Part shown: positions 1-64,000 of the stretch, piece after piece
Position numbering within the stretch: position 1 is the first letter of the stretch
Layout: every line of letters starts with the position of its first letter
Assembly: GCA_038998335.1 (NCBI GenBank)
Contig: JAVZHQ010000001.1
Coordinates: 256,001-320,000, forward strand
Direction: 5' to 3'
Length of the DNA stretch: 64,000 nt
From: Candidatus Aenigmatarchaeota archaeon
GTDB taxonomy: Archaea > Aenigmatarchaeota > Aenigmatarchaeia > CG10238-14 > SCSR01
The notes under the pieces: model-generated
What the model saw: the letters and a program-made list of their open reading frames with translations, nothing else
What the model was told of the DNA's origin: nothing
Databases searched by the model: none
Made by a program: the position numbers and the translations under genes

Positions 1-2
1 TT

Positions 3-425
3 TTGTTTCTGGAAAAAGAAGATTTAGAAAAAAAGTTAAGGGAGCTTGGTCATAGGTTCCCAAAGGCAAGAGCTTATTATATAGTTGAAGCAAGGAAGTT
101 TAAAGATAAGTTAAAAAAAATTATAGAAAGTTTGAAAGAGGAAGAGCTAAGAGAATGGTTAGTGGAAAACGTTAAAGGTTTAGGATATAAAGAGGCGAGC
201 CATTTTTTAAGAAATATTGGTTATAAAAATTTTGCGATAATAGATTTCCACATTCTTGATGTTTTAAATAAATTTAAGCTTGTAAAAAAACCAAAAGTTA
301 TAACAAAGAAAAAATACTTAGAGATAGAGAGTTTGCTTAGAAAAATTGCTGAAGAGGCTAAGCTAACTTTAGCTGAACTTGACTTATACCTTTGGTACTT
401 AGAAACAAGAAAAGTGTTAAAATAG
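3..425 (+). CDS. ogg: 8-oxoguanine DNA glycosylase/AP lyase (archaeal Ogg), 5'-truncated by window edge
   Basis: HhH motif VKGLGYKEASHFLRNIG, AIIDFHIL, C-terminal ELDLYLWY. Confidence 0.9.
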   Translation: MFLEKEDLEKKLRELGHRFPKARAYYIVEARKFKDKLKKIIESLKEEELREWLVENVKGLGYKEASHFLRNIGYKNFAIIDFHILDVLNKFKLVKKPKVITKKKYLEIESLLRKIAEEAKLTLAELDLYLWYLETRKVLK

Positions 426-446
426 TTTTAATAACTCAATCAAGGC

Positions 447-1370
447 TCAACTTTCTAACCTTAAACTTAAAATGTATCCGCTACCGTCGCAAACTCTTGT
501 GTTAAATTCTGGGCAAGTTCTACAACTGCCAAAGCCAAGCTTATATTTATCAGCCAAGGTTCTTATTTTCTTCGTTATGTTATATCTGTATTCTGGCGAA
601 GCATAATAGTATATGTATCTTCTATCTGGTTTGGTGAAGTATAGGCTTGCAATTTTATCTTTTATTTCTGGTAAAGCTTTTTCTATTCTTTCTTTATATC
701 TCCAAACAATTCTCAATGTCCCAGAGGTAATCATTCTAACTCCAGCTTCTTTCACTTGCTTTATTAGTTCTTCCAATTCTTTTTCATCATCATTTAAATA
801 AGGAACGATAGGGTCTATCCAGACAGTGGTGAGAAATTTTTTTGAAAGTTCTTTTAAAACTTCTAATCTTTTTTGTGGCGAAGGGGCGTAGGGCTCGATT
901 TTTCTTGCTTTTTCTTTATCTAAAGTTGTTACGGTGACAGAAGCGATAAAATATTTTGATTTTTCTAAAACATCCAAATCTCTTAACATTAAACCAGGAT
1001 TTTTTGTTTGGACATTTATGGGAAAATTGTTCTTAACAAGGATTTTTAAAATCTCTCTTGTTATTTGGTACTTTTCCTCTTCATAAGTATACGGGTCTAC
1101 AATAGAAGAAAGGTAAACCAAACGTTTTGGTCTGTTTTTAACTTCCTTTTTAAGTGCTTCAACCAAACCTTCCCTAGGGATCGCAACTTCTTTTTGTATA
1201 CCTCGAGATAAGTCTTGGTATTTTTTTGATTTTTTATGAAAATCGGAGAAATATCTTCCATAACAATAAACACAACCTATAGAACATCCGATGTAGGGGT
1301 TGATCGTATACTTAGGAGGACACGTACAAAGCAATTTTTGAGACGATTTGAAATCTCTTAATACTTGCAT
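447..1370 (-). CDS. Radical SAM protein, SPL-like family
   Basis: INPYIGCSIGCVYCY (CxxxCxxC), DPY, TK, EPYAPSPQKRL. Confidence 0.85.
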   Translation of the reverse strand: MQVLRDFKSSQKLLCTCPPKYTINPYIGCSIGCVYCYGRYFSDFHKKSKKYQDLSRGIQKEVAIPREGLVEALKKEVKNRPKRLVYLSSIVDPYTYEEEKYQITREILKILVKNNFPINVQTKNPGLMLRDLDVLEKSKYFIASVTVTTLDKEKARKIEPYAPSPQKRLEVLKELSKKFLTTVWIDPIVPYLNDDEKELEELIKQVKEAGVRMITSGTLRIVWRYKERIEKALPEIKDKIASLYFTKPDRRYIYYYASPEYRYNITKKIRTLADKYKLGFGSCRTCPEFNTRVCDGSGYILSLRLES

Positions 1371-1381
1371 TATACCACAAG

Positions 1382-1966
1382 CTAATCTTTTAAGTAGTTC
1401 AAGTTAAGGAGGTATTCTCCTTTTTCCTTTATAAGATAGCCAAGCTTACTTAATGAAAACAAGCGTCTCAATATAGTAGATTTCCTATAGGTTCCTTTTA
1501 ACGGTGAAGGTATTTTTTGTATGAGTAATTCTGGTGTAATCTTTCCTTCTTCTGCAGCAACTTCCATTATCTTATACACTAGGTCGCAGTTAAAGTGTAA
1601 GGTGTGCGTTGGATACCTCTCAAGAAATTCTTTGAGTTTCTTTGAATGTTTAGCTACAAACTCATCCTTAGGTAGATCAAGCTTTTTTGAAATAATTTCG
1701 GCTGTATCATCAGGTATTGAGAGAAATTTATCGCAAGGAAGGTGTGGTTTGGTAATAAAAGGAAGGGAAGGAACAATGAAGCCTGCTTCAGTCAACTTCT
1801 TGCTCAAATATTTTAGCTCCTTTTCAGCTTCTCTTCTTTCCTTCTTTTTTTCTCTTAGCTGATTTTCTAGTGTATTTATTTCATTTTCAAGGATTTTATA
1901 AGCTTCTATTTTTTCTACAGCCTCGTCTATAAGCTTTTTGTATTCTTTCAATTTTTCAAGACTCAT
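1382..1966 (-). CDS. Hypothetical protein, N-terminal coiled coil plus C-terminal winged-helix-like region (paralog A1)
   Basis: N-terminus MSLEKLKEYKKLIDEAVE...LSKKLTEAGF shared with 4386..5099 and 7234..8049; C-terminal RRLFSLSKLGYLIKEKGEYLL looks like a wHTH wing. Confidence 0.65.
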   Translation of the reverse strand: MSLEKLKEYKKLIDEAVEKIEAYKILENEINTLENQLREKKKERREAEKELKYLSKKLTEAGFIVPSLPFITKPHLPCDKFLSIPDDTAEIISKKLDLPKDEFVAKHSKKLKEFLERYPTHTLHFNCDLVYKIMEVAAEEGKITPELLIQKIPSPLKGTYRKSTILRRLFSLSKLGYLIKEKGEYLLNLNYLKD

Positions 1967-2034
1967 AATATCTATGAAATTAATCGAACAATTAAGGATT
2001 TAAATTTAATTTTTATAGAACTTTTAGGACTGTC

Positions 2035-4332
2035 ATGGCAGGGAAAAAAGAAAAATTCGAGAAATTAGTAGAGCTCTTGTTGGCAAACCCTAAAATCAAG
2101 TACCATGAAATACCTACAAACCTCCATTGGACTCTCCGAAAATCTTTTGGTGGAATTAACAACGCAAAAAGAGCTCTGAGGTTAGACGCTTACATCTCAA
2201 AAACTTATAGTTCAAAACTTCCAACCCCAGAGGAGGTAGATAAAAATTTTGCTGAACTAACAGAGAAGCTAGGAAGGCATCCTACTTATGAGGAGTTTTA
2301 CGAACATTTTCCTTCTTCCTATTACGTGATTAGAAAAGGCTTATATCCTAACGTTAAAAGTTGGAAAGAATACATTAGAAGTAAGGGTTACGAACCTTAT
2401 GATAATAGAGGGGTGATTTCTGACGAGCAGATAATTGAGCTTATAGAAAGAGGATTGAGTGATGCTGAAATTGCAAGAAAATTAGGAAGAATCACAAGAA
2501 AAGGTGTTGCCTACAGAAGAAAAAAATTAGGATACCCTCCTTTTTCAAGGAAAAAATTTACTGACGAACAATTGGAAGAGGCTATAAAGAAAAGTGGAAG
2601 TTATTCTGCAGCTGCAAGGCTTCTAGGAGTAAACTCTAGTAGTTTAGCTGAAAGAGCAAAGAAAAAAGGTATAGAATCGCCTTATATCAAAAGAGTTCAT
2701 CCAATTAAAAAATTTTTAAAGGAACAAGGCCCTTCTTTAGGTTCTGAAATCATTGCTGCGGTTGGAAACTTTAACGTGGGAAGATGGGTCTTATACGAAG
2801 GTAAAGACGTATGCTCGTTTCGCATACCAGGATATAAAAGCAAATTATATTTTCTAAAAGGACAAGAAGAGGAAGCAAAAAAGAAGAAAATTTTTTATAT
2901 AAACAAAAAAATTGAACCTCTTTTAGAGTTTATTAAAGCTAACCCAGACTGTACACGTACAAGAATAAGAAAAGAGGGGTTTGACAGTATTATTCGTTCA
3001 TGCTTTGATGACTCTCTGGATAAGGCAAAGATAATTCAAAGGTGTATCCAGTTAGGCAGGAGGGATTTAGCCAATCAACTATTACAACAAATTAAAAACT
3101 TAGACCTGAAAGATATGGAAACGTTAGTTTCTTTGTACCAAAATGAAGCGCAAAACCAAGAAGAGGATGTAAAAATTGAATATATAGACGTTTTAAGAGA
3201 GCCTAGCACTGCAAGAATCTATACAGAATCTACAGAAACAGAAATTGGAGACATTTTACCAAAAAAGCATTTTAAAGGAAGAAGGGTTATAGTAAAAGGT
3301 TTGAAACAAGCTGAAATGCCTAAAGAAATACCAATTTTATTAAGACTGGAGAGAGCGAAGAATACAATAGATTCGTACTTTATTCATAAAAAAGAATTGG
3401 AAGGAAAGGAAGAATACCTAAGAGAAGGCTATAGAATAACAAGAGCTTATCAAAGTAGTTATAGATTATTACAAAACTTGTTGAATTTGGAAGAATTAGA
3501 AGGGAAAACAGTTTTAGACTTAGGATGCGGCTCAAATTCTCCTTTAATGCAAGTCTTAAAAGACAAAAAAATTAACGCCAATGTTGTTGGGTTAGACAGC
3601 CACAAAAAATCTTTACAGATTTGTAAAGAAAAATTTTCTGAGAATGAATTTATTCAGGGTTTATATCCCTACACTCTTTTCAGCTTCAGAAGCAACAGTT
3701 TTGATTGGATTTTTGCGATAAATTGTTTGCATTACACAAATGAAAAATCTGAAATTTGTGCAACATTAATTGGTTTAGATCAGTTACTGAAGAAAGGTGG
3801 AAGAATTGTAATAATCGAACCAAGGTCTCAATCTAAGATGAAATTCAATGCTGAATTGAAGAAAAACCTTAGTGAGATGGGTTATAATGTAGAAGAGTAT
3901 AATAAATATATAAAGTGGCCAGGACCACAATACTCTCATCATCTAATTCTGGTAGGCGAAAAAATAAATGAGGTAGATAGGAGTCAGGAGTATAAAAAGG
4001 CTATTGCAGCAAGTTTGATTAAAACAAACAGGTTTGAGGAAGCTAAGAAGATTGTTGAAGATTTGGGATTAACGCTAAGTGACATAATTAAGGAGAAAGA
4101 GAAAGAAATGGTATGCATCAGAAAGCCAGAAATAAGAAAAGTTTACAAAGAACCTAAGAGAGTTTTCAGTTTTGAAGAAAACCTTAAACTATATTCTCTG
4201 ATAAAAATGGTTAAAACTACAAAGATATATTCGAGAGATTTAGCAGAAAAAATGTTTGATAAGATTTTCAATTATTATTTTCAAAAAACCGAAAAATTAA
4301 AAAAATTTCGTCCTTACGTTGGTTCAAGGTAA
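2035..4332 (+). CDS. Multi-HTH / homing-endonuclease-associated-repeat protein fused to a class I SAM methyltransferase (paralog B1)
   Basis: ELTEKLGRHPTYEEF...KSWKEYI repeat-like unit; HTHs GLSDAEIARKLG and GSYSAAARLLGV; MTase motif I VLDLGCG, FDWIFAINCLHY, LLKKGGRIVI. Confidence 0.75.
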   Translation: MAGKKEKFEKLVELLLANPKIKYHEIPTNLHWTLRKSFGGINNAKRALRLDAYISKTYSSKLPTPEEVDKNFAELTEKLGRHPTYEEFYEHFPSSYYVIRKGLYPNVKSWKEYIRSKGYEPYDNRGVISDEQIIELIERGLSDAEIARKLGRITRKGVAYRRKKLGYPPFSRKKFTDEQLEEAIKKSGSYSAAARLLGVNSSSLAERAKKKGIESPYIKRVHPIKKFLKEQGPSLGSEIIAAVGNFNVGRWVLYEGKDVCSFRIPGYKSKLYFLKGQEEEAKKKKIFYINKKIEPLLEFIKANPDCTRTRIRKEGFDSIIRSCFDDSLDKAKIIQRCIQLGRRDLANQLLQQIKNLDLKDMETLVSLYQNEAQNQEEDVKIEYIDVLREPSTARIYTESTETEIGDILPKKHFKGRRVIVKGLKQAEMPKEIPILLRLERAKNTIDSYFIHKKELEGKEEYLREGYRITRAYQSSYRLLQNLLNLEELEGKTVLDLGCGSNSPLMQVLKDKKINANVVGLDSHKKSLQICKEKFSENEFIQGLYPYTLFSFRSNSFDWIFAINCLHYTNEKSEICATLIGLDQLLKKGGRIVIIEPRSQSKMKFNAELKKNLSEMGYNVEEYNKYIKWPGPQYSHHLILVGEKINEVDRSQEYKKAIAASLIKTNRFEEAKKIVEDLGLTLSDIIKEKEKEMVCIRKPEIRKVYKEPKRVFSFEENLKLYSLIKMVKTTKIYSRDLAEKMFDKIFNYYFQKTEKLKKFRPYVGSR

Positions 4333-4385
4333 AACTTTTTGGTAAAGCTTAAATTTTTTACTATTTTTAATAAGTTAAGATAAAC

Positions 4386-5099
4386 ATGGCTCTCGAAAAA
4401 TTAATAGAATACAAAAAAATGTTGGATCGAGCTATCGAACTTATCGAAACCTATCCTAAGCTTCAAGCAGAGGTGGAAAGTTTAAAAAAACAATTGAAAG
4501 AGAAAAAGAAAGCAAAGAAAGAAATAGAATTAGAACTTAAAGATTTGAACAAAAAGTTGGCAGAAGCAGGCTTTTCTGTTAAAATAGAAGAAATTATGAA
4601 GGAACCTGTTACACTTACACCTCCCAAAACAGTTGGAATACTTCAAACAATTACCAAAACAATTCTTGATTATAAAGCTGGAGAAATATTTCGTCGCAAA
4701 GACGTTTATGAAAAATTCCCACCAGAAATAAAAGAAAAATATCCTGACTACTTGAAAGTTGAAGGAAATATCGGAAAAATACTTAACAACTTAATCAAGA
4801 AAGGTGAGGTTATAAAAATTAGGTTTGGAACTTATAAAAGAGTTGGTAAGACAGAAGAAGTTGATAATCCAAGCCATTATTCAGAACCTATAAATAAAGC
4901 ATATAGTGTTATACTGACATATGAACCTGGTAAAAGGTTTACTTATAGAGATATCAGGGAAAAATTGTTACAGGATAGGGAGGTGCGTGAGTATAGAAAG
5001 GGTTTGTCTTTAAGAATAATTCAAGCACTTCAGTTAGCTGTTGATAGCGGAAAAGTTAGGAGAATTGGAAGAGACGTTTACGAGAGGTTATCTAACTAA
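4386..5099 (+). CDS. Hypothetical protein, coiled coil plus two winged-helix-like repeats (paralog A2)
   Basis: MALEKLIEYKKMLDRAIE...LNKKLAEAGF; internal repeats ILDYKAGEIFRRKDV...GEVIKIRFGTYKR and ILTYEPGKRFTYRDI...GKVRRIGRDVYER. Confidence 0.7.
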   Translation: MALEKLIEYKKMLDRAIELIETYPKLQAEVESLKKQLKEKKKAKKEIELELKDLNKKLAEAGFSVKIEEIMKEPVTLTPPKTVGILQTITKTILDYKAGEIFRRKDVYEKFPPEIKEKYPDYLKVEGNIGKILNNLIKKGEVIKIRFGTYKRVGKTEEVDNPSHYSEPINKAYSVILTYEPGKRFTYRDIREKLLQDREVREYRKGLSLRIIQALQLAVDSGKVRRIGRDVYERLSN

Positions 5100-5114
5100 T
5101 TGTTTAGAGTTAAA

Positions 5115-6995
5115 CTAATCTATTCGTAACCTAGGTAAGCTTTTTATATATTCTCTCAATTTTTGTTCATACTTTTCTTTTGCTTCTACATACTCCTTCT
5201 GTGCTTCCTCATAGATTTTTTGTGCTGAAAGACCTAAAAGTCTTGCCAGATTTCCTAAAGAGACAATTATTGTATCTGTAGGCCAACCTAAAAATCCATC
5301 TCTCCTTCTTATTTTCTCTTGTAAATCTAACATGATTTTGTGGGTTTTTTTCCATGAGATATAATGATTTGCAGCAAGATTTTTTACTTCGTTCATAGAA
5401 ATCATCCAAGGATATTTTCCTTCTTCTCTATATTCAAATAAGTCCATTATAAAATCTTTACATCTCTGATCTTCAGGATATGTTTGAAGCCATTTTTTAA
5501 GTTTTGCTAGCAATTTCTTATGAGTTCTTACAAAAATTTTGGGTGGTTTGAACTTTGGTATTCTTATTTTCTTCTCAACATCTATACCTTCTAATTCTTC
5601 TATTTTTTTGAAATAATCTTTTAAAGTATGGTTATAATTTTCCGCGATTTCATACGCACGAAGCAAATACATGGTTTTTTCCTCAGCATCACTTCTGTTT
5701 TTTGCAGCTTTAAGATAACTCATTCCAACCCCTTTTACATAAGAGTTAGTCTTATCAGTTTGAAGTGTTTTTTCAGCTATTAACAGATAAAAATAGGAAG
5801 GTTTCAAACCAACCCAATCAACTTTTAGCCTTTTCTCATGAAGGTTGTAGCTTAGACTTTCTAAATATTGTTTGGTTTCTAAATGACTTACTTTTTGAGA
5901 TCTTGGATGAACTATGAAAAATTTTCCCCCTTTTTTAAGGAGCTGGTGTAGACCAGCTAAAGTAGCATATTTCTCGATTCTGTTGTTAAAATGCATAGAA
6001 CATACAGCAAAAATGTAATCAAATGCATTATCAACAAAAGGAAGGGTATAAGGAAAATTTGCTTGTAAGTAGTTTTGTTTAGGAAATGTTTCCTTACTAA
6101 GCTTGAGGAATTTTTGGCAATCGTCCAAACCAATTACTTCAGCTTTTATGCCCTTTTTCTCAATTACATCTATCAAGGGAGACTTACATCCACAACCCAA
6201 ATCCAAGATTGTTTTTTCGTTCAATTCTTCCGGATTTATATAAGTCTCGAACAAATCAAGAAGAAGTTTATATTCTGACATAATTGGCTTTGAATTTACT
6301 ATAATTTCTGCTACTCTTATATCGATATTTTTTGCTTTATCATGAAATTCCAAACTATCTCTCACTTTTTTCATCCATCCAACTACTTTCATAATTTCTG
6401 CAGGACCTATAGAAACTTCACCAGCTTTTAGTGGTCTTAAAACATAAGATTTTGCCCTTCTTCTTCCAACTTCTCTCCACGCTTCAACTTCTGCCTCCAT
6501 GTCTTTTGTATAAGTGTAGTGTTTACGGAATATTCTATTAAAGCCTCTTTTTAACCTCTTTCTTTCATTTCTCTCAGGAATTTTTTCGATAAGTTTATAG
6601 AAGTCAAAAATCATTTCGAGACCGTGAGCAGAAGGAAATCTAGGAATTTCTTGGTGTAAATAATTTGCTATTAAATCTCGAATTGGTTTAGCTATGTAGA
6701 TAACAACCTCTTCTGGAACTTTTTCTGTTTTTGGAAATAGCACGTTTGTTATATCGTCAAGAGTAGAAAATTTTAAGTATCGAAAAATAAGCTCAGAAAT
6801 AAGAGTTTCTTGGTCTTCTTTCAGGTTTGACAAGTTAAGAACTTTCTTGCTATATCCCCTTACAATAGAAGGAAGATTACTCCTTAAAACTGCATATATT
6901 TCTCTAACTTTTTCCTCGTCTCTGATTAAATGCTCTATCTCATCTTTATAGATTTTCATTATCGTTTTGGGAAGACTTTTCAATTCTTTTCGCAT
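5115..6995 (-). CDS. Large protein with central class I SAM methyltransferase domain (paralog B2)
   Basis: EELNEKTILDLGCGCKSPL, FDYIFAVCSMHF, ATLAGLHQLLKKGG, PRSQ, all closely matching B1. Confidence 0.75.
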   Translation of the reverse strand: MRKELKSLPKTIMKIYKDEIEHLIRDEEKVREIYAVLRSNLPSIVRGYSKKVLNLSNLKEDQETLISELIFRYLKFSTLDDITNVLFPKTEKVPEEVVIYIAKPIRDLIANYLHQEIPRFPSAHGLEMIFDFYKLIEKIPERNERKRLKRGFNRIFRKHYTYTKDMEAEVEAWREVGRRRAKSYVLRPLKAGEVSIGPAEIMKVVGWMKKVRDSLEFHDKAKNIDIRVAEIIVNSKPIMSEYKLLLDLFETYINPEELNEKTILDLGCGCKSPLIDVIEKKGIKAEVIGLDDCQKFLKLSKETFPKQNYLQANFPYTLPFVDNAFDYIFAVCSMHFNNRIEKYATLAGLHQLLKKGGKFFIVHPRSQKVSHLETKQYLESLSYNLHEKRLKVDWVGLKPSYFYLLIAEKTLQTDKTNSYVKGVGMSYLKAAKNRSDAEEKTMYLLRAYEIAENYNHTLKDYFKKIEELEGIDVEKKIRIPKFKPPKIFVRTHKKLLAKLKKWLQTYPEDQRCKDFIMDLFEYREEGKYPWMISMNEVKNLAANHYISWKKTHKIMLDLQEKIRRRDGFLGWPTDTIIVSLGNLARLLGLSAQKIYEEAQKEYVEAKEKYEQKLREYIKSLPRLRID

Positions 6996-7027
6996 GATCT
7001 CGAATAGTTATCGAATAATTAAAACTT

Positions 7028-7261
7028 TTAAGATTTACTGTAAAGAGAGCCTAAGATATCATTCAATTTTTTCAACGCAAAAACAAGGTTTCTATTTAAG
7101 GAAAACTTGGATAAAACTTCATCGTCACATTTTAACAAAAAATCAAGTAGTTGAGTTACGGGAATTTCGTACTTTCTTAATATCTCAGTAATACTATATT
7201 TTTTAAGCTCTTCCTCTAAGTTTAGTTTAGGCTTTATGTTACTGGCAAAAAATAGCTCTCC
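7028..7261 (-). other. 77-codon open frame with no start codon near its 5' end, overlapping the end of A3 in the -1 frame (probable C-terminal continuation)
   Basis: Reads ELFFASNIKPKLNLEEELKKYSITEILRKYEIPVTQLLDFLLK...SKS*; fills the gap to the next gene; T6 run at 7247-7252. Confidence 0.5.
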
Positions 7262-8049
7262 CTAAATACATAAAATGTTTGAGAATCAGAAACTTCTGTT
7301 TGAATTTTACCCTCTTCTACTAAATCAACAAGTACTAAAAGACCACAACTTCTTAACATTTTTCTGCTCAACTTGTATGTTCGCGAAAAATCTAAAAGGC
7401 GTGATGCTAAATCCTTGTATTGGAATTTTTTGAGCTCTCTTGCATGAAATTCTATACTTTCTTTTAACTTTTTCATAAGTTCAATTTTTTTATCATCACT
7501 GAGCCATTCCGCTTTTTCCAAAAAGTCAGGAACATAAGGAAGCTTTTCACCTTTTGGAGAATAAATAGGATAATTATACACATACTCTTTTCCTGGTTTT
7601 GGTGTTTTTAATTTTATGTAACGGATATGTCTCTTATCATACAATCCTTCACTAACAGCTTTTTCAAGAAAACTTGATACTAGATTGCGTGTTTTGAGTG
7701 TATACGGTAAATTCAATTTTTTAATAATCGATTTTGGTGTGACACTTCTTCCTTCTCTTACTCTTTCTCCTGTTTTTGGGTCTAAACCCATTATTTCACT
7801 AGAAACTTCTATAACTCTTTCGTAAGTCAGTTCTTCTGGTTTAATGATTTTTGGTGCGATTTTTTCAAAAGTTATAGAAGGTAACGAAGAGACAGAAATA
7901 GAAAACCCAAACTTAAAAAGTTTCTTGTTTAACTCTTGGATTTCTTCCACGTTCTTTTCCAATTCTTTTTTGAGTTTTTCAAGTTTTTCAACTTTTTCTA
8001 CAGCTTCAGAAATTAAGTCTCTTTGTTCCTTCAATTTTTCTATCGACAT
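7234..8049 (-). CDS. Hypothetical coiled-coil protein (paralog A3); start reassigned to ATG 8049; may continue by -1 frameshift to 7028
   Basis: MSIEKLKEQRDLISEAVEK...LNKKLFKFGFS aligns with the A1/A2 N-termini. Confidence 0.65.
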   Translation of the reverse strand: MSIEKLKEQRDLISEAVEKVEKLEKLKKELEKNVEEIQELNKKLFKFGFSISVSSLPSITFEKIAPKIIKPEELTYERVIEVSSEIMGLDPKTGERVREGRSVTPKSIIKKLNLPYTLKTRNLVSSFLEKAVSEGLYDKRHIRYIKLKTPKPGKEYVYNYPIYSPKGEKLPYVPDFLEKAEWLSDDKKIELMKKLKESIEFHARELKKFQYKDLASRLLDFSRTYKLSRKMLRSCGLLVLVDLVEEGKIQTEVSDSQTFYVFRESYFLPVT

Positions 8050-8295
8050 TTTTACCCATAATTTATTAAGCAGTAAAAAATTTAAGATTATACCCACAAA
8101 AGTAACAAAGTTATAAGAAAAAAATTGTTTCCAAAAAAGAATACGAACAATGGTTAGGAAAACCTGGTGCAATGATAATCAAAGCACAAAAAGTTTTTGA
8201 AGCAAGCGGTGAGTAAAATTGCTTGGTAGAGGTAGTGTAACAATAAGAATCATGAAAAAGCATGTTACTAAATTGCTGGAATAAGGGAATATAAA

Positions 8296-9372
8296 CTAAA
8301 ATGGTCTTTGTTCCCTTCTCAAAGAAAACAAGCTAGCAAGATTCCCAACTTTTGTTAACAAATCATAATAAAATAGTTCTAAATCTTTTTCTGTAAGCTT
8401 CGCTCTTTGGTCTGCTTCTATAAGAACAGAAGGCATTCCATAGTTTGCATGTCCACTCAAAGCAAGCAAAACAGAAGAAATAAAATTTGCAGTTTTTACA
8501 CAATCTTTTTCTCCTAGAAAATCAACTCTAATTGGTCTATCAAACTCAGCAGTTTTTAGATAGAATGAAAATATTGAATTTGAAAATTCACCAAACTCTT
8601 TTAGAATAGGATGCTTTTCTGGTTCAGAAGAATAGTTGAAAACACAAGTTCTTTCGTTTAGTTTTAAAGCATAAGTTAAAAGATTGGAGTCTTTTGAGTT
8701 TTCAAGCAAAGGTTTAAACTCTATCAGTTCAGGATTAAGATTAGCTTTTTCCTTTATTATCTCACAAAATCTTGTTCCTCTTGAGTCCTCTATTACTCCA
8801 GCCAAAACGCAATTTTTTTCTCTAGCTTTTGAAAAGAGGTTTAAATAAGATTGAATCAAGTTTTCGTAAGTTGGAAAAAGTATCGAATCCTTTGCTGGTT
8901 TTTCTGTGTAATGAGGAATTATTGAACCATCTAGAAAAATTATGTCAGGTTTAAAATTTTCTATAACTTCAGAAGCTGTAGAAGTTTCAATTATTTGTCT
9001 TTCATAGTTTGAGTTCATCTCAAGCTCTATCTCATGTAAAGGTTCAAAAACTATTTTTGGGATAGGTGTTGGTAAAGCTTCAGGATAATATTCAACTTTT
9101 TCAAGCTTTCCTTTTGAGTAAAAGAATATAACTCCAATTGCTCTCAACAATATCAAATCCATGCCATGTAAAGAACGTTTTACTATTCCTCCATCTACAC
9201 CAGCAATTTTTAAGCTTTCTAGGTTTGATTTTTCAACCTTAAAAATAGTTTTTTCCTCTATTCCAGAAGAAATAGAAATTTTTCTTAGAACTTCAGCAAG
9301 CCTTATTCTTTCTGATTCCATTTTTTCGATTTTCTTAGCAAGCTCTTCCGTTATCTTGAACAAATCTTCCAT
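8296..9372 (-). CDS. nurA: NurA nuclease
   Basis: IAGVDGG, IFLDGSI, GVIEDS, YGMPSVLIEADQRAK. Confidence 0.9.
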   Translation of the reverse strand: MEDLFKITEELAKKIEKMESERIRLAEVLRKISISSGIEEKTIFKVEKSNLESLKIAGVDGGIVKRSLHGMDLILLRAIGVIFFYSKGKLEKVEYYPEALPTPIPKIVFEPLHEIELEMNSNYERQIIETSTASEVIENFKPDIIFLDGSIIPHYTEKPAKDSILFPTYENLIQSYLNLFSKAREKNCVLAGVIEDSRGTRFCEIIKEKANLNPELIEFKPLLENSKDSNLLTYALKLNERTCVFNYSSEPEKHPILKEFGEFSNSIFSFYLKTAEFDRPIRVDFLGEKDCVKTANFISSVLLALSGHANYGMPSVLIEADQRAKLTEKDLELFYYDLLTKVGNLASLFSLRREQRPF

Positions 9373-9435
9373 CCATTTTTATTTGGAATCAGAAGTAATA
9401 AAAAGTTTTTTAACTTACAAGAAGGAAAAAAGATT

Positions 9436-10188
9436 ATGGTAGATTTCAAAAAATTTAATACTTTCATTTTTGATTTAGATGGAACTGTTTGGAACTGGGT
9501 AAGTTTGCTCCCAGGAGTAAAAGAAATTATTCAAAAATTAAAAAAAGAAGGAAAGCAAGTTCTTTTTGTCTCAAATAATAGTATGCTTTGTAGGAAGAAA
9601 ATGGCAGAAAAACTGAGAAGCTTTGGGATAGAGCTTAAAGAAAATGATTTAATAACTTCAAGTTTTGTTGCTGCAAATTACTTAAAAATTAAAGATGCTA
9701 CTGCATTTCCTATAGGAGAAGGAGTAAAAGAAGAGTTGGAAGAAAATGGTGTAAAAATTGATGAAAATAAACCAGAATATTTGGTTGTTGGCCAAGACTT
9801 AAGCTTTAACTATGAGAAACTGATGAAAGCTTACGAAATAGTAAAAAATGGAGCAAAGATATTAGCCACAGCAAGAGGAAAGGTTTATTTTGAAGGAGAA
9901 AAGTTGATGCCAGCTACAGGAGTTTGGGTTAGCGCTATAGAATACATAACAGATAAAAAAGCGAAGCTTATAGGCAAACCTTCTAACGAAATGTTAGAAA
10001 CTATTCAGCTTTTTGTTTGTTCTCCAAGAAAAGAAACTGTTTTGATTGGTGATGAATGTGATTCAGATATAATGGCAGGAAAGATTCTTGGTTACTATAC
10101 TGTTTTGGTTAAAACAGGAATAGATAAAGAGGCAAAGAAAGTTAAACCAGACTTGATAATAGATTCTTTAGAAGAAATAAAGATTTAA
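9436..10188 (+). CDS. HAD-IIA (NagD-like) phosphatase
   Basis: FDLDGT, VSNN, IGKPS, IGDECDSDI. Confidence 0.9.
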   Translation: MVDFKKFNTFIFDLDGTVWNWVSLLPGVKEIIQKLKKEGKQVLFVSNNSMLCRKKMAEKLRSFGIELKENDLITSSFVAANYLKIKDATAFPIGEGVKEELEENGVKIDENKPEYLVVGQDLSFNYEKLMKAYEIVKNGAKILATARGKVYFEGEKLMPATGVWVSAIEYITDKKAKLIGKPSNEMLETIQLFVCSPRKETVLIGDECDSDIMAGKILGYYTVLVKTGIDKEAKKVKPDLIIDSLEEIKI

Positions 10189-10610
10189 TCACTTACTTTT
10201 CTTAGATATTTTTTGTACCAGTTCTGAATCGAGGATTTAACGTTTATCTTTCTAACTAAAGCTTTAAGTTCGCTTAATCCTGCTCGGAAGTGCCACTTTC
10301 CTTTTTTTGTTATAGAATAAACTCTCCTTGGTTTTTCGGCTATAATCGTTTGAGATTCTACAAGACCTCTTTCTTCTAAGGACCAAAGAGTTGGATAAAC
10401 TGTGCTTGCTCCTGGATTATAACCAAACTTTTCTCTTAAATTTTTCATAATCTTATAGCCATGAAGATTTCCGTAATGTTCCAAAAAATAAAGTATGAGC
10501 AAGTCTATACAGCTTCTAACCCATCTTTTTCTGTATTGCCTAGCAATATCTCCATAATTTTCAGTAGACAAAATTACTGGATATTTTTGAGTTACTTGTG
10601 GAAAACTCAT
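10185..10610 (-). CDS. PadR-family transcriptional regulator
   Basis: LHGYKIMK, STVYPTLWSLEERGLV, RRVYSITKKG; start set at ATG 10610. Confidence 0.85.
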   Translation of the reverse strand: MSFPQVTQKYPVILSTENYGDIARQYRKRWVRSCIDLLILYFLEHYGNLHGYKIMKNLREKFGYNPGASTVYPTLWSLEERGLVESQTIIAEKPRRVYSITKKGKWHFRAGLSELKALVRKINVKSSIQNWYKKYLRKVSD

Positions 10611-10688
10611 GAAAATTAAAGGAAAAGTAAACTTTTTATGTTTTTCTAAAACCATTTAATTTTTAAGTTCAAAATAATAAATCTATAG

Positions 10689-12368
10689 GTGATTAATTTC
10701 GAGAAAGAAAGATGGCTTGTAACAGCAGCCTTACCTTATGTGAACAATATCCCACATGTAGGTAACATAGTAGGTTCTCATTTACCAGCAGATATTTTTG
10801 CAAGATTTCTAAGACTTTTTGGTTATGATGTTGTTTTTGTTGGTGGTACTGATGAGCATGGTTCACCAACAGAAGTTGCAGCTTTTAAAGCTGGGTTAAG
10901 CCCAAAGGATTTTTGCGACAAACTATACAAGGTTCATAAGCTTATATACGATTGGTTTGGTATAAGCTACGACAACTTTTCTAGAACTTCTAAAGAAATA
11001 AATCATAAGGTTACGACTGAGATTTTTTTAAGATTGTTTAAGAATGGGTTTATAATAAGAAAGAAACTTTTGCTTCCTTATTGTGCGATAGATAAAAGAT
11101 TTTTGCCTGACAGGTGGGTAGAAGGCACGTGCCCTTATTGTGGTTATAAGCCTGCAAGAGGCGATCAATGTGAATCTTGCACTCGTTTGCTAGATCCTTC
11201 TGAACTTATAGAACCTTATTGTATAATTTGTAAAAACAAACCAGAAATAAAAGAGGTAGAGCATTTATTCTTAGACTTGCCGAAACTTGAAAAGCAGCTT
11301 GAAGAATGGATAAAAGAAAACAAACATTGGAAGCCTAACGTGAGAAATTTAGCTTTATCTTGGATAAAAGAAGGTTTGAAACCAAGATGCATTTCAAGAG
11401 ATTTAAAATGGGGGATTCAAATTCCTCTAGAAGGATTCAAGGATAAAGTTTTCTATTGCTGGTTTGATGCTCCTATTGGTTACATTTCTTCAACAGTTGA
11501 ATGGGCTGAAAAGATTGGTAAACCAGAAGAATGGAGAAAGTATTGGCAGGAAAAAAGTTCAAAAATAGTTCATTTTATAGGAAAGGATAATATTGTTTTT
11601 CACACGATAATCTGGCCTGCTATTTTGATGGGGACTGGAGAGTTTAATCTTCCTTATCAAGTTGGTGGTTTAGAGTTCTTAAACTATGAAGGAGATAAGA
11701 TTTCAAAAAGTAGAAACTGGGGAGTTTTTCTAGATGTTGAAAACGATAAGGTTATAGTAAAGGTTGGTGAAAAGAAAATAGATATTGAGCCTGATTATTT
11801 GAGGTTTTACTTAAGCTTGATAATGCCTGAGACAAAAGATTCAAACTTTGTTTGGAAGGAATTTGAAAAGAAGGTTAACGCTGAGCTTGTTGGTAATTTT
11901 GGGAATCTTGTTTTTAGAGTTTTGATTTTTGTTAGAAACAATTTTAATTCTACAGTTCCTGAGCCTGAAAAGCTGGGAAGAAAAGAGAATAACTTGATTA
12001 AAAAGATAACTGCTACAAAAAATTCTGTGAAAGAACTTGTTTTGCAACTTAAGTTTAGAGATGCCTTGAAAAAGATTTTAAGTTTGAGTAAGGCTGGTAA
12101 CGCTTACTTCCAAAGCAAAAAGCCTTGGGAAAATCTTAAGGAAAACCCTGAAGATTGTAGAACAACCTTATTTGTTAGTGTGCATTTGGTTAAAGCTTTA
12201 GCTATACTTCTCGAGCCTTTTATTCCTTTCGCCTCTGAAAAAATTTGGTCTCAGCTTAACTTGGAAGGCTCAGTTCATAAGCAAGATTTTGATAGCTTAG
12301 ATAAGCTTGATATCCAACCTGGACATAAAATTGGAAAAGTTGAGCCTTTGTTCAAGAAGTTTGAGTAA
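10689..12368 (+). CDS. metG: Methionyl-tRNA synthetase, catalytic subunit without C-terminal EMAP domain
   Basis: ALPYVNNIPHVGN, GTDEHG, Zn knuckles, KISKS. Confidence 0.95.
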   Translation: MINFEKERWLVTAALPYVNNIPHVGNIVGSHLPADIFARFLRLFGYDVVFVGGTDEHGSPTEVAAFKAGLSPKDFCDKLYKVHKLIYDWFGISYDNFSRTSKEINHKVTTEIFLRLFKNGFIIRKKLLLPYCAIDKRFLPDRWVEGTCPYCGYKPARGDQCESCTRLLDPSELIEPYCIICKNKPEIKEVEHLFLDLPKLEKQLEEWIKENKHWKPNVRNLALSWIKEGLKPRCISRDLKWGIQIPLEGFKDKVFYCWFDAPIGYISSTVEWAEKIGKPEEWRKYWQEKSSKIVHFIGKDNIVFHTIIWPAILMGTGEFNLPYQVGGLEFLNYEGDKISKSRNWGVFLDVENDKVIVKVGEKKIDIEPDYLRFYLSLIMPETKDSNFVWKEFEKKVNAELVGNFGNLVFRVLIFVRNNFNSTVPEPEKLGRKENNLIKKITATKNSVKELVLQLKFRDALKKILSLSKAGNAYFQSKKPWENLKENPEDCRTTLFVSVHLVKALAILLEPFIPFASEKIWSQLNLEGSVHKQDFDSLDKLDIQPGHKIGKVEPLFKKFE

Positions 12369-12401
12369 AGGATTTAAAAATAGAACAAGAAATTAAATAG
12401 C

Positions 12402-12731
12402 ATGGCAGAAATATCTTTCGCTCAATTCAAAGAGCTTGACTTAAGAGTAGGGAAAGTTTTGGAAGCCGAGCAAATACCAAACTCAAGGAATTTGATCAAG
12501 CTAATAGTCGATTTTGGAACAGAAAAAAGGCAAGCAGTTGCTGGGCTTGTGGGTTATTATAAGCCTGAAGAGCTTGTTGGAAACAAGTATGTTTTTATCC
12601 TTAACCTGGAGAGGAAAAAGTTTTTTGGAATAGAAAGTCAATGTATGATTCTTGCTGCAGAAGATGGTAAAGGAAATGTGGTTTTGATAAAGCCAGAAAA
12701 AGATATAGAAGAAGGAAGTAAGATAACTTAA
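12402..12731 (+). CDS. Stand-alone tRNA-binding OB protein (MetRS C-terminal / Trbp111-like)
   Basis: LDLRVGKV, NLERKKFFGIESQCMILAA; directly follows metG. Confidence 0.9.
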   Translation: MAEISFAQFKELDLRVGKVLEAEQIPNSRNLIKLIVDFGTEKRQAVAGLVGYYKPEELVGNKYVFILNLERKKFFGIESQCMILAAEDGKGNVVLIKPEKDIEEGSKIT

Positions 12732-12777
12732 ACTTTTTGGTTATGATTTTAAATTCTTTTCTTTTCTTTATTTAATT

Positions 12778-13935
12778 GTGAAGTATGAGATTTCTTTGAT
12801 AAGGAAGTTTGACGAAAAAGTAAGAGAAATGGAAAATAACTTTGAAAAAATAATCAAGGCGCACATAGGTGACGTAAAATATCCTTATCCTCAATTTATA
12901 GAAGATGTTTTATGTGATTACATAAAAGGGAAGTATGATGGTGTTCTCTACAAAGGAAGCCCTATGCTTGGAAAATGGAGTAAGTATTCTCCGTTTAAAG
13001 GATTTCCTATAGTTAGAGAAGCGATAGCTGAAAATGAAGATGTTGAAGCAGATAACATTTTGCCGTGTGTAGGAGCGATGGGAGGTATTTTTGTAAGCTT
13101 AAAGGCTGTTTCTGAGCTAGGAGTGAAAAAAGTTTTTATTCCTGACGTTGGCTTTAACCCCTACTATATTAACTCTGCTTCACTTTCTGGTCTTAAAATT
13201 TTTTTGTATAACATAAAACCTACTAACGGAAGAGTTGAAGTTGAGATGCCTGAACCAGTAGAAAATTCTTGTATACTCATAAACTTTCCCCATAATCCTA
13301 CAGGCTACATTGCCGAAGAAAACAAGCTCGAGACTTTGATGAAAAAAGCTAGGGAAAAGGAGAATTGTTGGATTATTTCAGACAATCCCTATAAGCATAT
13401 TTACTTGAGGAAAAAACCTACAAACTTAATTTCTCTTTCAAGAAAGTTGGATTTTAAAAATTTTGTAGAGATAGTGAGTTTTTCTAAGCTCGGGCCTGTT
13501 CCAGGAGTTAGAACTGGTTATATATACGGAGAAGAGCAATTCATAGAAAAGGCAAGTTCTATCCAGTTCAACACTCTTGTGCACCCTCCAAATTTGTCTC
13601 AAATTCTTCTTTATTTTTTCGCAAAAGAGAAGGATAAAATGGATAAACATTATGCAAGTTTAAGAGAAGAGATGAAAGAAAGGGAAAAAATTTTAGAGAA
13701 GTTGGATAAGAGAATAGAAAGAGTCCCACCAGACGGTGCAATCTATGAAATGGTAAGGGTGGGGAAAGATGACGTAAAGATTTGTGAGGAAATTTTAGAG
13801 AAGAAAAAGGTTTCTCTCGCTCCTGGAAGTGGGTTTGGGAATAATGGAAAAGGTTGGACAAGAATAGCTTTTGGTGCTTTAGAGAGAGAAGAAATAGAAG
13901 AATTAGTGGAAAGGCTGAACGAGTTTTTACTTTAA
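12778..13935 (+). CDS. PLP-dependent aminotransferase class I/II
   Basis: NFPHNPTG, SDNPY, SFSK...GVRTGY, PGSGFG...RIAF. Confidence 0.9.
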   Translation: MKYEISLIRKFDEKVREMENNFEKIIKAHIGDVKYPYPQFIEDVLCDYIKGKYDGVLYKGSPMLGKWSKYSPFKGFPIVREAIAENEDVEADNILPCVGAMGGIFVSLKAVSELGVKKVFIPDVGFNPYYINSASLSGLKIFLYNIKPTNGRVEVEMPEPVENSCILINFPHNPTGYIAEENKLETLMKKAREKENCWIISDNPYKHIYLRKKPTNLISLSRKLDFKNFVEIVSFSKLGPVPGVRTGYIYGEEQFIEKASSIQFNTLVHPPNLSQILLYFFAKEKDKMDKHYASLREEMKEREKILEKLDKRIERVPPDGAIYEMVRVGKDDVKICEEILEKKKVSLAPGSGFGNNGKGWTRIAFGALEREEIEELVERLNEFLL

Positions 13936-13960
13936 ATTTTCTTAAATCAAAAAAATTTAT

Positions 13961-14431
13961 ATGAAGAAAGTTAGGGATTTCATGAATTGTAACGTTATTT
14001 TTGTAAGTCCTGAAGACTCAATTTTTAAGGCCGCAAAGATTTTTTGCGATAAAAACATCTCTGGAGCTCCGGTAGTAGAAGAAGGAAAAGTTGTAGGAGT
14101 TATAAGCATTTCCGATATAATAAGGTTTGTTAGCATGAAACTACAAAAAGCAGATTTGGCACAAATCCCTTCCTTAAGCTTGCTTTTATTCGATTTTATA
14201 AAAAGCAGTAAAGAATACTTACAAATGAAAAAAGAAATAAACAAGATTTTGAAAGTGAAGGTAAGAGATGTTATGAGTAAGGAAGTTGTTTCAGTAAACC
14301 CAGAAGCTAGCCTAATAGAGGCAGCTTCGCTGATGGAGAAAAATGATGTTAATAGGTTACCAGTAATAGAAAACGACAAGCTTGTTGGAATAATAGCTAG
14401 AGAAGACTTGATAAAGGCTCTTATAGAATAA
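13961..14431 (+). CDS. CBS-domain pair protein
   Basis: ISGAPVVEEGKVVGVISISD; VNRLPVIENDKLVGIIARED. Confidence 0.9.
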   Translation: MKKVRDFMNCNVIFVSPEDSIFKAAKIFCDKNISGAPVVEEGKVVGVISISDIIRFVSMKLQKADLAQIPSLSLLLFDFIKSSKEYLQMKKEINKILKVKVRDVMSKEVVSVNPEASLIEAASLMEKNDVNRLPVIENDKLVGIIAREDLIKALIE

Positions 14432-14900
14432 AAGGAATCCTTCTACTTTTTGGAATCATATTTTTTATACCTTGCTCAGTAAGCAAACTACTTCCAAGTA
14501 TTTTATCCTTGAATTTAACTATGGCAAAGTTGTGATATTCACAGTTTATTTCTTTTTCCGGTTTAACGTCCAAGCCTTGCATAAATTTTAAAACATTCTC
14601 TTCGCTTAGAATTGCTATGTTTTTTGTTGCACTTTTTCCAACAATTTGTGAACCTTCTATGGTTAAATGGATCTTTTCATTTCTTTTTAATTTGCCGAAG
14701 TTAAAGCCTAAAGAATTGACTTTAAGCTTTGAAAAATCAAAACTTAAAACTTCTTTGCTTGTCAGCCAAATTTTTTCTTCCTTATCCTTTGCTACGCCAA
14801 AATCTTTTAAACTGATTTTTGCTCCGTAATTTTTTTCCAAAATTCTCTCTAATTCTTTTACTTCTTCCCTACTTAGAAAAGTTATTTTCTTAACTTGCAT
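14421..14900 (-). CDS. Nip7-like/PUA partner of NOP2-family methyltransferase
   Basis: SLGFNFG, LTIEGSQIVG, NMIPKSRR; overlaps the m5C MTase gene. Confidence 0.7.
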   Translation of the reverse strand: MQVKKITFLSREEVKELERILEKNYGAKISLKDFGVAKDKEEKIWLTSKEVLSFDFSKLKVNSLGFNFGKLKRNEKIHLTIEGSQIVGKSATKNIAILSEENVLKFMQGLDVKPEKEINCEYHNFAIVKFKDKILGSSLLTEQGIKNMIPKSRRIPFIL

Positions 14901-15769
14901 ACAAAAAACCCCTCTGTTTTCTGAGAGGGAATAATTCTTAAAGCTTTAGCCAAAGATTTATCAAACTCTTTTCCTTCAAACTCAGTTAAACCTTTAACAC
15001 AAGGAAGTTTAAGGTTTATTTCCTCTAATTTTAAACCAAGCTTTTTAACCGCAAAATCTATAACCTCTTCGTTTTCCATCGGTTCTATAGAGCAGGTTGA
15101 ATAAACTAAGGTTCCGTTCTCTTTCAAACATTTGGAAGCAGAAATTATCAGTTTTTTTTGCAAATTTTGTAAAGCTTTTATACTTGTTAAACTTGTTTGT
15201 TGGAATATTCTTTCTTTAAGTTGACCTGTGCCTGAGCATGGTGCATCTAAAAGAATTTTGTCAAACTTTAAACCAAGTTTCCAAAACCTTTCTCCAAAAT
15301 GCATAGTTATTATTGTGTTAGCAACTCCACATCTTTGCAAGTTTCCTCTCAAAGCTTTTATTCTCTTGTAGGTTATGTCGTTAGCGATTATTACTCCTTT
15401 ATTTTCCATCATAGCAGCAATCTGAGTTGTTTTTGCTCCGGGAGCTGCACATAAGTCAAGGATTAATTCCTCAGAGTTAGGTTCTAAAACTAGAGGAGGA
15501 ATCATGCTAGAAGCATTTTGAATAAAAAAATAACCTAGAACATGCTCTATAGTTTTTGCTAAATTTTCTTGAGTTCTTACCCAAAAACCTTCTTTTATCC
15601 AAGGTATTCTTTCATATTCAAAACCTTTTTCTTCAAAAAGTTTGATTGCTTCGTCTACCGAAAACTTTAAAGTATTTATTCTAACATGCCACAAAGGTAG
15701 AAAAGGTTCAGCAAATTTTTCTTTAAAGCCTGGATAGATTTTTTCATATCTTTCTAGCTCTAAGGTCAT
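14882..15769 (-). CDS. RsmB/NOP2-family RNA m5C methyltransferase
   Basis: LDLCAAPGAKT, LLDAPCSGTG, VYSTCS. Confidence 0.95.
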   Translation of the reverse strand: MTLELERYEKIYPGFKEKFAEPFLPLWHVRINTLKFSVDEAIKLFEEKGFEYERIPWIKEGFWVRTQENLAKTIEHVLGYFFIQNASSMIPPLVLEPNSEELILDLCAAPGAKTTQIAAMMENKGVIIANDITYKRIKALRGNLQRCGVANTIITMHFGERFWKLGLKFDKILLDAPCSGTGQLKERIFQQTSLTSIKALQNLQKKLIISASKCLKENGTLVYSTCSIEPMENEEVIDFAVKKLGLKLEEINLKLPCVKGLTEFEGKEFDKSLAKALRIIPSQKTEGFFVCKLRK

Positions 15770-15821
15770 AAAATTAAGTAAGATTTTTTATTATTTTAAA
15801 CCAATTAATTATTAGAAGAAA

Positions 15822-16304
15822 ATGGTAGCCACAATCGAGAAATACCCTTTGGAGAAAAGGAAGATAATCAAAAAAACTGTAAAAGCAACTTTTTGGGCTT
15901 ATGTTTTCTTCTTCATAGGGCCACTATGGCTTCACTTTTTTTTCTTTGAAATGTTTAAGTATCATCTTATTATTCTAGACTTCCTTTTTGCTATCTTCCC
16001 AATCGTGGAATTTTTGTACCAGCGAGAATATTTCAAAAGATACTTTTACGACGCAAAAAAGGATTTCTTGGTTATAAGGAAAGGTGTTTTTATGCCAAGA
16101 GAAACTATTTTACCTTATGAGAAGCTACAAGATGTTTATGTCGATCAAGATGTTTTTGACAGGATTTTCAGACTTTATGATGTTCATGTTTCTACTGCAA
16201 CTTTTATGTCAGGGTTCGAAGCTCATATAGATGGTGTAAATAAAGAAAATGCAGAAGCAATAAGAGAAATAATACTTGAAAACATTCGCAAGAACAAGAA
16301 GTGA
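15822..16304 (+). CDS. Membrane protein with one bacterial PH (bPH_2) domain, YdbS-like
   Basis: 2 TM segments, then LVIRKGV...LPYEKLQDVYVDQDVFDRIF. Confidence 0.8.
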   Translation: MVATIEKYPLEKRKIIKKTVKATFWAYVFFFIGPLWLHFFFFEMFKYHLIILDFLFAIFPIVEFLYQREYFKRYFYDAKKDFLVIRKGVFMPRETILPYEKLQDVYVDQDVFDRIFRLYDVHVSTATFMSGFEAHIDGVNKENAEAIREIILENIRKNKK

Positions 16305-16308
16305 ATGT

Positions 16309-17745
16309 ATGGCTGATTTAACCAAAAAGGTTTATAAGCCAGACTGTTTAAGAGGAGTTTTAAGTTATTCGTTCATTTTTCTGTTCGTTTTGTTAATATT
16401 TCTTCTTCCGTCCGGAAGGTTCCTCTTCGTATTTTTCTTGTTTATCCTTTTACTTTTTTTGATAGGAGTGTTTGTATTTTACTTGCGCCTTAAAGTCCAA
16501 TCTTATGAGTTGAGAGATGATGGAATTTTAATTAAAAGTGGTATAATAGCAAAAAAACAAGCTCTTGTACTTTATTCTGAAATTCAAGATGTGCAAGAGC
16601 AACAGTTTATCACAGAAAGAATATTTGGCATAGAGAATTTAACTATCCTTACTCTAGCAAAACTTAGGCCTGCTTCGCTGGTTTGCCTTAAAAAGGACGA
16701 AGCAGTCCGAATAAAACAATTTTTATTGTCCAAAGCTAAGATTAGTAAAGAAGGAGTTAAGCCTAAAGTAGCTACTAAAGCTATTTCCAAACAATACGAA
16801 ATCCATCCCGTGAAGAAAACTTTAGCTGTGATACTTCCTTTCTTCTTACTTTTAATTTTTGGTTCTGGTATTTCTTTCCTTCTAGGGGTTGATCTTGTTC
16901 TCATAGCGATTTTGGTTTCTTTCTTTCTATTGTTTCCTATATTTTTCTTGGTAGGTGCCGCTATAGAGAAGATTTCTTTCAGGTTGTACTTTACAGAGGA
17001 CGTAGTTTCTATAGGAAGAGAATTCTTGAGTAAGAATTTTGTGAATTTGCCTTATGAAAAAATCCAAGACGTTTCAATATTTAGAGGCCCTTTTGACAGA
17101 CTTTTAGGCTTTGCAGGAATTGTTATAGAAACTGGTGAAGGTCTAGCTTATGTAGGTAGTGGAAGAAGTAGATATGCTTTGAACATAATCTCAAACCTCT
17201 ATTATAAAGATGCGTTAGAAATTAGAGAGTTTATTCTCAAAAAAAGTGGAATAAAAAATTTAAAAACCGAATTTTTGAGAAATGAATTTCCGCTGGAGAA
17301 AAGAAAAATTTTAAAAAAAAGTGTTAGTTCAACTTTCTGGCTGTCTTTATTCTTAGCTATCGCAACTTCTGTCATTTATCCACTCGGGCAATTCTGGGGC
17401 AGTTTACTTCTACGCTTTTTCCCAATTTTTCCTGTCGCCTTTTTCTTAATTAAACTTGTTTATGAAACTTTTTACTTCAAAAGTTATAGCTATTCTGATA
17501 ACGAAGAGATATTAAGCTTGAAAAAAGGCGTGATTAAAATTACTGAAGTAACTATTCCTTACAAAAAAGTCGAGAATGTTTTTGTTGATCAAGATTTATT
17601 TGATAGGATTTTCAAGCTTTATGATGTTCATCTTTCAACTATAGGTACTGTTTCACAAATGGAATTGCATATCGATGGTGTTTCAAGAGAAACTGCTGAA
17701 AAATTAAAAAATTGGTTATTGAATAGAATTAGGGTAAGAAAATGA
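16309..17745 (+). CDS. Membrane protein with three bPH_2 domains, YdbT-like
   Basis: Three TM-pair plus YxxIQDV/ENV...RxF units; start set at ATG 16309. Confidence 0.8.
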   Translation: MADLTKKVYKPDCLRGVLSYSFIFLFVLLIFLLPSGRFLFVFFLFILLLFLIGVFVFYLRLKVQSYELRDDGILIKSGIIAKKQALVLYSEIQDVQEQQFITERIFGIENLTILTLAKLRPASLVCLKKDEAVRIKQFLLSKAKISKEGVKPKVATKAISKQYEIHPVKKTLAVILPFFLLLIFGSGISFLLGVDLVLIAILVSFFLLFPIFFLVGAAIEKISFRLYFTEDVVSIGREFLSKNFVNLPYEKIQDVSIFRGPFDRLLGFAGIVIETGEGLAYVGSGRSRYALNIISNLYYKDALEIREFILKKSGIKNLKTEFLRNEFPLEKRKILKKSVSSTFWLSLFLAIATSVIYPLGQFWGSLLLRFFPIFPVAFFLIKLVYETFYFKSYSYSDNEEILSLKKGVIKITEVTIPYKKVENVFVDQDLFDRIFKLYDVHLSTIGTVSQMELHIDGVSRETAEKLKNWLLNRIRVRK

Positions 17746-17969
17746 GGGGCGAATATACCGAGCTTACATGTCCTTTTTGTGATAAGGGAAGAATACAAGC
17801 GTGGTATATTCCAGGAGCAATAAGTGTTAAGAGAGGAAGCTGTAGAAGCTTGCCAAGGTTTACAAAACACAAAAGTTCAGATGTTTGGATAATAAAATCT
17901 GGTTGCGAAGTTTGTGGTAAGTCGCAAGAGGAAGTTGAAAAAGAATTGAGGAGAAAGGGGATTATCTAG
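17742..17969 (+). CDS. Small zinc-ribbon protein
   Basis: CPFC...CEVC; ATGA overlap with upstream gene. Confidence 0.65.
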   Translation: MRGEYTELTCPFCDKGRIQAWYIPGAISVKRGSCRSLPRFTKHKSSDVWIIKSGCEVCGKSQEEVEKELRRKGII

Positions 17970-18138
17970 AAAGTTTTTTCCAAGCATAGCTAAGAGTTTC
18001 GTAAAGAGCAGTGCAGCCCCCATAGACTACAAAAGAAGCAAGAATATCCTTTAGAGCTTCAGGATTTTTAGAGGCATAATAGCTTAAATAACCTAAGGCA
18101 CAAGCTCCAGCGAGGTAACCTAAGTTTTTGAGCTTCAT
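17962..18138 (-). CDS. 58-aa membrane protein (absent from ORF track)
   Basis: MKLKNLGYLAGACALGYLSYYASKNPEALKDILASFVVYGGCTALYETLSYAWKKLSR; fills the intergenic gap; two hydrophobic segments. Confidence 0.55.
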   Translation of the reverse strand: MKLKNLGYLAGACALGYLSYYASKNPEALKDILASFVVYGGCTALYETLSYAWKKLSR

Positions 18139-18169
18139 GATTAAAAGTTAAAAAGAAAACTATAAAAAA

Positions 18170-18835
18170 TTATCGAACAATTTTAAGTAATTCCTCTATG
18201 CTTTTAATTTCAAAATCTGCTTTTCCTCTTTCTTTTCTTTCTTGTCCATACTTTGCAAGTACAGTTTTGATTCCAAGCCTTTTCGCTGGTTTTATGTCTC
18301 TTTCTACAGAATCCCCAACTAAAAGAACTTCTTCTGGCTTAAGTTCAAGTTTTTTTAAAGCAAGTTTTAAAGGCTCTAAACTTGCTTTTTCTTTTCCTGT
18401 ATCTTCTTTTCCGATAAGAAAATCAAAATAATCATCAATTCCAAGAGCTAAAACTCTTTGATACGCTTTAAGCTTAGGAGCATCTGTAACTATTACAAGT
18501 CTTAACCCAAATTTTCTCAACTTTTTAAGAGTAGATTTAACCTTTGGGTAAGGTTTAAGGAATTTTTGTTTTTTCTCAAGGTAAGCGTTTATCCCAGCTG
18601 CTAAAATTTTCTCGCTTAGAAAGCCTTGATTTTCCAAGAATTTTTCAAAAGCTTTGTCTGATTCTATCCCAACTTTAAAATAGGTTTTCATAAGTTTTTT
18701 GTAAGCTTTTTTAAAAGGAAGTCTCAAGCCTTTTTTTATCATTGCTTTAACAGCTGCCTTACAAGCTTCTTGCTTCATCTTTATAAAATCTATTAGAGTA
18801 TTGTCCAAATCAAAAATTATTGCCTTGATTTTCAT
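18170..18835 (-). CDS. HAD-IA hydrolase
   Basis: IFDLDNTL, VTD, VGDSVERDI. Confidence 0.9.
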   Translation of the reverse strand: MKIKAIIFDLDNTLIDFIKMKQEACKAAVKAMIKKGLRLPFKKAYKKLMKTYFKVGIESDKAFEKFLENQGFLSEKILAAGINAYLEKKQKFLKPYPKVKSTLKKLRKFGLRLVIVTDAPKLKAYQRVLALGIDDYFDFLIGKEDTGKEKASLEPLKLALKKLELKPEEVLLVGDSVERDIKPAKRLGIKTVLAKYGQERKERGKADFEIKSIEELLKIVR

Positions 18836-18868
18836 AAACTTTATTTTTGAATTAAACCTAATTAAGGA

Positions 18869-19318
18869 TTACGTAACGTCTTCCCTTGTAAAGATCCTTT
18901 CGCAAAAATAGCATCTTAACTTTAAAGGCTCTTTTTCCTCCACTATAAACTTTGTTTCCACTTCTTCATAATTTGTTATACAGTTTTTGTTTGGGCATTT
19001 AATCACACCTTCCAACATTTCAGGCAAGGAAATTTTTCTTTTTTCAACAACTTTCCAGCTTCTTATAATGTTTAGAGTTGCAGAAGGAGCTATTAAAGCA
19101 ATTCTGCTTACTTCTTTTTCTGTTAACTCTCGGTTTTCAACTTTAACTACATCTTTTTTTCCTAGTTTTTTGCTTTGAACGTTCATTAGGATTACGCTGG
19201 TAGAATTATTTTCTTCTAGGTTTAAAAGGGATGCGACCTTTAACCCTAGGTTGGCTGGAATGTGATCTATCACTGTACCGTTTTCTATTTTTCTTACAAG
19301 CAATTCTTTCTCGCTCAT
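18869..19318 (-). CDS. pyrI: Aspartate carbamoyltransferase regulatory subunit
   Basis: IENGTVIDHI, CPNKNCITN, CYFC. Confidence 0.95.
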   Translation of the reverse strand: MSEKELLVRKIENGTVIDHIPANLGLKVASLLNLEENNSTSVILMNVQSKKLGKKDVVKVENRELTEKEVSRIALIAPSATLNIIRSWKVVEKRKISLPEMLEGVIKCPNKNCITNYEEVETKFIVEEKEPLKLRCYFCERIFTREDVT

Positions 19319-20238
19319 GGACACACCAGGTTCAAAACAGCCATTCTTACAGGAATTCCATAATAAACTTGATCGAAATATTTTGCTTTTTTTGTTTTGT
19401 CTATGCTTCCCTCGATTTCAACAGTTTTTGGTAAAGCGTGCAATATTACAGCATCTTCCTTAGTTTTTTCAAGGATTTGTTGGGTTATCTTAAAACTTTT
19501 TTGAATCTTTTCTGCTTCATAAACATCTTCAAACCTTTCCTTCTGAATCCTGCAAACATAAATTACATCAGCGTTTTTTATTCCTGAAATTATGTTGTCT
19601 GTTTGGATTATATCAGCGTCAAACTTTTTCAAAATTTCCATTATAAATTCTTCTGGAAATTCTAAACCGACAGGTGAAACTAAGGTTAAACTAGCTTTAA
19701 ACATAGCTAAAGCGTAAGCAAGGCTTTTCATAACTCTTCCGTGCTTTAAATCTCCAACCAAAGCAACGTTTAAACCTTCTATTCTTCCCTTCAATTTTTT
19801 GATGGTATACAAATCTAAAAGAGTTTGGGTAGGATGCTGATTTGCACCATCACCTGCGTTTATCACAGGCTTTTCTGAAATTTCTGCAGCAAGCCTTGCT
19901 GCACCTTCTTTTGGGTGGCGGATAACTATCAGATTGCAATATTTCTCTACTGTTCTAATCGTATCGATTAAGGTTTCACCTTTTGCTATGGAAGTCCCTT
20001 CAATACTTTCAAAACCTATCACGCTACCACCAAGCTTTTGCATCGCACTTGCAAAAGAAAGCCTTGTCCTTGTGCTTGGCTCAAAGAATAAGTTTGCAAG
20101 AATTTTTCCTTTCAGTAAATCTAGACAAGCTTTTTCAGCAAGCAATGATTCCATTCTTTCTGCTTCCTCAAGAATTTTTTCTATTTCTCTTTTTTCTAAA
20201 TCTCTTATCGATATGATATCCTTTCCTTTGAAATTCAT
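19315..20238 (-). CDS. pyrB: Aspartate carbamoyltransferase catalytic subunit
   Basis: FFEPSTRTRLSF, NAGDGANQHPTQ, LHALP. Confidence 0.97.
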   Translation of the reverse strand: MNFKGKDIISIRDLEKREIEKILEEAERMESLLAEKACLDLLKGKILANLFFEPSTRTRLSFASAMQKLGGSVIGFESIEGTSIAKGETLIDTIRTVEKYCNLIVIRHPKEGAARLAAEISEKPVINAGDGANQHPTQTLLDLYTIKKLKGRIEGLNVALVGDLKHGRVMKSLAYALAMFKASLTLVSPVGLEFPEEFIMEILKKFDADIIQTDNIISGIKNADVIYVCRIQKERFEDVYEAEKIQKSFKITQQILEKTKEDAVILHALPKTVEIEGSIDKTKKAKYFDQVYYGIPVRMAVLNLVCP

Positions 20239-23200
20239 ACTAACGCCCTTAAAAACCTTTCAAGTAAGTTAAAGTTCGTGATCAAAGGAATTCCAAATTC
20301 TACAGCCTTTCTTCTTAAATAATATTCTAAATCACTTTCTTCTGAAGGCACGTTTATCACTAGCTTTATTTCTTTGTTAGCTAGCAAATCTAATACCTCT
20401 TCTTTTATTTCTCTTGCGTGGAATAAATAGTTAAAGTTTTGGTAAATACTTGAAGGAACAAAAACTTGGAACCCTTTATTTTCGAGCAACCTTCCTATCT
20501 CTATTCCTAAGCTATTATTTGAGATTAATAAAACTTTGTCACCTGGCTTTGGTATACTAATACCGCTTGCCATTAAAGATTTAATAAAAGCTTCCTCAAA
20601 ACTTTGACCAAAGCAGGCTACTTCTCCTGTAGAAACCATTTCAACGCTTAGTATAGGATCTGCCTTTTCTAGACGCATAAAAGAGAACTGTGGTGACTTT
20701 ACTCCATACTTCTTAGGAACTTTTTCTCCATCAGGAATCTCTTCTCCAAAAATTGCTTTAGCAGCTAGTTCCATCAAGTTTATTCCTATTGTTTTTGAGA
20801 CAAAAGGCATGCTTCTACTTGCTCTTAAGTTGCATTCAATAACGTAAGCTTCGTTATCCTTAACAAGGAACTGAACGTTAAAAGGGCCAATAATCTTAAG
20901 TTTTCTTGCTATGTTTTTTGCATAAACCCTAATCTTTCTTTTTATTTCTTCGCTTAAACTTATAGGAGGAATTGTCATGGTAGCGTCGCCTGAATGAACT
21001 CCTGCCTGCTCGATATGCTCAATTATTGCTCCTATGAAAACGTTTTCTCCATCACTTACTCCGTCAACTTCAACCTCTTTTGCTCCTTCTATAAACTTTG
21101 AAACAACAACAGGATACTCTCTTGAAACTTTTGAAGCAAGTTTCAAGTATTCTTCCAGTTCTTCTTCATTTTTTGCAACTTTCATAGCAGAACCTGAAAG
21201 AACGTAAGAAGGTCTAATCAAAACAGGATAGCCAAAATCTTGAGCAAACTCTTTTACTTTATCTATACTTTCAGCCTTGCACCATTCTGGTTGAGGAATT
21301 CTTAATTCGTTTAGCAAAGAGCTAAACTTTGCTCTATCTTCAGCTCTATCTATGCTTTCTGCGCTTGTTCCAAGAAGTTTTACACCAAACCTTGCAAGTT
21401 TCAAAGCTAGATTATTTGGGATTTGGCCACCAACGCTTACTACTACTCCTAAAGGATTTTCCTTTTCAACTATATCCAAAACTCTTTCTAGGGTTAATTC
21501 CTCAAAGTAAAGTTTGTCCAAAACGTCAAAATCTGTAGAAACAGTTTCTGGGTTATAGTTTATCATTATAACTTCATCAACCTTATTTTTTAAAGCCCAG
21601 GCCATATTCACGCAGCACCAATCAAACTCTACGCTTGAACCAATTCTATAACAACCTGAACCAAGAACAATTGCTTTTGTTTTGTTTGGAAATTCTATAT
21701 CATCCTTTTCACCATTATAAGTTAGGTAAAGGTAATTTGTTTGAGCAGGCCATTCAGCCGCTAGCGTATCTATTTGTTTTACTACAGGCAAAATTCCAAA
21801 AGATTTTCTTTTTTCTCTAACTTCTTTTTCACTTATTCTCAAAAGTTGGGCGATTTTCTTGTCAGAAAAGCCAAGCTTTTTCATTTCTTTTAAGCTTTCT
21901 TTGTCTAAACTCTTGAAATTTCTTTCAGCTTCAACTATTTCTTTTATTTTAAACAAGAACCATTTGTCTATTCCTGTGAGCTTGTAAATTTCTTCTATTT
22001 CCATCCCTTTTTGTATAGCTTTGACTATGTAGAAAAGTCTTTGGTCTGTCGGGTTTTCTAGTTCTTTCTTTATTCTTTCTAAATCCTCTTCTAAATCTTG
22101 AGTATCAGTAAGCTCTTTTCCTATATCAAGCATTCTAACTGCTTTTTGTAAGGCTTCTTCAAACCTTCTTCCTATTGCCATCACTTCACCTACTGATTTC
22201 ATTTGAGTTCCTATTCTTCTGCTAACTTTCCTAAACTTTTGAAAATCCCATCTAGGAATTTTAACAACTATGTAATCCAAAGCAGGTTCGAAGCATGCAG
22301 TAGTAACTCCAGTAACTTTGTTTTTAAGCTCTGGTAAAGTATAACCTAGAGCAAGCTTAGCAGCTATATAAGCTATAGGGTAGCCTGTAGCCTTTGAAGC
22401 TAAGGCAGAACTTCTTGAAAGTCTTGGATTTACTTCTATAACTCTAAACTCTTCGTTTTTCGGGTTAAGAGCAAATTGAATGTTGCATTCCCCTATAATT
22501 TTTAAAGCTCTTACTACTTTGAAGCTTACGCTTCTTAGTAAATGATATTCTCTGTTTGTCAAAGTTTGGGAAGGAGCAACAACTATACTATCGCCAGTAT
22601 GAATTCCCATAGGATCAAAATTTTCCATGTTGCAAACTATTGCGCAATTATCTTCACAATCTCTCATCACTTCATACTCAACTTCCTTCCACTTTCCGAG
22701 ATATTCTTCTATTAAAACTTGTTTTATTCTGCTGTGAACTAAGCCACGAGAAACAATTTCTTTAAGCTGGTTTTCATCGTAAGCTACGCCTGTTCCCTGG
22801 CCACCAAGAGTATAAGCTACCCTTACCATTACAGGATAGCCTATTTTATTAGTAACTTCTACAGCTTCTTCTATACTATTTGCTTTCCCACTTCTTGGAA
22901 CAGGAATTTTATTTTCATTTAAAATTCTTCTAAATTTTTCTCTGTTGCTCGCATTTTCTATTGCTTCTACACTAGTTCCCAAAACTCTTACGTTATACTT
23001 TTCATAAACCCCTCTTTCAAAAAGTTCAACTCCGCAATTCAAAGCAGTTTGACCACCAAAAGTTAAAAGAATTCCATCTGGCCTTTCTTCTTCTATCACT
23101 TTTTCGACAAAATCTGGAGTAATCGGCAAGAAATAAACTTTATCCACAAACTTCTCATCAGTTTGAATTGTTGCAACATTTGGATTAACAAGAATTACTT

Positions 23201-23327
23201 TTATCCCTTCTTCTTTTAAGGCTTTTATTGCTTGCGCTCCCGAATAATCAAACTCTCCAGCTTCACCTATTTTTATAGCTCCTGAACCAAGGATTAAAAC
23301 TTTATTTATTCCTTTTAGCCTTGGCAT
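20235..23327 (-). CDS. carB: Carbamoyl-phosphate synthase large subunit
   Basis: GSGAIKIGEAGEFDYSG, two ATP-grasp units, GSSVEFDWC. Confidence 0.97.
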   Translation of the reverse strand: MPRLKGINKVLILGSGAIKIGEAGEFDYSGAQAIKALKEEGIKVILVNPNVATIQTDEKFVDKVYFLPITPDFVEKVIEEERPDGILLTFGGQTALNCGVELFERGVYEKYNVRVLGTSVEAIENASNREKFRRILNENKIPVPRSGKANSIEEAVEVTNKIGYPVMVRVAYTLGGQGTGVAYDENQLKEIVSRGLVHSRIKQVLIEEYLGKWKEVEYEVMRDCEDNCAIVCNMENFDPMGIHTGDSIVVAPSQTLTNREYHLLRSVSFKVVRALKIIGECNIQFALNPKNEEFRVIEVNPRLSRSSALASKATGYPIAYIAAKLALGYTLPELKNKVTGVTTACFEPALDYIVVKIPRWDFQKFRKVSRRIGTQMKSVGEVMAIGRRFEEALQKAVRMLDIGKELTDTQDLEEDLERIKKELENPTDQRLFYIVKAIQKGMEIEEIYKLTGIDKWFLFKIKEIVEAERNFKSLDKESLKEMKKLGFSDKKIAQLLRISEKEVREKRKSFGILPVVKQIDTLAAEWPAQTNYLYLTYNGEKDDIEFPNKTKAIVLGSGCYRIGSSVEFDWCCVNMAWALKNKVDEVIMINYNPETVSTDFDVLDKLYFEELTLERVLDIVEKENPLGVVVSVGGQIPNNLALKLARFGVKLLGTSAESIDRAEDRAKFSSLLNELRIPQPEWCKAESIDKVKEFAQDFGYPVLIRPSYVLSGSAMKVAKNEEELEEYLKLASKVSREYPVVVSKFIEGAKEVEVDGVSDGENVFIGAIIEHIEQAGVHSGDATMTIPPISLSEEIKRKIRVYAKNIARKLKIIGPFNVQFLVKDNEAYVIECNLRASRSMPFVSKTIGINLMELAAKAIFGEEIPDGEKVPKKYGVKSPQFSFMRLEKADPILSVEMVSTGEVACFGQSFEEAFIKSLMASGISIPKPGDKVLLISNNSLGIEIGRLLENKGFQVFVPSSIYQNFNYLFHAREIKEEVLDLLANKEIKLVINVPSEESDLEYYLRRKAVEFGIPLITNFNLLERFLRALV

Positions 23328-24427
23328 TTTTCCACCTCTTTTAAGAACAAGTCAAAAAGGAATTCTGTGTCTAAAGGACCAGGAGAGGCTTCTGGATGGA
23401 ATTGCACTCCAAAAATACTTTTTTTCTTGTGTTTTATTCCTTCTATTGTTTTGTCGTTAGCGTTTATGAACCAAGGCTCAAAATCGGTTTCTTTCAAAGA
23501 ATTCAACTCTATAGCATAGCCATGGTTTTGACTTGTTATGTAGCATTTTTTTGTTTTCAAATCAATTACAGGGTGGTTTTGGCCTCTGTGACCAAACTTA
23601 AGTTTGTAAGTTTTTGCACCAGAAGCTAAGGCGAGAATTTGGTTTCCAAGGCAAATTCCCATTATCGGTAACTCAGTTTCTAAGAGTTTTTTCACTGTTT
23701 CTATGGTTTCTTTAACCATTTCTGGGTTTCCTGGGCCGTTTGAAATAACTATTCCATTTGGTTCAAAGTCAAGAATTTTATCACAAGAAAAATTGTAAGG
23801 AACTCTTATCACACTAAAATTTCTTTCAAGCAGACTTCTTAAAATTCCGTATTTTGTCCCACAATCTATCAAAACAACTTTTCTTTTCCCAGAATTATAT
23901 TCTATTGGCTTAGAAATACTAACCTCTTTAACCAAATTTCTTTTGTTTGGGTCTTCTATTTTATTCAGTTTTCCTTTTATTTCTTCTAAATCATAATCTC
24001 CAACTTTTAGAATTCCAAGCATAACTCCCTTTATTCTTAATTTTTTTGTTAGTTCACGAGTATCTATTCCTTCTATTCCTGGAATTTTTTGCTCATAAAG
24101 CCATTCTTCTAAACTTTTCTTACAAGTCCAGTGGCTTGGGTTTCTCTGAAGCTCAGAAATAACATAACCTTTAACTTTTATTCCTTCGGACTCGAAGTGC
24201 AAAGGAATCCCTTTTTCTTTTATAGAAAGGGAAGGTACTCCATAGCAACCTATAAGAACATAAGTTTGAACAAGAATTTGACCGAAATAAGAAGGATCTG
24301 TTAAAGCTTCTGGGTAGCCTACCATTCCAGTATTAAAAACAACCTCACCAGAAACTTCACAAGGATAACCAAAGCCTTTCCCTTCAAGAATTGTTCCATC
24401 TTCAAGGGCTAAAATTGCTTTAAGCAA
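23315..24427 (-). CDS. carA: Carbamoyl-phosphate synthase small subunit
   Basis: GEVVFNTGMVGY, GICLG, QFHPE. Confidence 0.97.
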   Translation of the reverse strand: MLKAILALEDGTILEGKGFGYPCEVSGEVVFNTGMVGYPEALTDPSYFGQILVQTYVLIGCYGVPSLSIKEKGIPLHFESEGIKVKGYVISELQRNPSHWTCKKSLEEWLYEQKIPGIEGIDTRELTKKLRIKGVMLGILKVGDYDLEEIKGKLNKIEDPNKRNLVKEVSISKPIEYNSGKRKVVLIDCGTKYGILRSLLERNFSVIRVPYNFSCDKILDFEPNGIVISNGPGNPEMVKETIETVKKLLETELPIMGICLGNQILALASGAKTYKLKFGHRGQNHPVIDLKTKKCYITSQNHGYAIELNSLKETDFEPWFINANDKTIEGIKHKKKSIFGVQFHPEASPGPLDTEFLFDLFLKEVEKCQG

Positions 24428-24468
24428 TGCCCACTCTTATTTTTGTTTTTTGAAGTATTTAAAATTAA

Positions 24469-25167
24469 TCAAATTATATTGTAAAGTCTTAGAACGATTT
24501 GTTCCAAATCTGGTTCAAACAAGCCGTATTTTTCAAGGTTTGAGGAATAAGAAATGAAAGAATCTTCATAATCTTCAACTTTTTTTCTAAACTCTTCTAT
24601 CTTGTTTTCTTTTATCCATTTTTCAACCTTAACTTTTTCTCCTTCAAAGCAGCCTGGACAAAGCTCTATTTCCACATACTTTTTATCAACATGTAAAAAA
24701 GGGTATTTCTTACAAACCCACGGCCTAACAGGATAAATTTCGCATAAGTTTGAATTGCTCAGGAAAATGCATTTACCGTCAGGCTTTTGTTTAAGAGTTA
24801 GAATATCATCAGAAACTTCAAAGTAGTGCTTGAAGGTTTGTTTTCTATCAAGGTCGATAAAAGAGCAGATTTTTTCAAATTCTTCTGGAAGAACAGAAAC
24901 TTTTCTTTTGATACAGCAATCGCCATCTTTTATACAATTGAAGTAAAAAAATTCTTCTTTGTTCAAAATGAGGATTGGGAGAAAAAATTCTCCTGTGTAT
25001 TGCAATTTTATAAGTTTATCTCTTCCGTAAACTTTTGTTACAAGCTTACAAGCTTGTATAGCATACTTGCTTCTTGAAAAGATTGCTGGGTCATTTCGAA
25101 AAAGGCCTAATATAGAAAGAGTTCTTAGGATTTCTTCTGGTTTTATCACGACTTCAAATTTTTCCAT
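24469..25167 (-). CDS. YkgJ-family cysteine-cluster protein
   Basis: CIKDGDCC, CIFL...CEIYPVRPWVCKKYPF, CPG. Confidence 0.8.
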   Translation of the reverse strand: MEKFEVVIKPEEILRTLSILGLFRNDPAIFSRSKYAIQACKLVTKVYGRDKLIKLQYTGEFFLPILILNKEEFFYFNCIKDGDCCIKRKVSVLPEEFEKICSFIDLDRKQTFKHYFEVSDDILTLKQKPDGKCIFLSNSNLCEIYPVRPWVCKKYPFLHVDKKYVEIELCPGCFEGEKVKVEKWIKENKIEEFRKKVEDYEDSFISYSSNLEKYGLFEPDLEQIVLRLYNII

Positions 25168-25225
25168 AATGAAATTTTAGAAAAAAAGCTTTTAAGATTG
25201 TAGCAACTCAGATAACTAAGTTCAG

Positions 25226-25370
25226 CGCCGAGGCTGGGATTTGAACCCAGAAGGGGCAAAGCCCCACCAGCTTTCTCAACTCACCTCCGACTCATCATTA
25301 GTCAGAGTCAAGCCATTTTATCATTGAAAGACTCAAGGCTGGCGCGTTAGCCAGGTTCCGCCACCTCGGC
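25226..25370 (-). tRNA. tRNA-Ser(TGA) with 59-nt intron at 37/38 (intron 25273..25331)
   Basis: Acceptor GCCGAGG/CCTCGGC with G73; anticodon arm CCAGC-CT-TGA-G|A-GCTGG; long variable arm GGGGC-TTT-GCCCC; GGTTCAAATCC T-arm; no encoded CCA. Confidence 0.92.
25273..25331 (-). ncRNA. Box C/D guide RNA encoded within the tRNA-Ser intron
   Basis: C ATGATAA, 12 nt, D' CTGA, CTA, C' ATGATGA, 12 nt, D TTGA. Confidence 0.8.
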
Positions 25371-25465
25371 TTCCTCATCTTTATTCAGACCTTGAGTCTA
25401 ATTAAAATATGAGTTTTAATTTTAAAATATTAGAACTTAAAAATTAAATTTATCAAATTAATTTT

Positions 25466-25825
25466 ATGAGTGCTGCTTTACAAGCTTTAAGTATATTACT
25501 TTTGTTTCTTGGAGAAGCTTTAGCGATTTATTCTGAGATTGCTGGCGCAAACAAAGTTTTGAATGAGAATAAAATATCAAGCGAAACATTCCTTTGGTTT
25601 TTTCTTTTGATAACTATCGCAGGATTACCTTTAATAGCTGGTTATTTTTTGGGAATAATTGCTTTTAAAAACATTTGGATAGTAAGCGTAGTTTCAATAG
25701 TTTCTATTTTGATAGTAGAACCAATTTTAGCCTATTTAATTTTTAAACAATTCCCAACTTATGGAGCGTTAATTGGTTTAATTCTAGGTTCAGTTGGTTT
25801 GATTATAACCTTAGTTGTAAAGTAG
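25466..25825 (+). CDS. Small 4-TM membrane protein, DMT/SMR-like
   Basis: Four hydrophobic helices; EPILAYLIFKQ...GLILG. Confidence 0.55.
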   Translation: MSAALQALSILLLFLGEALAIYSEIAGANKVLNENKISSETFLWFFLLITIAGLPLIAGYFLGIIAFKNIWIVSVVSIVSILIVEPILAYLIFKQFPTYGALIGLILGSVGLIITLVVK

Positions 25826-25855
25826 AAAATTTTTGTAAAGTTTAAATAGGAAAAA

Positions 25856-26104
25856 TTAATCTCTTTTCTTGAAACTTTTGAGAAATTTGACGTAATTCTT
25901 TAAAAAAAGAAAATCCCCTAAAATTGTAATTCCTAGCTCTGCCCCAAGAATGTATGGATTTTGTTCAGCAGCCCTAAAATATCCGTTTGTTGCTATCTCA
26001 TAAAACAAAAGGTTTTGAAGAAAAAGAGCACCGCCTATTATGCTATAATAAGCTATGTCTAAAATCTTTTCCTTATAATTCTTCAATCTTTCTGTTTTTT
26101 TCAT
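25856..26104 (-). CDS. Small membrane protein
   Basis: ATG-started ORF with two hydrophobic segments. Confidence 0.5.
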   Translation of the reverse strand: MKKTERLKNYKEKILDIAYYSIIGGALFLQNLLFYEIATNGYFRAAEQNPYILGAELGITILGDFLFLKNYVKFLKSFKKRD

Positions 26105-26184
26105 GGGAAAAAGTTAAAAACAAAAAAATTTAAGCTTTTTTGCTTCTTGGAAATAAAAAATATCATAAAAGTTAATTTTAATTT

Positions 26185-26832
26185 ATGGATGAATTTTTGC
26201 TTAACAGGTTTTTAATTCCTTTGGTTTTAACTGCAATTTTCTTTTATTTTCAAGCTTATTGGAAAAATTTGGAAAATTTTCTCAAAAAAAGAATTAAAAA
26301 TAAAAGGAAGCTTAAAACCTTTTTGTTTTTATTAGACTGCTTAAAAGTTAAGAGGGTAAGTTTAAAAAGAATTGTTTTTGTTCCTCTAGTTTATTCTATC
26401 CTGCTTGAAGTTTTTCTTTCTTTAATTTTTCATAACCCTTTGCACGGATTTTTTGAACCGGTTTGGTTTGCAGGTTTGACCTCTGGCTTTCTTTCTCCAA
26501 TTGCTGAAGAATTTTTAACAAGAGCTGTATTTCTTGGCTTTTGTGGTTCAGGCTTGCTAGCTGTTTTAAAGTTGAGGGGAGTGAAATTTAACAGAGAAAA
26601 AGAGTATGCTTACTATTTTGTATGGCTTCTTATTTCCTCGCTTGTTTTTGTTCTTGCTCATGAAAATTTTACTCTTTTCCAGTTTATTCTTAGGTTTTCT
26701 CTTTCCATGCTTTACGGAATTCTTTACTTAGTTAACAGAAGAAATGTTTTGCCTAGCATAGTAGCTCATGCTAGTGCTAACTGGTTTATAATCTTGAAGG
26801 ATTATATACTTGGGTTTGAAAGTATTATTTAA
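26185..26832 (+). CDS. CPBP (CAAX/Rce1-like) intramembrane glutamic protease
   Basis: EEFLTR, FVLAH, HASAN. Confidence 0.85.
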   Translation: MDEFLLNRFLIPLVLTAIFFYFQAYWKNLENFLKKRIKNKRKLKTFLFLLDCLKVKRVSLKRIVFVPLVYSILLEVFLSLIFHNPLHGFFEPVWFAGLTSGFLSPIAEEFLTRAVFLGFCGSGLLAVLKLRGVKFNREKEYAYYFVWLLISSLVFVLAHENFTLFQFILRFSLSMLYGILYLVNRRNVLPSIVAHASANWFIILKDYILGFESII

Positions 26833-26842
26833 AGTAAGTTTT

Positions 26843-27127
26843 TCACTCCCTCACTATTCTTCCACTTCTTGGTACAGAAACCTGAAGCTTATCCCTAAAC
26901 TCAGTAACAAAAGCTCCTGTTATCGAAACAGTATCTCCTATGCTTACAGCTTTTATTTGCTCTCCCCACAAAGTTAAAGTTACTTGCCCAGTTTCATCTT
27001 CAATAGTAGCGTCGGCAACACTTCTTTTGCCATACCTTGTCATTACTTCACGTTTATCAGAAATGTCAATAACTTTTGCTCTTAAGCTTACGTTACTCAT
27101 TCCATTTTTTAACTCGTTTATTTTCAT
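26843..27127 (-). CDS. Single-OB-fold ssDNA-binding protein
   Basis: INELKNGMSNV, DETGQVTLTLWG. Confidence 0.85.
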   Translation of the reverse strand: MKINELKNGMSNVSLRAKVIDISDKREVMTRYGKRSVADATIEDETGQVTLTLWGEQIKAVSIGDTVSITGAFVTEFRDKLQVSVPRSGRIVRE

Positions 27128-27131
27128 TCTT

Positions 27132-27332
27132 TCACAATTTTAAATCGTGTTTAAAGTTATTAAGCTTTGCTTTTTCTAAAGGCCAGGCATCTTCTATTAG
27201 TAAATCAGGAACGTTTTCTAAAACAGGAAAAGCAAGCTCGCATTTTTTGCAAACCAAAAACATTTCCTTTTCTTCTATCTTTTCCTTGCATTTTGGACAA
27301 GCCAAAATTTCTAAAAGCTCTTTTGGAAGCAT
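27132..27332 (-). CDS. Trm112-family protein
   Basis: LLEILACPKCK...CKKC...FPV...PDLL. Confidence 0.85.
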   Translation of the reverse strand: MLPKELLEILACPKCKEKIEEKEMFLVCKKCELAFPVLENVPDLLIEDAWPLEKAKLNNFKHDLKL

Positions 27333-27366
27333 AAGGATTATTTGAAAATTTAAAAATAAAACTTTT

Positions 27367-28326
27367 TTATTTAAAGCTTGGATAAGTTCCAGGTTTCATG
27401 AAAACCTTATCAGTTTTTATTGCTATCCCTTTCTTCTTTTCAAACATTTCCTCGCTACTCAAAACAGCTTTTCCTAAGGCAACTAGCTCTTCTTTCAAAG
27501 TATAAACAGCTACTATTTCATTTTTCTCTATTCCTTCTTGAATTCTTGTTAAGCCTGAGCAGAAAACTGGCGCTCCATGACAAATTGAATCGACAGCAGA
27601 ATCTTTAACAAAAACTCTTTTTAAGTGCAAAACAGCGAACTCAACAGGAATCAAAATTTCTTTTAAAAATTTTTCATTTCCTTCTTTCCAAAATTCATAA
27701 GCATCCCTAATCTCCACTAAGGAATGAGCCTGCTCTTCAGTAAAATTTCCTGCTTTTGTCCTTCTTAGCTCAGTTAAATGAGCTCCTATTCCTAAGTTTA
27801 AGCCTAAATCGCTAACAAGCTTTCTTATATAAACTCCAGCTTGGCATCCAACTTTAAACAAAACATCCTTTCCTTCAATTTCCAAAATATCAAAAAAATA
27901 AACTCTTTTTTCTCTTGGTTTTCTTGCAACTGCACTTCTTACAGGCGGGACTTGAACTATTTTCCCAACAAACTTTTTTACTCCTTCTCTTAAAATTTCT
28001 TCATCAACTTGCTTGTGTAAGTGCATCACTCCTACGTATTCTTTATCTAAACCTAAAAGCACACTCATAGCTTTTGTTGCGTTATCTAAGGCTACAGGTA
28101 AAACTCCAGTCACACCAGGATTTCCTCAAAGCTCTAAGGTCCCAGCATGACCAGCCTTTTTTGCTTGAAATATTTCTTTTATCCACTGAGTTACTTGATG
28201 GCTTGTTGGTCCTGCATGCTTATCAACTATTATCACAGAATTTTTTATTTGCTCTTCTATGCTTCTCTGGCTAGGCCTTTTCCCATAACTTTCGTCAGTT
28301 TCTTCTTCTGCTTTAATCAGCCAGAT
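27367..28326 (-). CDS. cbf5: H/ACA pseudouridine synthase Cbf5, interrupted by a 12-nt intron (28122..28133); probable ATC start
   Basis: In-frame upstream of the tracked ORF: WLIKAEEETDESYGKRP...DKHAGPTSHQV...KAGHAGTL; removing AGCTTTGAGGAA restores GTLDPGVTGVLP; C-terminal PUA domain. Confidence 0.9.
28122..28133 (-). other. Putative pre-mRNA micro-intron (BHB/BHL type) in cbf5
   Basis: Outer helix GGGA/UCCU, central helix CCUU/GAGG, cut sites AG^A and AA^A; contains in-frame TGA. Confidence 0.85.
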
Positions 28327-29267
28327 TTTTTCACCCCCTTGACTTTAAGGCCATGCGCAAAAAACTCTCTTATCATAAGAAAAACAAAGACTATAGCTGC
28401 TATAAGAATTACTAGAAAAACTGGAAACAGTTGAGAGGAAATTTTCCAATTTCCTATGGTAATTTCAGGGAATTGGATATTGCCAATAGACCAAGTTGGA
28501 AATTGGATTTCGCCTTGAGGTTTTTGGGTTTGAGTTGTAATTTTTTTAACTTTTATGCTAAAAGGAAAGGTAAAGTTACACTCTCTACTAGTTACGTTTA
28601 AAACAAAAGAATAATACTTGTCCTCAGTTAAATTTGGTGTTACAAAATCAAACTTTATGTCAACATAACCAAAAGGGGGAAGGGAAACTAATTCTAAAGG
28701 TTTAGGATAAACTTTAAGCTCAGAAAAAATTGAGTAGTTTAAGCCAAATAAACTGTTACCTAAGTTTGTCATTCTTACAGAATAATTTATTGTTTGAGAA
28801 GAGTTAAACTCCTGAGCTTGTAGACTTAAGTTTACATTGCAAGAAAGGTTCTGTGAAGTTTCGTTCCTCACATTTGTTATATTTGTTGTGTTTTTAATAA
28901 CAATAAAATCTAGGAAAGGTTCAACAGTTACCGAAGTTCCGTTTATATCCTCAGCAGTGATGTTTGCTAACACATAGTAGCCTTCTTTTTCTTTTATTGA
29001 AGAAAACCATAAACCATTTCTGTTTGTCCCTATTTCAAGGCTAAGATTAATGATTTTATAGCCAACTAGCTTAAAATCTAGAGTATGAGTTAAAAGAGTT
29101 GCATAAACTTTTGTTACGTTAGTATCAGAAGTAACATTAGCTGAGAGAATTAAAGAAGTGTTTTCATAAACTATTCCTTTAGGAGTGAGCCTGTAGGAGT
29201 TTATAGAAATGGCTTGAGAAACTGGAATTAAAAGGAAAAAAATTAAGAGCAAGAGTGACTTCTTCAT
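28317..29267 (-). CDS. Secreted, C-terminally anchored surface glycoprotein
   Basis: Signal peptide, beta-rich body, 17 N-x-S/T sequons counted by eye, C-terminal TM with basic tail. Confidence 0.7.
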   Translation of the reverse strand: MKKSLLLLIFFLLIPVSQAISINSYRLTPKGIVYENTSLILSANVTSDTNVTKVYATLLTHTLDFKLVGYKIINLSLEIGTNRNGLWFSSIKEKEGYYVLANITAEDINGTSVTVEPFLDFIVIKNTTNITNVRNETSQNLSCNVNLSLQAQEFNSSQTINYSVRMTNLGNSLFGLNYSIFSELKVYPKPLELVSLPPFGYVDIKFDFVTPNLTEDKYYSFVLNVTSRECNFTFPFSIKVKKITTQTQKPQGEIQFPTWSIGNIQFPEITIGNWKISSQLFPVFLVILIAAIVFVFLMIREFFAHGLKVKGVKKSG

Positions 29268-29292
29268 AATTATTTTTTTGTTAAACTTGGAA

Positions 29293-30129
29293 TTATTTCT
29301 TTCCTTTTTTAGGTTTTGTCCAAAATCTTATCGCAACAATAATTATTGCCACGATTGCTAATATAATAGTTGCTAAAAGTTGTGGGCTGCTTGCTATTAA
29401 ACCAAATAAACCTGTTGGAATTGGTGCTATTATCTCCTCTTGATAAGGAGTAATTTTGCTGCTTTTTGCTTCTAGTTGATAGGTTTTTCCTTTAACCTTG
29501 AAGGATACCTTTGCTATTATTTCCCCTTCTTCTAATGAAGGATAAACCGAAAAGTAAGAGACTTTTGTTTCACCTGGTTTGATTTCTTGAGTTACTTGTG
29601 AGGGAGTATAATTCCATGTTTCTGGAACACTTAAGTTTAGAGATACACTTACAGTTTCTGATTCTTCATTTTTAATTCCAATTCCAAAACTAAACTTTTT
29701 ATCTGCTAATACAGACTCAGGCTCTATTAAATATTCAACACTTACTTTGGGAACCTCTTCCTTTTTAACTTCTAAGTCAACTGTTTTTATGTCATAAAAT
29801 CTTGGAGAAGCTAACCTTACGTATAGCTTGTAATTTCCTTCGAGATAACTTGGAATTGTTAAATTGACCTCAATATCTTTTGTTTCTTTTGGTTGAAGTT
29901 CAAACGATTCAGGAAAAATTGTAGCACCAGAGATTCCGCTTACTTCTACTGTTAAGTTTGCAAGAGTTGAATTGAGCAAGTTTGTTGCTTGAACTTTAAA
30001 GCTTACAGTAGAGCCTGCGTTTACGCTTAAATTTTGTGGGACTGAAAGCTTAAAAGGAAGAAAGAAGTATGCTCTAACTAAAGGTAAAGATAGTAAAATT
30101 GCAGCTGCGATTATTATAAACTTTTTCAT
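29293..30129 (-). CDS. Surface protein with Ig-like (NEW3/CARDB-like) domains and C-terminal TM
   Basis: Signal peptide; LQPKETKDI and LSVPETW...IKPGETK; TM followed by KPKKGKK. Confidence 0.7.
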   Translation of the reverse strand: MKKFIIIAAAILLSLPLVRAYFFLPFKLSVPQNLSVNAGSTVSFKVQATNLLNSTLANLTVEVSGISGATIFPESFELQPKETKDIEVNLTIPSYLEGNYKLYVRLASPRFYDIKTVDLEVKKEEVPKVSVEYLIEPESVLADKKFSFGIGIKNEESETVSVSLNLSVPETWNYTPSQVTQEIKPGETKVSYFSVYPSLEEGEIIAKVSFKVKGKTYQLEAKSSKITPYQEEIIAPIPTGLFGLIASSPQLLATIILAIVAIIIVAIRFWTKPKKGKK

Positions 30130-31040
30130 GCTGTTTCACCCTTTTTCATAGTTTCTTCCTTTTTCCTTATTTCTTTAGATTTATACATACCATAAATGTT
30201 CCAGGCTATGATGATTAAAAAGATTATGTTTAAAACTATAAGAACTGGTGAAATTTCCTGAATCGCAGCTAAATAGCTTGTTATTTCTTCCTCAGGAAAT
30301 TCTTCTTCAGGTTTAAATGAAATAGGGGTTAAAATTGGCCCAAGTTTTGTAAAATTGGCCAATTCTCCCTTATAAGGATATTCAAGTACTATTGAAACAC
30401 TTCCTGTTATGTTTGAGGGGGTAATGTTAAAGGTTAGAGTGGAAGCTTCGCCTGGTTTAAGTTTTAAAGATTTAATTCCATCTTCATAAACCCATTGTTC
30501 AGGGAGTTTTAAGTAAATTTTTATTTCTTCTTCAACACTCCCTTTATTCTCTATGGTAACGTTCAAAGGAAAGCTTTGGTTTTCTATTATAGTTTGCGGG
30601 ACTATTATTCTTGAAAGAGAAAATTCTGCTTTTGGCTTTGCTCTAATTTTTAAAGTTGCTACTCCTTCTGTCCTGTAGGCAGTGTAAGTTTCTTGAGCTA
30701 TAATATTTGCTACATAAACCTTTTCTTCTTCTATGTTGTCAGGGATTTTTATTTTAAGCTGGAATTCTCCTGGTTTAGTGAAAGGAATAACTTCAAAATA
30801 ATCTGGCTCGATCACGTAAGTAAGAGGCAAGTCTTCAACAAAGACAAAAACTTTTCTCATCCAAGTTCCTTTTGAAGAAATCTTTCCTGAGACTACTATT
30901 TCTTCTCCTGCAAAACCTTCAACCTCTTTCGGTAGGGTTACTGTTAATTTTCTTCTTGTTACTGGTACAGAGTTTGCTAGTTCGATTAGAAGCGAACTTA
31001 CTACTAGACAAACAATTAAAGCTAAAGTCAACTTTTTCAT
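30126..31040 (-). CDS. Surface protein with Ig-like (NEW3/CARDB-like) domains and C-terminal TM
   Basis: Signal peptide; VTIENKG...LKLPEQW...LKPGEAS; TM followed by charged tail. Confidence 0.7.
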   Translation of the reverse strand: MKKLTLALIVCLVVSSLLIELANSVPVTRRKLTVTLPKEVEGFAGEEIVVSGKISSKGTWMRKVFVFVEDLPLTYVIEPDYFEVIPFTKPGEFQLKIKIPDNIEEEKVYVANIIAQETYTAYRTEGVATLKIRAKPKAEFSLSRIIVPQTIIENQSFPLNVTIENKGSVEEEIKIYLKLPEQWVYEDGIKSLKLKPGEASTLTFNITPSNITGSVSIVLEYPYKGELANFTKLGPILTPISFKPEEEFPEEEITSYLAAIQEISPVLIVLNIIFLIIIAWNIYGMYKSKEIRKKEETMKKGETA

Positions 31041-31053
31041 TATTACTTAATAG

Positions 31054-31077
31054 TATGCAAAGCTTTTTATTTGCATA
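31054..31077. promoter_or_regulatory. Inverted repeat TATGCAAA-N8-TTTGCATA, candidate operator
   Basis: Perfect 8-bp arms 14 nt upstream of the 31040 start, in a divergent intergenic region. Confidence 0.4.
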
Positions 31078-31309
31078 GGAAAAAACCTTTTTAACTTTTC
31101 TATTTTTTTGGCAAAAAACTTATAAACTTAATCTTTATTTATCACTAGTCGATAAAAAATTTTATATTTTAATCTCGGGTTTTCGACAAAAGTTTGGAAG
31201 ATTCGTTCTACTTTTTTTAGTTAATCTGTTTAGATTAAGTAATAGTTAATTAATATAAAGCAAAAAAGTTAATTTATAATTAAAGAAAATTTGCATAATA
31301 AGGGAGAAA

Positions 31310-31606
31310 ATGCCAAAAAAAGTTTTTGAATATCCTGACGAAGAAAGACTCGAGATATTAATTTTGGCAAACTCACCTTGTACACCAACAGAAATTCTTG
31401 AGCTTGAGAAAATTCCCATAAGGCCTGATACTCTAGAAACCATAAAGAAAAGGATGGACTGGCTTTGTAATCAGGGGAAAGTAAAGAAAAAGAAAATTGC
31501 CCAAGGAAATATATACTGGCATTCTAAGATAGAAGAGTTTAAGAAAAGAATTGTGCTTAAACTGACCAAAAAAATAATCTCTGTTCCTGGAAATCATATC
31601 GAGTAG
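31310..31606 (+). CDS. Small winged-helix-like protein
   Basis: PCTPTEI...ETIKKRMDWLCNQGKVKKKKI...YW. Confidence 0.55.
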   Translation: MPKKVFEYPDEERLEILILANSPCTPTEILELEKIPIRPDTLETIKKRMDWLCNQGKVKKKKIAQGNIYWHSKIEEFKKRIVLKLTKKIISVPGNHIE

Positions 31607-31948
31607 TTACTTTTTCTTTTCTTTCTTGGATTTTTCTTCTTTAGGTTTTTCTTTTTCCTTTGCTGCTTTTATTTCTGCCTCGCTTGGGAACTTAAGCTCA
31701 AGTTTACTTGCTATTTCTGAGTTTTTAAAGGCTTGGATAACTTCTTCGTCGCTAGCATCTTCTTTTATTTCAAGTTTATAAGGCAAAGGTTCTAAGTGTG
31801 TTATGTTGCACTTTCTTCTTTTCACTCCTGTAAGTATTTTTGGGCCTGTAACTAGAACAAAGCTTTTATCTATTTTTTTAACAACTACACAATACTTCCC
31901 TGCTTCTCTTCCGCTAATTTTCAAGCACACTCTTCCTATATCAAGCAT
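31607..31948 (-). CDS. rpl14e: 50S ribosomal protein eL14
   Basis: GRVCLKISGREAGKYCVV, GVKRRKCNITHLEP. Confidence 0.95.
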   Translation of the reverse strand: MLDIGRVCLKISGREAGKYCVVVKKIDKSFVLVTGPKILTGVKRRKCNITHLEPLPYKLEIKEDASDEEVIQAFKNSEIASKLELKFPSEAEIKAAKEKEKPKEEKSKKEKKK

Positions 31949-32198
31949 TCTCCCACTCCTTTCTTGCTTTTTCCTTTAGAAATTCTTTTAAGCAGTTACT
32001 ACATAAATAACCCCCATAAATTCTTTCAGGCCTTTTTTCTGTTGTAGCTAGTTTCTTAATTTCAGAAGGTAAAAGTTTTTTTATTCCATGTAAAGGTTTT
32101 TTACATATAGCGCACTTTGCTATTTTTGGCTTTTTCTTTTTTAAATGAATAACAAGCCTTTTTGTCGTTCTTACCTTTACTTCTTTGATACTACTCAC
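31941..32198 (-). CDS. rpl34e: 50S ribosomal protein eL34
   Basis: CAICKKPLHG, KRPERIYGGYLCSNC. Confidence 0.93.
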   Translation of the reverse strand: MSSIKEVKVRTTKRLVIHLKKKKPKIAKCAICKKPLHGIKKLLPSEIKKLATTEKRPERIYGGYLCSNCLKEFLKEKARKEWENA

Positions 32199-32625
32199 CT
32201 TCCAAAAGTCTTTTTATTGCCCAACCCACTGAAAAAGAAACCAGTATATACCAAATGCTCCAGTTAAGTTTTGAACCTATAAAAGGAATTTCAAAGGGAA
32301 TAGAAACTGACATGCCACTAAAAGCGTTGCTTATGAAAGGTAAAACTGCAATTATTACTACCATAGAAACTACTAAAATTTTCAAGTTTTGACGCATGTA
32401 TTCTGAGTTAATTTTTAAAAGTTCGTTTAAGTACTTGTTTATCTCTTCATTATTCCCAGAGGCTTGTGCTTTTGCTAGATTTTCCCTTATTTCTATCATT
32501 CTTGTTTTTATTTCCTTTAAAACATCTTTTTTTACCAAAAGGCGGTTAAGGAAGAAAAGAAAGAGAGTTATGGCTGAAGAGATTATTAGCAAAAGGATAT
32601 GAGGCCTAAAAAATATTTCAAGCAT
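32191..32625 (-). CDS. DUF106 / EMC3-TMCO1 (Oxa1 superfamily) membrane protein
   Basis: TM, coiled coil, TM, WSIWYILVS; canonical position after secY. Confidence 0.85.
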   Translation of the reverse strand: MLEIFFRPHILLLIISSAITLFLFFLNRLLVKKDVLKEIKTRMIEIRENLAKAQASGNNEEINKYLNELLKINSEYMRQNLKILVVSMVVIIAVLPFISNAFSGMSVSIPFEIPFIGSKLNWSIWYILVSFSVGWAIKRLLEGE

Positions 32626-32626
32626 T

Positions 32627-34093
32627 TTATTCACCTAAGATTTTTCTTATTATCGGATGCATCTCTTCACTTTTCTGCATACTTAATTCCTCATAATAGT
32701 TATAGATGATCATAACAGTTAATAATATTCCGGTTCCTGTGCCTATTGCTCCTAGGAAATCTGCAAAGGCAGCTAAAAGACCAACTGTTATTCCACCTAG
32801 TACAGCTAAGTAGGGGATATAACGCCTTAAGACATTTTCCATAATCTTTTTATCACTTCTGTAGCCTGGGATGTGTAAGCCTATAGCATCTATTTGTTCA
32901 GCAACACTTGCAGGGTCCATTCCTGAAGTGTTTATCCAAAAATAAGAGAAAATTGCGCAGCCTATAACCATGAACGAAAGATAAGTTATTGCTCTTAGTA
33001 TTTCTAAAGGATTAAAAGGCGTAGACGAAAGGTTTGGAAAAGCTAAGCTTAACAACTCAAGGAAAAAGTTTCTAGGCGAAGAAAGGAAATAAACCACTCC
33101 ACTAATAGGGTTTCCTGGAGTAACGCTACCATCGCTTTGAACTACTTTTTCAAAACAGCCTAAAAAGCTACAAAAAGCGTTTTCTGTTTCTTGCAAGCCC
33201 ATTCTACTGAAAAGTTGAATGTTAGCGAGTAAAGCAGCAACTAAAATTACAGGTATGTTGCTCGTGTATAAAAGCTTTAAGCTCCAGGTTCTTCCAAAAC
33301 CTCTTAGCGCTGCGAAGGACAAAGGAATAGGAATATGGATTCCCTGGATGTAAACTACTAAAAGGAAGATTATAACTGTTGAAATTATAGGAATAGCATA
33401 GGATAAGGCCAGCCAGTTGTTTCCTGATAGGATGTTAGACAAAAAGCCCCAGAACCTGCCTACAAACTCACCTGTCGGTGTTGTGGTTCTACAAAGCCAA
33501 ATCATGCTTGAAGGACCACAAGGACTTAAAACGTTTATTATAATTTGAGTAGCGACTCCTGCAGCTATAAAAAGGCTTACTCCTGAGCCAAAACCCCATT
33601 TGCTTACTAGCTCGTCTAAAAGAATAACTATTATTCCGCCTGCTGCAAGCTGAAGAATTACAAATATATAAATGGCTGTTCCTCCAATTATTGGAATGTT
33701 TCCTGCTATTACAAAAGCAATAGCTTCTAAAAAGCAGAATAATACTGCTAAAAACTTACTCCATGCTTGGAACTTTTCTCTTCCTTCTGGTTTTGTCATG
33801 TCCCAATTTATAATTTTTGAACCAACAAGAAGTTGTAAAATTATTCCTGATGTTACTATAGGACCTATTCCTAAAGTTAGTAAACTACCAAACTTTGCTC
33901 CTAAAAGGGTTTGAATTTGAACTAGAGCTTCAAACTGAGGGGTAGAAGCTATTCCATAAACTGCTATGTGGGAAAGAGTTAAATAGAGAATTAAAGCTAT
34001 AAGGGTCCACATTATCCTTTTGTTAAAGCTTTGTTTGTAAGTTGGTTTTTGAACTGAGGGCAAAAATCTTGTTATTTTCTCTATTTCTACCAT
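32627..34093 (-). CDS. secY: Preprotein translocase SecY
   Basis: GSLLTLGIGPIVTSGIILQLL, GFGSGVSLFIAA, YTSNIPVIL, GTGILLTV. Confidence 0.97.
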   Translation of the reverse strand: MVEIEKITRFLPSVQKPTYKQSFNKRIMWTLIALILYLTLSHIAVYGIASTPQFEALVQIQTLLGAKFGSLLTLGIGPIVTSGIILQLLVGSKIINWDMTKPEGREKFQAWSKFLAVLFCFLEAIAFVIAGNIPIIGGTAIYIFVILQLAAGGIIVILLDELVSKWGFGSGVSLFIAAGVATQIIINVLSPCGPSSMIWLCRTTTPTGEFVGRFWGFLSNILSGNNWLALSYAIPIISTVIIFLLVVYIQGIHIPIPLSFAALRGFGRTWSLKLLYTSNIPVILVAALLANIQLFSRMGLQETENAFCSFLGCFEKVVQSDGSVTPGNPISGVVYFLSSPRNFFLELLSLAFPNLSSTPFNPLEILRAITYLSFMVIGCAIFSYFWINTSGMDPASVAEQIDAIGLHIPGYRSDKKIMENVLRRYIPYLAVLGGITVGLLAAFADFLGAIGTGTGILLTVMIIYNYYEELSMQKSEEMHPIIRKILGE

Positions 34094-34144
34094 TATCTTT
34101 AAAATTGAATTTAGAATTTAAATAATTTAGAAAACAAATTTCTA

Positions 34145-34585
34145 TTATTGAATAACTACAGCTTTTCCCCCAGCCTCTTCTATTTTCCTCATAGCCTTTT
34201 TAGAAAAAGTTTTAGCCTCGATTATTAAAGGCTTTGTTATTTTTCCTCTACCCAAAACTTTTTCATAACCAAACTTCAAAACATTTATTTTTATTTTTTC
34301 TCCTTCTTTTTCTGCAAGCTTCTGCTCCAAAAGATTTTCTACCATTTTGTCCAACTCTTCAAGGTTTATTGCTTTAATCTCTTTGGTTTCAAAAGGTCTT
34401 TTAAAACCCCTTTTTCCAAAATGTTCTTTCGCGTACTTCACAGTATAAGTCCACTTATGTTTATGCATCCCAGCGAATCCTCTTCCTCCTCTACTTCCTT
34501 TCCCTCTATGTTTTTTATGGCTTCCGTAACCATAAGTGCGATGACCTCTATATTTTCTAACCTTTCTCTCTTTTCTTACAACCAT
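34145..34585 (-). CDS. rpl15: 50S ribosomal protein uL15
   Basis: RGHRTYGYG...GSRGGRG, KVLGRG. Confidence 0.95.
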   Translation of the reverse strand: MVVRKERKVRKYRGHRTYGYGSHKKHRGKGSRGGRGFAGMHKHKWTYTVKYAKEHFGKRGFKRPFETKEIKAINLEELDKMVENLLEQKLAEKEGEKIKINVLKFGYEKVLGRGKITKPLIIEAKTFSKKAMRKIEEAGGKAVVIQ

Positions 34586-35037
34586 TAAATCATCCTCTTT
34601 AGTAATTCGTTTATTTCTTTTCCTCTGTACCCTAAATCTCCTTTTGGAAAATGCTCTTTCACAGATTTAAACCCTTTTGAGGGTGGAGTTAACCTAAAAA
34701 CAGGCTTTAGCTTTTCAAAATCTTTTAGTTTAATTTTCCCTTCAAGCAAGGCAGAAGCAAAATCTTCAAAATTATCAAAGTTTGTTATTTCTTTTAAAAC
34801 TTTCTCGTCGACTCTTTTATCGCCTAAAGTTCTTAATCTTTTTTTTAAAAGTTCTACCAGAGTCTCTCTATCTATTTCCCCCCAGGTGACAAAATCCTTG
34901 ACTTTTTGTATCATACCTTTAAAACTATCATTTTCAGGCAAGATCACACAATTATTTACTCGCTTAAGCCTGAGCATCTGTAAAGTGTCTTCTATTTCTT
35001 TTCTTGCTTTACCCCTTATTCTCACAACTGCCAACAT
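34585..35037 (-). CDS. rpl30: 50S ribosomal protein uL30
   Basis: AVVRIRG, KDFVTWGE, FRLTPP, GYRG. Confidence 0.95.
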   Translation of the reverse strand: MLAVVRIRGKARKEIEDTLQMLRLKRVNNCVILPENDSFKGMIQKVKDFVTWGEIDRETLVELLKKRLRTLGDKRVDEKVLKEITNFDNFEDFASALLEGKIKLKDFEKLKPVFRLTPPSKGFKSVKEHFPKGDLGYRGKEINELLKRMI

Positions 35038-35739
35038 TTAATCGCCTCTTTCGTAAACATAGAGTTTTTTCAAAGCATCAAAAATAGCACCTATCAAGTT
35101 CATTCGAGTTGAAGTATTGCCAAAAGTATTTACCCAAACATCTTTTATTCCTGCTAATCTTAAAATCTTTTTTGCTTCATCGCTTGCAACCAAACCAACG
35201 CCTTTAGGCGCAGGTAACAAAACTGCTCTAACTGAGCCGCATTTTCCTTCGATTTTGAAAGGAATTGAATGTAGCTCTTCACAACTACACTCAAAGCTAC
35301 CACAACCTCTTTTAATTTTTATCAAGTTTAGCTTTGCTTTTTGTATAGCTTTAGCAATAGCATCTCTTGCTTCTGGGGCAGCTCCTTTTCCTACACCAAC
35401 GATTCCATCCTCATTACCTACAACAACGAAAGCAGTCATCTTAAACCTTCTTCCTGACTTATGCATAGTCGCGGTAATCTTTACAGGAATTCTCTGTATT
35501 CCTCCACCTTTTCCTGTTCTTCCTCCTATAAGTATAAGTTCACTCTTTAAGTTTGGTAAAAGCTTATCAACAATTTCTGGTTCGGTAATTCTTCTTCCTG
35601 ACTTAAAAATTTCCTCTATATCAGTAATCTTTCCTTCGAAAACCTCTTTTCCTAAAGAAGTCTTCGGCTGCCATTTCTCTAAAGGTGAAACTACTTCAAC
35701 CTTTGATAATTCTTCCTCTATTTTTTCCTCTTCTACCAT
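35038..35739 (-). CDS. rps5: 30S ribosomal protein uS5
   Basis: WQPKTSLGK, RGCGSFEC, PAPKGVGL. Confidence 0.95.
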   Translation of the reverse strand: MVEEEKIEEELSKVEVVSPLEKWQPKTSLGKEVFEGKITDIEEIFKSGRRITEPEIVDKLLPNLKSELILIGGRTGKGGGIQRIPVKITATMHKSGRRFKMTAFVVVGNEDGIVGVGKGAAPEARDAIAKAIQKAKLNLIKIKRGCGSFECSCEELHSIPFKIEGKCGSVRAVLLPAPKGVGLVASDEAKKILRLAGIKDVWVNTFGNTSTRMNLIGAIFDALKKLYVYERGD

Positions 35740-35740
35740 A

Positions 35741-36262
35741 CTACTCTCCTAAAATTTTTTTCCTAACTTTTTCAAAATTTTCAGGCATATCCTTAAACTT
35801 ATCTAAGTAAGAAGCTATATGCATACCTTTAATCCTTTCTTCAGTAGGTAAAACTCTTTCATTAACTTTCACTTTTAGTCCAACATCTAAAGCTCCCTTC
35901 ACACAGGCATAAATTCTTGAGCCTTTTGTCGAGGGGCTTAAACCGATGTCTAAAACTGCTTCTTTTATGCCCTTTTCTAAGGCTCTTTTTCCTAGTAACA
36001 AACCTGTTAAATAAGAAGCTGGTAAGTTATCATAAGCATAATTCCATCCAAATTTTTTAAGCTCTTTAGAAAATGCAGAAGCAATTGTTTTATCCCCTTT
36101 TTTATCGAATTCGATTAGTTGTGCTCTTATATACTTTAAACTTTTTCTTATTACTAAGCGTGGCTTTCCTGAGAGCAAAAGCTTAAGCCTTCTTTTATAA
36201 TCTGTCTTTCCTTCTTTTCTTCTTCTAAAAGGCATTTTATAAGTAGGTTTAAGCTTTTTCAT
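35741..36262 (-). CDS. rpl18: 50S ribosomal protein uL18
   Basis: FRRRKEGKTDYKRRL, NLPASYLTG. Confidence 0.95.
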   Translation of the reverse strand: MKKLKPTYKMPFRRRKEGKTDYKRRLKLLLSGKPRLVIRKSLKYIRAQLIEFDKKGDKTIASAFSKELKKFGWNYAYDNLPASYLTGLLLGKRALEKGIKEAVLDIGLSPSTKGSRIYACVKGALDVGLKVKVNERVLPTEERIKGMHIASYLDKFKDMPENFEKVRKKILGE

Positions 36263-36686
36263 TTTCTCCCTCTTTTTTCTTTAGTAAACCATGCTGTTCC
36301 ATGTAAATTCTTAAGTGCGCTTTACTTCTAAACATTCCTCCTTTTACAAGCTTGTAAAGGGTTTTGAAAGTAGTGTTATCTATTTCTCTCTTCATTTTCA
36401 TTTCTTTCAACATTTTTCTCAAAGCCCTTACTGTGCCTATCCATCTTTCTTTTCTTGAAACTACTGCATATCTTGAGCCTTTTCTTACTTTTCCTCTTTT
36501 TTTCTTTTCCTTAGGCTTTTTTATTTTTTCAGGCAAAACTTTTATTGCTCCTTTCTTTATAAGCTTTCTTATATCAGCTTTTGTTATCGCTTCATCTATT
36601 TCCTTTTTTCTTGCAGGGTCGAGCCATATTCTACTTTCACCAATTCCCAATATCTTTGCTGCAAGCTTTTTTTGCAAGCTACTCAT
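36249..36686 (-). CDS. rpl19e: 50S ribosomal protein eL19
   Basis: QKKLAAKILGIGESRIWLDP, KGGMFRS. Confidence 0.95.
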   Translation of the reverse strand: MSSLQKKLAAKILGIGESRIWLDPARKKEIDEAITKADIRKLIKKGAIKVLPEKIKKPKEKKKRGKVRKGSRYAVVSRKERWIGTVRALRKMLKEMKMKREIDNTTFKTLYKLVKGGMFRSKAHLRIYMEQHGLLKKKEGENEKA

Positions 36687-37027
36687 GGATTAAGCACCTT
36701 TATTTTTAATTCTTCTGCTTTTTTCAAAATTTCTTGTCTTTTCTTTTTTCCTACAGTATGCGCAATTTTAACAGCTTCTTTTTCAGGATTAATCTTTTCA
36801 AGTTCCTTAGCATTATGAATCAAAACCTCTTTGTAGCCAGAAGGGTGCAAAAACCTTAAGTTCTTAGGTGCTCCAAAGCCAGGAGATGGCATCTTTCCTT
36901 TTGATTTTTCTTTTCTTCTTAGCTTGCTATGCATTCCCCTTGGCCTTCTCCATTTTTCTCCTAGCCTTTTGTAAGCTTTTGCTCCCTGTCTCAAAAACTT
37001 TGGCTTTTTTCTTGGGTTAACCATCAT
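36683..37027 (-). CDS. rpl32e: 50S ribosomal protein eL32
   Basis: KPKFLRQ, WRRPRGMHSKLR, LHPSG. Confidence 0.95.
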   Translation of the reverse strand: MMVNPRKKPKFLRQGAKAYKRLGEKWRRPRGMHSKLRRKEKSKGKMPSPGFGAPKNLRFLHPSGYKEVLIHNAKELEKINPEKEAVKIAHTVGKKKRQEILKKAEELKIKVLNP

Positions 37028-37548
37028 TCTCGCCCCACAATCCATATTCCATCTTGAAAAATTCTTCTATCACGAGCTTTAATCCTACAAGCTTGCTCTA
37101 TGTTTGCTGCTGTTTGTGAAACGTCTTCCAAATCTATTCCAGAAACGTAAATCTCTGGGGGAACTACTTCAACCTTAACGTTACCTTTAATCTTAGCAAC
37201 TCTTGGTACTCTTTCTCCTAAGAAATTTTGAATCAAAACTTTATCTCCCTCAACTTTTACTGTGACTGGGAAATGGGAATAAACAATCTTAAGCTTATAC
37301 TTAAACCCTTTTTGTACACCTTCAACCATATTCCTTAAATGCGCAATTAAAGTTCCTACCATAGCTTTTAATTTTCTTTTTTCTTCTTCACAAGAAACCT
37401 TTATTGTGTTATCAATTTTCTCTACTTTTATTTCCTTAGGAATTTTGAATGTTTTTTCCAGATTACCCAAAGGCCCAGAAACTTTAAACTTATTTCCTTC
37501 TACTTCAACTTTAACTTCGTCTGGAATTTTAAACTCAAGAAAGTACAT
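37024..37548 (-). CDS. rpl6: 50S ribosomal protein uL6
   Basis: YSHFP, NFLGE, DRRIFQDGIWI. Confidence 0.95.
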   Translation of the reverse strand: MYFLEFKIPDEVKVEVEGNKFKVSGPLGNLEKTFKIPKEIKVEKIDNTIKVSCEEEKRKLKAMVGTLIAHLRNMVEGVQKGFKYKLKIVYSHFPVTVKVEGDKVLIQNFLGERVPRVAKIKGNVKVEVVPPEIYVSGIDLEDVSQTAANIEQACRIKARDRRIFQDGIWIVGRE

Positions 37549-37557
37549 TTTCCTCAC

Positions 37558-37944
37558 CTAGTAAAAATATGCCAGCAATTTTCCTCCTATACGCAACTCT
37601 CTAGCCTTTTTATGATCCATTATTCCTTTAGGTGTTGTTAACACCAAAAAACCAAATTCCCTTGCGGGCAAAAATCTTTTTTCCCATTTTTGTAACTCGT
37701 CAACTTTAACAGAATAGTTTGGTTTGATTACATTACAATCAATTATTTTTCCTTTAAGTTCAACTCTAAACTTTCCGGATTTCCCATCATCTATAAACTC
37801 AAAAGCTCCTATGTAGCCTTTTTCTTGCATAAGTTTTAAAACGTTTCTTACAACCTTAGAGGCAGGAGTAATACATTCCTTTTTTCCTATTTTTTCCGCG
37901 TTTTTTATCGCTGATAAAACATCAGCAAGCGTATCGTGACGCAT
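37558..37944 (-). CDS. rps8: 30S ribosomal protein uS8
   Basis: DTLADVLSAIKNAE, FLPA...TTPKGIM. Confidence 0.95.
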   Translation of the reverse strand: MRHDTLADVLSAIKNAEKIGKKECITPASKVVRNVLKLMQEKGYIGAFEFIDDGKSGKFRVELKGKIIDCNVIKPNYSVKVDELQKWEKRFLPAREFGFLVLTTPKGIMDHKKARELRIGGKLLAYFY

Positions 37945-38015
37945 GTTCTCACATAATAGTTAAAATGTTATTTTAGTTTAAAAGGTTTTTAAAGTTTGCC
38001 AAACAGAAAAAATTT

Positions 38016-38324
38016 ATGAGTTATGAAGTTGAACTTGAAAAGTGCACGATTAGCTTAGGGGGTTTATTGCTAGAAGACGGTACTTACCTTAGAAAAACTA
38101 GTGTTAAAACTTACTTTAGAAATTTCTATTTAGGTGATTTTCAAGTTGAGAAAATCATTAAAAATTTGAATTCATTTTTAAGTAAAGCGCAAAAAATGAT
38201 GGAAGAAAGAAAGCAAGCAAGAATCGAAGATTTACGCTTAGCTGCAAGCTTAGGAACGATAATCAATTATTACCCAACTTTAAAAGATGAGCTCAAGAAT
38301 CTTGCTAAGAGTTACTTCGGTTAA
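38016..38324 (+). CDS. Hypothetical protein
   Basis: ATG-started 102-aa ORF filling the gap. Confidence 0.5.
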   Translation: MSYEVELEKCTISLGGLLLEDGTYLRKTSVKTYFRNFYLGDFQVEKIIKNLNSFLSKAQKMMEERKQARIEDLRLAASLGTIINYYPTLKDELKNLAKSYFG

Positions 38325-38652
38325 CTCTTCCATACTTGTCTTCTAATCTAACAATATCATCTTCAGAGAATTCTCCAATACAGACTTCAGTTATTATTGA
38401 AGGTTCGTCTATACCTATAATCCTATGCTCACATTCTTTTGGAATTACTTCGCAAGCATTACTCTTTAGAATAATTTCCTTACCTTTCTTAATAATTTTT
38501 ACAGGCTTTACAGCATGCCAAAATTCAAATCTTTTTCTATGGTATTGCAAGGAAGTGCATTCGTTAGGTAAAACTATAAGGGTTTTTATTACTACTCCAT
38601 CATCATCCAAAGAATGTAAATGGTCTACTCCCCATCTTTTAAGCTTAATCAT
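38305..38652 (-). CDS. Cupin, mannose-6-phosphate isomerase type II C-terminal-like
   Basis: RWG, SLQYHRKRFEFW, HRI, EDDIVRLEDKYGR. Confidence 0.85.
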   Translation of the reverse strand: MIKLKRWGVDHLHSLDDDGVVIKTLIVLPNECTSLQYHRKRFEFWHAVKPVKIIKKGKEIILKSNACEVIPKECEHRIIGIDEPSIITEVCIGEFSEDDIVRLEDKYGRVNRSNS

Positions 38653-38680
38653 CCAATTAATAATTCTGGTTTAAAAATAT

Positions 38681-38893
38681 TTATTTTCTAACCAAAATGT
38701 ATGCTACAAAAAGAAAACCAAAAACTAAACAAACTAACACAAAATCTACTATGGTTATAGAAGAAGGAGTTTCTGAAACAAAAAAACCTGTTGAAGAGCC
38801 TAGAACTATAAAGAAAAGAGGGAGCAAAAATAGTAAGGAAAGGATTACAAAAAATTTGGTAAAGCTAATTTCCCCGCTTTCCTTCAATTCCAT
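38681..38893 (-). CDS. Small 2-TM membrane protein
   Basis: Hydrophobic segments around STGFFV. Confidence 0.5.
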   Translation of the reverse strand: MELKESGEISFTKFFVILSLLFLLPLFFIVLGSSTGFFVSETPSSITIVDFVLVCLVFGFLFVAYILVRK

Positions 38894-38934
38894 ATTTAAA
38901 TATTGGGATGGAAGATAAAAATTCTTATTCAAGT

Positions 38935-39531
38935 TTATTTTTTAAGGTGTTTCGTATCGTTTATAACCTTAACCTTTACTTCCTTATTTTTTGTTACTTC
39001 TATTATGTTCAAGGACGCTTTATCTTGTTTTAATTTTTTAAATTCTTCTCTGGGCAATTTAGTTAAATAGAATAAAAGCTCAACTATTACCGAAGCATGA
39101 GTTACTACTAAAACAGTTTTGTTTTGATATTTTTTGACTACCTTGTTAAAGAATTTAATACTTCTATTTTGAACTTCTTGACAACTTTCTCCTTTCTCTG
39201 GCAAAAACTCATGAAATTCTTTACCACTTTCTTTTAAAGCGTTAAAGAATTCTTCTTTTGGTCTACCTTGAAAAATTCCAAAATTCCTCTCCTTAAGGAG
39301 TTCGTCAAATTTTATAGGTAGCTTATGGTATTTGTTGATTATTTCTGCTGTTTCTTTTGCTCTTTTTAACTTGCTAGAAAAAATTACATCTATTTTTTCT
39401 TTTTTAAGTCTCTTGGCAAGCTTTTCCGCTTGTTTTCTTCCGTTCTCGTTTAAACTTTCATCTATTGAACCGAGAAAAATTCCTTTTCTATTTCCTTCAG
39501 TTTCTGCATGTCTCACTAGCAAAATTCTCAT
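38935..39531 (-). CDS. Histidine phosphatase (PhoE-like)
   Basis: LVRHAET, SSKLKRA, ERNFG, VVTH. Confidence 0.92.
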   Translation of the reverse strand: MRILLVRHAETEGNRKGIFLGSIDESLNENGRKQAEKLAKRLKKEKIDVIFSSKLKRAKETAEIINKYHKLPIKFDELLKERNFGIFQGRPKEEFFNALKESGKEFHEFLPEKGESCQEVQNRSIKFFNKVVKKYQNKTVLVVTHASVIVELLFYLTKLPREEFKKLKQDKASLNIIEVTKNKEVKVKVINDTKHLKK

Positions 39532-39567
39532 TTTCTTCTGTAATTATTTTAGAAAAAAATTTAAATA

Positions 39568-39642
39568 TGCGCCAGCCGGGATTTGAACCCGGGTTACGAG
39601 CTTGGAAGGCTCGTGTCTTAGACCAGGCTGGACCACTGGCGC
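39568..39642 (-). tRNA. tRNA-Gly(TCC)
   Basis: Acceptor GCGCCAG/CTGGCGC with A73; CGAGC-CT-TCC-AA-GCTCG; GGTTCAAATCC. Confidence 0.95.
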
Positions 39643-39680
39643 TTCGTTACTTTTATAAATTATTAATTCAAGGTTTAAAT

Positions 39681-39827
39681 ATGCCTACTGAAGAAATTAT
39701 AAAAAAATCAATAAAAAAATTGAAGAAAAAATTTCCTGAGCTAGGAGAAAGTTTAGAAAGAGAGCTTATTCCTTTGAAAGGAGAAGAAATTCAACCAAGA
39801 GTTATAAAGAAAAAGAAAAGAATTTAA
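39681..39827 (+). CDS. Small basic hypothetical protein (48 aa)
   Basis: MPTEEIIKKSIKKLKKKFPELG...; ATG 39681. Confidence 0.45.
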   Translation: MPTEEIIKKSIKKLKKKFPELGESLERELIPLKGEEIQPRVIKKKKRI

Positions 39828-40168
39828 CCAATGTAAGGAGTTGGAGGAACTGGTTGAGCAGGTTTAAGCTTTGGTCTTTTTCTAAAATATTCCTTGTAGT
39901 ATTCCCAAGTTTTTCTTGCTTTTTCTCCTCTCAAAATTTTTATTATAATCATCTTTGGTCTAAAAGGTTGTTGAGAAGTTGGGTTGTAATCTATTAAAAC
40001 AATATCTCCAATTTTAAGCTCGTTTGCAATTCTTGGGTCAACTTCATAAGTTATCACATTTTCGTCCCAGGTTTCGACTAAAGCCTGAACAGAAGAATCA
40101 GAGCTTGCTATTTCTTTATCCTTTGAAGAAAATATTTCTAAGATTTTCCCAACATGGTAATAAACCAT
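39824..40168 (-). CDS. Hypothetical protein, OB-like
   Basis: Last gene of a tightly packed 4-gene operon. Confidence 0.6.
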   Translation of the reverse strand: MVYYHVGKILEIFSSKDKEIASSDSSVQALVETWDENVITYEVDPRIANELKIGDIVLIDYNPTSQQPFRPKMIIIKILRGEKARKTWEYYKEYFRKRPKLKPAQPVPPTPYIG

Positions 40169-40169
40169 T

Positions 40170-40439
40170 TTAACCTCCTGCTATCAAATATCCAACAATT
40201 ATTTCATCTGTACTTATAGGTTCGTTTTCAATATTCTTAAGTATTCTTCCTTCCTTAGTTAGCAAGACAACTTCGTTTAAAAAATCAACTTTATCCTTAT
40301 TTTTTGCCAAAAATTTTTCTCTTAATGCTTGAATAGCATCCTTATAAAAAGCATTTTCTGGTAAGTATAGTATTTCTTCTTTTTTGGTTGAACCAAAAAG
40401 TTCGTTGGCTTTGCCTATGTATCTAACTCTTAGCTTCAT
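40170..40439 (-). CDS. Ubiquitin-like SAMP/MoaD-ThiS family protein
   Basis: 89 aa; MKLRVRY start; C-terminal IAGG. Confidence 0.75.
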
Positions 40440-40933
40440 AGTTTATATCCTATCTTTCTTAGGAATTCTTTTCTTTCCTTTACATCTTCCTCTTTTTCGA
40501 TACCTCTTGGTTTTAAACCATCTATTGTGCCAATTACTCCTCTTCCTTGTTCTGTTTCTGCTATTATCACTTCTACAGGGTTTGCGGTTGCGCAAAAAAT
40601 GGAGCAAACCTCTGGAACTTCTTTTATTCTGTTCAGAACATTTATCGGGTAAGCATTCCTTATGAAAATTAGAAAAGTATGGCCGCAGCCAATTTCTAAA
40701 ATTTTTTCACTAGCAAGTTTTTCTAGTTCTTCATCGTTTCCTGAGTGCCTTACCAAGCATTTTCCTGAAGATTCGCAAAATGCTAAACCAAACTTTATGT
40801 TTGGAACAGAATTGACTAAAGCTTCGTACAAGTCTTCAACAGTCTTTATAAAATGAGATTGACCAAGAATTAAATTACAGTTTTCTGGTGCTTGAAGTTT
40901 AACTATTTTGAATTCCATAATATTCATTTTCAA
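40436..40933 (-). CDS. Adenosine-specific kinase family (DUF355)
   Basis: [37 protein letters not shown]. Confidence 0.9.
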
Positions 40934-40941
40934 ATCAAGAT

Positions 40942-41718
40942 TTAAATTTTATTCTTCAGAAAAGAATAAAGGTGTGACTTAAACTTAAGTTTTTTATCTT
41001 CTTTCCTTGAAATTTTCCCTTGAGTCAAAAGCTCAAACATTCTTTGAGCGTTTTCTAGCATTGCATGATTATTGTTGAAAGCGACAAAAACTTTTTCTGG
41101 TTTTAAACTCAAAATTTTTTCCTTCACTTCTTCCAATTCTTTATCAGTATAGTAATGTGAGTACCAGGCAGTTCTTCCATGCATTCTTTGGTAAACTATA
41201 TTGTTGGAAGAATAAACTTCAAGAGGGAAGTCTGGCGAATCAACACTTACCCAAGTGATTTTAAGCTTTCTTGCCCATTCTATCCATTCTTCCTTAAACC
41301 AATCTAAATTTCTAACCTCCAAGGCAAACCTTTCTTTCAAGCTAGTCTTTCTTATGAATTCTTCAAGCTTGGAAGAAAACTTAGGAGTAAGGGTTGGTGG
41401 TAGTTGGAATAAATAGAATTCTATGTTTTTTTCTAAAGGTTTAAACAACTCTTCAAACCTTTTCCAGAGCTCAAAAGCTTTTTCGTTGAACTTAAAAGTA
41501 TGCGTAACAGCTTTGTTAACCTTTATAGCCCATCTTAGTTCAGGTTTTATCTCTAAAGTTTTCTTGGTCCAGGACTTTACTTGATTAGGAAAGGGGAAGC
41601 GATAAAAGCTTGCGTTCAATTCGATTGCGTTTAAGTTAGAGTTTTTAATATACCAATCAAAGCTAAGATCAGGGTTCCAATCGTAAAACCAGCCTGATGT
41701 TCCAACAAGGACCTCCAT
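40942..41718 (-). CDS. DUF72 (YecE-like) protein
   Basis: [31 protein letters not shown]. Confidence 0.92.
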
Positions 41719-41770
41719 ACTATTCTTTTTTGTTTTTAAGTTTTTAATTTCTGGTTCCCTATATTATTTT

Positions 41771-42559
41771 GTGAGCATTTTACCTCAGTTTCAGTTGTTA
41801 GAAGGAAAGTTATACCAAAAGAATTTGGACATAGAAAAAGAATGGGCTAAACAAGAACAGGAATTCGCTTTTCCAAGTATAAAATTTCCTAAAATAAAAA
41901 TATCAGACAAACTAAAAGCGATGATAGGGGTTTCGGCAGGGGTACCTCTAACTCTTACATTTCTTGAGCATGTAGCAGCGCTTTTTAACGTTGATGTTAG
42001 CTCTTTACCTTGGCAAATGGTAGTAACTTCTCTCATGTTTGGTCTTTCTTATAAGATAACTAAAAAATACATAAAAAATGAGAAGAGTTTGCCTATTCAT
42101 TTCCTCGGAAATGTGGCAGTAGTTCCTTCGGTCTTTGATGGAAGTTCTTACGCATTGTTTTACTTAAAAAATAATGGGAATGCAGGAAGAAGAGGTGAAT
42201 GGATTGAATCAGTTTACCCCAGCGCCATTTCGAAATTTTTAGCATCTCCTGTGTACAAAAACTTTCTTTTGATTGATGCGCTCGCTCTTTCTGTTTACAC
42301 AACTTATTCAAGCCTTCAGTTTTTGGATAAAAAATTCAAAATAGTAAGGAGAATGAAAGAAAAAATAATTGATCTTTACTCTAAAGTTTATGAGAGAGTA
42401 AACAGAGTTTATCAGACCTCTCCTTTGCACAAGCACTTGGTAAGAGGGGCTTTGTCTGTACCTCTTGTTGCTTCTGGAAATTACTGGATAACCCTGGCAC
42501 CTATCGTAGGAATTGCTATGGCTGAAGGAATGAGTCAGCTTAAAAATCTTTTAAGATGA
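41771..42559 (+). CDS. Hypothetical membrane protein
   Basis: 262-aa ORF with several hydrophobic segments. Confidence 0.5.
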   Translation: MSILPQFQLLEGKLYQKNLDIEKEWAKQEQEFAFPSIKFPKIKISDKLKAMIGVSAGVPLTLTFLEHVAALFNVDVSSLPWQMVVTSLMFGLSYKITKKYIKNEKSLPIHFLGNVAVVPSVFDGSSYALFYLKNNGNAGRRGEWIESVYPSAISKFLASPVYKNFLLIDALALSVYTTYSSLQFLDKKFKIVRRMKEKIIDLYSKVYERVNRVYQTSPLHKHLVRGALSVPLVASGNYWITLAPIVGIAMAEGMSQLKNLLR

Positions 42560-43398
42560 TTTGCCTTATTAAAACCTTTAATCAACTCATCCGTGTCCTG
42601 GCCTAAGTTTTTTCCTATGTAACCTCCTTCAAGAACGAAAAAAGTTGGTTTTTTAATTTTACCTATAATTTTTCCTATTTCTCTATAACAGCCTGTACTT
42701 AGACCTAAGGAAGCTAAATCACCTTTATGAGCATCAAAGCCTGCAGAAACTGCTACAACTTCTATTCTACTTAAATCGACTTTTTCTATAGCTTTTCTCA
42801 AAGTTCTCAAGTAAGTTTTGTCCCCACATTCTGCACTTAAAGGAAAGTTTAAACAGTTTTTTTCAGATTTATAACCTGTTCCTGGATAGAAAGGAAAACG
42901 ATGTAAAGATATAAAAGTAACTTTTTCATCACCAAGAAAAATTTCTTGCGTGCCATTACCATGATGTCCGTCTATATCTATAATCAGCGTGTTCAAATCC
43001 ATTTTTTTAACAGCTATAGCTACGTTGTTAAAATAACAAAAACCTCTTGTTGAAGCATTCAAAGCTATTCCGTTTTTTCCTGCATGATGTCCAGGAGGAC
43101 GCATAAGAGAAAAGCCGTTAATTTCAGCAGCAAGTATTGCTCCTCCTGCAGAAAGTCTTGCATATTCATAAATGTTTGGATAAGCAGGAGTGTCTGGGTC
43201 TTCTATTTCTCCTTTCCTAACTTTTTCAACATAACTTTTTGTATGAACTCTGAGCAAGTCTTTAAGAGAAGCAGGTTTGGACTCTAAGAACTCATAACCT
43301 TTGCTTTTAAGAATGTTGTAAGCTATTATAATTCTTTCAGGGTTTTCAAGATGATATTCCCCATATTCTAAACATTTCCTTGAAAACACTATTTCCAT
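42535..43398 (-). CDS. Histone deacetylase-family protein
   Basis: RPPGHHA, GFCYFNN, DIDGHHGNGTQ, SAGFD, LEGGY. Confidence 0.95.
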   Translation of the reverse strand: MEIVFSRKCLEYGEYHLENPERIIIAYNILKSKGYEFLESKPASLKDLLRVHTKSYVEKVRKGEIEDPDTPAYPNIYEYARLSAGGAILAAEINGFSLMRPPGHHAGKNGIALNASTRGFCYFNNVAIAVKKMDLNTLIIDIDGHHGNGTQEIFLGDEKVTFISLHRFPFYPGTGYKSEKNCLNFPLSAECGDKTYLRTLRKAIEKVDLSRIEVVAVSAGFDAHKGDLASLGLSTGCYREIGKIIGKIKKPTFFVLEGGYIGKNLGQDTDELIKGFNKANHLKRFLS

Positions 43399-43457
43399 AC
43401 AACCAATTTTATTCTCAAATTTTTTCTATTTAAAGCTAAAATACCGATTTTTTAATA

Positions 43458-43694
43458 ATGTATAAAATAAGGATTTACAAGGTTTCTAAAGAAAAGTTAA
43501 AAGGAGCTTTAGGAAGAGCTTTTCCTTTTGAAGGAATAATTGAAATAGCCTCAGAGCTTTATGGTTATAAAGAAAAAGAAGTTTTGGAGCATGAGTTAAT
43601 GCATATAAAATACCCTTTTCTTTCTGAGTATGAGATAAGAAAAAAGACAAAACTTAAACTTCTTTCCTTAGGAATAATTCCATCCTTCCATTAA
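43458..43694 (+). CDS. Small HExxH minimal metallopeptidase-like protein
   Basis: GALGRA...VLEHELMHIKYP. Confidence 0.6.
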   Translation: MYKIRIYKVSKEKLKGALGRAFPFEGIIEIASELYGYKEKEVLEHELMHIKYPFLSEYEIRKKTKLKLLSLGIIPSFH

Positions 43695-44188
43695 GCTAAT
43701 TCTATTTTTCTTCTTATCCAGTAAGTTTCTTCCTCGCTTCTTTCCTCTTTTTCTTCTTTGAGCTCTTTTTCTTCTTCAGGTTTTTCTTCTTGAGGAGCAA
43801 ACTCTCTTATTCTGTTTGCTATGTTTTTTATTTCTTCCTCGCTCATAGCTATTGGTTGAGCCTCAATTAAAGGCATTTCTTTTTCAAAAATTGGATAGAT
43901 TCTTACGTGAAAGTGAGGAACTATTTCTGAGTTTATAACAGAAAAACTTATTTGTCTTGGTCTCAAACTTTTTCTAATCATTTCTGCAACTTTAAGAGCA
44001 GAATTAAAAACTTTTATTGAAACTTCAATATTTTCATCAAAATTTTGATAATGTTGCTTAGGAATAACTATGCTCATCCCTACACTTCTTGGGTTAATGT
44101 CTAGAAAAGAAAGAGTAGCTTCATCTTCGTAAATTATATTGGCAGGGATTGCTTTTTTAGCTATGTTACAAAAAACACATTTTTCCAT
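43691..44188 (-). CDS. HIT-family protein with degenerate motif
   Basis: CVFCNI, FLDINP, VPHFHVRIYP. Confidence 0.85.
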   Translation of the reverse strand: MEKCVFCNIAKKAIPANIIYEDEATLSFLDINPRSVGMSIVIPKQHYQNFDENIEVSIKVFNSALKVAEMIRKSLRPRQISFSVINSEIVPHFHVRIYPIFEKEMPLIEAQPIAMSEEEIKNIANRIREFAPQEEKPEEEKELKEEKEERSEEETYWIRRKIELA

Positions 44189-44292
44189 AGTTTTAAATTC
44201 ATCTTTCGAGTTATAAATTTATTGTTTCCGATTAAACTTTTATTTATTTGCATATAAACATTATAAATCAAAAAATTTAGTAGGGAGAAAAA

Positions 44293-45270
44293 ATGGTTAA
44301 AGAAAGCAAGCCTAGAAGCGGAAGTCTAGCCTTTTATCCAAGAAAAAGAGCTAGAAGAATTTATCCTAGGATTAAGACTTACCCTGAATCTGAGAAAGCT
44401 AAGATTCTTGCTTTTGCAGGTTATAAGGCTGGAATGGCTCAGGCTATTGTTGTGGATAATAGAAAAGGCTCGCCAACTTTCGGTCAGGAAATTTCTGTTC
44501 CTGTAACCATAATAGATTGCCCACCTCTTAAAGTTGTAGGAATAAGAGCCTACAAAAAAACACCAAAAGGTTTGAAAGTATTAACAGAAGCTTGGGCAAA
44601 AGATTTGCCGAAGGATTTAGAAAGGAAGTTAAAAGTTAAACCAAAGGAAGAAAACTTGAAAAAAATTGAGGAAAATCTGGAGAAGATTTCCAAGATAAGG
44701 TTAATAGTTTGTACTCAACCAAGACTTTCTGGAATAAAAAAGAAAAAACCTGAAATTTTTGAAGTAGAAGTTGGTGGGAAAGAGATAAAGGAAAAGTTTG
44801 AGTTTGCTAAAAGTTTGTTTGGAAAAGAAGTAAGCGTGAAGGATTTTGTTAGAGAAGGTGAACTTGTTGATGTTATAGCAGTTACAAAAGGGAAAGGTTT
44901 TGCAGGCCCAGTAAAAAGGTTTGGAGTTAAGATTCAAGTTAGGCATGCAAAAAAGAAGTTGAGACATGTTGGAACCTTAGGTTCGCAAGTTCCAAGAAGA
45001 GTTTTGTACACTGTGCCACAAGCAGGTCAGTTAGGTTTTCAAACAAGGACTGAACTAAACAAAAGAGTTCTTAAAATAGGCGAAAGTGGAAAAGAAGTAA
45101 ACCCAAAAGGAGGATTTATAAGGTATGGAATGATAAGTTCAAACTATCTTGTTGTCCAAGGTTCTGTTCCAGGACCTAAAAAAAGATTGATAATGCTTAG
45201 GCATGCTATCAGGCCTGGAAAGGTTAAGTTCTTACCTATGGAGATAAAGGAAATAGTAACGAGTGGTTGA
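44293..45270 (+). CDS. rpl3: 50S ribosomal protein uL3
   Basis: PRSGSLAFYPRKRA, GYKAGM, TKGKGFAG. Confidence 0.97.
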   Translation: MVKESKPRSGSLAFYPRKRARRIYPRIKTYPESEKAKILAFAGYKAGMAQAIVVDNRKGSPTFGQEISVPVTIIDCPPLKVVGIRAYKKTPKGLKVLTEAWAKDLPKDLERKLKVKPKEENLKKIEENLEKISKIRLIVCTQPRLSGIKKKKPEIFEVEVGGKEIKEKFEFAKSLFGKEVSVKDFVREGELVDVIAVTKGKGFAGPVKRFGVKIQVRHAKKKLRHVGTLGSQVPRRVLYTVPQAGQLGFQTRTELNKRVLKIGESGKEVNPKGGFIRYGMISSNYLVVQGSVPGPKKRLIMLRHAIRPGKVKFLPMEIKEIVTSG

Positions 45271-45271
45271 A

Positions 45272-45622
45272 ATGGACAAGATAGAAGAATTAACAAGAAA
45301 AATTGTTGAATTTAGGGATAAGAGAGACTGGAAGAAATTTCACAATTTTAAAGATTTAGCTATAGACATTTCTATAGAGGCTGCAGAACTTCTGGAAATA
45401 TTTCTATGGAAAAAAGAAAACGAACTAGAAAAAGTTGTGAGGGAAAAAAGAAAAGAAATAAAGGAAGAATTAGCAGATGTTTTTATAACATCCTTACTTT
45501 TGGCTCATGATTTAGGTCTTGATGTTTATGAAATAGTGAAAGAAAAAATCGAGAAAAATGAGAAAAAGTATCCAGTAGAAAAATTTAAAGGTATAGCTAA
45601 AAAATACAGTGAAGTGAGATGA
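45272..45622 (+). CDS. MazG-like nucleotide pyrophosphohydrolase inserted between rpl3 and rpl4
   Basis: FRDKRDWKKFH, EAAELLE, EELADV, KNEKKYP. Confidence 0.9.
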   Translation: MDKIEELTRKIVEFRDKRDWKKFHNFKDLAIDISIEAAELLEIFLWKKENELEKVVREKRKEIKEELADVFITSLLLAHDLGLDVYEIVKEKIEKNEKKYPVEKFKGIAKKYSEVR

Positions 45623-46416
45623 TGAAAGCAAATGTTTTTGATTTGCAAGGAAATGTTTTAGAAAAAATAGAATTACCAAAAGTTTTTGAAGAAAAAGTAA
45701 GGGAAGACCTTATCTTAAGGGCTTTTTTAGCTACTATTAGCAAGAAAAGGCAGCCTTATGGAACGGATAAGATGGCAGGAAAAAGAAGTTCGGCACATTA
45801 TCATGGAGTAAGAAGAGAAAGATGGACGATGATGAATCGTGAGATGGCAAGAATGCCACGCTTGCACGGAAAAATTTCTCCTCATCTAATGTGGCGTGCA
45901 AGAGTTGTACCACAAGCTGTTAAAGGAAGAGAAGCTCATCCTCCAAAGATTGAAAAAGTATGGGAACAAAAGATAAACAAGAAGGAAAGAAGGAAAGCTA
46001 TTCGCTCAGCAATAGCGGCTACTTCTATAAAAGATTTTGTTTTGAAAAGGGGGCATAAGGCTGAAAAGATAGAACTACCGATAGTAGTTGAAGATAAAAT
46101 TCAAGAAATTAAGAAAAGTAAAGAACTTGAGGAATTCTTAATAAAAATTGGGCTGGAAGAAGAACTGGAAAGAATAAAAAAGAAAAAAGTAAGAGCAGGA
46201 AAAGGTAAAATGAGGGGAAGAAGATATAAGAGAAAAGTAGGGCCTTTGATAGTTATAACAGAAGATAAAGGAATTGGAAAAGCTGCAAGGAATTTACCCG
46301 GAGTAGATGTATGCAGGGTTGAAAATTTGTCCGTTGAAATGCTCGCTCCAGGAGCAAAAGCAGGAAGATTAACCATATGGAGTAAATCTGCTGTAGAAAA
46401 ATTGGTGAGTAAATGA
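45619..46416 (+). CDS. rpl4: 50S ribosomal protein uL4
   Basis: VPQAVKGREAHPP, RAGKGKMRGRRY, LAPG...GRLTIW. Confidence 0.97.
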   Translation: MMKANVFDLQGNVLEKIELPKVFEEKVREDLILRAFLATISKKRQPYGTDKMAGKRSSAHYHGVRRERWTMMNREMARMPRLHGKISPHLMWRARVVPQAVKGREAHPPKIEKVWEQKINKKERRKAIRSAIAATSIKDFVLKRGHKAEKIELPIVVEDKIQEIKKSKELEEFLIKIGLEEELERIKKKKVRAGKGKMRGRRYKRKVGPLIVITEDKGIGKAARNLPGVDVCRVENLSVEMLAPGAKAGRLTIWSKSAVEKLVSK

Positions 46417-46706
46417 GCAAATACAAAAAGCGGATAATATCAAAGGAAATTATTGATAAGGAATTTGAAGAGCAACAAAGATGTTACATTTTTCGAGATG
46501 AAATAATCAGTAAGTACGCAGGTAACGATAAAAAGATGAAGCATCAAGTAAGGGCAGATTTGAGAAAATTGGTCAACTCAGGTTATTTAGTACTTCTTCA
46601 TTTATTTAATGAGTATTATGGTTCTGTTAAGATTTATGTTAAAAGTGAAAATAAAGAAGAACTACTTAAAATTTGGAAGAAAGACGGATGGAGAATGGTG
46701 AATTAA
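46413..46706 (+). CDS. Hypothetical protein (wHTH-like) inserted between rpl4 and rpl23
   Basis: ATGA overlap with rpl4, TAA-ATG junction with rpl23; VRADLRKLVNSGYL. Confidence 0.6.
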   Translation: MSKYKKRIISKEIIDKEFEEQQRCYIFRDEIISKYAGNDKKMKHQVRADLRKLVNSGYLVLLHLFNEYYGSVKIYVKSENKEELLKIWKKDGWRMVN

Positions 46707-46967
46707 ATGGACCCTTATAAGATTTTACGCTACCCTTATTTAACAGAAAAATCAATTAGCTTGGTTGAAAAAGAAAATAAAATTGTTTTTGTAGTAGATA
46801 GAAAAGCTACAAAAAAGCAAATAAAAGAGGCTTTTGAAAAACTTTTCGAGGTAAAGGTGGAAAAAGTAAACACAGAAATAACTTTGAAAGGCGAGAAAAA
46901 AGCTTATATAAAATTGAAGCCTGAGTATAAAGCTATAGATGTTGCTATGAAGCTAGGAATGGTTTAA
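46707..46967 (+). CDS. rpl23: 50S ribosomal protein uL23
   Basis: [22 protein letters not shown]. Confidence 0.95.
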
Positions 46968-46976
46968 GGTGTTTTT

Positions 46977-47681
46977 ATGGGAAAAAGAATAATAGCAAGA
47001 GCAAGAGGAAAAGGTGGCCCAAGGTATAAAGTGCCAAGTCACAGATATTTAGGTAGAGTAAGTTATGCTCCTGTTACTGGAATTTCTGGAAAAGTTTTAG
47101 ATATAGTTCATGACCCTGCTCGTTCAGCTCCTGTAGCAATAGTAAAACTTGAAAACGGAAAAGAAATTTTGCACATTGCCCCAGAGGGTTTAAGAGCAGG
47201 AGATTTGATAGTTTATGATGGTGAGCCAAAAGTTGGTAATGTTTTACCTTTGGAAAAGATTCCTGAAGGAACAAAGATTTGCTGCATAGAAACTTTTCCT
47301 GGTTCTGGACCTAAACTTTGTAGAAGCTCAGGAAGTTTTTCTATTGTTGTAGGAAAAACAAAAGATAGAGTTAAACTTCAGTTTCCTTCTGGAAAAATAA
47401 TAGAGCTTGATAAGGATTGTAGAGCAATGATAGGAGTGCCAGCAGGAGGGGGAAGAATAGAAAAACCTTTTGTTAAAGCGGGAAAAAAGTTTTATGCCAT
47501 GAAAGCAAGAGGAAAATTATGGCCAAGAGTTAAAGGTGTAGTTATGGCACCTGTCGACCATCCTTATGGAGGAAAGAGCCATAGACCAAGACCAAGTAAA
47601 ACTGTCTCAAGACATGCTCCTCCAGGAGCAAAAGTTGGGAGCATTGCCGCAAGAAGAACTGGAAAGAAAAAGGGGAGCTAA
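46977..47681 (+). CDS. rpl2: 50S ribosomal protein uL2
   Basis: MGKRI, HDPARSAP, DHPYGG, PPGAKVG. Confidence 0.97.
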   Translation: MGKRIIARARGKGGPRYKVPSHRYLGRVSYAPVTGISGKVLDIVHDPARSAPVAIVKLENGKEILHIAPEGLRAGDLIVYDGEPKVGNVLPLEKIPEGTKICCIETFPGSGPKLCRSSGSFSIVVGKTKDRVKLQFPSGKIIELDKDCRAMIGVPAGGGRIEKPFVKAGKKFYAMKARGKLWPRVKGVVMAPVDHPYGGKSHRPRPSKTVSRHAPPGAKVGSIAARRTGKKKGS

Positions 47682-48086
47682 ATGGCAAAAGTTTTTACTT
47701 ATCGAGGCTATACCTTGGAAGAACTTAAAAAAATGAGCATAAATGAGTTTGCAAAACTTTTAACTTCTAGAGAAAGAAGAAGCTTGTTAAGAGGTTTGAC
47801 AGAAAGACAGAAAAAATTGTTAGAAGAAATAAGAAAAAATCCTGAAAAGTTTCATAAAACACATGAAAGGGATATGATTATTTTGCCTGAAATGGTTGGC
47901 GCAAAAATTGGAGTTTATATTGGCGGTACAAAAAAAGGAGAAAGTGGGAAGTGGGCATCAATAGTTATTACTCCTGAAATGATTGGTCATAGGCTTGGGG
48001 AATTCGCTATAACTTGTAAAAGAGTTAAGCATTCGGCTCCCGGAGTAGGAGCAACTCGTGGTTCAAAGCATGTAGCAATAAAGTGA
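47682..48086 (+). CDS. rps19: 30S ribosomal protein uS19
   Basis: [23 protein letters not shown]. Confidence 0.95.
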
Positions 48087-48090
48087 TAGT

Positions 48091-48450
48091 ATGAAAACTG
48101 CTTCTGCTATTTTGGAAGATTCGAGAATTTCTCTTAAGCATTCTGTGATTATTTGCAGAGAGATAAAGAATAAAAGAATTGATAAAGCAAAGGAATTTTT
48201 GGAAATGCTTATCGATAAAAAAATTAGTTTGGACGGAAAGTATTATACTAAAGCTGCTAAACAAATTTTGGAGATTTTAAAGACTGCAGAAGCAAACGCA
48301 AAAGTAAAAAAATTAAATCCTGAAAAACTTTTTGTTAAAGTTGCCAAAGCTGATAAGGGAAGAGTTTTTATTAGGCCGAAATCAAGATGGCGCTTTAGAG
48401 GAAGAAAAGCAAAGGTTACAAGAATAGAAATAACCTTAGGGGAAAGATGA
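48091..48450 (+). CDS. rpl22: 50S ribosomal protein uL22 (short)
   Basis: ISLKHSVIICREI, AEANA; canonical position. Confidence 0.9.
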   Translation: MKTASAILEDSRISLKHSVIICREIKNKRIDKAKEFLEMLIDKKISLDGKYYTKAAKQILEILKTAEANAKVKKLNPEKLFVKVAKADKGRVFIRPKSRWRFRGRKAKVTRIEITLGER

Positions 48451-49124
48451 TGGCTGTGGAAAAGCTTTTTGTAAAGGAAGGTATAAAGGAAGCACAAATA
48501 GAGGAATTTCTAGCCAAAAAATTTGAAAAAGCAGGCTATAGCCATACAGAAATTCAAAGAACTCCTCTAGGAATAAGAATAATAGTATATGCTCATAAAC
48601 CTGGCTTGGTTGTAGGAAAATCTGGGAAAAAAATAAAAGATATAACAGAAGAGTTAAAAGAAAAGTTTGGTTTAGAAAATCCTTTGTTAGACGTGAGGGA
48701 AGTAGAGCAGCCTTTGTTAGATGCTAACATAGTCGCTAGAAGAGTTGCAAGAGCCATAGAAAAAGGAGTAAACTTCAAGAAGGTTGCCAATTATTACGTG
48801 GAAAAAGTTATGGAAGCAGGAGCGATAGGTGTACAAATAAGAATAGGGGGAAAGCTTGCAGGAAAAGAGAGAAGTAGGTTTCAGAAGTTTAAAAAGGGTT
48901 TTGTTGCTTTTTCTGGAGATTATGCTGAAACTTTAGTTGATGTAGGTTATGCTCAAGCTATGATTAAACCGGGAATAGTTGGAATTCGAGTTCATATAAT
49001 GAAAGAAGCTCCTAAGGAGCTAGAGTTTGAAAAGGGGATAAGAAAGGAAAAAGAATTTAAAGCTGGAGAAGAAATAGAAAAAAAGGAGGAAAGTGGTGAG
49101 AAAGAGCCTCAAGCTGAAAAATAA
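48447..49124 (+). CDS. rps3: 30S ribosomal protein uS3
   Basis: AGYS, KPGLVVGKSG, GAIGVQIRIGGKL. Confidence 0.95.
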   Translation: MMAVEKLFVKEGIKEAQIEEFLAKKFEKAGYSHTEIQRTPLGIRIIVYAHKPGLVVGKSGKKIKDITEELKEKFGLENPLLDVREVEQPLLDANIVARRVARAIEKGVNFKKVANYYVEKVMEAGAIGVQIRIGGKLAGKERSRFQKFKKGFVAFSGDYAETLVDVGYAQAMIKPGIVGIRVHIMKEAPKELEFEKGIRKEKEFKAGEEIEKKEESGEKEPQAEK

Positions 49125-49166
49125 AGTTTTGAATTTCTTCTTAATTTTAAAAGGTCAGTTTGAGTT

Positions 49167-49376
49167 ATGAAAGAGTTTAAAGCGAAACAGTTAAGAGAAA
49201 TGAAGCTCGAAGATTTGAATAAAAAGCTTTCTGAGTTAAGATTAGAGCTTATGAAAGAAATGGCTAACGTTAAAATGGGCAGACCTGTTAAAAATCCTGG
49301 AAAGATTAGAGAATTAAGGAAAACTATAGCGAGAATTTTAACTATTAAAAAAGAGAAAAGTGGAGGAAAGAAATAA
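49167..49376 (+). CDS. rpl29: 50S ribosomal protein uL29
   Basis: NPGKIRELRKTIARILT. Confidence 0.95.
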   Translation: MKEFKAKQLREMKLEDLNKKLSELRLELMKEMANVKMGRPVKNPGKIRELRKTIARILTIKKEKSGGKK

Positions 49377-49378
49377 GA

Positions 49379-49678
49379 ATGCCAGAAGTTTGCCCAAAAT
49401 GTGGACTTCCTCTTGAACTATGTGTTTGTAAGACTATAGAAAGAGAGGCAGAAAAAATCAGAGTTTTCATAGAAAGAAGAAGGTTCGACAAGCCAATAAC
49501 AATAATAGAAGGAATAAAAGAAAACGCAAAAGAAATAACCTCTCAACTTAAACAAAAACTTGCCTGTGGTGGAACTTTTAAGAAAGGACATATTGAGCTT
49601 CAAGGCGACCATAGAGCAAAAATAAAGGAATTGTTAGTAAAGCTTGGTTATTCAGAAGATTTAATTGAAATTATATAG
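49379..49678 (+). CDS. Translation initiation factor aIF1 (SUI1)
   Basis: CPKCGLPLELCVC, LACGGT, IELQGDH. Confidence 0.95.
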   Translation: MPEVCPKCGLPLELCVCKTIEREAEKIRVFIERRRFDKPITIIEGIKENAKEITSQLKQKLACGGTFKKGHIELQGDHRAKIKELLVKLGYSEDLIEII

Positions 49679-49705
49679 GTTAAAAATTCAAGAAAAAAAC
49701 GAAAT

Positions 49706-50560
49706 TTATTCTAGTAGTAATTCTTTAATTTCTTTTTCTGTTAGCTTTGAAACTTTGTTTATGTAATTCTCTTGTGAATTCTGTAAAAAAGTTTTAAAAT
49801 TATACTTTTCCAGCAATCTTTTAAGCTTCTCAAATTCTCCTAAATCAAAATTAAATTTCTTCTTGAAAGGAGTAACAAGAAAGAAACGTCCTTCTTCATA
49901 GTTTGCTGGGTTAAAAATAGAGTCCATGCATTTTTTGATTTTTTGTTGAGAAAAGCTATTATCTTTTGTTATATTTTTCAAGAACAGCTTGGCTCTTCTT
50001 TCCATTTCCCTCCTTTTAAGAGATTCGTTTAGTTTGTCTTGAAGAAGGAAGAGGAACCTTCCATACGTTACACATCTCCCGCCATTTTTTTCGGTAACGT
50101 CAAACTCTATGTAGGAAGATTTTACAAAATCTAGTTCAAAAAGATTTTCCACAGTTTCTCTATATATGTCTAACAAGTATTGGTTAAATATGTATTTTTG
50201 ATTTTCCTCACCAAGATAAAGTGGAGATCTATAGCTTATCAACTTTTCTTTATAAAAAAATCCTAAATGAAAATCTGAAAAAGTTTTTTGAAGTTTTGAT
50301 AAGGCTAGTTTAAGCTTTCTCTGATGTTCTAAATTTTTTTCATTAAAATCAAAAAAAGTAAGCGAAGTTGTCAGCCAGGTTGAGAAGTATGACTTTTTAA
50401 AGGGAAAGTAAGATTCATGATATAAAATGCTTAGGTTATCGTTTCTTGTGTTAAGAGAAAATGAGGAAAAAGAATCAAAAATAGGCCGACACTTTGATAT
50501 GGTTAAAAGCTCGTATAATTCACAAGCTTCTTTAAAAAAACTTGAAAGCTCTACCTTCAT
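49706..50560 (-). CDS. Hypothetical protein, antisense insertion in the r-protein operon
   Basis: 284-aa ORF filling the gap between aIF1 and rnp1. Confidence 0.6.
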   Translation of the reverse strand: MKVELSSFFKEACELYELLTISKCRPIFDSFSSFSLNTRNDNLSILYHESYFPFKKSYFSTWLTTSLTFFDFNEKNLEHQRKLKLALSKLQKTFSDFHLGFFYKEKLISYRSPLYLGEENQKYIFNQYLLDIYRETVENLFELDFVKSSYIEFDVTEKNGGRCVTYGRFLFLLQDKLNESLKRREMERRAKLFLKNITKDNSFSQQKIKKCMDSIFNPANYEEGRFFLVTPFKKKFNFDLGEFEKLKRLLEKYNFKTFLQNSQENYINKVSKLTEKEIKELLLE

Positions 50561-50630
50561 AAAAAATTAATTTGTGTTTAAAAAATTTAAATGAAAGAAG
50601 AGTTAAATTAAGCCTTGAGTAATTAATAAT

Positions 50631-50915
50631 ATGCCAATTACACCAGAAAACTTAGTTAGGCATGAGCTTATTGGGTTAGAAGTAAAAATAAAGGAGAGTA
50701 CTGATTCTACTCTTAAGAATTTAAAGGGAAAAATAATAGACGAAACCTACAACACTTTCAAGATAGAGATAAAAGGAGGGAGAGAAAAAATTATTCCTAA
50801 AAAGAATTGCATATTTATATTTATTCTGCCTAATAAAACAAAAGTACAAGTTGATGGTAAGATATTGATTGCAAGACCAGAAGATAGAATTAAAAAGAAG
50901 TTTAGAAGATGGTAA
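50631..50915 (+). CDS. rnp1: RNase P protein Rpp29
   Basis: [24 protein letters not shown]. Confidence 0.95.
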
Positions 50916-51241
50916 GGATGAAAGATGTAGGCATAGATGTTAAGCCTCCAGAAAAAGAGTGTAACGATGAAAAATGCCCGTTTCACGGTAAGCTTAAAAT
51001 TAGGGGTAAAATTCTAGAGGGAAAGGTAGTCTCAGCTAGAGCACAAAAAACAGTAATAGTTGAAAGAAATTATCTTCTCTATATCCCAAAGTATGAGAGA
51101 TATGAAAGGAGACGTTCAAGAATTCCAGCTTATAACCCTGAATGTATAAATGCAAAAGAGGGTGATACAGTAAGGATAGCAGAATGTAGACCGTTAAGTA
51201 AAACAAAGAGCTTTGTTGTGATAGAAGTTTTGGGTAAGTGA
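50909..51241 (+). CDS. rps17: 30S ribosomal protein uS17
   Basis: [20 protein letters not shown]. Confidence 0.95.
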
Positions 51242-51245
51242 GACT

Positions 51246-51536
51246 ATGAATTTTATTGAGCCTACTCTTCAAAAAATAATTTTAGAACTTTATCAAAAGG
51301 AAAGGCTAACTAAAAATGAAATAGCAGCAATAATCAAACCTCAACTTAAATACTTTTCTCCAGAAACAAAAAAAGCTGAAGCTTATAGAGGTGCAAAAGT
51401 TTATGCTAACTTCTTGGAAAGGGCTAATTATGCTATTAGGTTTAGCTATAAAGGAGGGGACTATACTTTACAGATTACAGAAAAAGGCAAAGAGGTTGCT
51501 AAAAGGTTAATGGCGATGAAAAATGAAAGCAGTTAA
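51246..51536 (+). CDS. Winged-helix protein inserted between rps17 and rpl14
   Basis: LTKNEIA...FLERANY...[11 protein letters not shown]. Confidence 0.65.
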
Positions 51537-51921
51537 AGCAAGGATAACAAAAGCATTAAATGTAGGGAGCTATTTAGTTTGCGCAGATAACACTGGAGCA
51601 AAAGTTTTGCAAATAATTTCTGTTTTTGGTTATAAAGGGAAGAGGAGAAGGCAACCTAAAGCAGGGGTTGGAGATATGGTAAAAGTAACAGTAAAGGAAG
51701 GGGATGTAAAGATAAGGAAGCAAGTTTTAAACGCAGTAATAATAAGGCAAAAAGCAGAGTATAGAAGGTTAGAAGGAATAAGAGTAAAGTTTGAAGATAA
51801 TGCTGCTGTTATAGTTGACGAGAATGGCGAACCAAAAGGAACTGAAATTAAAGGACCAGTAGCAAGAGAAGCGGTGGAAAGGTTCTCTGGAATAGGAAAA
51901 ATTGCAGCTATGGTAGTTTGA
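51523..51921 (+). CDS. rpl14: 50S ribosomal protein uL14
   Basis: [22 protein letters not shown]. Confidence 0.97.
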
Positions 51922-51922
51922 T

Positions 51923-52300
51923 ATGAAAAGGCCAAAATCAAAAAAACCTAGAAAGCAAAGAAAATTTTTGTATGAAGCACCTTTACATTTAAGAAGAAAA
52001 ATGATTTCTGCTCATTTATCAAAAGAGTTAAGAGAAAAGTATAAAACAAGAAGCTTACCCTTGAGAAAGGGGGATGAAGTTGAGATAATGAGAGGCGAGT
52101 TTAAAAAAAGAAAAGGAAAAATTTCAAGGGTTGACACAAAAAATTATAGGGTTTATATCGAAGGTATTACAAGGAAAAGGACTGATGGTACAGAAAGGCA
52201 AGTTCCAATTCATCCTTCAAACTTGAGGATAATAAATTTAAACCTTGAGGATAAAAGAAGGGTTAAAATACTTGAGAGAAGAATGAAGGGAAAAGAATGA
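51923..52300 (+). CDS. rpl24: 50S ribosomal protein uL24
   Basis: PRKQRK, RKGDEV, IHPSNL. Confidence 0.95.
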
Positions 52301-52977
52301 AGCTTAAAAGATTGTTAGCGCCAGAGTTTTGGAAGCAGCCTAAGAAAGTTTTTAAGTTTACTGTGAGCCCTAGACCTGGGCCTCATAAAAAATTTGAATG
52401 TATTCCTTTGTTGATAATAGTAAGAGATTTGCTTAAGCTTGCTGAAACTGGAAAGGAAGCAAAAAGAATAATCAAAAAAGGAGAAATTTTAGTTGACGGA
52501 AAAAAGAGGAAAGATCATGCTTATCCTGTTGGTCTAATGGATGTTGTTTCTGTCCCTAAGATAAAAAAGCATTTTAGAGTTTTACCAGGGGAAAAAGGTT
52601 TGGAAATTGTTGAAATAAGTGAGGAGGAAGCGAATCAAAAGATTTGCAGGATAAACGATAAGACAGCGATTAAAGGTGGAAAGATTCAACTCAACTTACA
52701 TGATGGAAGGAATATTTTAATAGAAAAGGAAAAGGATGAATACAAGACTGGAGATTCTGTCTTGATAGAAATTCCTTCTCAAAAAATTATAAAGCATATT
52801 AGACTTAAGCCTGGTTCTGTTGGAATAATTTTAAAAGGTCAAAACTCTGGGAAAAAAGCAAGAGTGGAGGAAATAATAGAAAGAAGAAGCTTGAAAGAGT
52901 CAAGAAAGATCGTTTGTAGCTTGGAAGAGAAAAAAGTTGAGATAAGTAAAGATTATTTTTTTGTGGTAGAAGAGTGA
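52297..52977 (+). CDS. rps4e: 30S ribosomal protein eS4
   Basis: [24 protein letters not shown]. Confidence 0.95.
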
Positions 52978-52981
52978 TGTC

Positions 52982-53491
52982 ATGAAAGAAAACCCTATGA
53001 GGGAAATAAGAATAGAGAAAGTAACTTTAAACGTAGGATGTGCAGCTGACCTTCAAAAAATAGAAAGGGCAAAAAAACTTTTGGAATACTTGACTGGAAG
53101 AAAAGCTGCTGTGACAAAATCGAAAAGAAGAAGCACTTTTGGAGTAGCAAAAGGTAAGCCTGTTGGGGTAAAAGTAACCCTAAGGAAAAAAGAGGCTTTG
53201 GAATTTTTGAAAAAGGCTTTGGAAGCTGTGGATAAAAAGCTTGAAGCCTCAAAGTTTGATGAAGAAGGGAATTTTAGTTTTGGAATTAAAGAATACATAG
53301 AAATTCCTGGTGTGAAGTATTCTCATGAAATTGGAATGCTTGGCTTGGATGTTTGTGTAACTCTTGAAAGACCTGGTTTTAGAATTAAAAGAAGGAGAAT
53401 ACAGAAAAGAAAAATTCCAAAAGAGCATAGGATAACAAGGGAAGAGGCTATGGAATGGGTGAAGAAAAATTTTGGGGTTGAGATAATTTGA
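52982..53491 (+). CDS. rpl5: 50S ribosomal protein uL5
   Basis: NPMREIRIEKVTLN, GNFSFGI, RPGFRI. Confidence 0.97.
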   Translation: MKENPMREIRIEKVTLNVGCAADLQKIERAKKLLEYLTGRKAAVTKSKRRSTFGVAKGKPVGVKVTLRKKEALEFLKKALEAVDKKLEASKFDEEGNFSFGIKEYIEIPGVKYSHEIGMLGLDVCVTLERPGFRIKRRRIQKRKIPKEHRITREEAMEWVKKNFGVEII

Positions 53492-53649
53492 ACGAGTTTA
53501 AGCTTTTAATACTTGCAACAAAAATAAATGGGATATTGTTTAAAAAAGCAGAAATAGAGGAAAGCTTAAACGTTTACATGAATTTGTTTGAAAGCTTAGT
53601 AGAAAGTGAAGAGAGTATTCTAGAAATTTTAGGAAATATGGGTGGTTGA
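53488..53649 (+). CDS. 53-aa acidic ORF between rpl5 and rps14 (absent from ORF track)
   Basis: TTG overlaps the rpl5 TGA after GGGGTTGA; its TGA abuts the rps14 ATG. Confidence 0.5.
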   Translation: MNEFKLLILATKINGILFKKAEIEESLNVYMNLFESLVESEESILEILGNMGG

Positions 53650-53790
53650 ATGAAAAAGTATGGTAGAGCAACAAGAGCTTGCAAGAGATGCGGGAAAACA
53701 AAAGGGGTAATAAGAAAGTATGGTTTATACTATTGTAGGCAATGTTTTAGGGAAATAGCAAAGAAGATTGGGTTTAAAAAGTATTCTTAA
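53650..53790 (+). CDS. rps14: 30S ribosomal protein uS14 (46 aa, absent from ORF track)
   Basis: [15 protein letters not shown]...[26 protein letters not shown]. Confidence 0.95.
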
Positions 53791-53840
53791 GTTTACTTTA
53801 AGGAAAATAATTTTAAAAATAATAAAAACAATTTTATTAT

Positions 53841-54719
53841 ATGTTTGAAGAATTTTCAATTTTTGTAGCTCTTTTTGGTTCTTCTCTTGCTGGAATTTGG
53901 GATTTAAAAACCACAGAAATTCCTGATTCTATTCCTCATGCAATGATTGTTATCGCAATACTAATTGCCTTAGCAAGAAGCTTCTACGAGCAAAGTTTTT
54001 TCCCTTTTGTTTATAGCTTAGCTTGTGGCACTATACTTTTTGCTTTCGGTTTTACTCTTTATTATTCAGGACAATGGGGTGGAGGAGACGCAAAAGTTTT
54101 AAGCGCTATAGGCTTTCTAATTCCAAACATGATTAAAAGTTCTTGGTTTGATAGAATCTTGCCCTTTCCTTTTAGTGGAATGGTAAGCTATACTTTAAAC
54201 GTTTTTTTTGTTGGAACCGCTTACATGCTATTTTATTCTTTTGTCCTTGCCTTTATCAACAGGAAGATTATAGCTTCTTTTTCAAAAGAAGTAAAAGCTA
54301 GTGCAAACTTGATAGCAATTTTTAGCTTAGCTTTATTATTTGTTTTTACTGCTCTTAACCTATACCTTTGTCATCTTTTTGATATACAAATAAACCTTCA
54401 GCTTCTATTAACAAATTCTTTACTTCCCCTACTCTTAACTCTAGGGATTTTTATGGTCTGGAAGTTTACAAAATCTGTGGAAGAAGTTGGGTTCAAGAAA
54501 AGAATTCCTGTTTCAAAACTTAAGGTTGGCGACGTTCTGGCAGAAAGCAAGTTGTGGGAAGGAATAACACAAAAAGAACTTATAAAAATAAAAAAGTCTG
54601 GGAAAAAGTACGTAACTATAAAAGAGGGAGTAAGGTTTGCTCCTGCCTTTCCTTTAGCTTTGCTTTTCACTTTGTATTTTGGTGATGTTTTTCCCTTAAT
54701 CTTTAAGCTTGTAATTTAA
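53841..54719 (+). CDS. A24 prepilin peptidase
   Basis: WDLKTTEIPD, WGGGDAK, RFAPAF. Confidence 0.9.
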   Translation: MFEEFSIFVALFGSSLAGIWDLKTTEIPDSIPHAMIVIAILIALARSFYEQSFFPFVYSLACGTILFAFGFTLYYSGQWGGGDAKVLSAIGFLIPNMIKSSWFDRILPFPFSGMVSYTLNVFFVGTAYMLFYSFVLAFINRKIIASFSKEVKASANLIAIFSLALLFVFTALNLYLCHLFDIQINLQLLLTNSLLPLLLTLGIFMVWKFTKSVEEVGFKKRIPVSKLKVGDVLAESKLWEGITQKELIKIKKSGKKYVTIKEGVRFAPAFPLALLFTLYFGDVFPLIFKLVI

Positions 54720-54744
54720 AAATTTGAAAAACTAAATATATTTT

Positions 54745-55383
54745 ATGAATTTGAGCTTTAGGAGTTTTTTTGATTGGTTTTTAGGTTTATTCGGGCAAAG
54801 AAAAAACATAAGGTTAGGAATATACGGAGAAACTAACGTAGGAAAAACAACTCTTGCAAACAGGATTTCTCTTGACTGGACAGGAGAAGAGGTTGGAAAA
54901 GTTTCTGAAATTCCCCATGAAACTAGAACAGTACAAAAGAAAGAGAAGGTTGAGATTAAGCTAAAAAATAAAAAGATAATTTTAAACCTCTTGGACATGC
55001 CTGGCTTGGCTACAAAAGTTGATTACAGAAATTTTTTAAAGTACGGCTTGTCTAAAAAACAAGCAAAAGAAAGGGCAAGAGAAGCTACTGAAGGAATAAT
55101 AGAAGCTATTAAATGGCTTAGTAATGTTGACGCTGTTCTAGCTGTTATGGATTCTACTCGCGACCCCTTAACTCAAGTTAACATAACCCTTTTGGGAAAT
55201 TTAGAAGCAAGGAAAATCCCTGTAATTATTGTTGCGAACAAAATAGACAAGAAAAGAGCAAAGCCTCAAGCAATAAAGGAAGCTTTTCCACAGTATCCTG
55301 TTGTTGAAGTCTCTGCCTTAAAAGGAAAAAATATGGACGAACTTTATGAGGCTATAGCAAAGTATGCAAGGCGAGCAAAATGA
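54745..55383 (+). CDS. oapA: Small Era-like GTPase OapA (ArvA)
   Basis: GETNVGKTT, DMPG, ANKID, SAL; EATEGIIEAIKWL. Confidence 0.85.
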   Translation: MNLSFRSFFDWFLGLFGQRKNIRLGIYGETNVGKTTLANRISLDWTGEEVGKVSEIPHETRTVQKKEKVEIKLKNKKIILNLLDMPGLATKVDYRNFLKYGLSKKQAKERAREATEGIIEAIKWLSNVDAVLAVMDSTRDPLTQVNITLLGNLEARKIPVIIVANKIDKKRAKPQAIKEAFPQYPVVEVSALKGKNMDELYEAIAKYARRAK

Positions 55384-55778
55384 AGTTGAAAATTGATTTT
55401 GTTTCGTCTGCAACCCTTGACGGAAAACCAAGGAAAGAGAGGATAAACTTCATTTTGAACAAAGTTAAGGATGGTTCGATACTTGTAATGGACGGGGTGA
55501 TGAGCCCAGACGAAGAGCTTGACTTAATAAGAGAAACCATGAGAAGAGTAGACGATGGCTTTCCTGGAATTGAAGTTTGCAGTCTTAAGAGAAAAGTAAA
55601 AGGATTTCAACTTTTCCTTGAAAGAATTTCTGACCATACTTTTAAGTTAAGAGAATTGTTCCTAAGAAAACCTTCTGAAAAAAAACTCAAGTACGGAATA
55701 ACCTTAGTAGGACCTGCAAAGTACATAAAAAAGATTAAAAAGAACCCAAACTCATTTTCTGTTCTTACAGAGGTTTAA
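55380..55778 (+). CDS. oapB: DUF2073 protein OapB
   Basis: GVMSPDEELDLIRETM...FPGIE, ITLVGPA. Confidence 0.8.
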   Translation: MKLKIDFVSSATLDGKPRKERINFILNKVKDGSILVMDGVMSPDEELDLIRETMRRVDDGFPGIEVCSLKRKVKGFQLFLERISDHTFKLRELFLRKPSEKKLKYGITLVGPAKYIKKIKKNPNSFSVLTEV

Positions 55779-55780
55779 TC

Positions 55781-56188
55781 ATGCATAAGTGTATAAGATG
55801 TGGAGAAGTATATCAGGATAATGATGAATCTATTCTTAGAGGTTGTTTAAATTGCGGCTCAATATTTTTTCTCTACTTAAAAACTTCTGAAGAAAGTAAG
55901 CAGCTAGAAGAAATAGAAAAAGAATTAAAGGAAAAAGAAACTACGCTTGAAAAAGAAATAGAAAAGAAGATAGAGGAAATAAAGGAAGAAGAAAAGGTGA
56001 AGAAGAAGAAAGTTGCAAGAAAAAAGTTTGGGATCGAAACGATAAAAATCCCGAAAGAAGGAGTTTACGAGATTAACCTCGATGCTTTGATGAAGAAAAG
56101 ACCTTTGATAGTTCTGGAGAAAGGAAAGGTTTATTTTGTTCATCTTCCTTCTGTTTTTGAAAAGGAGCTTAATAAAGATAAAGAATAG
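55781..56188 (+). CDS. oapC: Zn-ribbon protein OapC (DUF2072)
   Basis: HKCIRCG...GCLNCGSIFF, ETIKI...GVYEINL. Confidence 0.85.
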   Translation: MHKCIRCGEVYQDNDESILRGCLNCGSIFFLYLKTSEESKQLEEIEKELKEKETTLEKEIEKKIEEIKEEEKVKKKKVARKKFGIETIKIPKEGVYEINLDALMKKRPLIVLEKGKVYFVHLPSVFEKELNKDKE

Positions 56189-56566
56189 CTAAAGGATCCC
56201 AAGCTCTTTATCTTTTTCCACTTTTTCTTTCAGTTCAGGCTTTAACTCAACTAACGCGTTGAAAAGCTTTTCTTTGTAATCTTGGGTTATGAGGTTATCG
56301 TCTACTATTGTTTTAAGTAAGATGAAAGTATCCATACTTACTTCTGGTTCTCTATGGGCATTTTTTTCCAAGCAATTATCAAGGCTTATGTTAAAAGCTT
56401 TTCTGCAAGCTTTTGCTAAGGTGCTTGCTGTTATATTATAAATTTCTGCTACAACAATCTGTTCAGGATAGGCTATTTGTTGCTGCTTAACAACTTCACT
56501 CTTCATTTTTTCTATAAGTTCATGAACAGCCTTGAAAATACATTCTTCTCTTTTGCAAGGAAGCAT
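56189..56566 (-). CDS. Hypothetical protein
   Basis: 125-aa ATG-started ORF. Confidence 0.5.
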   Translation of the reverse strand: MLPCKREECIFKAVHELIEKMKSEVVKQQQIAYPEQIVVAEIYNITASTLAKACRKAFNISLDNCLEKNAHREPEVSMDTFILLKTIVDDNLITQDYKEKLFNALVELKPELKEKVEKDKELGIL

Positions 56567-56610
56567 TCTTCTCAGTAAATATTTTTTTCTTTATTGTTTA
56601 TTAGCTTATG

Positions 56611-56769
56611 CTAGCGAAGCGCTTCCTTTTGGATTTGAGCAAACCTTTCTTGGATTTGAGCAAAGGATGCTGTAGTTTGTCTATAAAATTCAAAAGTTAT
56701 ATAAAAAACTACAGCAATCATTAATAGCATTATTACAAGCTCCACTAGCAACAATATTCCACTTGTCAT
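56611..56769 (-). CDS. 52-aa single-TM protein (absent from ORF track)
   Basis: MTSGILLLVELVIMLLMIAVVFYITFEFYRQTTASFAQIQERFAQIQKEALR. Confidence 0.5.
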   Translation of the reverse strand: MTSGILLLVELVIMLLMIAVVFYITFEFYRQTTASFAQIQERFAQIQKEALR

Positions 56770-56822
56770 ACTTATTATAATGGTTTAGGTAGTATTTAAA
56801 GATTACTATTTCTTAGTAGTAA

Positions 56823-58343
56823 CTAAATAAGATGGAATTCTTTTGGTGTCTTCCCAAACCTTTTAGCAAACTCCCTAGGCCATTTCTTTGAGTCTAAACC
56901 TTTTTGAGCAAGAAAAGCTACAACCCATCTTTCCAAGCCAATTCCTGAGCATCCAGACCAAACCTCTTTTCCGCTAGAAGTTTTAAAATCCCAAGCATCG
57001 CTAAACTTGGTTCCTGCAACTGTTATATTCTGAAACTCTAACCATTCAGAGCTTTCCCTTGACCCGCGAAAAGGAAGCCAAGCTTCGAAGTCTATGGTTC
57101 CTTTTTCTTTTTCTGTTTCCCCTACTTGACCAGCTTGAGCCATGTACCAAGGTGTAACCCATGCCATCCTCCATTCTATGTCTAGAATTTTTTCGAAAAC
57201 GTACTTATACCTTTCAACAAGCTTTTCCCTTATTTCTAAGGCTTGTTCTTTTGTTCCAAGCCAAATTAACTCTATCCTGTGAAACTCGCAAACCCTTTCT
57301 ATTCCGTGTAAGCCTCCTGCTTCCCATCGCATGCTTGTTCCAGAAGCATCCCAAACTTTTATGGGCAAATCTTCTTCTCTCAAACTTTTTTTCTCAAAAT
57401 ACCAATAAAAGGGTGGACATTGAGCAAAGCATACTCCAAGCCTTGGGGGTTCGAGCTTTTCCTTTAATTGCTCATAAGGAATTTTGTTCGTAACTTTTAC
57501 GTAATCTGCAAAATCCTCCCAGAATTTTTGATCATAGGTTAAAGGTTTGCTCACATAAAAAAAAGAATTAGAAGAGCCTGGAACATGACCTGTGCGAAGC
57601 CAAACTTCTAAAGGAGTAACTTTTGGCAAAATTACTTCCTCAAACTTTAAGGGTTTAATCACTTCCTTTATTGCTATTTGTTGCATTGTTCTGAAGATTT
57701 TTGTAGGGATTGGTGTGTAAAGCCAAACTCCTGTATCAAACCTTTTAATCCATCCTAGCTTTTCCATTTCTTCTGAAGGGTCTTTATCCCAAACAGGCTT
57801 TTTCTCTTTGCTCTTCCATATAAGCTCCCAATGTTCTGCCTTTCCTCCGTATTCTTGAAGCTCGATTTTTTCCTCAACTCTTCTTAAAATCCTTTCAACG
57901 TAGCGATCTTCTAAGGCAGTAGAATCTAAGTTTTGAAGTTTAATCATAAGCTCGTTTCCCTTAACTTCAGCATCTTTAAACCAAGGAACCTTTACTTGAA
58001 TTTTTTCTTTTGGTAGTTTTTTTGGCGTGTACCTTATCTCATAGTATTTGACAAAAATGTTTCTTACTCCTATTCCATAATCTTTTCCAAATTTTTCAGA
58101 AAGAAAGTTTCTTAACCTTAAGAAAGCATCGTGTGGGCGCAAATAAGTTGTGCCTTCTATAGTAAGCAAAAGCTTTGAACCTTCTATTGACCAATGAACT
58201 ATTCTTGAACCTTCTTGTTCAGGAGGAACTCCTTTTTTAAACAACTCAGAGTTGATTTCTTTTGCAACAAGCTTAGGAAAGTCTAATTTAACTGGTTCTA
58301 AAGGTTTGCTAAATTCCATAACTCCTTCTAGTATTAGCCTCAT
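56823..58343 (-). CDS. serS: Seryl-tRNA synthetase, type 2 (methanogen-type)
   Basis: N-terminal alpha/beta domain (YLRPHDAFLRL), FAQCPPFY, RWEAGGLHGIERVCEFHRIE, WSGCSGIGLERW. Confidence 0.9.
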   Translation of the reverse strand: MRLILEGVMEFSKPLEPVKLDFPKLVAKEINSELFKKGVPPEQEGSRIVHWSIEGSKLLLTIEGTTYLRPHDAFLRLRNFLSEKFGKDYGIGVRNIFVKYYEIRYTPKKLPKEKIQVKVPWFKDAEVKGNELMIKLQNLDSTALEDRYVERILRRVEEKIELQEYGGKAEHWELIWKSKEKKPVWDKDPSEEMEKLGWIKRFDTGVWLYTPIPTKIFRTMQQIAIKEVIKPLKFEEVILPKVTPLEVWLRTGHVPGSSNSFFYVSKPLTYDQKFWEDFADYVKVTNKIPYEQLKEKLEPPRLGVCFAQCPPFYWYFEKKSLREEDLPIKVWDASGTSMRWEAGGLHGIERVCEFHRIELIWLGTKEQALEIREKLVERYKYVFEKILDIEWRMAWVTPWYMAQAGQVGETEKEKGTIDFEAWLPFRGSRESSEWLEFQNITVAGTKFSDAWDFKTSSGKEVWSGCSGIGLERWVVAFLAQKGLDSKKWPREFAKRFGKTPKEFHLI

Positions 58344-58386
58344 AACAATCAATAACTTGATTTAGTTCTTGAATTAAATATAATTT

Positions 58387-59682
58387 ATGCCAGAAAGTTT
58401 AAAAAGAGCTCTTACTTTTAAGGATGTAGTAATCCTTGGAGTTGCAATAATAATTGGAGCAGGAATCTATAGCATAATAGGAAAAGCTGTAGGAATTGCA
58501 GGCTATTCGGTTTGGGTTTCTGTAATTTTTGCAGGCGTAGTTACTTGTTTTACTGGCTTGAGCTTTGCTGAAATGACGAGCATTTATCCAAAAACTTATG
58601 GCTATTTTAAGCTAATTAAAACTGCTTTGGAAAGTATGGGAGGAAAAGTTTGGGGTTTTGTAGTTGAATGGATTTTGGTTTTAGCTTGCATATTTGCTAT
58701 AGCAACAATTTCTTTAGCTTTTGGAGGCTATTTTTCTAGTTTTGTTTCTTCTGATAAAGTTTTGGCAGCAGTTTTAATAATACTCTTTTCTGCTTTTGTT
58801 TCTTATGTAGGAGTAAAGGAATCTGTAAGTATTACGATAATTTTTTCCCTAGCAGAAATCTTAGGCTTGATAGTGGTAATAGTGCTTGGGATTTTCTTCT
58901 TAAGGCCTGACGTAAAAGTTTTGCTTGATTTTAAGTTTGATTCTAACATATTCTATGCTGCTTCTCTTATATTTTTTGCTTTTACCGGTTTTGAGCTAAT
59001 TCCTGCTCAAGCAGAAGAAACTCAAAGTGCAGAAAAATTTGTTCCTAAGGCTATAGTTGCTTCAATACTCATTTGCACGCTGATTTATTGTTTGGTTTCT
59101 ATCGCAGTTACAAACTTGTTAGAGCCTAGCATGTTAGAAGTTTCACAAGCTCCTTTGGTTGATGCAGTTTCAGCAAAGTTTGGAAGCAGCTTTGGTTGGT
59201 TTTTATGGATTTGCGCTATAATCTCAATTGTTACAACAGTTTTAGGCGTAACTATAACGAGCTCAAGACTTGTTTATGGTTTAGCAAAAGAAAAACTCTT
59301 TCCTATTTTCCTTTCAAAAGTTTCTAAAAGGTTTAAAACTCCTAGTCTAGCTATTTTCACAATAGCTTTTCTCTCAGCTATAACCACTTTTTTGATAAAG
59401 GATTTGAAAACCACGGCCGAGATTGCAAACTTCTTAACAATACTAACTTTTTACTTGGTAAACATTTCTGTAATAGTTTTAAGATGGACAAAGCCAAGAA
59501 TACCGAGAGGCTTTAAAGTTCCTTTAAACTTTAAAAACACTCCTATACCTTCTTTAACAGCAAGTATTTTCTGCATGTTTTTGCTCTTTCATTTTCCTTT
59601 TGTAATAATTTTTAACGCAGTTTTTATCATAGGTTTAGGAATAGTTTTTTACTTTTTGACAAGGGAAAAATTTTTCGCTTAA
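58387..59682 (+). CDS. APC-family amino acid permease
   Basis: IIGAGIY, FFAFTGFE, AEE; about 12 TM segments. Confidence 0.92.
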   Translation: MPESLKRALTFKDVVILGVAIIIGAGIYSIIGKAVGIAGYSVWVSVIFAGVVTCFTGLSFAEMTSIYPKTYGYFKLIKTALESMGGKVWGFVVEWILVLACIFAIATISLAFGGYFSSFVSSDKVLAAVLIILFSAFVSYVGVKESVSITIIFSLAEILGLIVVIVLGIFFLRPDVKVLLDFKFDSNIFYAASLIFFAFTGFELIPAQAEETQSAEKFVPKAIVASILICTLIYCLVSIAVTNLLEPSMLEVSQAPLVDAVSAKFGSSFGWFLWICAIISIVTTVLGVTITSSRLVYGLAKEKLFPIFLSKVSKRFKTPSLAIFTIAFLSAITTFLIKDLKTTAEIANFLTILTFYLVNISVIVLRWTKPRIPRGFKVPLNFKNTPIPSLTASIFCMFLLFHFPFVIIFNAVFIIGLGIVFYFLTREKFFA

Positions 59683-60752
59683 CTTGTAACTTCAAACTGC
59701 TTAAAAGTTTCAACAAGCTTTTTGTTTTCAGGTTTTTCAAAATGCTCTCTTACTGGTTTAATTATTTTATCAAGCTCTCTTGCAACGTTTAGCTTTAAGT
59801 CTTGGGGATGAACTTTTCCTTCTCTAAAAGCTTTTTCCAGTTCTTCGTAACTTTCAAAAGTTATGTTACCGCCATACTTCCTTTCTCTTTCTACTTCAAA
59901 ACTTCTGTTTTCTCGGAAAATTATGTACTTTGCAATTTCTAATACAGGATTATTTTCAACTACTTTTTCAGGGCACCAAGCCTTTCTTAATTTTTCTTCT
60001 ATTTCTTCTTTTTTATCATGAACAAAAATGCAAGTCCAAGGTTTTGACTTGCTCATTTTTGCTGCTATAGTTTTTTCTAACTTTTCTTTTGTTTTTATTT
60101 CTGGTGGCTTAGCTAAGCCAGGAAGCAAGTGGTGATGAATTGCTATGGGCTTTTTCCACCCTAGCTTAGGAAAAACTTCTCTACATAAAACATGGGCTTT
60201 TCTTTGGTCCATTCCACCATGAGCTATGTCTTTACCTAAGTATTTCACATCCATGCATTGCAAAGGAGGATAAATAAATTGAGAAAAGTCAAGCTTTTCC
60301 TTCTCGCTTCTTCCCATTATCGTTAGGCAGCGAGTAACTCTTGGCAAAGTTATTTTTTTGCAAAACCTTACTAAATCTTTCCAATACTCATCGTTATTAT
60401 GGTAAAGCTCTGAACCTAAAACAATCTCAGCTTTTGGGCAAAAAAACTTAAAACCTTCTGCAAAGTATTCAGAAGCTTTTTTTATGTTTTCCCAGTTTCC
60501 TCCAAGCTTGTTGTTGATAAAAGTGTGCCAGTCTGCAAGGAAAACTTTACATTTTATTCCTGCTTCTGCTAAATCGTTTATCTTGTAGCCGCAAATTAAT
60601 AAAGTACCTATATGTAATAAACCAGAGATTTCAAAACCTATGTAATGCTCAGGTTTGTCGTTGGTTTCAAGCAATTGTTTCAATTCTTCTTCTGTTAGTA
60701 TTTCTTCTGTTGGTGGTCTTTTTATAAGCTCAAGTTTTGTTTCTAGGTCCAT
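59679..60752 (-). CDS. tyrS: Tyrosyl-tRNA synthetase
   Basis: YIGFEISGLLHIG, GGMDQRKAH, KMSKS. Confidence 0.95.
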   Translation of the reverse strand: MDLETKLELIKRPPTEEILTEEELKQLLETNDKPEHYIGFEISGLLHIGTLLICGYKINDLAEAGIKCKVFLADWHTFINNKLGGNWENIKKASEYFAEGFKFFCPKAEIVLGSELYHNNDEYWKDLVRFCKKITLPRVTRCLTIMGRSEKEKLDFSQFIYPPLQCMDVKYLGKDIAHGGMDQRKAHVLCREVFPKLGWKKPIAIHHHLLPGLAKPPEIKTKEKLEKTIAAKMSKSKPWTCIFVHDKKEEIEEKLRKAWCPEKVVENNPVLEIAKYIIFRENRSFEVERERKYGGNITFESYEELEKAFREGKVHPQDLKLNVARELDKIIKPVREHFEKPENKKLVETFKQFEVTS

Positions 60753-60790
60753 AATTTCATATTTTTTTAAATAAATTAAAAAGGATTGGG

Positions 60791-60806
60791 TGTTAGACGT
60801 CTAACA
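60791..60806. repeat. 16-bp perfect palindrome, copy 1
   Basis: TGTTAGACGTCTAACA between tfb stop and tyrS start. Confidence 0.95.
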
Positions 60807-60817
60807 TCCAAAAATTT

Positions 60818-61750
60818 TTAAAGCTCAACTATAAACATAAGTCTTTCTACAAGTTCTTTATACCTGTTCCTTATTGTAACTTCTGTGCATCTCATTTTCT
60901 CGGCCAAATCTCTTTGAGTTATCCTTTCTCCTGTTAAAACAGAAGCTATATAAGCAGCAGCTGCTGCTAAACCAGTAGGAGCTTTCCCAAGAGTTAGCCT
61001 AGCTTGTTTAGCAGCTAAAAGTATTTTGTAAGCTACGTCTTCCGTTTTACCAGATTTACCAGCTTCATTTAATGGTCTAGAAACATACTCTCCAGGAGAA
61101 GGAGGAGGCAATTTATAGCCCAATTCTTTTACTATAAATCTATAACTTCTTCCTATTTCTGTTTTCCTAAGACCAGAAATTTCAGAAACTTGATCGATCG
61201 ATCTAGGTATTCCTAATTGCCTGCATGATAAATAAACACTAGCAACAGCAAGCCCCTCTAAAGACCTTCCACGTGAAATTCTTTCTTTTAAGGCTTTTCT
61301 AAGAATAAGAGAAGCGTTTTCCATGGCATTTTTTGGTAGTTCCAGTTTGTTACTTATCTTGATGATTTGATCTAAACCCAAAGCCAAGCTTCGTTCGTTA
61401 GCGTCAGAAACTCTCATCCTTGTCTGCCACTTTCTTAAGCGATAAGATGTTTCCTTTTGTTGTGGCTTTAAAGGCTTTCCATACGCATCACGATCGAGAT
61501 TACTGATTGATGTCATTAGACCCATGTCGTGAAGTGTGTAAGTTAAAGGTGCACCACTTCTTGGCCTTTTTTCTCTTTGCTCTTCGTCAAAAGCTCTCCA
61601 CTCCGGACCTTTATCGTAAATCTTTTGTGCTATAACAAGACCACAATTGCTACATACATCTTCTCCTGTGTCGTAATCTTTTATTATGTTCTTGCTACCA
61701 CACTCAGGACATTTTTCAACTCTTGCTCTCAACAAAGGTTTTTCTTCCAT
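60818..61750 (-). CDS. tfb: Transcription initiation factor B
   Basis: CPECGS...CSNCG Zn ribbon, GPEWRAF, RLRKWQ, TEVTIRNRYKEL. Confidence 0.95.
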   Translation of the reverse strand: MEEKPLLRARVEKCPECGSKNIIKDYDTGEDVCSNCGLVIAQKIYDKGPEWRAFDEEQREKRPRSGAPLTYTLHDMGLMTSISNLDRDAYGKPLKPQQKETSYRLRKWQTRMRVSDANERSLALGLDQIIKISNKLELPKNAMENASLILRKALKERISRGRSLEGLAVASVYLSCRQLGIPRSIDQVSEISGLRKTEIGRSYRFIVKELGYKLPPPSPGEYVSRPLNEAGKSGKTEDVAYKILLAAKQARLTLGKAPTGLAAAAAYIASVLTGERITQRDLAEKMRCTEVTIRNRYKELVERLMFIVEL

Positions 61751-61797
61751 GTTGACTTATTCTCTAATAAGTTGTTTAATTTTAAAAGTTTTTTAGG

Positions 61798-61813
61798 TGT
61801 TAGACGTCTAACA
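61798..61813. repeat. 16-bp perfect palindrome, copy 2
   Basis: TGTTAGACGTCTAACA between cas2-like stop and tfb start. Confidence 0.95.
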
Positions 61814-61853
61814 TTTAAAAAATTTATTCTCCATCATAATTTGCCTTTAAAAA

Positions 61854-62063
61854 TTAAACTGAAATTACTTTCTTCTCAAGAAGAATTGCTTCCCCACCTT
61901 GGTTTTTTATTCTTGTTGCTATTAACCTTAAAGTTTTTATGTCATCGCTTTCCCAAACAGAATGCTGAATTTTTTCTGCTCTAATTGCTTTTAAAGCTCT
62001 GTTTACTTGAACTTGCAAGACTTTTTTATCTCTTGGGATGTCGTAAATTATTATGTACTTCAT
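61854..62063 (-). CDS. Stand-alone Cas2/VapD/PaaX-central-domain-like protein
   Basis: YIIIYDIP...KIQHSVW; 69 aa; no cas1 or array in window. Confidence 0.7.
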   Translation of the reverse strand: MKYIIIYDIPRDKKVLQVQVNRALKAIRAEKIQHSVWESDDIKTLRLIATRIKNQGGEAILLEKKVISV

Positions 62064-62067
62064 AAGT

Positions 62068-62083
62068 TGTTATACGTCTAACA
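62068..62083. repeat. 16-bp palindrome, copy 3 (one mismatch)
   Basis: TGTTATACGTCTAACA, 4 nt upstream of the cas2-like ATG. Confidence 0.9.
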
Positions 62084-62102
62084 AGCTTAAAAATTTTTCT
62101 AG

Positions 62103-62118
62103 TGTTAGACGTCTAACA
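62103..62118. repeat. 16-bp perfect palindrome, copy 4
   Basis: TGTTAGACGTCTAACA; supplies the stop codon of the SUI1-like ORF. Confidence 0.95.
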
Positions 62119-62431
62119 TAAAAAATAAAAAAAGAAGGGAGGTTAAGGAAAGTTTTTGTAAGATTTCAACAATTTTAGCAGGTTCGTGAATGCCTCTGAG
62201 AACTATTTCCTTTTGGTTGATGCTACCACTAGTGTTGAGAGCTTTTTGAAGTTCTTTTAAAGCTCTCTTTCTCCACGCTTCACTTTTTGTTATTTCTCCG
62301 CTGACTATTGTACAACCATTAGATGTTTTTTGAATCTTTACTTCGCATATTTTCTTTTCCTTCTCATCTTTAAGAGGACAAGAGCAATCTTTCTTAAGAT
62401 CTTTTGGCATACCACAAGCTTTACACGCCAT
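62105..62431 (-). CDS. Divergent aIF1/SUI1 paralog
   Basis: CKACGMP...CSC and ELQKALNTSGSINQKEIVLRGIH versus QLKQKLACGGTFKKGHIELQGDH of the copy at 49379. Confidence 0.65.
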   Translation of the reverse strand: MACKACGMPKDLKKDCSCPLKDEKEKKICEVKIQKTSNGCTIVSGEITKSEAWRKRALKELQKALNTSGSINQKEIVLRGIHEPAKIVEILQKLSLTSLLFLFFMLDV

Positions 62432-62452
62432 TCTCCCATCCTCTCTATTCAA

Positions 62453-63004
62453 TCAGATTTTTCTCATAACTTTTTTTGCAGTTTTTTTACCAGCATAGAA
62501 AAATCCTACTACTACTAATGCTGTTATTATCAGGCCTATTACAAGGAAGATTATTGCCTTAGAGCTATCTTTGCTATCTTCAACACTTTCTATTAATGAT
62601 TCGATTATTCCCATATCTTTGATACTTTCGAACGATCTTAGCCACACATTTATATCCCAAAGAAGAGCTAAGGTATTGTATATCGATACAAGTATACCTC
62701 TTAAAGACCTTGTACGTATTGCCTCTATCCATCCGTTGATAGTTATTACCACGCCAAGTAAAATTATCGGAAGCCCAACTATCACGTTTATAGGTAATAG
62801 GAACTGAGTGCTCAAGATGTTCAAAGCAATGCCCACAAGAATAAAAGTGTAGTAGAAGCCTACAAGCGCCAAAGCAAGGACAACTAAAGCTATTGCTTTT
62901 TCACCTTTCCCTTTTGAAATACCCCAAAGAAGCCCTGAAGCGTATGCATTCCAGCAGGAGACGAAGAAATTCCAAGCTATGATTAGCCACAAGAGCAAAT
63001 CCAT
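62453..63004 (-). CDS. Multi-pass membrane protein
   Basis: About 5 TM segments; start set at ATG 63004 after GGAGG. Confidence 0.65.
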   Translation of the reverse strand: MDLLLWLIIAWNFFVSCWNAYASGLLWGISKGKGEKAIALVVLALALVGFYYTFILVGIALNILSTQFLLPINVIVGLPIILLGVVITINGWIEAIRTRSLRGILVSIYNTLALLWDINVWLRSFESIKDMGIIESLIESVEDSKDSSKAIIFLVIGLIITALVVVGFFYAGKKTAKKVMRKI

Positions 63005-63121
63005 TTCTCTTTTTCCTCCACTCCTTTTTTCCTTCCCTTTTCTGGAGTTTTGCCGCTCCAGGCCTAGGGAAGAGAGGCCCTCTGGTTTTACCTTCATCGA
63101 CGGAAAAAAAGAAGGGGGGGA

Positions 63122-64000
63122 TTAAGCGATATTTATGGCTAGTATTTGCATCGTTAAGTCTGGTAGAAGAGCAGCAACGTATAATGTTTTAGTCGTTTCT
63201 TTTGTTTGGTACCAAAGGTATACTTTATCAATGTTGTTTGGTACACACACCTCTTGGACAAACCTCTGAATTACAGGCTTTACTTCGTCCCATGCTTGTG
63301 TTATCTTGAAGTCTATAGTAGCGAAGTATTCTGCAATCATTGGGTTTACTACACTTGGGGTTTTGATTGTAAGACCAAAGCTAATAAGCTCCTCTTTAAC
63401 TTTTTCTATCCTTTCTTCCTCGCCTTTAAGAAGACCTTTTGTTATGGCAATGTAAGCCTTTGAGGCTGCTGTCAGCACTTCTTCAGAGCTTGGGTTTGGG
63501 CTTAGAAGATAATAGCCAATTTTCCCAGTTGTTCCATCGATTGCTACTACCATAGTAACTTTCATCACTGTCGGAGTTATAGTATAGTAAGGAATAAAGA
63601 ATACCGGCTTCTCGTCGATTAGGTAGAGAATAAGGTTTCCTTCTTCCCATTGTTGCCCTTGTTGTTTTCTTGTTGTTAAAATATATTGAATCTCTGAGTT
63701 TGTGTTTACCGAATCTAGAAGTAATTGAATTGCCAAAGCATTTTTTATTGGCACAAAGAATTTTTCACCATTTCCTAGAAATATGTAAACTCCCGCTACC
63801 TGCCTTGCGCTCCATTGACCTGGCTCTGGTTTTTGTTTATAGAGTTCTACTATTCTTATTCCAGCGTATGTGAGTTTTCCTTGGTAATATATTGGAATGT
63901 ATCTTATGTCGTCGAATTTTATGTTGAAGTAGTTCCAGTTTCTATCAACAGGAAAATCAAACATGTTCAAAGTTTTATACCAGCTGTCCCAATCGTTAGC
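63122..64000 (-). CDS. Protein resembling the UPF0182 C-terminal region, 5'-truncated by window edge
   Basis: Frame open to 64000; GNLILYLIDEKPVFFIPYY...VVAIDG resembles GNLLxxP...LYVEP.Y. Confidence 0.45.
   Translation of the reverse strand, partial: ANDWDSWYKTLNMFDFPVDRNWNYFNIKFDDIRYIPIYYQGKLTYAGIRIVELYKQKPEPGQWSARQVAGVYIFLGNGEKFFVPIKNALAIQLLLDSVNTNSEIQYILTTRKQQGQQWEEGNLILYLIDEKPVFFIPYYTITPTVMKVTMVVAIDGTTGKIGYYLLSPNPSSEEVLTAASKAYIAITKGLLKGEEERIEKVKEELISFGLTIKTPSVVNPMIAEYFATIDFKITQAWDEVKPVIQRFVQEVCVPNNIDKVYLWYQTKETTKTLYVAALLPDLTMQILAINIA

Follow-up and report, generated by a model that had tools for sequence, protein, structure and literature searches.

A lineage-restricted accessory cassette of predicted DNA-associated proteins in a hot-spring Aenigmatarchaeota archaeon

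Do three small, related proteins and two large methyltransferase paralogs, whose genes alternate in a 64,000-nucleotide stretch of a Candidatus Aenigmatarchaeota genome (hereafter the window, to which all coordinates refer), form a single system, and on what would such a system act? A sequence-only reading of the locus had proposed a modular, diversifying system in which a coiled coil shared by the small proteins (A1, A2 and A3) docks the methyltransferases (B1 and B2) and variable DNA-binding ends choose their targets. The five ORFs were borne out by our ORF check at the positions and on the strands given below.

A1 (1382-1966, minus strand; 194 aa) combines an N-terminal amphipathic helix of ~62 aa with a unique C-terminal half, and A2 (4386-5099, plus strand; 237 aa) combines an N-terminal helix with two winged-helix-like repeats. 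A3 (7234-8049, minus strand; 271 aa from its ATG, with a longer TTG frame that reaches 8172) comprises a helix (residues 3-46), a linker, a predicted winged helix (residues 72-168), a conserved Y-x-P-K-G-x-x-L-P motif and a second helical or winged-helix-like domain. The common N-terminus that had been claimed for this family stood up to analysis: the first 65 residues of A1 and A2 are 58% identical (compositionally adjusted E 8e-11), and past the N-terminus the two proteins have no likeness. The pairwise likeness of A3 to A1 and A2 is weak (E 0.003 and 0.095). When a profile of the A1 and A2 N-termini was searched against the 2619 ORFs of at least 50 aa in the genome, A3 was the top non-self match (E 5e-5, 20.8 bits), with the runner-up at an E of only 0.22. 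Because A3 ranks first among 2619 ORFs, the family likeness exceeds coiled-coil composition, and by this profile A3 is a weaker but genuine member. Heptad periodicity is clear in A2 (reached by 12 of 5000 shuffles), moderate in A1 (148 of 5000) and not significant in A3 (820 of 5000); the N-terminal helix is probably a dimerising coiled coil.

The suggestion that the C-termini of the A proteins are winged-helix-like found structural backing in A3 but yielded leads only in A2. Residues 72-168 of A3 were modelled with an AF2 pLDDT of 82-93 and superpose on winged-helix regulators (IdeR/MarR/Fur-type, AbiEi_4 and SSV1 F-112). In VIA-align, nearly all of the top rows were winged helices (Z 6-7.6, compared with the tool's level of 8; rmsd 2-3 A), and Foldseek gave none at E<=1e-3. 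The A proteins differ from these regulators in having no sequence-level membership. For A2, the leads are AbiEi_4 at 17.6 bits, under the cutoff of 25, and Atlas structural neighbours among AbiEi_4, HARE-HTH, GntR and DUF6088. An AbiE toxin-antitoxin was rejected, since no island protein has the nucleotidyltransferase domain of an AbiEii partner. A1 has no family match above cutoff in Pfam, NCBIfam or PHROG and no relatives in 371 genomes of the phylum except copies of A2. A2 is without relatives among 1.84 billion representative proteins, an exhaustive search returning A2 fragments and A1 and nothing else. The layout of A3, a long N-terminal helix followed by tandem winged helices and the Y-x-P-K-G-x-x-L-P motif, matches no Pfam, NCBIfam or PHROG family.

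B1 (2035-4332, plus strand; 765 aa) carries an HNH_repeat/HTH-like N-terminal array (aa ~36-215), a class I methyltransferase core with its helical extension (aa ~441-700) and a C-terminal tail, and B2 (5115-6995, minus strand; 626 aa) consists of an unassigned N-terminal 230 aa, the core (aa ~206-470) and a C-terminal region with an HTH-like stretch. As previously described, the two share a methyltransferase domain between unlike flanks: the class I SAM methyltransferase cores are 39% identical over 236 aa (E 1e-42), and the flanks have no significant likeness. Both proteins exceed the Pfam gathering scores for Methyltransf_11/25/31 (B1, Methyltransf_31, 51.1 bits, cutoff 27; B2, Methyltransf_11, 46.0 bits, cutoff 21.2), and with enzymes of this type they share an intact motif I LDLGCG (residue 494 in B1, residue 264 in B2) and an FD-type strand 4. 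They differ from such enzymes in that the core lies inside proteins of 626-1142 aa, has a family-specific helical extension, conserved to ~250 aligned columns in seven proteins (the B1 core aligns with six homologs), and is joined to predicted DNA-binding modules. Low identity separates them from the named methyltransferase families, all NCBIfam matches being far below cutoffs. Classed on motifs and profiles, the B core is a class I methyltransferase of the small-molecule, protein or RNA type. Its nearest solved relatives are 3mgg, 3ccf, phosphoethanolamine N-methyltransferases, juvenile-hormone acid methyltransferases, BamL and the cypemycin methyltransferase; that these are small-molecule or peptide methyltransferases weighs against a model in which B acts at DNA. 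The view that B is not of the DNA-methylase type was upheld. The motifs (D/N/S)PP(Y/F/W), PC and ENV are absent from both proteins, neither matches N6_Mtase or DNA_methylase in Pfam at E<=0.1, and the sole DNA-methylase-type match is that of B1 to a PHROG 'DNA methyltransferase' (17.4 bits). A canonical DNA base methyltransferase (N6-A/N4-C or C5) was rejected on the missing motifs and the lack of a Pfam match.

The N-terminal array of B1 scores 20.6 bits, below the cutoff of 26, with HNH_repeat (PF18780), a DNA-binding repeat associated with homing endonucleases. Its aa 36-153 align in BLAST with bona fide repeat proteins, namely the HNH_repeat region of a B-like protein from another genome of the phylum (G333-B, E 2e-12) and HNH_repeat proteins of a further genome, G094 (E 1e-5), and the Atlas structural neighbours of the array are HTH arrays. 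B1 also has weak PHROG matches to phage DNA-binding and regulator families. Unlike in homing endonucleases, there is no HNH nuclease domain, and the repeats are either fused to a methyltransferase or lie in a protein whose gene neighbours one; a literature search returned no description of a small-molecule- or protein-type methyltransferase fused to homing-endonuclease-style repeats. In B2, aa 223-550 align with aa 365-692 of the B-like protein of G094 (E 4e-22), and its single-sequence AF2 model (pLDDT 38) is unusable for fold reading.

The five genes had been taken as the unit. They are real, but the unit proved to be larger, adding a radical SAM gene and HNH_repeat modules, which are fused in B1 and free-standing in G094. 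The radical SAM protein (447-1370, minus strand; 307 aa), of the SplB/PA0069/Rv2578c-like type, is encoded 11 nt downstream of A1, with which it is probably co-transcribed. It scores 55.8 bits with Pfam Radical_SAM (cutoff 29.5) and 35.1 bits with DUF1848, also above the cutoff. Its best NCBIfam matches are rSAM_PA0069 (139.1 bits, cutoff 360), rSAM_Rv2578c (123.5 bits, cutoff 430) and rSAM_mob_pairB, the last from Haft's 'radical SAM mobile pair'. With scores so far under the curated cutoffs, the protein was rejected as a PA0069 or Rv2578c equivalog, and its superfamily membership holds; it differs from these proteins also in being paired with an A protein. We take SplB/PA0069/Rv2578c radical SAM proteins to be COG1533, 'DNA repair photolyase'. 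The gene is the third copy in the genome, besides two core paralogs. Its best non-self match (207 bits) is the A-linked radical SAM protein of G094, with which it forms a branch of its own outside the taxonomy-following core paralog; their sister placement (support 94/91) is uncertain because the branches are long. No A protein was found beside other radical SAM paralogs at 19 other loci examined.

Together, A1, B1, A2, B2, A3 and the adjoining radical SAM gene occupy a strain-specific island of 7.7 kb (~430-8115), delimited by tblastx against same-genus genomes and flanked by ogg (3-425) and nurA (8296-9372). Two genomes of the genus are without the island at this site: in one (G005) the ogg-nurA gap is ~50 bp, and in the other (G001) the interval holds only a small methyltransferase of 205 aa. 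At the right edge of the island lies a 3'-end remnant of this small class I methyltransferase gene (8106-8216, plus strand), whose stop-to-stop frame matches the last ~25 residues of the intact G001 protein; a tblastx match spans 8075-8196. The insertion truncated this resident gene. In two independent hot-spring metagenomes, from two other studies, contigs run across both junctions, and in one run (X3) an island-less relative is ~8-fold deeper. No integrase, replication, capsid, structural or transfer genes were found among the six island proteins with Pfam and PHROG, no flanking direct repeat was found, and there is no tRNA target near the island, the sole tRNA of the window being at 39568; an integrative mobile element or provirus was rejected on these grounds. 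The composition of the island is indistinguishable from that of the genome, and the viral contigs searched hold no relative. Overall, the region is a genuine accessory cassette with a restricted lineage distribution, outside the conserved genome and gained by the lineage of this hot-spring strain; each of its proteins appears to be DNA-associated and to act either on DNA or at it.

Across the phylum, B-like genes occur in 7 and A3-type genes in 3 of 371 genomes, at insertion sites that differ between genomes and lie among housekeeping genes. G094, a distant Aenigmatarchaeota genome of the same class and a different family, carries the same gene set, likewise between housekeeping genes. The order there is an HNH_repeat x8 protein, a B-like methyltransferase (787 aa; 32% identical to B1 over 247 aa, E 3e-30), HNH_repeat x5 and x2 proteins, a divergent A3-like protein and a radical SAM protein. 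The three HNH_repeat neighbours score 137-541 bits, and the A3-like and radical SAM genes are 11 nt apart, the same spacing as that between A1 and its radical SAM gene in the window. A is linked to the radical SAM gene at least as tightly as to B. A3 has collinear relatives in two genomes, G094 (E 5e-8 in pairwise comparison) and G028 (E 1.6e-9 with a profile); the G028 gene has no recognisable B alongside, its contig ending 320 bp away. The A1/A2-type N-terminus is poorly kept in these relatives, which align with A2 at 16-20% identity, although the B core is conserved. The expected co-occurrence of A and B held in G094 but failed in four of the six lineages with a B-like gene (G024, G347, G333 and G053), where B has neither A-like nor radical SAM neighbours, so that A and B do in part occur independently. 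One of these proteins, G333-B, repeats the architecture of B1, HNH_repeat (52.3 bits) plus methyltransferase. Because G094 is the one independent second instance of the full set (n=1), the linkage of A, B and the radical SAM gene could come from shared ancestry of a single transferred block and not from a functional tie.

A 98.8% identical contig of 3.8 kb was assigned by binning to a MAG of another genus; between it and the window pN/pS is 0.10-0.20, revealing purifying selection over ~1% divergence. Both A2 and B2 are frameshifted in L027 as well as in contigs from runs X2 and X3, and sibling populations must therefore be able to do without these two genes or be in the course of losing them. 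The active diversification envisaged earlier left no sign: these two genes are frameshifted in siblings, and no DNA repeats were found between the paralogs.

We tentatively favor, with somewhat less than even confidence, a working model in which the cassette proteins act at DNA. The B enzymes would be tethered to DNA via their own modules, the N-terminal HNH_repeat/HTH array in B1 and the C-terminal HTH-like stretch in B2, and would methylate a target other than the canonical N6-A, N4-C or C5 base positions; a protein bound to DNA and a nucleic-acid position of a non-canonical kind are the most plausible candidates. For the radical SAM enzyme, the target would be the substrate of B or DNA. The A proteins would be dimeric winged-helix DNA binders with a regulatory or adaptor role specific to the cassette, each enzyme gene having one of them next to it, and may contact B or the radical SAM enzyme; that A and B work together is plausible. 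In a bolder form, which we consider unlikely, the HNH_repeat proteins and the SplB-like radical SAM enzyme would join A and B in an undescribed DNA-directed modification system of DPANN archaea: sequence-reading repeat arrays, along with dimeric winged-helix adaptors, would guide the radical SAM enzyme and a non-canonical methyltransferase to chosen DNA sites, where a chromatin-protein or unusual nucleic-acid mark is written, and the cassette would move between lineages as a unit.

The genes may instead form no joint system: the island would be what is left of an integrated virus or plasmid in decay, or a loose collection of selfish genes, with A as ordinary small regulators and the G094 co-occurrence due to transfer of one block. 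HTH or winged-helix proteins and stand-alone methyltransferases are typical cargo, and the sporadic distribution (B in 7/371 and A3 type in 3/371 genomes), the differing sites among housekeeping genes, the frameshifts in A2 and B2, the weak PHROG matches of B1, the four lineages with B and no A, and the near-identical contig in another genus all fit. We nevertheless regard this as somewhat unlikely, given an island with genome-like composition and without integrase, replication, capsid or transfer genes, tRNA target, flanking repeat or viral relatives, the low pN/pS, and the recurrence of four component types and the A-radical SAM spacing in a distant family. The docking of an A coiled coil on the B core, with variable winged-helix ends directing methylation to different DNA sites, would explain why conservation between paralogs is confined to the N-terminus of A and the core of B, why B1-A2 and A3-B2 adjoin on one strand each, and why G094 has both. 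This strict form we find improbable: the A1/A2-type N-terminus is not conserved in the G094 and G028 relatives although the B core is, four lineages have B without A, and A lies 11 nt from the radical SAM gene in both genomes, its position relative to B not being fixed. Further, B bears its own predicted DNA-binding modules, and therefore would not need A for targeting.

A defense or counter-defense module, akin to restriction-modification or MADS, would use methylation to mark self and the radical SAM enzyme or DNA binders to sense or attack foreign DNA; its accessory, strain-variable location, the AbiEi-like hint in A2 and PADLOC matches to the MADS component mad2 (B1, 46.5 bits, E 5.6e-13; B2, 28.7 bits) point this way. 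The mad2 match spans just positions 274-442 of the 492 in the profile, where the methyltransferase is generic, and the PADLOC scan of the five A and B proteins gave no other MADS component and no other family at E below ~2e-4, weaker matches falling in coiled-coil or winged-helix stretches; MADS was rejected on these grounds. With nuclease, ATPase and toxin domains absent (Pfam) and the methyltransferase lacking DNA-base methylase motifs, defense has little likelihood; the earlier statement that no described system fits agrees with our finding no known defense or restriction-modification family among those tested (Pfam, PADLOC and motifs). Least of all do we expect a small-molecule or RiPP-like tailoring cluster, in which the winged-helix domains would recognize the leader of a peptide that the radical SAM enzyme and the methyltransferases modify. 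In its favor, the cassette contains a radical SAM enzyme, and two peptide methyltransferases, BamL and the cypemycin N-terminal methyltransferase, are among the solved structures closest to the B core, but the radical SAM enzyme is of the SplB/PA0069 and not the SPASM type, the B proteins bear HNH_repeat/HTH DNA-binding arrays, and no small ORF resembling a precursor, nor a transporter, came up in an unsystematic look.

In the very small genomes of DPANN archaea, a strain-specific cassette of 7.7 kb is a large investment. If the B enzymes act at DNA on proteins or unusual positions, as in the working model, the cassette would represent a new kind of locus-directed marking in archaea, and its sequence-reading modules would be of possible practical use. 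If the genes are selfish cargo, the cassette still documents the entry and decay of accessory genes in reduced symbiont genomes.

The island lies between ogg (3–425) and nurA (8296–9372). As the sequence-only reading had described, all five open reading frames were present: three paralogs with an N-terminal helix and a winged-helix-like part, A1 (1382–1966, minus strand), A2 (4386–5099, plus strand), and A3 (7234–8049, minus strand), and two methyltransferase paralogs, B1 (2035–4332, plus strand) and B2 (5115–6995, minus strand). The island extends beyond these genes to include a SplB/PA0069/Rv2578c-like radical SAM gene (447–1370, minus strand), whose start lies 11 nt beyond the A1 stop codon. 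About 50 bp lie between ogg and nurA in G005, a genome of the same genus. G001, also of this genus and with a 94% identical NurA, has just one gene there, for a small class I methyltransferase of 205 aa. This gene is intact in G001, and its final ∼25 codons survive in the window at 8106–8216 (plus strand). The near adjacency of ogg and nurA in these relatives, together with the 3′ remnant, shows that ∼7.7 kb (roughly 430–8115) was inserted in this lineage and that the 5′ part of the resident gene was lost. No integrase, tRNA target, or flanking repeats were detected in the island. A foreign composition was rejected, as the island is indistinguishable from the genome (tetranucleotide distance of 0.145 compared with a window mean of 0.142; GC content of 0.321 compared with 0.332). 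Invertible, shufflon-like switching between the inverted paralogs was likewise discarded: no DNA repeat is longer than about 30 nt, and the 5′ ends of A1 and A2 are only 68.6% identical over 185 nt.

Two further hot-spring metagenomes, runs X2 and X3 of two separate studies, contain the island at about 99% identity, on contigs that span both of its junctions (188–2629 and 7040–8407). In X3, the flanks were also recovered from an island-less relative that is ∼5% diverged, about 8-fold deeper, and dominates this spring. Because the junctions are bridged in other metagenomes and an island-less relative exists in X3, the island is no assembly artefact and is polymorphic in nature. The X3 contig depth at 1–257 and 8378–9500 was 50–57 for the relative, compared with ∼7 for the island-bearing strain. 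Further, a 3790-bp contig of another Aenigmatarchaeota MAG was 98.8% identical to 3247–7037. This contig (L027) appears to be C11 of G150 (73% complete, 3% contamination, assigned to another genus), and its sequence would reflect either mis-binning or a recent transfer between genera. Simple counts of pN/pS between the window and this contig gave 0.20 for B1 (partial), 0.10 for A2, and 0.15 for B2, based on 13, 7, and 21 changed codons, respectively. In the same contig and in those from X2 and X3, A2 lacks 1 nt at 4887 and a T-run of B2 has gained a T at 5674; therefore, A2 and B2 are truncated in those populations, and the window genome has the intact forms. The two genes were under constraint until recently, yet are dispensable. 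In the roughly 3% read of each of two metatranscriptome runs from the study of X3, 0 reads matched, a share too small to count against expression.

The kinship of the A proteins was borne out. In A1 and A2, the first 65 residues are 58% identical (compositionally adjusted E 8e-11); beyond them, in keeping with the claim of dissimilar C-termini, no likeness was found. The pairwise likeness of A3 to A1 and A2 is weak, and therefore a profile of the A1 and A2 N-termini was built and searched against the 2619 ORFs of at least 50 aa in the 1.0-Mb genome. Leaving aside the two sequences on which the profile was trained, A3 ranked first (E 5e-5), ahead of an ORF at E 0.22. In a K/E-rich genome with many natural coiled-coil decoys, this ranking shows A3 to be, as judged by profile likeness, a genuine, diverged member of the A family. 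The proposed coiled coil held in part: heptad periodicity is clear in A2, moderate in A1, and not significant in A3. No match of A1, A2, or A3 reached a curated Pfam or NCBIfam cutoff; those to PHROGs and PADLOC were weak and fell within coiled-coil or winged-helix stretches.

An AF2 model of A3 from a three-sequence alignment (mean pLDDT 62) predicted a long helix (residues 3–46) joined by a disordered linker to a domain in which three helices and a beta hairpin were placed with confidence (residues 71–170, pLDDT 82–93), followed by a less confident C-terminal helical domain. Compared with 48,161 chains by VIA-align, residues 72–168 superposed on winged-helix domains at Z 6–7.6, which is middling by the tool's own standard, and an rmsd of 2–3 Å; the matches included IdeR, the Scc1 C-terminal WHD, Z-alpha, SSV1 F-112, and Fur/MarR types. 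Foldseek gave no match for A3 at E<=1e-3, and its weak rows were likewise winged helices. The suggestion that the A C-termini are winged helix-like gains tentative support for A3, and for A2 there are leads only (AbiEi_4 below cutoff and Atlas neighbours with AbiEi_4, HARE-HTH, GntR, and DUF6088). The 238-bp gap between A3 and B2 is occupied by a 77-codon stop-to-stop frame (7028–7261, minus strand) that is helix-turn-helix-like by eye, has no ATG, GTG, or TTG near its start, and overlaps the A3 stop in another frame. The frame may be what is left of a gene, may extend A3 through a frameshift, or may itself be a small gene that begins at an unusual codon.

B1 and B2 do share a close methyltransferase domain (236 residues with 39% identity, E 1e-42); outside it, no significant likeness was seen between the flanks, which had been described as unrelated. 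Both proteins score above the Pfam gathering scores for Methyltransf_11/25/31 and contain motif I (LDLGCG). DPPY-type and PC motifs are absent, as had been noted, and so is the ENV motif of DNA base methylases; among solved structures, small-molecule and peptide methyltransferases come closest. The N-terminal 460 residues of B1 gave sub-threshold HNH_repeat and HTH matches and HTH-array structural neighbours in the Atlas, and BLAST of this region against bona fide HNH_repeat proteins gave E 2e-12 and E 1e-5. The AF2 model of B2, from a single sequence without an alignment, had a pLDDT of 38, too low for the B2 flanks to be assigned from it. The idea that the resident small methyltransferase gave rise to the B core was rejected, since the G001 protein is only 27% identical to the B1 core.

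Database searches indicate that the A and B families are very rare. With A2 as query, 5.8 billion proteins yielded a single cluster (a fragment 99% identical to it), and 1.84 billion representatives, searched exhaustively with HMMER, yielded just A1 and two pieces of A2 itself. For B2 and the B1 N-terminus, only ∼99% identical fragments were found. In 371 phylum genomes, a B-core profile exceeded 90 bits in G000, G150, G094, G024, G347, G333, and G053, with generic methyltransferases at 57 bits or less, and an A3-type profile picked out three (G000, G094, and G028). For A1, nothing convincing emerged from the phylum genomes besides A2 copies (weak matches of at most 18.7 bits in 4 genomes). 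The weak A2 matches in 9 relatives (E of at least 8.6e-4, at most 17.3 bits, ORFs of 129–146 aa) were set aside as unconvincing. Non-self A3 matches came from G101, G015, and G322; that in G101, a membrane-protein frame by eye, was rejected. Beyond the near-identical contig and G094, scans of viral, genome, and metagenome contigs for further B relatives turned up nothing but generic methyltransferases. The B-family gene of G053 encodes a 1142-aa methyltransferase on the opposite strand inside an apparent ribosomal protein cluster (by eye; L105 9156–12584, contig C9). In G333 (L104 1302–4467) and G347 (L103 3524–5377), the B-family gene adjoins a Pop5-like (RNase P subunit) gene, again by eye; this lies downstream of B in G333, where B itself comes immediately after a short ORF matching Pur_DNA_glyco (methylpurine glycosylase; Pfam E 7.8e-16).

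A similar gene set was found in G094, of the same class and a different family, flanked by deoxyhypusine synthase and aIF5B-like genes. It consists of an HNH_repeat x8 protein (gene 1), a 787-aa B homolog (gene 2; 32% identical to B1 across 247 aa at E 3e-30, in an alignment that runs through the helical extension specific to the family), two more HNH_repeat proteins, x5 and x2 (genes 3 and 4), a 261-aa A3-like protein in divergent orientation (gene 5; E 5e-8 to A3, collinear over the whole length), and, 11 nt downstream of the latter, a radical SAM protein that is the best non-self match of that of the island (gene 6; 207 bits). Thus, all four component types recur together once, with the same A-to-radical SAM spacing. 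The congener G093 gave no B, A3-type, or radical SAM match and has a different gene beside aIF5B. Two same-strand HNH_repeat ORFs of 142 and 300 aa, 18 nt apart at 8382–9731 of L071 (G094 contig C3), may represent a single gene interrupted by a stop codon. The island radical SAM gene is the third copy in its genome; the other two are 41% and 38% identical, and one of them is a core copy following taxonomy. In a 22-sequence tree, the island and G094 radical SAM proteins were sisters (94/91) outside the core clade, on long branches. The literature available to us in part yielded nothing on the function of this type.

The sequence-only reading had the A proteins docking on the B methyltransferase and targeting it. 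A and B do occur together in G094, and B occurs in G024, G347, G333, and G053 with no A-like or island-type radical SAM gene within about 6 kb. Also arguing against tight coupling, an A-like gene was present at 1 of the 21 radical SAM loci examined, that of G094 (18 of the 30 loci from the radical SAM search plus three more; L063–L070 were left out); the A3-like gene of G028 ends an apparent ribosomal protein operon (by eye); and the N-terminus typical of A1 and A2 is not preserved in the A3-like proteins of G094 and G028. The docking model is, in our estimate, unlikely. The G028 gene faces a repeat-containing ORF, cut by the contig end, that resembles neither B1 nor any Pfam family. In the same genome, a 735-aa ORF with no Pfam match (L117 7091–9298, contig C109) lies between L22- and S3-like genes (by eye), another large orphan gene within a conserved operon of the phylum.

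A decayed mobile element whose cargo genes have nothing to do with one another seems a doubtful explanation, if less so than docking. A defence module is improbable. Consistent with the earlier claim, no described system fits the island by Pfam, PADLOC, or motif search: the match to MADS (PADLOC mad2) is limited to the generic methyltransferase part, the AbiE toxin partner is absent, and the methyltransferases lack restriction-modification motifs. A peptide or small-molecule tailoring cluster, which the solved relatives of B1 and B2 might bring to mind, is very improbable. In such literature on Aenigmarchaeota methyltransferase islands and the HNH_repeat family as was partly accessible, the architecture was not found described.

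We tentatively favour a module in which DNA-tethered B methyltransferases would modify a DNA-bound protein or a non-canonical nucleic-acid position, the A proteins would be dimeric winged-helix regulators or adaptors, and the radical SAM protein would be an additional enzyme of the A/B module. Overall, the results firmly indicate an accessory cassette that is restricted in lineage and encodes apparently DNA-associated proteins: winged-helix-like proteins with a common N-terminal helix, class I methyltransferases of non-DNA type joined to putative DNA-binding modules, and a SplB-like radical SAM protein.

Follow-up and report, generated by a model that had tools for sequence, protein, structure and literature searches.

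Intron-encoded snoRNAs of eukaryotes are guides that are released from the introns of their host genes. In archaea, box C/D RNAs follow a consensus of a C box (RUGAUGA) and a D box (CUGA), with a kink-turn closed by a short stem, and the textbook example of an intron-borne C/D guide is the self-modifying pre-tRNA-Trp, with N. equitans tRNA-Met as a putative second case. The pre-tRNA-Trp intron, described in Haloferax volcanii and as sR50 in Pyrococcus, guides modification of C34 and U39 of its own tRNA (Clouet d'Orval 2001 and Singh 2004, both as cited in PMC7994747), and the N. equitans tRNA-Met indicates that tRNA introns other than that of tRNA-Trp can carry C/D-like RNAs (PMC4644070). Dicistrons of tRNA and sRNA are already known as well (PMC3491384, PMC7994747). 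Introns in the 16S and 23S genes of Thermoproteales often carry homing-endonuclease ORFs, and a 2013 review regarded non-coding RNAs from archaeal rRNA introns as still to be found (PMC3608112).

The locus described here lies in the genome of a reduced archaeon (1.0 Mb, 33% G+C, 90% complete), within a stretch of 64,000 nucleotides that was analysed as a whole and that we refer to as the window (Table 1). We consider it likely that the 59-nt intron of its pre-tRNA-Ser(UGA) is a bona fide dual-guide box C/D sRNA whose substrates lie in 16S rRNA and not in the host tRNA; its stability, its assembly into an RNP and the methylation itself are inferred, with no reads from three raw metatranscriptome runs, a result that does not count against expression. 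Like the pre-tRNA-Trp intron, this is a complete C/D guide at position 37/38, here within a putative bulge-helix-bulge intron and presumably made by tRNA splicing, with a guide duplex and a splice motif that, on a manual reading, are mutually exclusive. Unlike the pre-tRNA-Trp intron, it is aimed at 16S rRNA and lacks complementarity to its host, and the position-34 cis guide of tRNA-Ser(UGA) is a separate, single-guide K-loop module in the 5′ leader. With eukaryotic intron snoRNAs it would share the arrangement of an rRNA-methylation guide that has no promoter of its own and is expressed from an intron in a gene of the translation apparatus, so that the two outputs are coupled; it differs from them in its host, which is a tRNA (16S rRNA in relatives), and in its release, which would depend on a protein splicing endonuclease and not on the spliceosome and exonucleases. 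If the inferred activity is real, a tRNA intron here supplies a trans-acting guide for the decoding centre of the ribosome, an archaeal counterpart of the intron-encoded snoRNAs of eukaryotes. Within the literature searched, which excluded subscription journals and supplements, we found no C/D guide in a tRNA-Ser or rRNA intron, and no description of a single guide that alternates between a tRNA intron and 16S insertions beside its own targets.

Table 1. Features of the tRNA-Ser(UGA) locus (window coordinates) and insertion sites of the guide RNA in 16S genes of relatives
Feature	Location	Strand	Basis or remark
tRNA-Ser(UGA) gene with intron	25225..25370	minus	ARAGORN with introns allowed; Rfam tRNA 42.3 bits
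tRNA-Ser(UGA) 5′ exon	25370-25332	minus	ARAGORN
59-nt intron after tRNA position 37, the entire box C/D guide RNA	25273..25331	minus	ARAGORN and sequence
tRNA-Ser(UGA) 3′ exon	25272-25225	minus	ARAGORN
Terminal stem, 3 bp TTC/GAA, flanking the C and D boxes	within 25273..25331	minus	sequence
C box ATGATAA (position 6 A, not G)	25324-25318	minus	sequence; ATGAnAA commonest in family f1
D′ guide AATGGCTTGACT, 12 nt	25317-25306	minus	sequence; 9 Watson-Crick pairs to own 16S
D′ box CTGA	25305-25302	minus	columns C, G and A invariant, T nearly so, in 59 aligned copies
C′ box ATGATGA	25298-25292	minus	TGA and G invariant in alignment
D guide GTCGGAGGTGAG, 12 nt	25291-25280	minus	sequence; 8 pairs to 16S 3′ end
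D box TTGA (position 1 T, not C)	25279-25276	minus	TTGA in 38/63 copies
5′ leader module of tRNA-Ser(UGA)	25372..25400	minus	guide and D′/C′-like boxes, directly 5′ of the gene
Leader guide TAGACTCAAGGT, 12 nt	25400-25389	minus	11 pairs to pre-tRNA
Leader D′-like box CTGA	25388-25385	minus	sequence
Leader loop ATAAA, 5 nt	between CTGA and GATGAGGA	minus	sequence
Leader C′-like box GATGAGGA	25379-25372	minus	sequence
16S insertion site 1	before AAGTCG		9 places (first set)
16S insertion site 2	after AAGTCGYCAC		9 places (first set)
16S insertion site 3	helix 45, after GCCGTA		16 places (first set)
16S insertion site 4	helix 45, 3′ strand		1 place (first set)

The host gene was missed by ARAGORN in its default mode and by Rfam at gathering thresholds, which returned only a tRNA-Gly from the window. 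With introns allowed, ARAGORN reports tRNA-Ser(tga) at G000:C1 c[281225,281370], equivalent to window 25225-25370, with a 59-nt intron, and Rfam in E-value mode recovers an interrupted tRNA with a 62-nt insert that scores above its cut-off of 29. The intron itself is built as a 3-bp terminal stem, a C box, a 12-nt guide, D′, a 3-nt spacer, C′, a second 12-nt guide and D, and the length of each guide matches the approximately 12 nt of archaeal box C/D sRNA guides. Both departures from the consensus fall on the pair between position 6 of the C box and position 1 of the D box, which is kept as A-T, and the GA dinucleotides are intact. This pair is A-T in 43 of 63 copies, G-C in the copies of N. 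equitans and Altiarchaeota and also in family f4, provided that the f4 guide is read as 13 nt, and T-A in another copy (L178). The internal K-loop, which consists of D′, the spacer and C′, holds the best-conserved box columns of the 59 copies that could be aligned.

Shuffled sequence does not reproduce this arrangement: the box and spacing pattern has one match in the window and none in 100 shuffles, and a relaxed expression for the full C/D RNA finds two matches in the 1,009,365-base genome, both in tRNA-Ser introns, with none in any of 10 shuffles. The intron aligns over its full length to Rfam snoPyro_CD (RF00095; 21.9 bits, E 0.018, cut-off 45), and further scores were obtained for sR2 (17.7), sR5 (15.1) and, more weakly, four others. 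All seven of these archaeal C/D families align on the right strand and below cut-off; with no score reaching a gathering cut-off the intron is not a member of the curated snoPyro_CD or sR families, though its architecture is alike. The genome encodes fibrillarin (PF01269, 282 bits) and Nop5 (PF01798, 230 bits) in adjacent genes, as well as L7Ae (PF01248, 109 bits), the splicing endonuclease EndA and RtcB.

The initial annotation of this DNA had given the minus-strand sequence of the intron exactly as we find it on re-reading window 25150-25450, and had called it a complete box C/D guide RNA with two compensatory box changes. The first call holds, on the boxes, the two 12-nt guides, the shuffles and conservation in orthologues, and the second fits the distribution of A-T, G-C and T-A at the C6-D1 pair. 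Two of the checks that it proposed also come out in favour, in that fibrillarin, Nop5 and L7Ae are all encoded and that boxes and guides are conserved in the alignment of orthologous tRNA-Ser introns.

Reading the sequence manually under the canonical bulge-helix-bulge rule, we place the central splice helix between tRNA positions 32-35 (CTTG) and intron bases 54-57 (TGAG), with two Watson-Crick and two G-T pairs, bulges AG/T and AA/A, and the anticodon stem as the outer helix; once the 59 nt are taken out, the anticodon loop has its 7 nt again. Pairing in the inner helix is weak, and the mismatch at its start is the reason why a strict bulge-helix-bulge finder, which is noisy in any case, did not return the canonical site of the window's tRNA-Ser(UGA). 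The orthologue of the intron in another genome (G031) passes the same finder. That the D box overlaps the CTTG/TGAG splice helix had been pointed out before, and our reading agrees: the TGA of the D box, together with the G that follows it, forms the 3′ strand of the central helix. Three of the four central pairs thus use D-box bases, and the splice helix and the terminal kink-turn would, on this reading, be mutually exclusive. Competition between splicing and L7Ae binding on the intron is structurally plausible, and there are no binding data that bear on it.

Conservation of the guide RNA extends well beyond the genus. In a BLAST set of 41 genomes, comprising the window's own and 40 relatives, the full-length tRNA-Ser gene with its intron is matched at 100, 99 and 96% within the genus, at 89% in another genus and at 70-81% in other families, and, unexpectedly, additional genera show 85-94% matches that are confined to the intron. 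When the 118 genomes of the order were scanned with an exact pattern for the two guide cores, 61 had a match, with 63 places in total, and the reversed pattern, used as a control, matched none of them. A sequence profile built from 59 copies matches 78 of the 118 genomes and 28 of the 34 that are of high quality; one of these matches lies inside an ORF (G081) and is false, leaving the guide RNA in 77 of 118, nearly always in single copy. Within the alignment of the 59 copies the D′ guide core, D′, C′ and the D guide core are invariant, and the spacer and flanks vary. The guide is conserved across a DPANN phylum, Aenigmatarchaeota, whose genomes measure 0.3-1.3 Mb.

Taken within the window's genome alone, the pairings with 16S are weak (9 and 8 bp), and the proposed targeting rests on comparative data. 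The D′ guide forms nine Watson-Crick pairs with its own 16S at 1422-1430 (G000:C1:409068-409076) in helix 44, where the A that follows GTC (own 16S 1425) sits opposite the fifth base from D′. We take this A to be E. coli A1408. Dennis et al. (2015) give the same E. coli equivalence, and predict methylation at that position in N. equitans and S. acidocaldarius (PMC4644070). Shuffled versions of the D′ guide reach nine pairs in 79 of 2000 trials against 16S and 23S together and in 24 of 2000 against 16S only, which is marginal, and the D′ target string has three other genomic sites with a single mismatch, better than the two mismatches of the 16S site. The D guide forms eight pairs with the 3′ end of 16S, TCACCTCC (own 16S 1539-1546; CACCTCC), and the first C after the A (own 16S 1542) pairs with the fifth base from D; this C is presumably near E. 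coli C1535. Its shuffles reach eight pairs in 398 of 2000 trials against both rRNAs and in 130 of 2000 against 16S only, which is not significant.

The comparative evidence is of a different kind. In the 23 loci where guide and helix 44 are found together, a G at position 1410 is met by a guide C in 17 of 19 cases and by a T, which gives a wobble pair, in the other 2, and an A is met by a guide T in 4 of 4. In family f4 the 16S has CCATC against GATGG in the guide, which yields a D′ duplex of 11 bp, and in G034 a 16S CCAGC stands against CTGG. Among 39 loci of relatives the D duplex is most often 8 bp long (25 loci), with 7 bp in three, 9 bp in five and 10 bp in three; two loci, both of family f5, reach 12 bp, and a single genome, G006, reaches 14 bp, where the duplex tracks an unusual 3′ trailer (TTTCT against AGAAA). 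Because the long D duplexes follow the trailer of their own lineage, they run past the point where mature 16S usually ends, which implies that the guide pairs with the precursor. On sequence comparison, lineage-specific compensatory changes maintain the pairing of both guides with the 3′ minor domain of 16S, and the earlier inference of a trans-acting guide, made before any target was proposed, gains support from these pairings and their covariation. A second candidate site for the D guide, in 23S at 2162-2173 (7 Watson-Crick and 2 G-T pairs), was rejected, since the GTT and GTA guide variants of relatives would not keep that pairing.

Methylation of A1408 is the best-supported activity of the intron guide, and is itself inferred. 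For the D arm the case is weaker. Family f5 has lost the D box (TTAA/TAAA in its place), and in the N. equitans and Altiarchaeota copies GGAGGTG stands at another distance from the D box, so that different phyla do not place the same nucleotide at the fifth position; for both reasons a conserved methylation by the D arm is doubtful. We infer for this arm either methylation near C1535 or a role in anchoring the RNP to pre-16S. The RNA as a whole, or at least its D arm, might instead act mainly by pairing, keeping hold of the 3′ tail of pre-16S, with its anti-Shine-Dalgarno sequence, and of the 5′ strand of helix 44 during late maturation, in the manner of an antisense chaperone or anchor. We regard this as a tentative alternative, less likely than guided methylation and still to be taken seriously. 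It would accommodate the f5 loci, where the D box is gone and the 12-nt complementarity is nonetheless perfect, the extension of the G006 pairing into the trailer, the shift of the fifth-position nucleotide between phyla, and the position of the RNA in relatives, where the 16S precursor carries it flanked by its two pairing sites. It would not account for D′ and C′ boxes that are canonical and nearly invariant, for a register of D′ guide to D′ that is exact in 59 of 59 aligned copies, for the retention of the methyltransferase machinery in a 1-Mb genome, or for the independent prediction of A1408 as a methylation site (PMC4644070).

The genomic contexts of the guide fall into two main types. 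We read the surroundings of the 63 pattern places, of 16 further profile matches and of one partial copy: 35 places are the 37/38 intron of tRNA-Ser(UGA), 44 are insertions in the 3′ domain of 16S, and one is false. All four 16S insertion sites (Table 1) fall within the approximately 120 nt that separate the two 16S pairing sites of the guide. Like archaeal rRNA introns, these insertions are closed by helices, here of 9-13 bp, with a 4-bp helix and 3-nt bulges (RNAfold and manual reading); canonical cuts would leave two extra bases by comparison with intron-less 16S, and the splice junctions are therefore unresolved. Unlike the Thermoproteales rRNA introns, they carry not an ORF but a guide RNA directed at the exons on either side, which would make it the first non-coding RNA known as the cargo of an archaeal rRNA intron. 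Neither this location in the 16S genes of sister genera, nor the 16S targets, nor the cis guide in the 5′ leader had been seen in the initial annotation.

Which host carries the guide varies between and within lineages. Families f2, f3 and f4 carry it in tRNA-Ser, and f5 mostly in 16S, but in one genome (G104) in tRNA-Ser. The window's own family, f1, has mixed hosts, and contigs of 215-786 kb (G074, G075, G010) show that the mixture exists inside single genera; some genus labels are weakened by the risk of mis-binning of short 16S contigs. A second copy occurs in only two genomes: G095 has both in 16S, G050 has one of each type, and since the 16S copy of G050 resembles that of another family, contamination is possible and no genome clearly has both hosts. 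Where the copy is in 16S, tRNA-Ser(UGA) is intron-less (G011) or has an intron of 12-14 nt (G024, G019); in a related contig from a public sequencing run, probably of DNA, the same leader and tRNA-Ser are kept and the guide is replaced by an intron of 11 nt. Conversely, 16S is uninterrupted at the insertion sites in ten genomes with a tRNA-hosted guide. This alternation of hosts would be a natural experiment on the movement of guide RNAs.

Outside the order, and leaving out five weak matches, all 14 examined matches lie in introns of the tRNA-Ser(UGA) type that share the C box, the D′ guide and D′ and have a different 3′ half, and in two genomes, G176 and the complete chromosome G191, the full guide RNA lies in 16S. 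N. equitans and an Altiarchaeota MAG each have a free-standing copy in which the boxes match the consensus and both guides are the same. With the window's intron the N. equitans copy (L148) shares the D′ guide core, D′, C′ and the GGAGGTG D guide; it differs from that intron in being intergenic, after an AT-rich, promoter-like stretch, in its consensus C and D boxes, and in a D box that lies one base further from GGAGGTG. Pattern matches in three bacterial sequences (L132, L139, L156) are GC-rich and without box context, and we take them as chance; a match labelled 'Hadarchaeum' (L171) probably reflects mis-binning; its 16S contig, 3.1 kb long, is of the Aenigmatarchaeota type.

One could read this distribution as that of a mobile intron cargo whose landing sites are set by its own base pairing, with the direction of movement undetermined. 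We think this rather unlikely, at the level of a hypothesis worth keeping and no more. Were it true, the guide would have moved between the tRNA-Ser(UGA) intron and at least four sites of 16S, which would fit insertion at the RNA level, by reverse splicing or ligation with the RNP on pre-16S, followed by copying into DNA; the rRNA of the 16S-host lineages would carry its own guide and be modified in cis. A harsher version, in which the guide is the selfish cargo of a mobile archaeal intron that hops between splice-competent sites and is useless to the cell, is very improbable. It could draw on the five host sites (tRNA-Ser and four in 16S), on hosts that differ within genera on long contigs, on the 11-nt intron that replaces the guide beside an unchanged leader and tRNA, and on the intron-less or mini-intron tRNA-Ser(UGA) of the 16S-copy genomes. 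Against it, the RNA is single-copy in nearly every genome, and no columns are better conserved than the guide bases, which follow changes in 16S, a pattern that argues for selection on pairing and not for mobility alone.

The tRNA-Ser(UGA) transcript has a guide for itself, and it is not the intron. The 5′ leader module forms 11 pairs with tRNA positions 30-37 and the first three intron bases, a run matched by none of 2000 shuffles, and places U34, the predicted methylation position, opposite the fifth base from the leader CTGA. Ten distinct tRNA-Ser(UGA) loci, from families f1, f2 and f3, have the module, and in 7 of them the first three intron bases are all paired. The 5′ end of the leader guide covaries with the bases after position 37 (intron/guide TCT/AGA, TCCAA/TTGGA, CTTA/TAAG and ACTA/TAGT); in G024 the intron starts with CC and the leader has GG, and in G011, which has no intron, the leader guide pairs with exon positions 38-39. 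These data also bear on the notion that the intron is a cis-acting guide for its own tRNA, in the manner of the euryarchaeal pre-tRNA-Trp intron, with which it shares position 37/38. That notion is scarcely tenable: the best run between either intron guide and pre-tRNA-Ser(UGA) is 7, G-T pairs included, with no position 34/39 guide of the pre-tRNA-Trp type, in agreement with the earlier remark that no clean complementarity to the host was visible; position 34 is covered by the leader guide; and the same RNA lies inside 16S genes or stands free in other genomes. A chance occurrence of C/D-like motifs in an AT-rich intron without guide function, for which one might cite the two non-consensus boxes and the non-significant D guide complementarity in a single genome, is refuted by conservation far beyond the flanks, the shuffle controls and a homologue among the C/D sRNAs of N. 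equitans.

With the intron taken as a trans-acting 16S guide, the pathway might run as follows. The tRNA gene would be transcribed with its 5′ leader, whose guide and K-loop would span the anticodon loop and the 5′ splice junction and direct 2′-O-methylation of U34. The leader duplex would then open, the bulge-helix-bulge would form and EndA would excise the intron, while RtcB would join the exons and may circularise the intron. As long as three D-box bases are locked in the splice helix of the precursor, the terminal kink-turn presumably cannot form, and it would do so only after excision, whereupon the free intron could be bound by L7Ae, Nop5 and fibrillarin. The D′ arm would direct ribose methylation of the decoding-site A in helix 44 (E. 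coli A1408), and the D arm, on the 3′ end and trailer of pre-16S, would either direct methylation of the C near 1535 or mainly anchor or chaperone the RNP on the nascent 3′ domain. One guide would be made for each tRNA-Ser(UGA) produced. The scheme ties tRNA splicing to wobble methylation and to late maturation of the 30S subunit in a way that can be tested directly, and offers a means by which reduced genomes express guides without promoters.

The leader module has counterparts elsewhere in the genome. Five other tRNAs have introns of 31-36 nt that are filled by a guide, a YTGA-like box, a short loop and a GATGA-like box. Nucleotide 34 occupies the fifth position in the modules of tRNA-Leu(CAA), Leu(UAA), Trp and Met, and with the Ser leader in 5 of 5 cases; the module in the tRNA-Cys intron points, by manual count, to position 39. 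The targets listed for Pyrococcus guides are likewise position 34 of the tRNAs for Leu(CAA), Leu(UAA), Met and Trp (PMC7994747). A genome-wide K-loop expression proved too loose, with 157 matches, of which 6 lie in or beside tRNA genes against 0.63 expected. On the rather unlikely reading of a mobile cargo, essentially all C/D guide modules that can be detected in the genome would be borne on pre-tRNAs, two as full guides in tRNA-Ser introns and the others as single-guide K-loops in the leader and in mini-introns, and tRNA splicing would therefore gate the methylation of both ribosome and tRNA. The second complete C/D RNA occupies the intron of tRNA-Ser(CGA) (G000:C1:504746-504792); its D′ guide forms 8 Watson-Crick and 2 G-T pairs with 23S 2731-2742, and perfect versions of the guide are found in the tRNA-Ser(CGA) or tRNA-Ser(UGA) introns of relatives.

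All four sites at which relatives carry the orthologous guide as an insertion in their 16S genes fall between the guide's own two pairing sites and, with an intron-less 16S as reference, canonical bulge-helix-bulge cuts of these insertions would result in two surplus bases. In one family of the order (f5, L121-L126) the terminal D box is degenerate, reading TTAA or TAAA, and the 10-12 nt next to it still show full complementarity to the 3' end of 16S. In six relatives (L222, L223, L224, L225, L228 and L232) D' and C' of the guide are separated by an additional GC-rich hairpin, about 20-30 nt long.

A single-guide module also lies in the 5' leader of tRNA-Ser(UGA), and its predicted pairing spans the 5' splice junction as well as the anticodon loop, placing U34 at the inferred methylation position. 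This module displays both conservation and covariation among relatives, and it is retained even in those whose tRNA-Ser(UGA) is intron-less.

Guides are found in other tRNA genes of the same genome. The 53-nt intron of tRNA-Ser(CGA) is a second complete C/D RNA, the D' guide of which fits 23S positions 2731-2742; related copies occur in tRNA-Ser(CGA) of one relative (G015) and in tRNA-Ser(UGA) of another (G006). The 23S gene itself is 3262 bases long and thus exceeds its 2987-position model, so that insertions or introns are probably present. Five mini-introns each hold one guide and a D'/C'-like loop, with the guide directed at nucleotide 34 of its own tRNA in Leu(CAA), Leu(UAA), Trp and Met, and at nucleotide 39 in Cys; ARAGORN misnames two of these five tRNAs as Ser.

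Features and their locations (G000:C1, contig C1 of the window's own genome; L numbers, loci in relatives)
Feature	Location	Strand	Remarks
Guide orthologue as 16S insertions	L087-L126, L221-L235		four sites, 16S 3' domain
Leader module, tRNA-Ser(UGA)	window 25372-25400	minus	guide, CTGA, 5-nt loop, GATGAGGA
D' guide core	window 25306-25317	minus	GGCTTGAC
Host anticodon arm	window 25332-25341	minus	GCCTTGAG
tRNA-Ser(CGA) with intron	G000:C1:504696-504833	minus	outside window
tRNAs with mini-introns, Leu(CAA), Leu(UAA), Trp, Met, Cys	G000:C1:569471-569588, 785187-785307, 663523-663634, 405024-405132, 371540-371646		introns of 31-36 nt
23S gene	G000:C1:412614-415875
RtcB match	G000:C1:120751-122073

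A relative's contig in a public sequencing run (X1, contig record 6) matches window 25237-25398 with the same leader and tRNA-Ser exons and six differences, and has only 11 nt in place of the 59-nt intron; it looks like an empty-site allele. The D' guide core and the host anticodon arm are alike in the same sense at six of eight bases, which could hint that the guide derived from a duplicated piece of tRNA, or the likeness could be a coincidence. Finally, two TAA stops lie within the span matched to RtcB; they may be an artefact of that span, or the gene may be interrupted or carry an intein.

Follow-up and report, generated by a model that had tools for sequence, protein, structure and literature searches.

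Organization of the locus

Four genes lie on the minus strand at this locus: a SUI1/YciH-like ORF (62105..62452), the gene of a 69-residue Cas2-like protein (61854..62063), tfb (60818..61750), which encodes the second TFB of the genome, and tyrS (59679..60752). They belong to a 64,000-nucleotide window, the whole stretch of DNA that was analysed (G000:C1:256001-320000), from the source genome G000 (1.0 Mb, 90% complete); other G numbers designate related genomes. The 16-bp palindrome TGTTAGACGTCTAACA is perfect at 60791, 61798 and 62103 and has one mismatch at 62068. A sequence check confirms these four copies and their spacings to TATA-like boxes and to the ATG, as reported in an earlier note on this DNA, and bears out its order of palindrome, tfb, palindrome, Cas2-like gene, palindrome, a gap of 19 bp and a last palindrome. 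With up to three mismatches allowed, the window holds five matches compared with 0.17 expected, and none of 100 shuffles reaches five.

On the minus strand, TATA-like boxes begin 8, 10 and 9 nt after the palindromes at 60791, 61798 and 62103, respectively. The palindrome at 62103..62118, 9 nt upstream of the TATA box of the Cas2-like gene, includes the stop codon of the SUI1/YciH-like ORF as called. This ORF is upstream of the Cas2-like gene but, since other genes replace it in G005 and G012, is not part of the same unit. A BRE-like purine run (62099-62094) and a TATA-like box (62093-62086), whose first T is 30 nt before the ATG, form a putative leaderless promoter on the minus strand (62086..62099), and archaeal promoter spacing in general supports this assignment. 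The one-mismatch palindrome (62068..62083) sits between this TATA box and the ATG and ends 4 nt before the latter. Its position is conserved across the family, and it is the candidate operator for autorepression. The 69-residue ORF itself sits in an open frame of 71 codons.

The perfect palindrome at 61798..61813 follows the Cas2-like stop codon by 40 nt and precedes the tfb TATA-like box (61787-61780) by 10 nt; it is also present in the relatives G001, G003, G005, G035 and G146. Likewise, the perfect palindrome at 60791..60806 follows the tfb stop by 11 nt and precedes the tyrS TATA-like box (60782-60775) by 8 nt. The promoter of tyrS thus follows the first palindrome, and tyrS is a neighbour and possible target outside the mobile unit described below. 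In G001 about 630 bp of extra DNA starts at the tfb-side edge of the 60791 palindrome. The three perfect copies of the window share g...t flanks and had been described as co-oriented 18-mers; this is correct for the window, but the flanks vary among the 21 copies of the genome, which rules out the 18-mer as the repeated unit.

A Cas2-like fold in a mobile family of small proteins

In profile searches, the 69-residue protein matches CRISPR_Cas2 and PaaX_M, both under the cut-offs. The curated CRISPR Cas2 cut-offs are missed with 20.7 vs 23.8 bits and 21.1 vs 24.5 bits. Among 78 family members CRISPR_Cas2 is matched by 36, PaaX_M by 19 and ChrB_N by 12, and the family profile aligns with a ChrB_N protein (P0090) at 98.4% probability and an E-value of 5.5e-15. 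By this profile match the protein has a ChrB-type N-terminal domain with a basic helix, which would serve operator binding. The monomer model has a pLDDT of 95.9 and its best structure matches are Cas2 proteins. The closest fold is 3exc (Z 7.9, rmsd 2.4 Å, 67 residues aligned); Foldseek finds 2ivy with E 2.6e-4 and, lower, VapD (6zi1). The homodimer model scores 0.58, compared with 0.00 for the best control, and its contacts agree to at least 97% between runs with pLDDT of at least 92. The mark for a homodimer is reached by 20 of 30 solved pairs and one of 23 single chains, and resemblance to solved Cas2 dimers probably contributed to this result. Helix 1 (residues 14–26), the putative recognition helix, is not among the interface residues of the model. 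Asp8, which follows strand 1, is present in 93 of 97 proteins and is replaced by Gln or Lys in four members that keep the palindrome. No Tyr or His column is conserved in more than 60 of the 97 rows, and no conserved catalytic Tyr or Ser is found outside the QxSVW motif.

The protein belongs to a mobile, multicopy Aenigmatarchaeota family. Its named homologues are from Aenigmatarchaeota. Among 371 genomes of the phylum, 64 have a family member, and 62 of these 64 belong to a single order. The 94 family representatives are mostly 66–98 residues long, and a few longer proteins carry the domain. G009 has up to 15 intact paralogs together with fragments; G000 has two further copies, both broken. 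Adjoining genes are unrelated between loci, about half of them are convergent, and there is no constant partner gene. In G011, two copies whose flanks differ are identical from 63 nt upstream through the stop codon. A unit reaching from -44 to the stop codon, set between unrelated flanks, is 98% identical in two genomes that belong to different orders. The promoter–operator–ORF unit is therefore mobile, and no target duplication is seen at it. Viral carriers of the gene were considered and rejected, because viral contigs contain no homologue. Also, 35 viral stretches contain the 16-mer and none of them has a Cas2-like gene within 1.5 kb, and a BFVD fold search gives nothing under E 0.001. We found no description of the family in the open-licence literature, where supplementary tables could still contain such families as rows.

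Operators of the homologues and the residue–base code

In the first 61 genomes, 73 of 89 homologous matches, some of them near-duplicates, have their own 16-bp palindrome just upstream, as do 50 of 53 held-out matches from other genomes. The operator has the form TG-N4-ACGT-N4-CA and typically comes right after a BRE/TATA-like motif and before the start codon. By the scan, 16 of the 89 matches are without a palindrome, including four copies beside rpl11. A palindrome lies downstream of the gene in 11 of 89, and most genes have a site on one side only. Among 97 non-redundant operator sites 70 are perfect, in 33 versions.

Residues of helix 1 co-vary with the arm bases. Mutual information (62 proteins below 80% identity) peaks for residues 18, 21 and 17 against arm bases 3, 4 and 6. 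In contingency tables of 97 proteins below 80% identity, with their sites, Arg or Lys at position 18 occurs with C4 in 28 of 30 proteins (0 of 67 others) and Leu18 with A3 in 11 of 11 (2 of 86 others). Phe, Trp, Leu or Tyr at position 21 occurs with a purine at base 4 in 29 of 37 (3 of 60 others), and Lys17 with C6 in 21 of 23 (15 of 74 others). Arg22 is paired with G2 in 95 of 96 proteins, and the sole protein with Leu22 has T2. For the central bases, an apparent link to residues 8, 11 and 34 rests on few clades and was dropped.

Code rules written from the first set, some of which allow two bases, were applied to the 53 held-out matches, whose loci come from other genomes, some of them close kin. 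At 50 sites the rules are right for base 3 in 47, for base 4 in 44, for base 6 in 33 and for all three in 25. The nearest protein, judged outside the helix, gives 40, 24, 25 and 11 as baseline (n = 50), and the commonest base is right for base 4 in 13 of 50. Shuffles give all three bases in 5.5 cases on average and in 14 at most (5000 shuffles). Across the 97 non-redundant pairs, arm identity correlates with identity outside the helix at only r = 0.04, and the top single positions are 18, 21, 14 and 17. On a tree made without the helix columns (57 columns), Arg/Lys18 changes 14 times and C4 changes 12 times. Independent pairs on well-supported branches number only 2–4, too few for significance, and Lys17/C6 runs the opposite way in 0.5 of 4 independent tree pairs. 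The check proposed in the earlier note, whether palindromes lie beside the homologues and co-vary with the protein, comes out positive for most of them, with residues 17, 18 and 21 predicting arm bases.

Residues 14, 17, 18, 21 and 22 share one helix face, as direct major-groove reading would predict. From the covariation and the models, the Cas2-fold dimer is very likely a sequence-specific binder of its palindrome, and it is nearly as likely that the protein represses its own promoter. Rather than a nuclease, it would very probably be a regulator that binds DNA and represses its own gene. A stand-alone homodimer would read double-stranded TG-N4-ACGT-N4-CA with one helix 1 in each arm, where Arg22 would contact G2, residue 18 bases 3 and 4, residue 21 base 4 and residue 17 base 6. 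The leaderless promoter of the gene would be repressed through the site between TATA box and ATG. The earlier note had proposed a non-CRISPR Cas2-fold system acting on its own palindromic site with autorepressor geometry, and the fold, the upstream operators and the held-out code all agree with this.

Dispersed copies of the palindrome

G000 holds 21 copies of the palindrome at up to one mismatch, all on C1 and all intergenic. Seventeen are perfect, four have one mismatch and, when the limit is relaxed, none has two, a distribution stricter than in usual regulons. Of 61 related genomes, 13 contain the exact 16-mer, and these 13 belong to a single family; controls give no match. At least five generic-motif matches are found in 20 of 36 genomes that have a Cas2-like gene vs 0 of 25 without, although kin are not independent in this comparison. 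The sites of G000 fall in 13 tandem, 2 divergent and 6 convergent gaps (n = 21); convergent enrichment depends on the null and was computed with a seventh site that in fact precedes a tRNA, so only the count of six is used. Ten of the 21 sites stand 33–52 nt before a start codon vs 2.8 expected, with the distance window chosen on the same data, and these are 10 of the 15 non-convergent sites. In G042 (15 regions) 8 of 21 sites are in this range vs 3.8 expected (sd 1.7). G009 (20 regions) has four such sites vs 4.0 expected and hence no promoter-distance bias, and 17 of its 42 sites are convergent; ORF calls are crude for both genomes. In G005, five of eight classed sites are convergent.

The paralog-rich genome G009 has 49 motif matches, 45 of them perfect, of 13 types, and different types stand together. 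Eight of 19 close neighbour distances are 20–21 bp, always between different site types. Six of the 13 perfect site types match the operator of an intact paralog, and seven are without a cognate gene in this 89% complete assembly. The dominant site of G042 has two likely cognate genes, both cut by contig ends. Outside the sites, no 6-bp palindrome is more depleted than the core GACGTC (5 vs 13), although the numbers are small.

Gene junctions at the palindromes

Three segments of G000, namely aconitase X, Yip1 and a three-gene block, are arranged as palindrome–cargo–palindrome and correspond to a single palindrome in G001; at the Yip1 locus the palindrome is single in G005 too. An array of six sites at G000:C1:137932-146308 has between its members two AAA ATPases, a second serS, a remnant and five genes. 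The same array locus has other bracketed cargo in G001, G005 and G012, and G012 uses its own site variant. An ATPase 95% identical to that of the G000 array is bracketed in G035, at another place, and bracketed accessory genes are also present in G006, G020 and G039. Compared with the G000 sites, the 17 copies of G001 share both flanks in seven cases, one flank in seven and neither in three; where one flank is kept (7 of 17), the other is lost right at the palindrome. Synteny is broken in 8 of 14 gaps that contain a palindrome and in 10 of 49 that do not (Fisher p 0.016); these counts are not independent, since the regions compared were chosen around palindromes and each block contributes both of its ends.

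In none of the 17 G001 copies are the outer flanks of two G000 sites brought together; excision is therefore imprecise, and precise excision between two sites was rejected as a mechanism. There are also insertions beside a single palindrome without a second copy, in G001 and in G035/G146 at tfb and in G005 at a tRNA. At the hel308–rubrerythrin junction, a palindrome with about 20 extra bases is found in G005 only, of five genomes keeping the junction. Sites are therefore recent gains and draw junctions to themselves, but they do not form precise cassette ends.

Comparison of tyrS and other loci with relatives, proposed earlier as a search for empty sites, does give single-palindrome counterparts, but the empty sites are imprecise. 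tyrS has no palindrome in 9 of 11 other genomes read at that locus. In G004 and G015, a second, more distant tfb (45% and 40% identical) adjoins tyrS with no palindrome, so the capture of tfb by palindromes is not supported and was dropped. What remains of the cassette element envisaged by the earlier note is that palindromes coincide with junctions of gained, lost and swapped genes. G000 has four tyrosine recombinases, one of which (XerA-like) is about 400 bp from a site. In sequencing runs, part of the array is present in 13 rows of four studies, with no RNA run among those listed.

Comparison with known systems

By the tested features, the Cas2-like protein is not a CRISPR Cas2, PaaX, ChrB, RAYT or integron protein. 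It resembles CRISPR Cas2 (PF09827, TIGR01573; PDB entries 3exc, 2ivy and 1zpw) in its fold, the Asp after strand 1, the QxSV motif and the predicted dimer. The same helix region touches DNA in Cas1–Cas2, and in the Synechocystis complex Cas2 residues K13, K17, R19 and R21 hold the prespacer backbone without base contacts (PMC7969031). Unlike CRISPR Cas2, which contacts the backbone and does not read bases, the present family misses the Cas2 cut-offs and its bases follow its residues. A CRISPR context was rejected for G000. There is no PF01867 (cas1) match at E ≤ 1 in this 90% complete genome and no CRISPR array: the repeats on C1 lie inside a 3511-residue ORF, and on C2 there is just one repeated 20-mer, present three times. 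The absence of cas1 and of an array, previously noted for the window, therefore extends to G000.

By analogy, the protein appears to work most like the N-terminal domain of ChrB from Ochrobactrum tritici (Pfam ChrB_N, PF20229), its nearest precedent. The N-terminal domains are related. ChrB, a chromate-responsive repressor, is a dimer that acts on an inverted repeat over its promoter, located at -37 to -4 relative to its ATG, and the changes R18A or R23A abolish repression (PMC3817168). Arg18 and Arg23, five apart, would have the spacing of positions 17 and 22 here. The ChrB paper gives no fold and no base-reading code (PMC3817168). Unlike ChrB, the 69-residue protein has no C-terminal chromate-sensing part and no chrA linkage, and its neighbours vary. 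Its site is a 16-bp palindrome without spacer, its many paralogs differ in specificity and its sites are scattered genome-wide.

The central Cas2-like domain of PaaX (PF20803) is the PaaX_M domain that 19 of 78 members match. In PaaX this domain is flanked by a winged helix at the N terminus and a further domain at the C terminus, whereas here the Cas2-like domain stands alone in a 69-residue ORF and appears to read DNA itself. The DNA-binding domains of papillomavirus E2 and EBNA1 are dimeric ferredoxin-like barrels that place one helix per subunit on a palindrome; this is an analogy only, and they do not appear in the list of fold matches, although likeness may still exist. The VapD toxin (6zi1), a ribonuclease with a VapX/VapW antitoxin, is similar in fold only, and no constant partner gene is present here.

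REP/RAYT systems have an HUH motif, a catalytic tyrosine and a stem-loop with a conserved flanking foot, and integron attC sites have outer and inner boxes around a spacer. With both, the present sites share the placement of palindromes between accessory genes and arrays with changing cargo; neither an IntI nor an HUH enzyme is shown for them. In contrast to REP/RAYT, no Tyr/His column is conserved, the flanks vary and 116 sites of eight genomes show no excess of complementary bases outside the 16-mer. The REP-like hairpin element suggested before thus finds no support, and a hairpin or fold-back origin of the sites is rejected by the lack of arm extension. In contrast to attC cassettes, the site is a bare 16-mer with no inner boxes or loop, and its sequence is tied to a small binding protein. 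The window 16-mer reads GTTRRRY and then RYYYAAC with nothing between, but most family sites are without that pattern, and likeness to attC is a coincidence of one variant. attC sites are reported in Aenigmatarchaeota (10.1101/2022.02.06.479319) and differ in structure from the 16-bp palindrome.

Possible roles of the dispersed sites

Our preferred explanation, which we hold to be somewhat probable as a whole, is that the binder controls or insulates transcription at dispersed sites and that recombination between the sites is passive. The unit of promoter, operator and ORF (about 270 bp) moves between loci and genomes, and its specificity would change fast. Further perfect cognate sites would accumulate between transcription units, and the bound dimer would act on transcription there. 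At many promoters, including those of tfb, tyrS, serS and a tRNA, it would lie beside BRE/TATA; at 3' ends it would serve as roadblock or boundary. Such an effect of the bound dimer is, on balance, slightly favoured. The identical 16-bp repeats would then become anchor points for gene gain, loss and swapping, with recombination probably passive rather than catalysed.

A bolder and more tentative reading, which we find doubtful, is that one family of 70-residue proteins with the Cas2 fold, reading bases by a three-residue code, writes or recruits 16-bp sites of its own throughout DPANN genomes, as junctions where genes are taken up, swapped or dropped, with 21-bp-phased combinatorial arrays in paralog-rich genomes. 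This would be a gene-capture or genome-marking system without CRISPR array, attC or transposase, and possibly a sequence-specific counterpart of the Cas2 ancestor. It is likewise unlikely that the palindromes are recombination sites of a scattered integron-like cassette system, in which the dimer pairs sites and a host recombinase (e.g. the XerA-like one) shuffles genes. The G000 segments with single-palindrome counterparts in G001, the different bracketed cargo at one locus in G000, G001, G005 and G012, the ATPase bracketed again in G035 and the accessory genes bracketed in G006, G020 and G039 fit this idea, as do the loss of one flank at 7 of 17 G001 copies and the excess of synteny breaks. 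However, no G001 copy joins two outer flanks, insertions occur beside one palindrome without a second, and most homologous genes are accompanied by a site on a single side, with a downstream palindrome in 11 of 89. The lack of a conserved catalytic Tyr or Ser outside QxSVW also speaks against it.

We consider it quite improbable that the unit is a selfish, self-silencing element and that the dispersed palindromes are pieces of about 20–22 bp written into intergenic DNA and useless to the cell. This length is the size of a protein-protected footprint, and the G005-only palindrome at hel308–rubrerythrin carries about 20 extra bases. The patchy distribution, the up to 15 intact copies with broken ones among unrelated neighbours, the 20–21 bp distances between different types in G009 and the site types without a cognate gene are also consistent with it. 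On the other side, 21 bp is equally two helical turns, no site-writing enzyme was found, and G000 and G042 have a promoter-distance bias. The sites are also preserved without mismatch and in place from species to species (both G000 flanks are shared by 7 of 17 G001 copies), which suggests selection on them.

An ordinary promoter regulon, in which the protein would be an activator upstream of BRE at tfb, tyrS and other genes and a repressor of itself, with 3' copies as leftovers, is very unlikely. The fixed spacing of 8–10 nt to TATA-like boxes in the window and the sites 33–52 nt before starts (10 of 15 non-convergent in G000, 8 of 21 in G042) would agree with it, but sites are convergent in 6 of 21 cases in G000, 17 of 42 in G009 and 5 of 8 in G005, and targets differ between close species, tyrS having no site in 9 of 11 other genomes. 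The narrower tfb/tyrS regulon of the earlier note does not account for 21 sites, six of them convergent, for palindrome gaps enriched in synteny breaks or for homologues whose neighbours are unrelated between loci. Least credible of all is a VapD/Cas2-like nuclease or REP-associated enzyme acting on RNA or a single-strand hairpin, with the copies as terminators or REPs: Asp8 is kept in 93 of 97 proteins, the fold matches Cas2 and, lower, VapD, and the arms change in compensating pairs, but base identity and not just pairing follows the helix residues, arm extension is absent, Asp8 is Gln or Lys in four members with a palindrome, and the conserved site, lying between TATA box and start, is most likely not transcribed.

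Implications

If binding is confirmed, the Cas2 fold, known as a DNA scaffold that does not read sequence, would also be a sequence-specific DNA-binding domain. About 100 natural protein–site pairs would then give a simple code that single substitutions can test, and a dimer of 69-residue chains whose 16-bp specificity can be switched would make a very small programmable binder. In DPANN genomes, many genes annotated as 'orphan cas2' would be read anew, and ChrB and the PaaX middle domain would be tied to the evolution of Cas2. Confirmed binding would also help to study how acquired genes, a second TFB for example, are controlled and reshuffled in small symbiotic archaea. By best matches, on which the link to Bathyarchaeia rests, this TFB has eight close relatives (four labelled Aenigmatarchaeota), followed by named Bathyarchaeia TFBs at about 60%, and it is 44% identical to the other TFB of G000.

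Further members of the Cas2-fold family and their sites

The source genome (G000) contains two broken paralogs of the Cas2-fold gene on its contig C1, at G000:C1:344362-344620 and G000:C1:496110-496242. Each carries a different operator of its own, of the TGTCATAC type. A second, distinct near-palindrome (GGAAGTGAACTTCC-like) is located about 60–68 nt 5' of the family gene at loci L030, L095, L096, L097 and L112. It lies 5' of the promoter, is present in a subset of units only, and may be bound by a different regulator or form the left end of the unit. Homologues at L015, L017, L024 and L028 (and at L016 and L044) are without palindromes. In several genomes they lie convergent to rpl11-like genes, and they perhaps represent a settled, inherited branch of the family. 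In one record of 376 aa (P0088), the Cas2-fold domain is N-terminal to a Cbf5/TruB pseudouridine synthase, either as a real fusion or by read-through.

The cas2-like/tfb segment of G000 is 92–93% identical in two genomes of other genera (G035:C45 and G146:C56), where the neighboring genes are 65–70% identical. This high identity reflects either a recent transfer or a binning error. Near-identical palindromes occur in viral contigs of about 60% GC (L345, L321 and L328), in two or three copies spaced 19–34 bp apart. No family gene was found within 1.5 kb of them, and they are probably the sites of another protein.

Genes near the palindromes and the locus

A SUI1/YciH-like ORF with a Cys-rich N-terminus occupies window positions 62105-62452. 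Its frame crosses a T-rich stretch, and the stop codon falls within the palindrome. Because the ORF ends differently in the related genomes G001 and G003, its original 3' end may have changed at the palindrome junction. The cluster of origin-associated genes (oapA-like GTPase, oapB and oapC; window 54745-56188) is about 4.6 kb from the locus. G000 has two seryl-tRNA synthetases of different types: one is long and carries a tRNA_bind_4 domain (window 56823-58352), the other is of the standard type and has palindromes on both sides (G000:C1:141049-142329). In the related genome G012, the place equivalent to that of the long type in the window is taken by the standard type instead.

A CRISPR array suggested by a simple scan was rejected; its repeats are coding and internal to a 3511-aa surface-type ORF (G000:C1:123-10658). 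A XerA-like tyrosine recombinase (G000:C1:795193-796047) is about 400 bp from a palindrome, and this arrangement is kept in G001 and G003.
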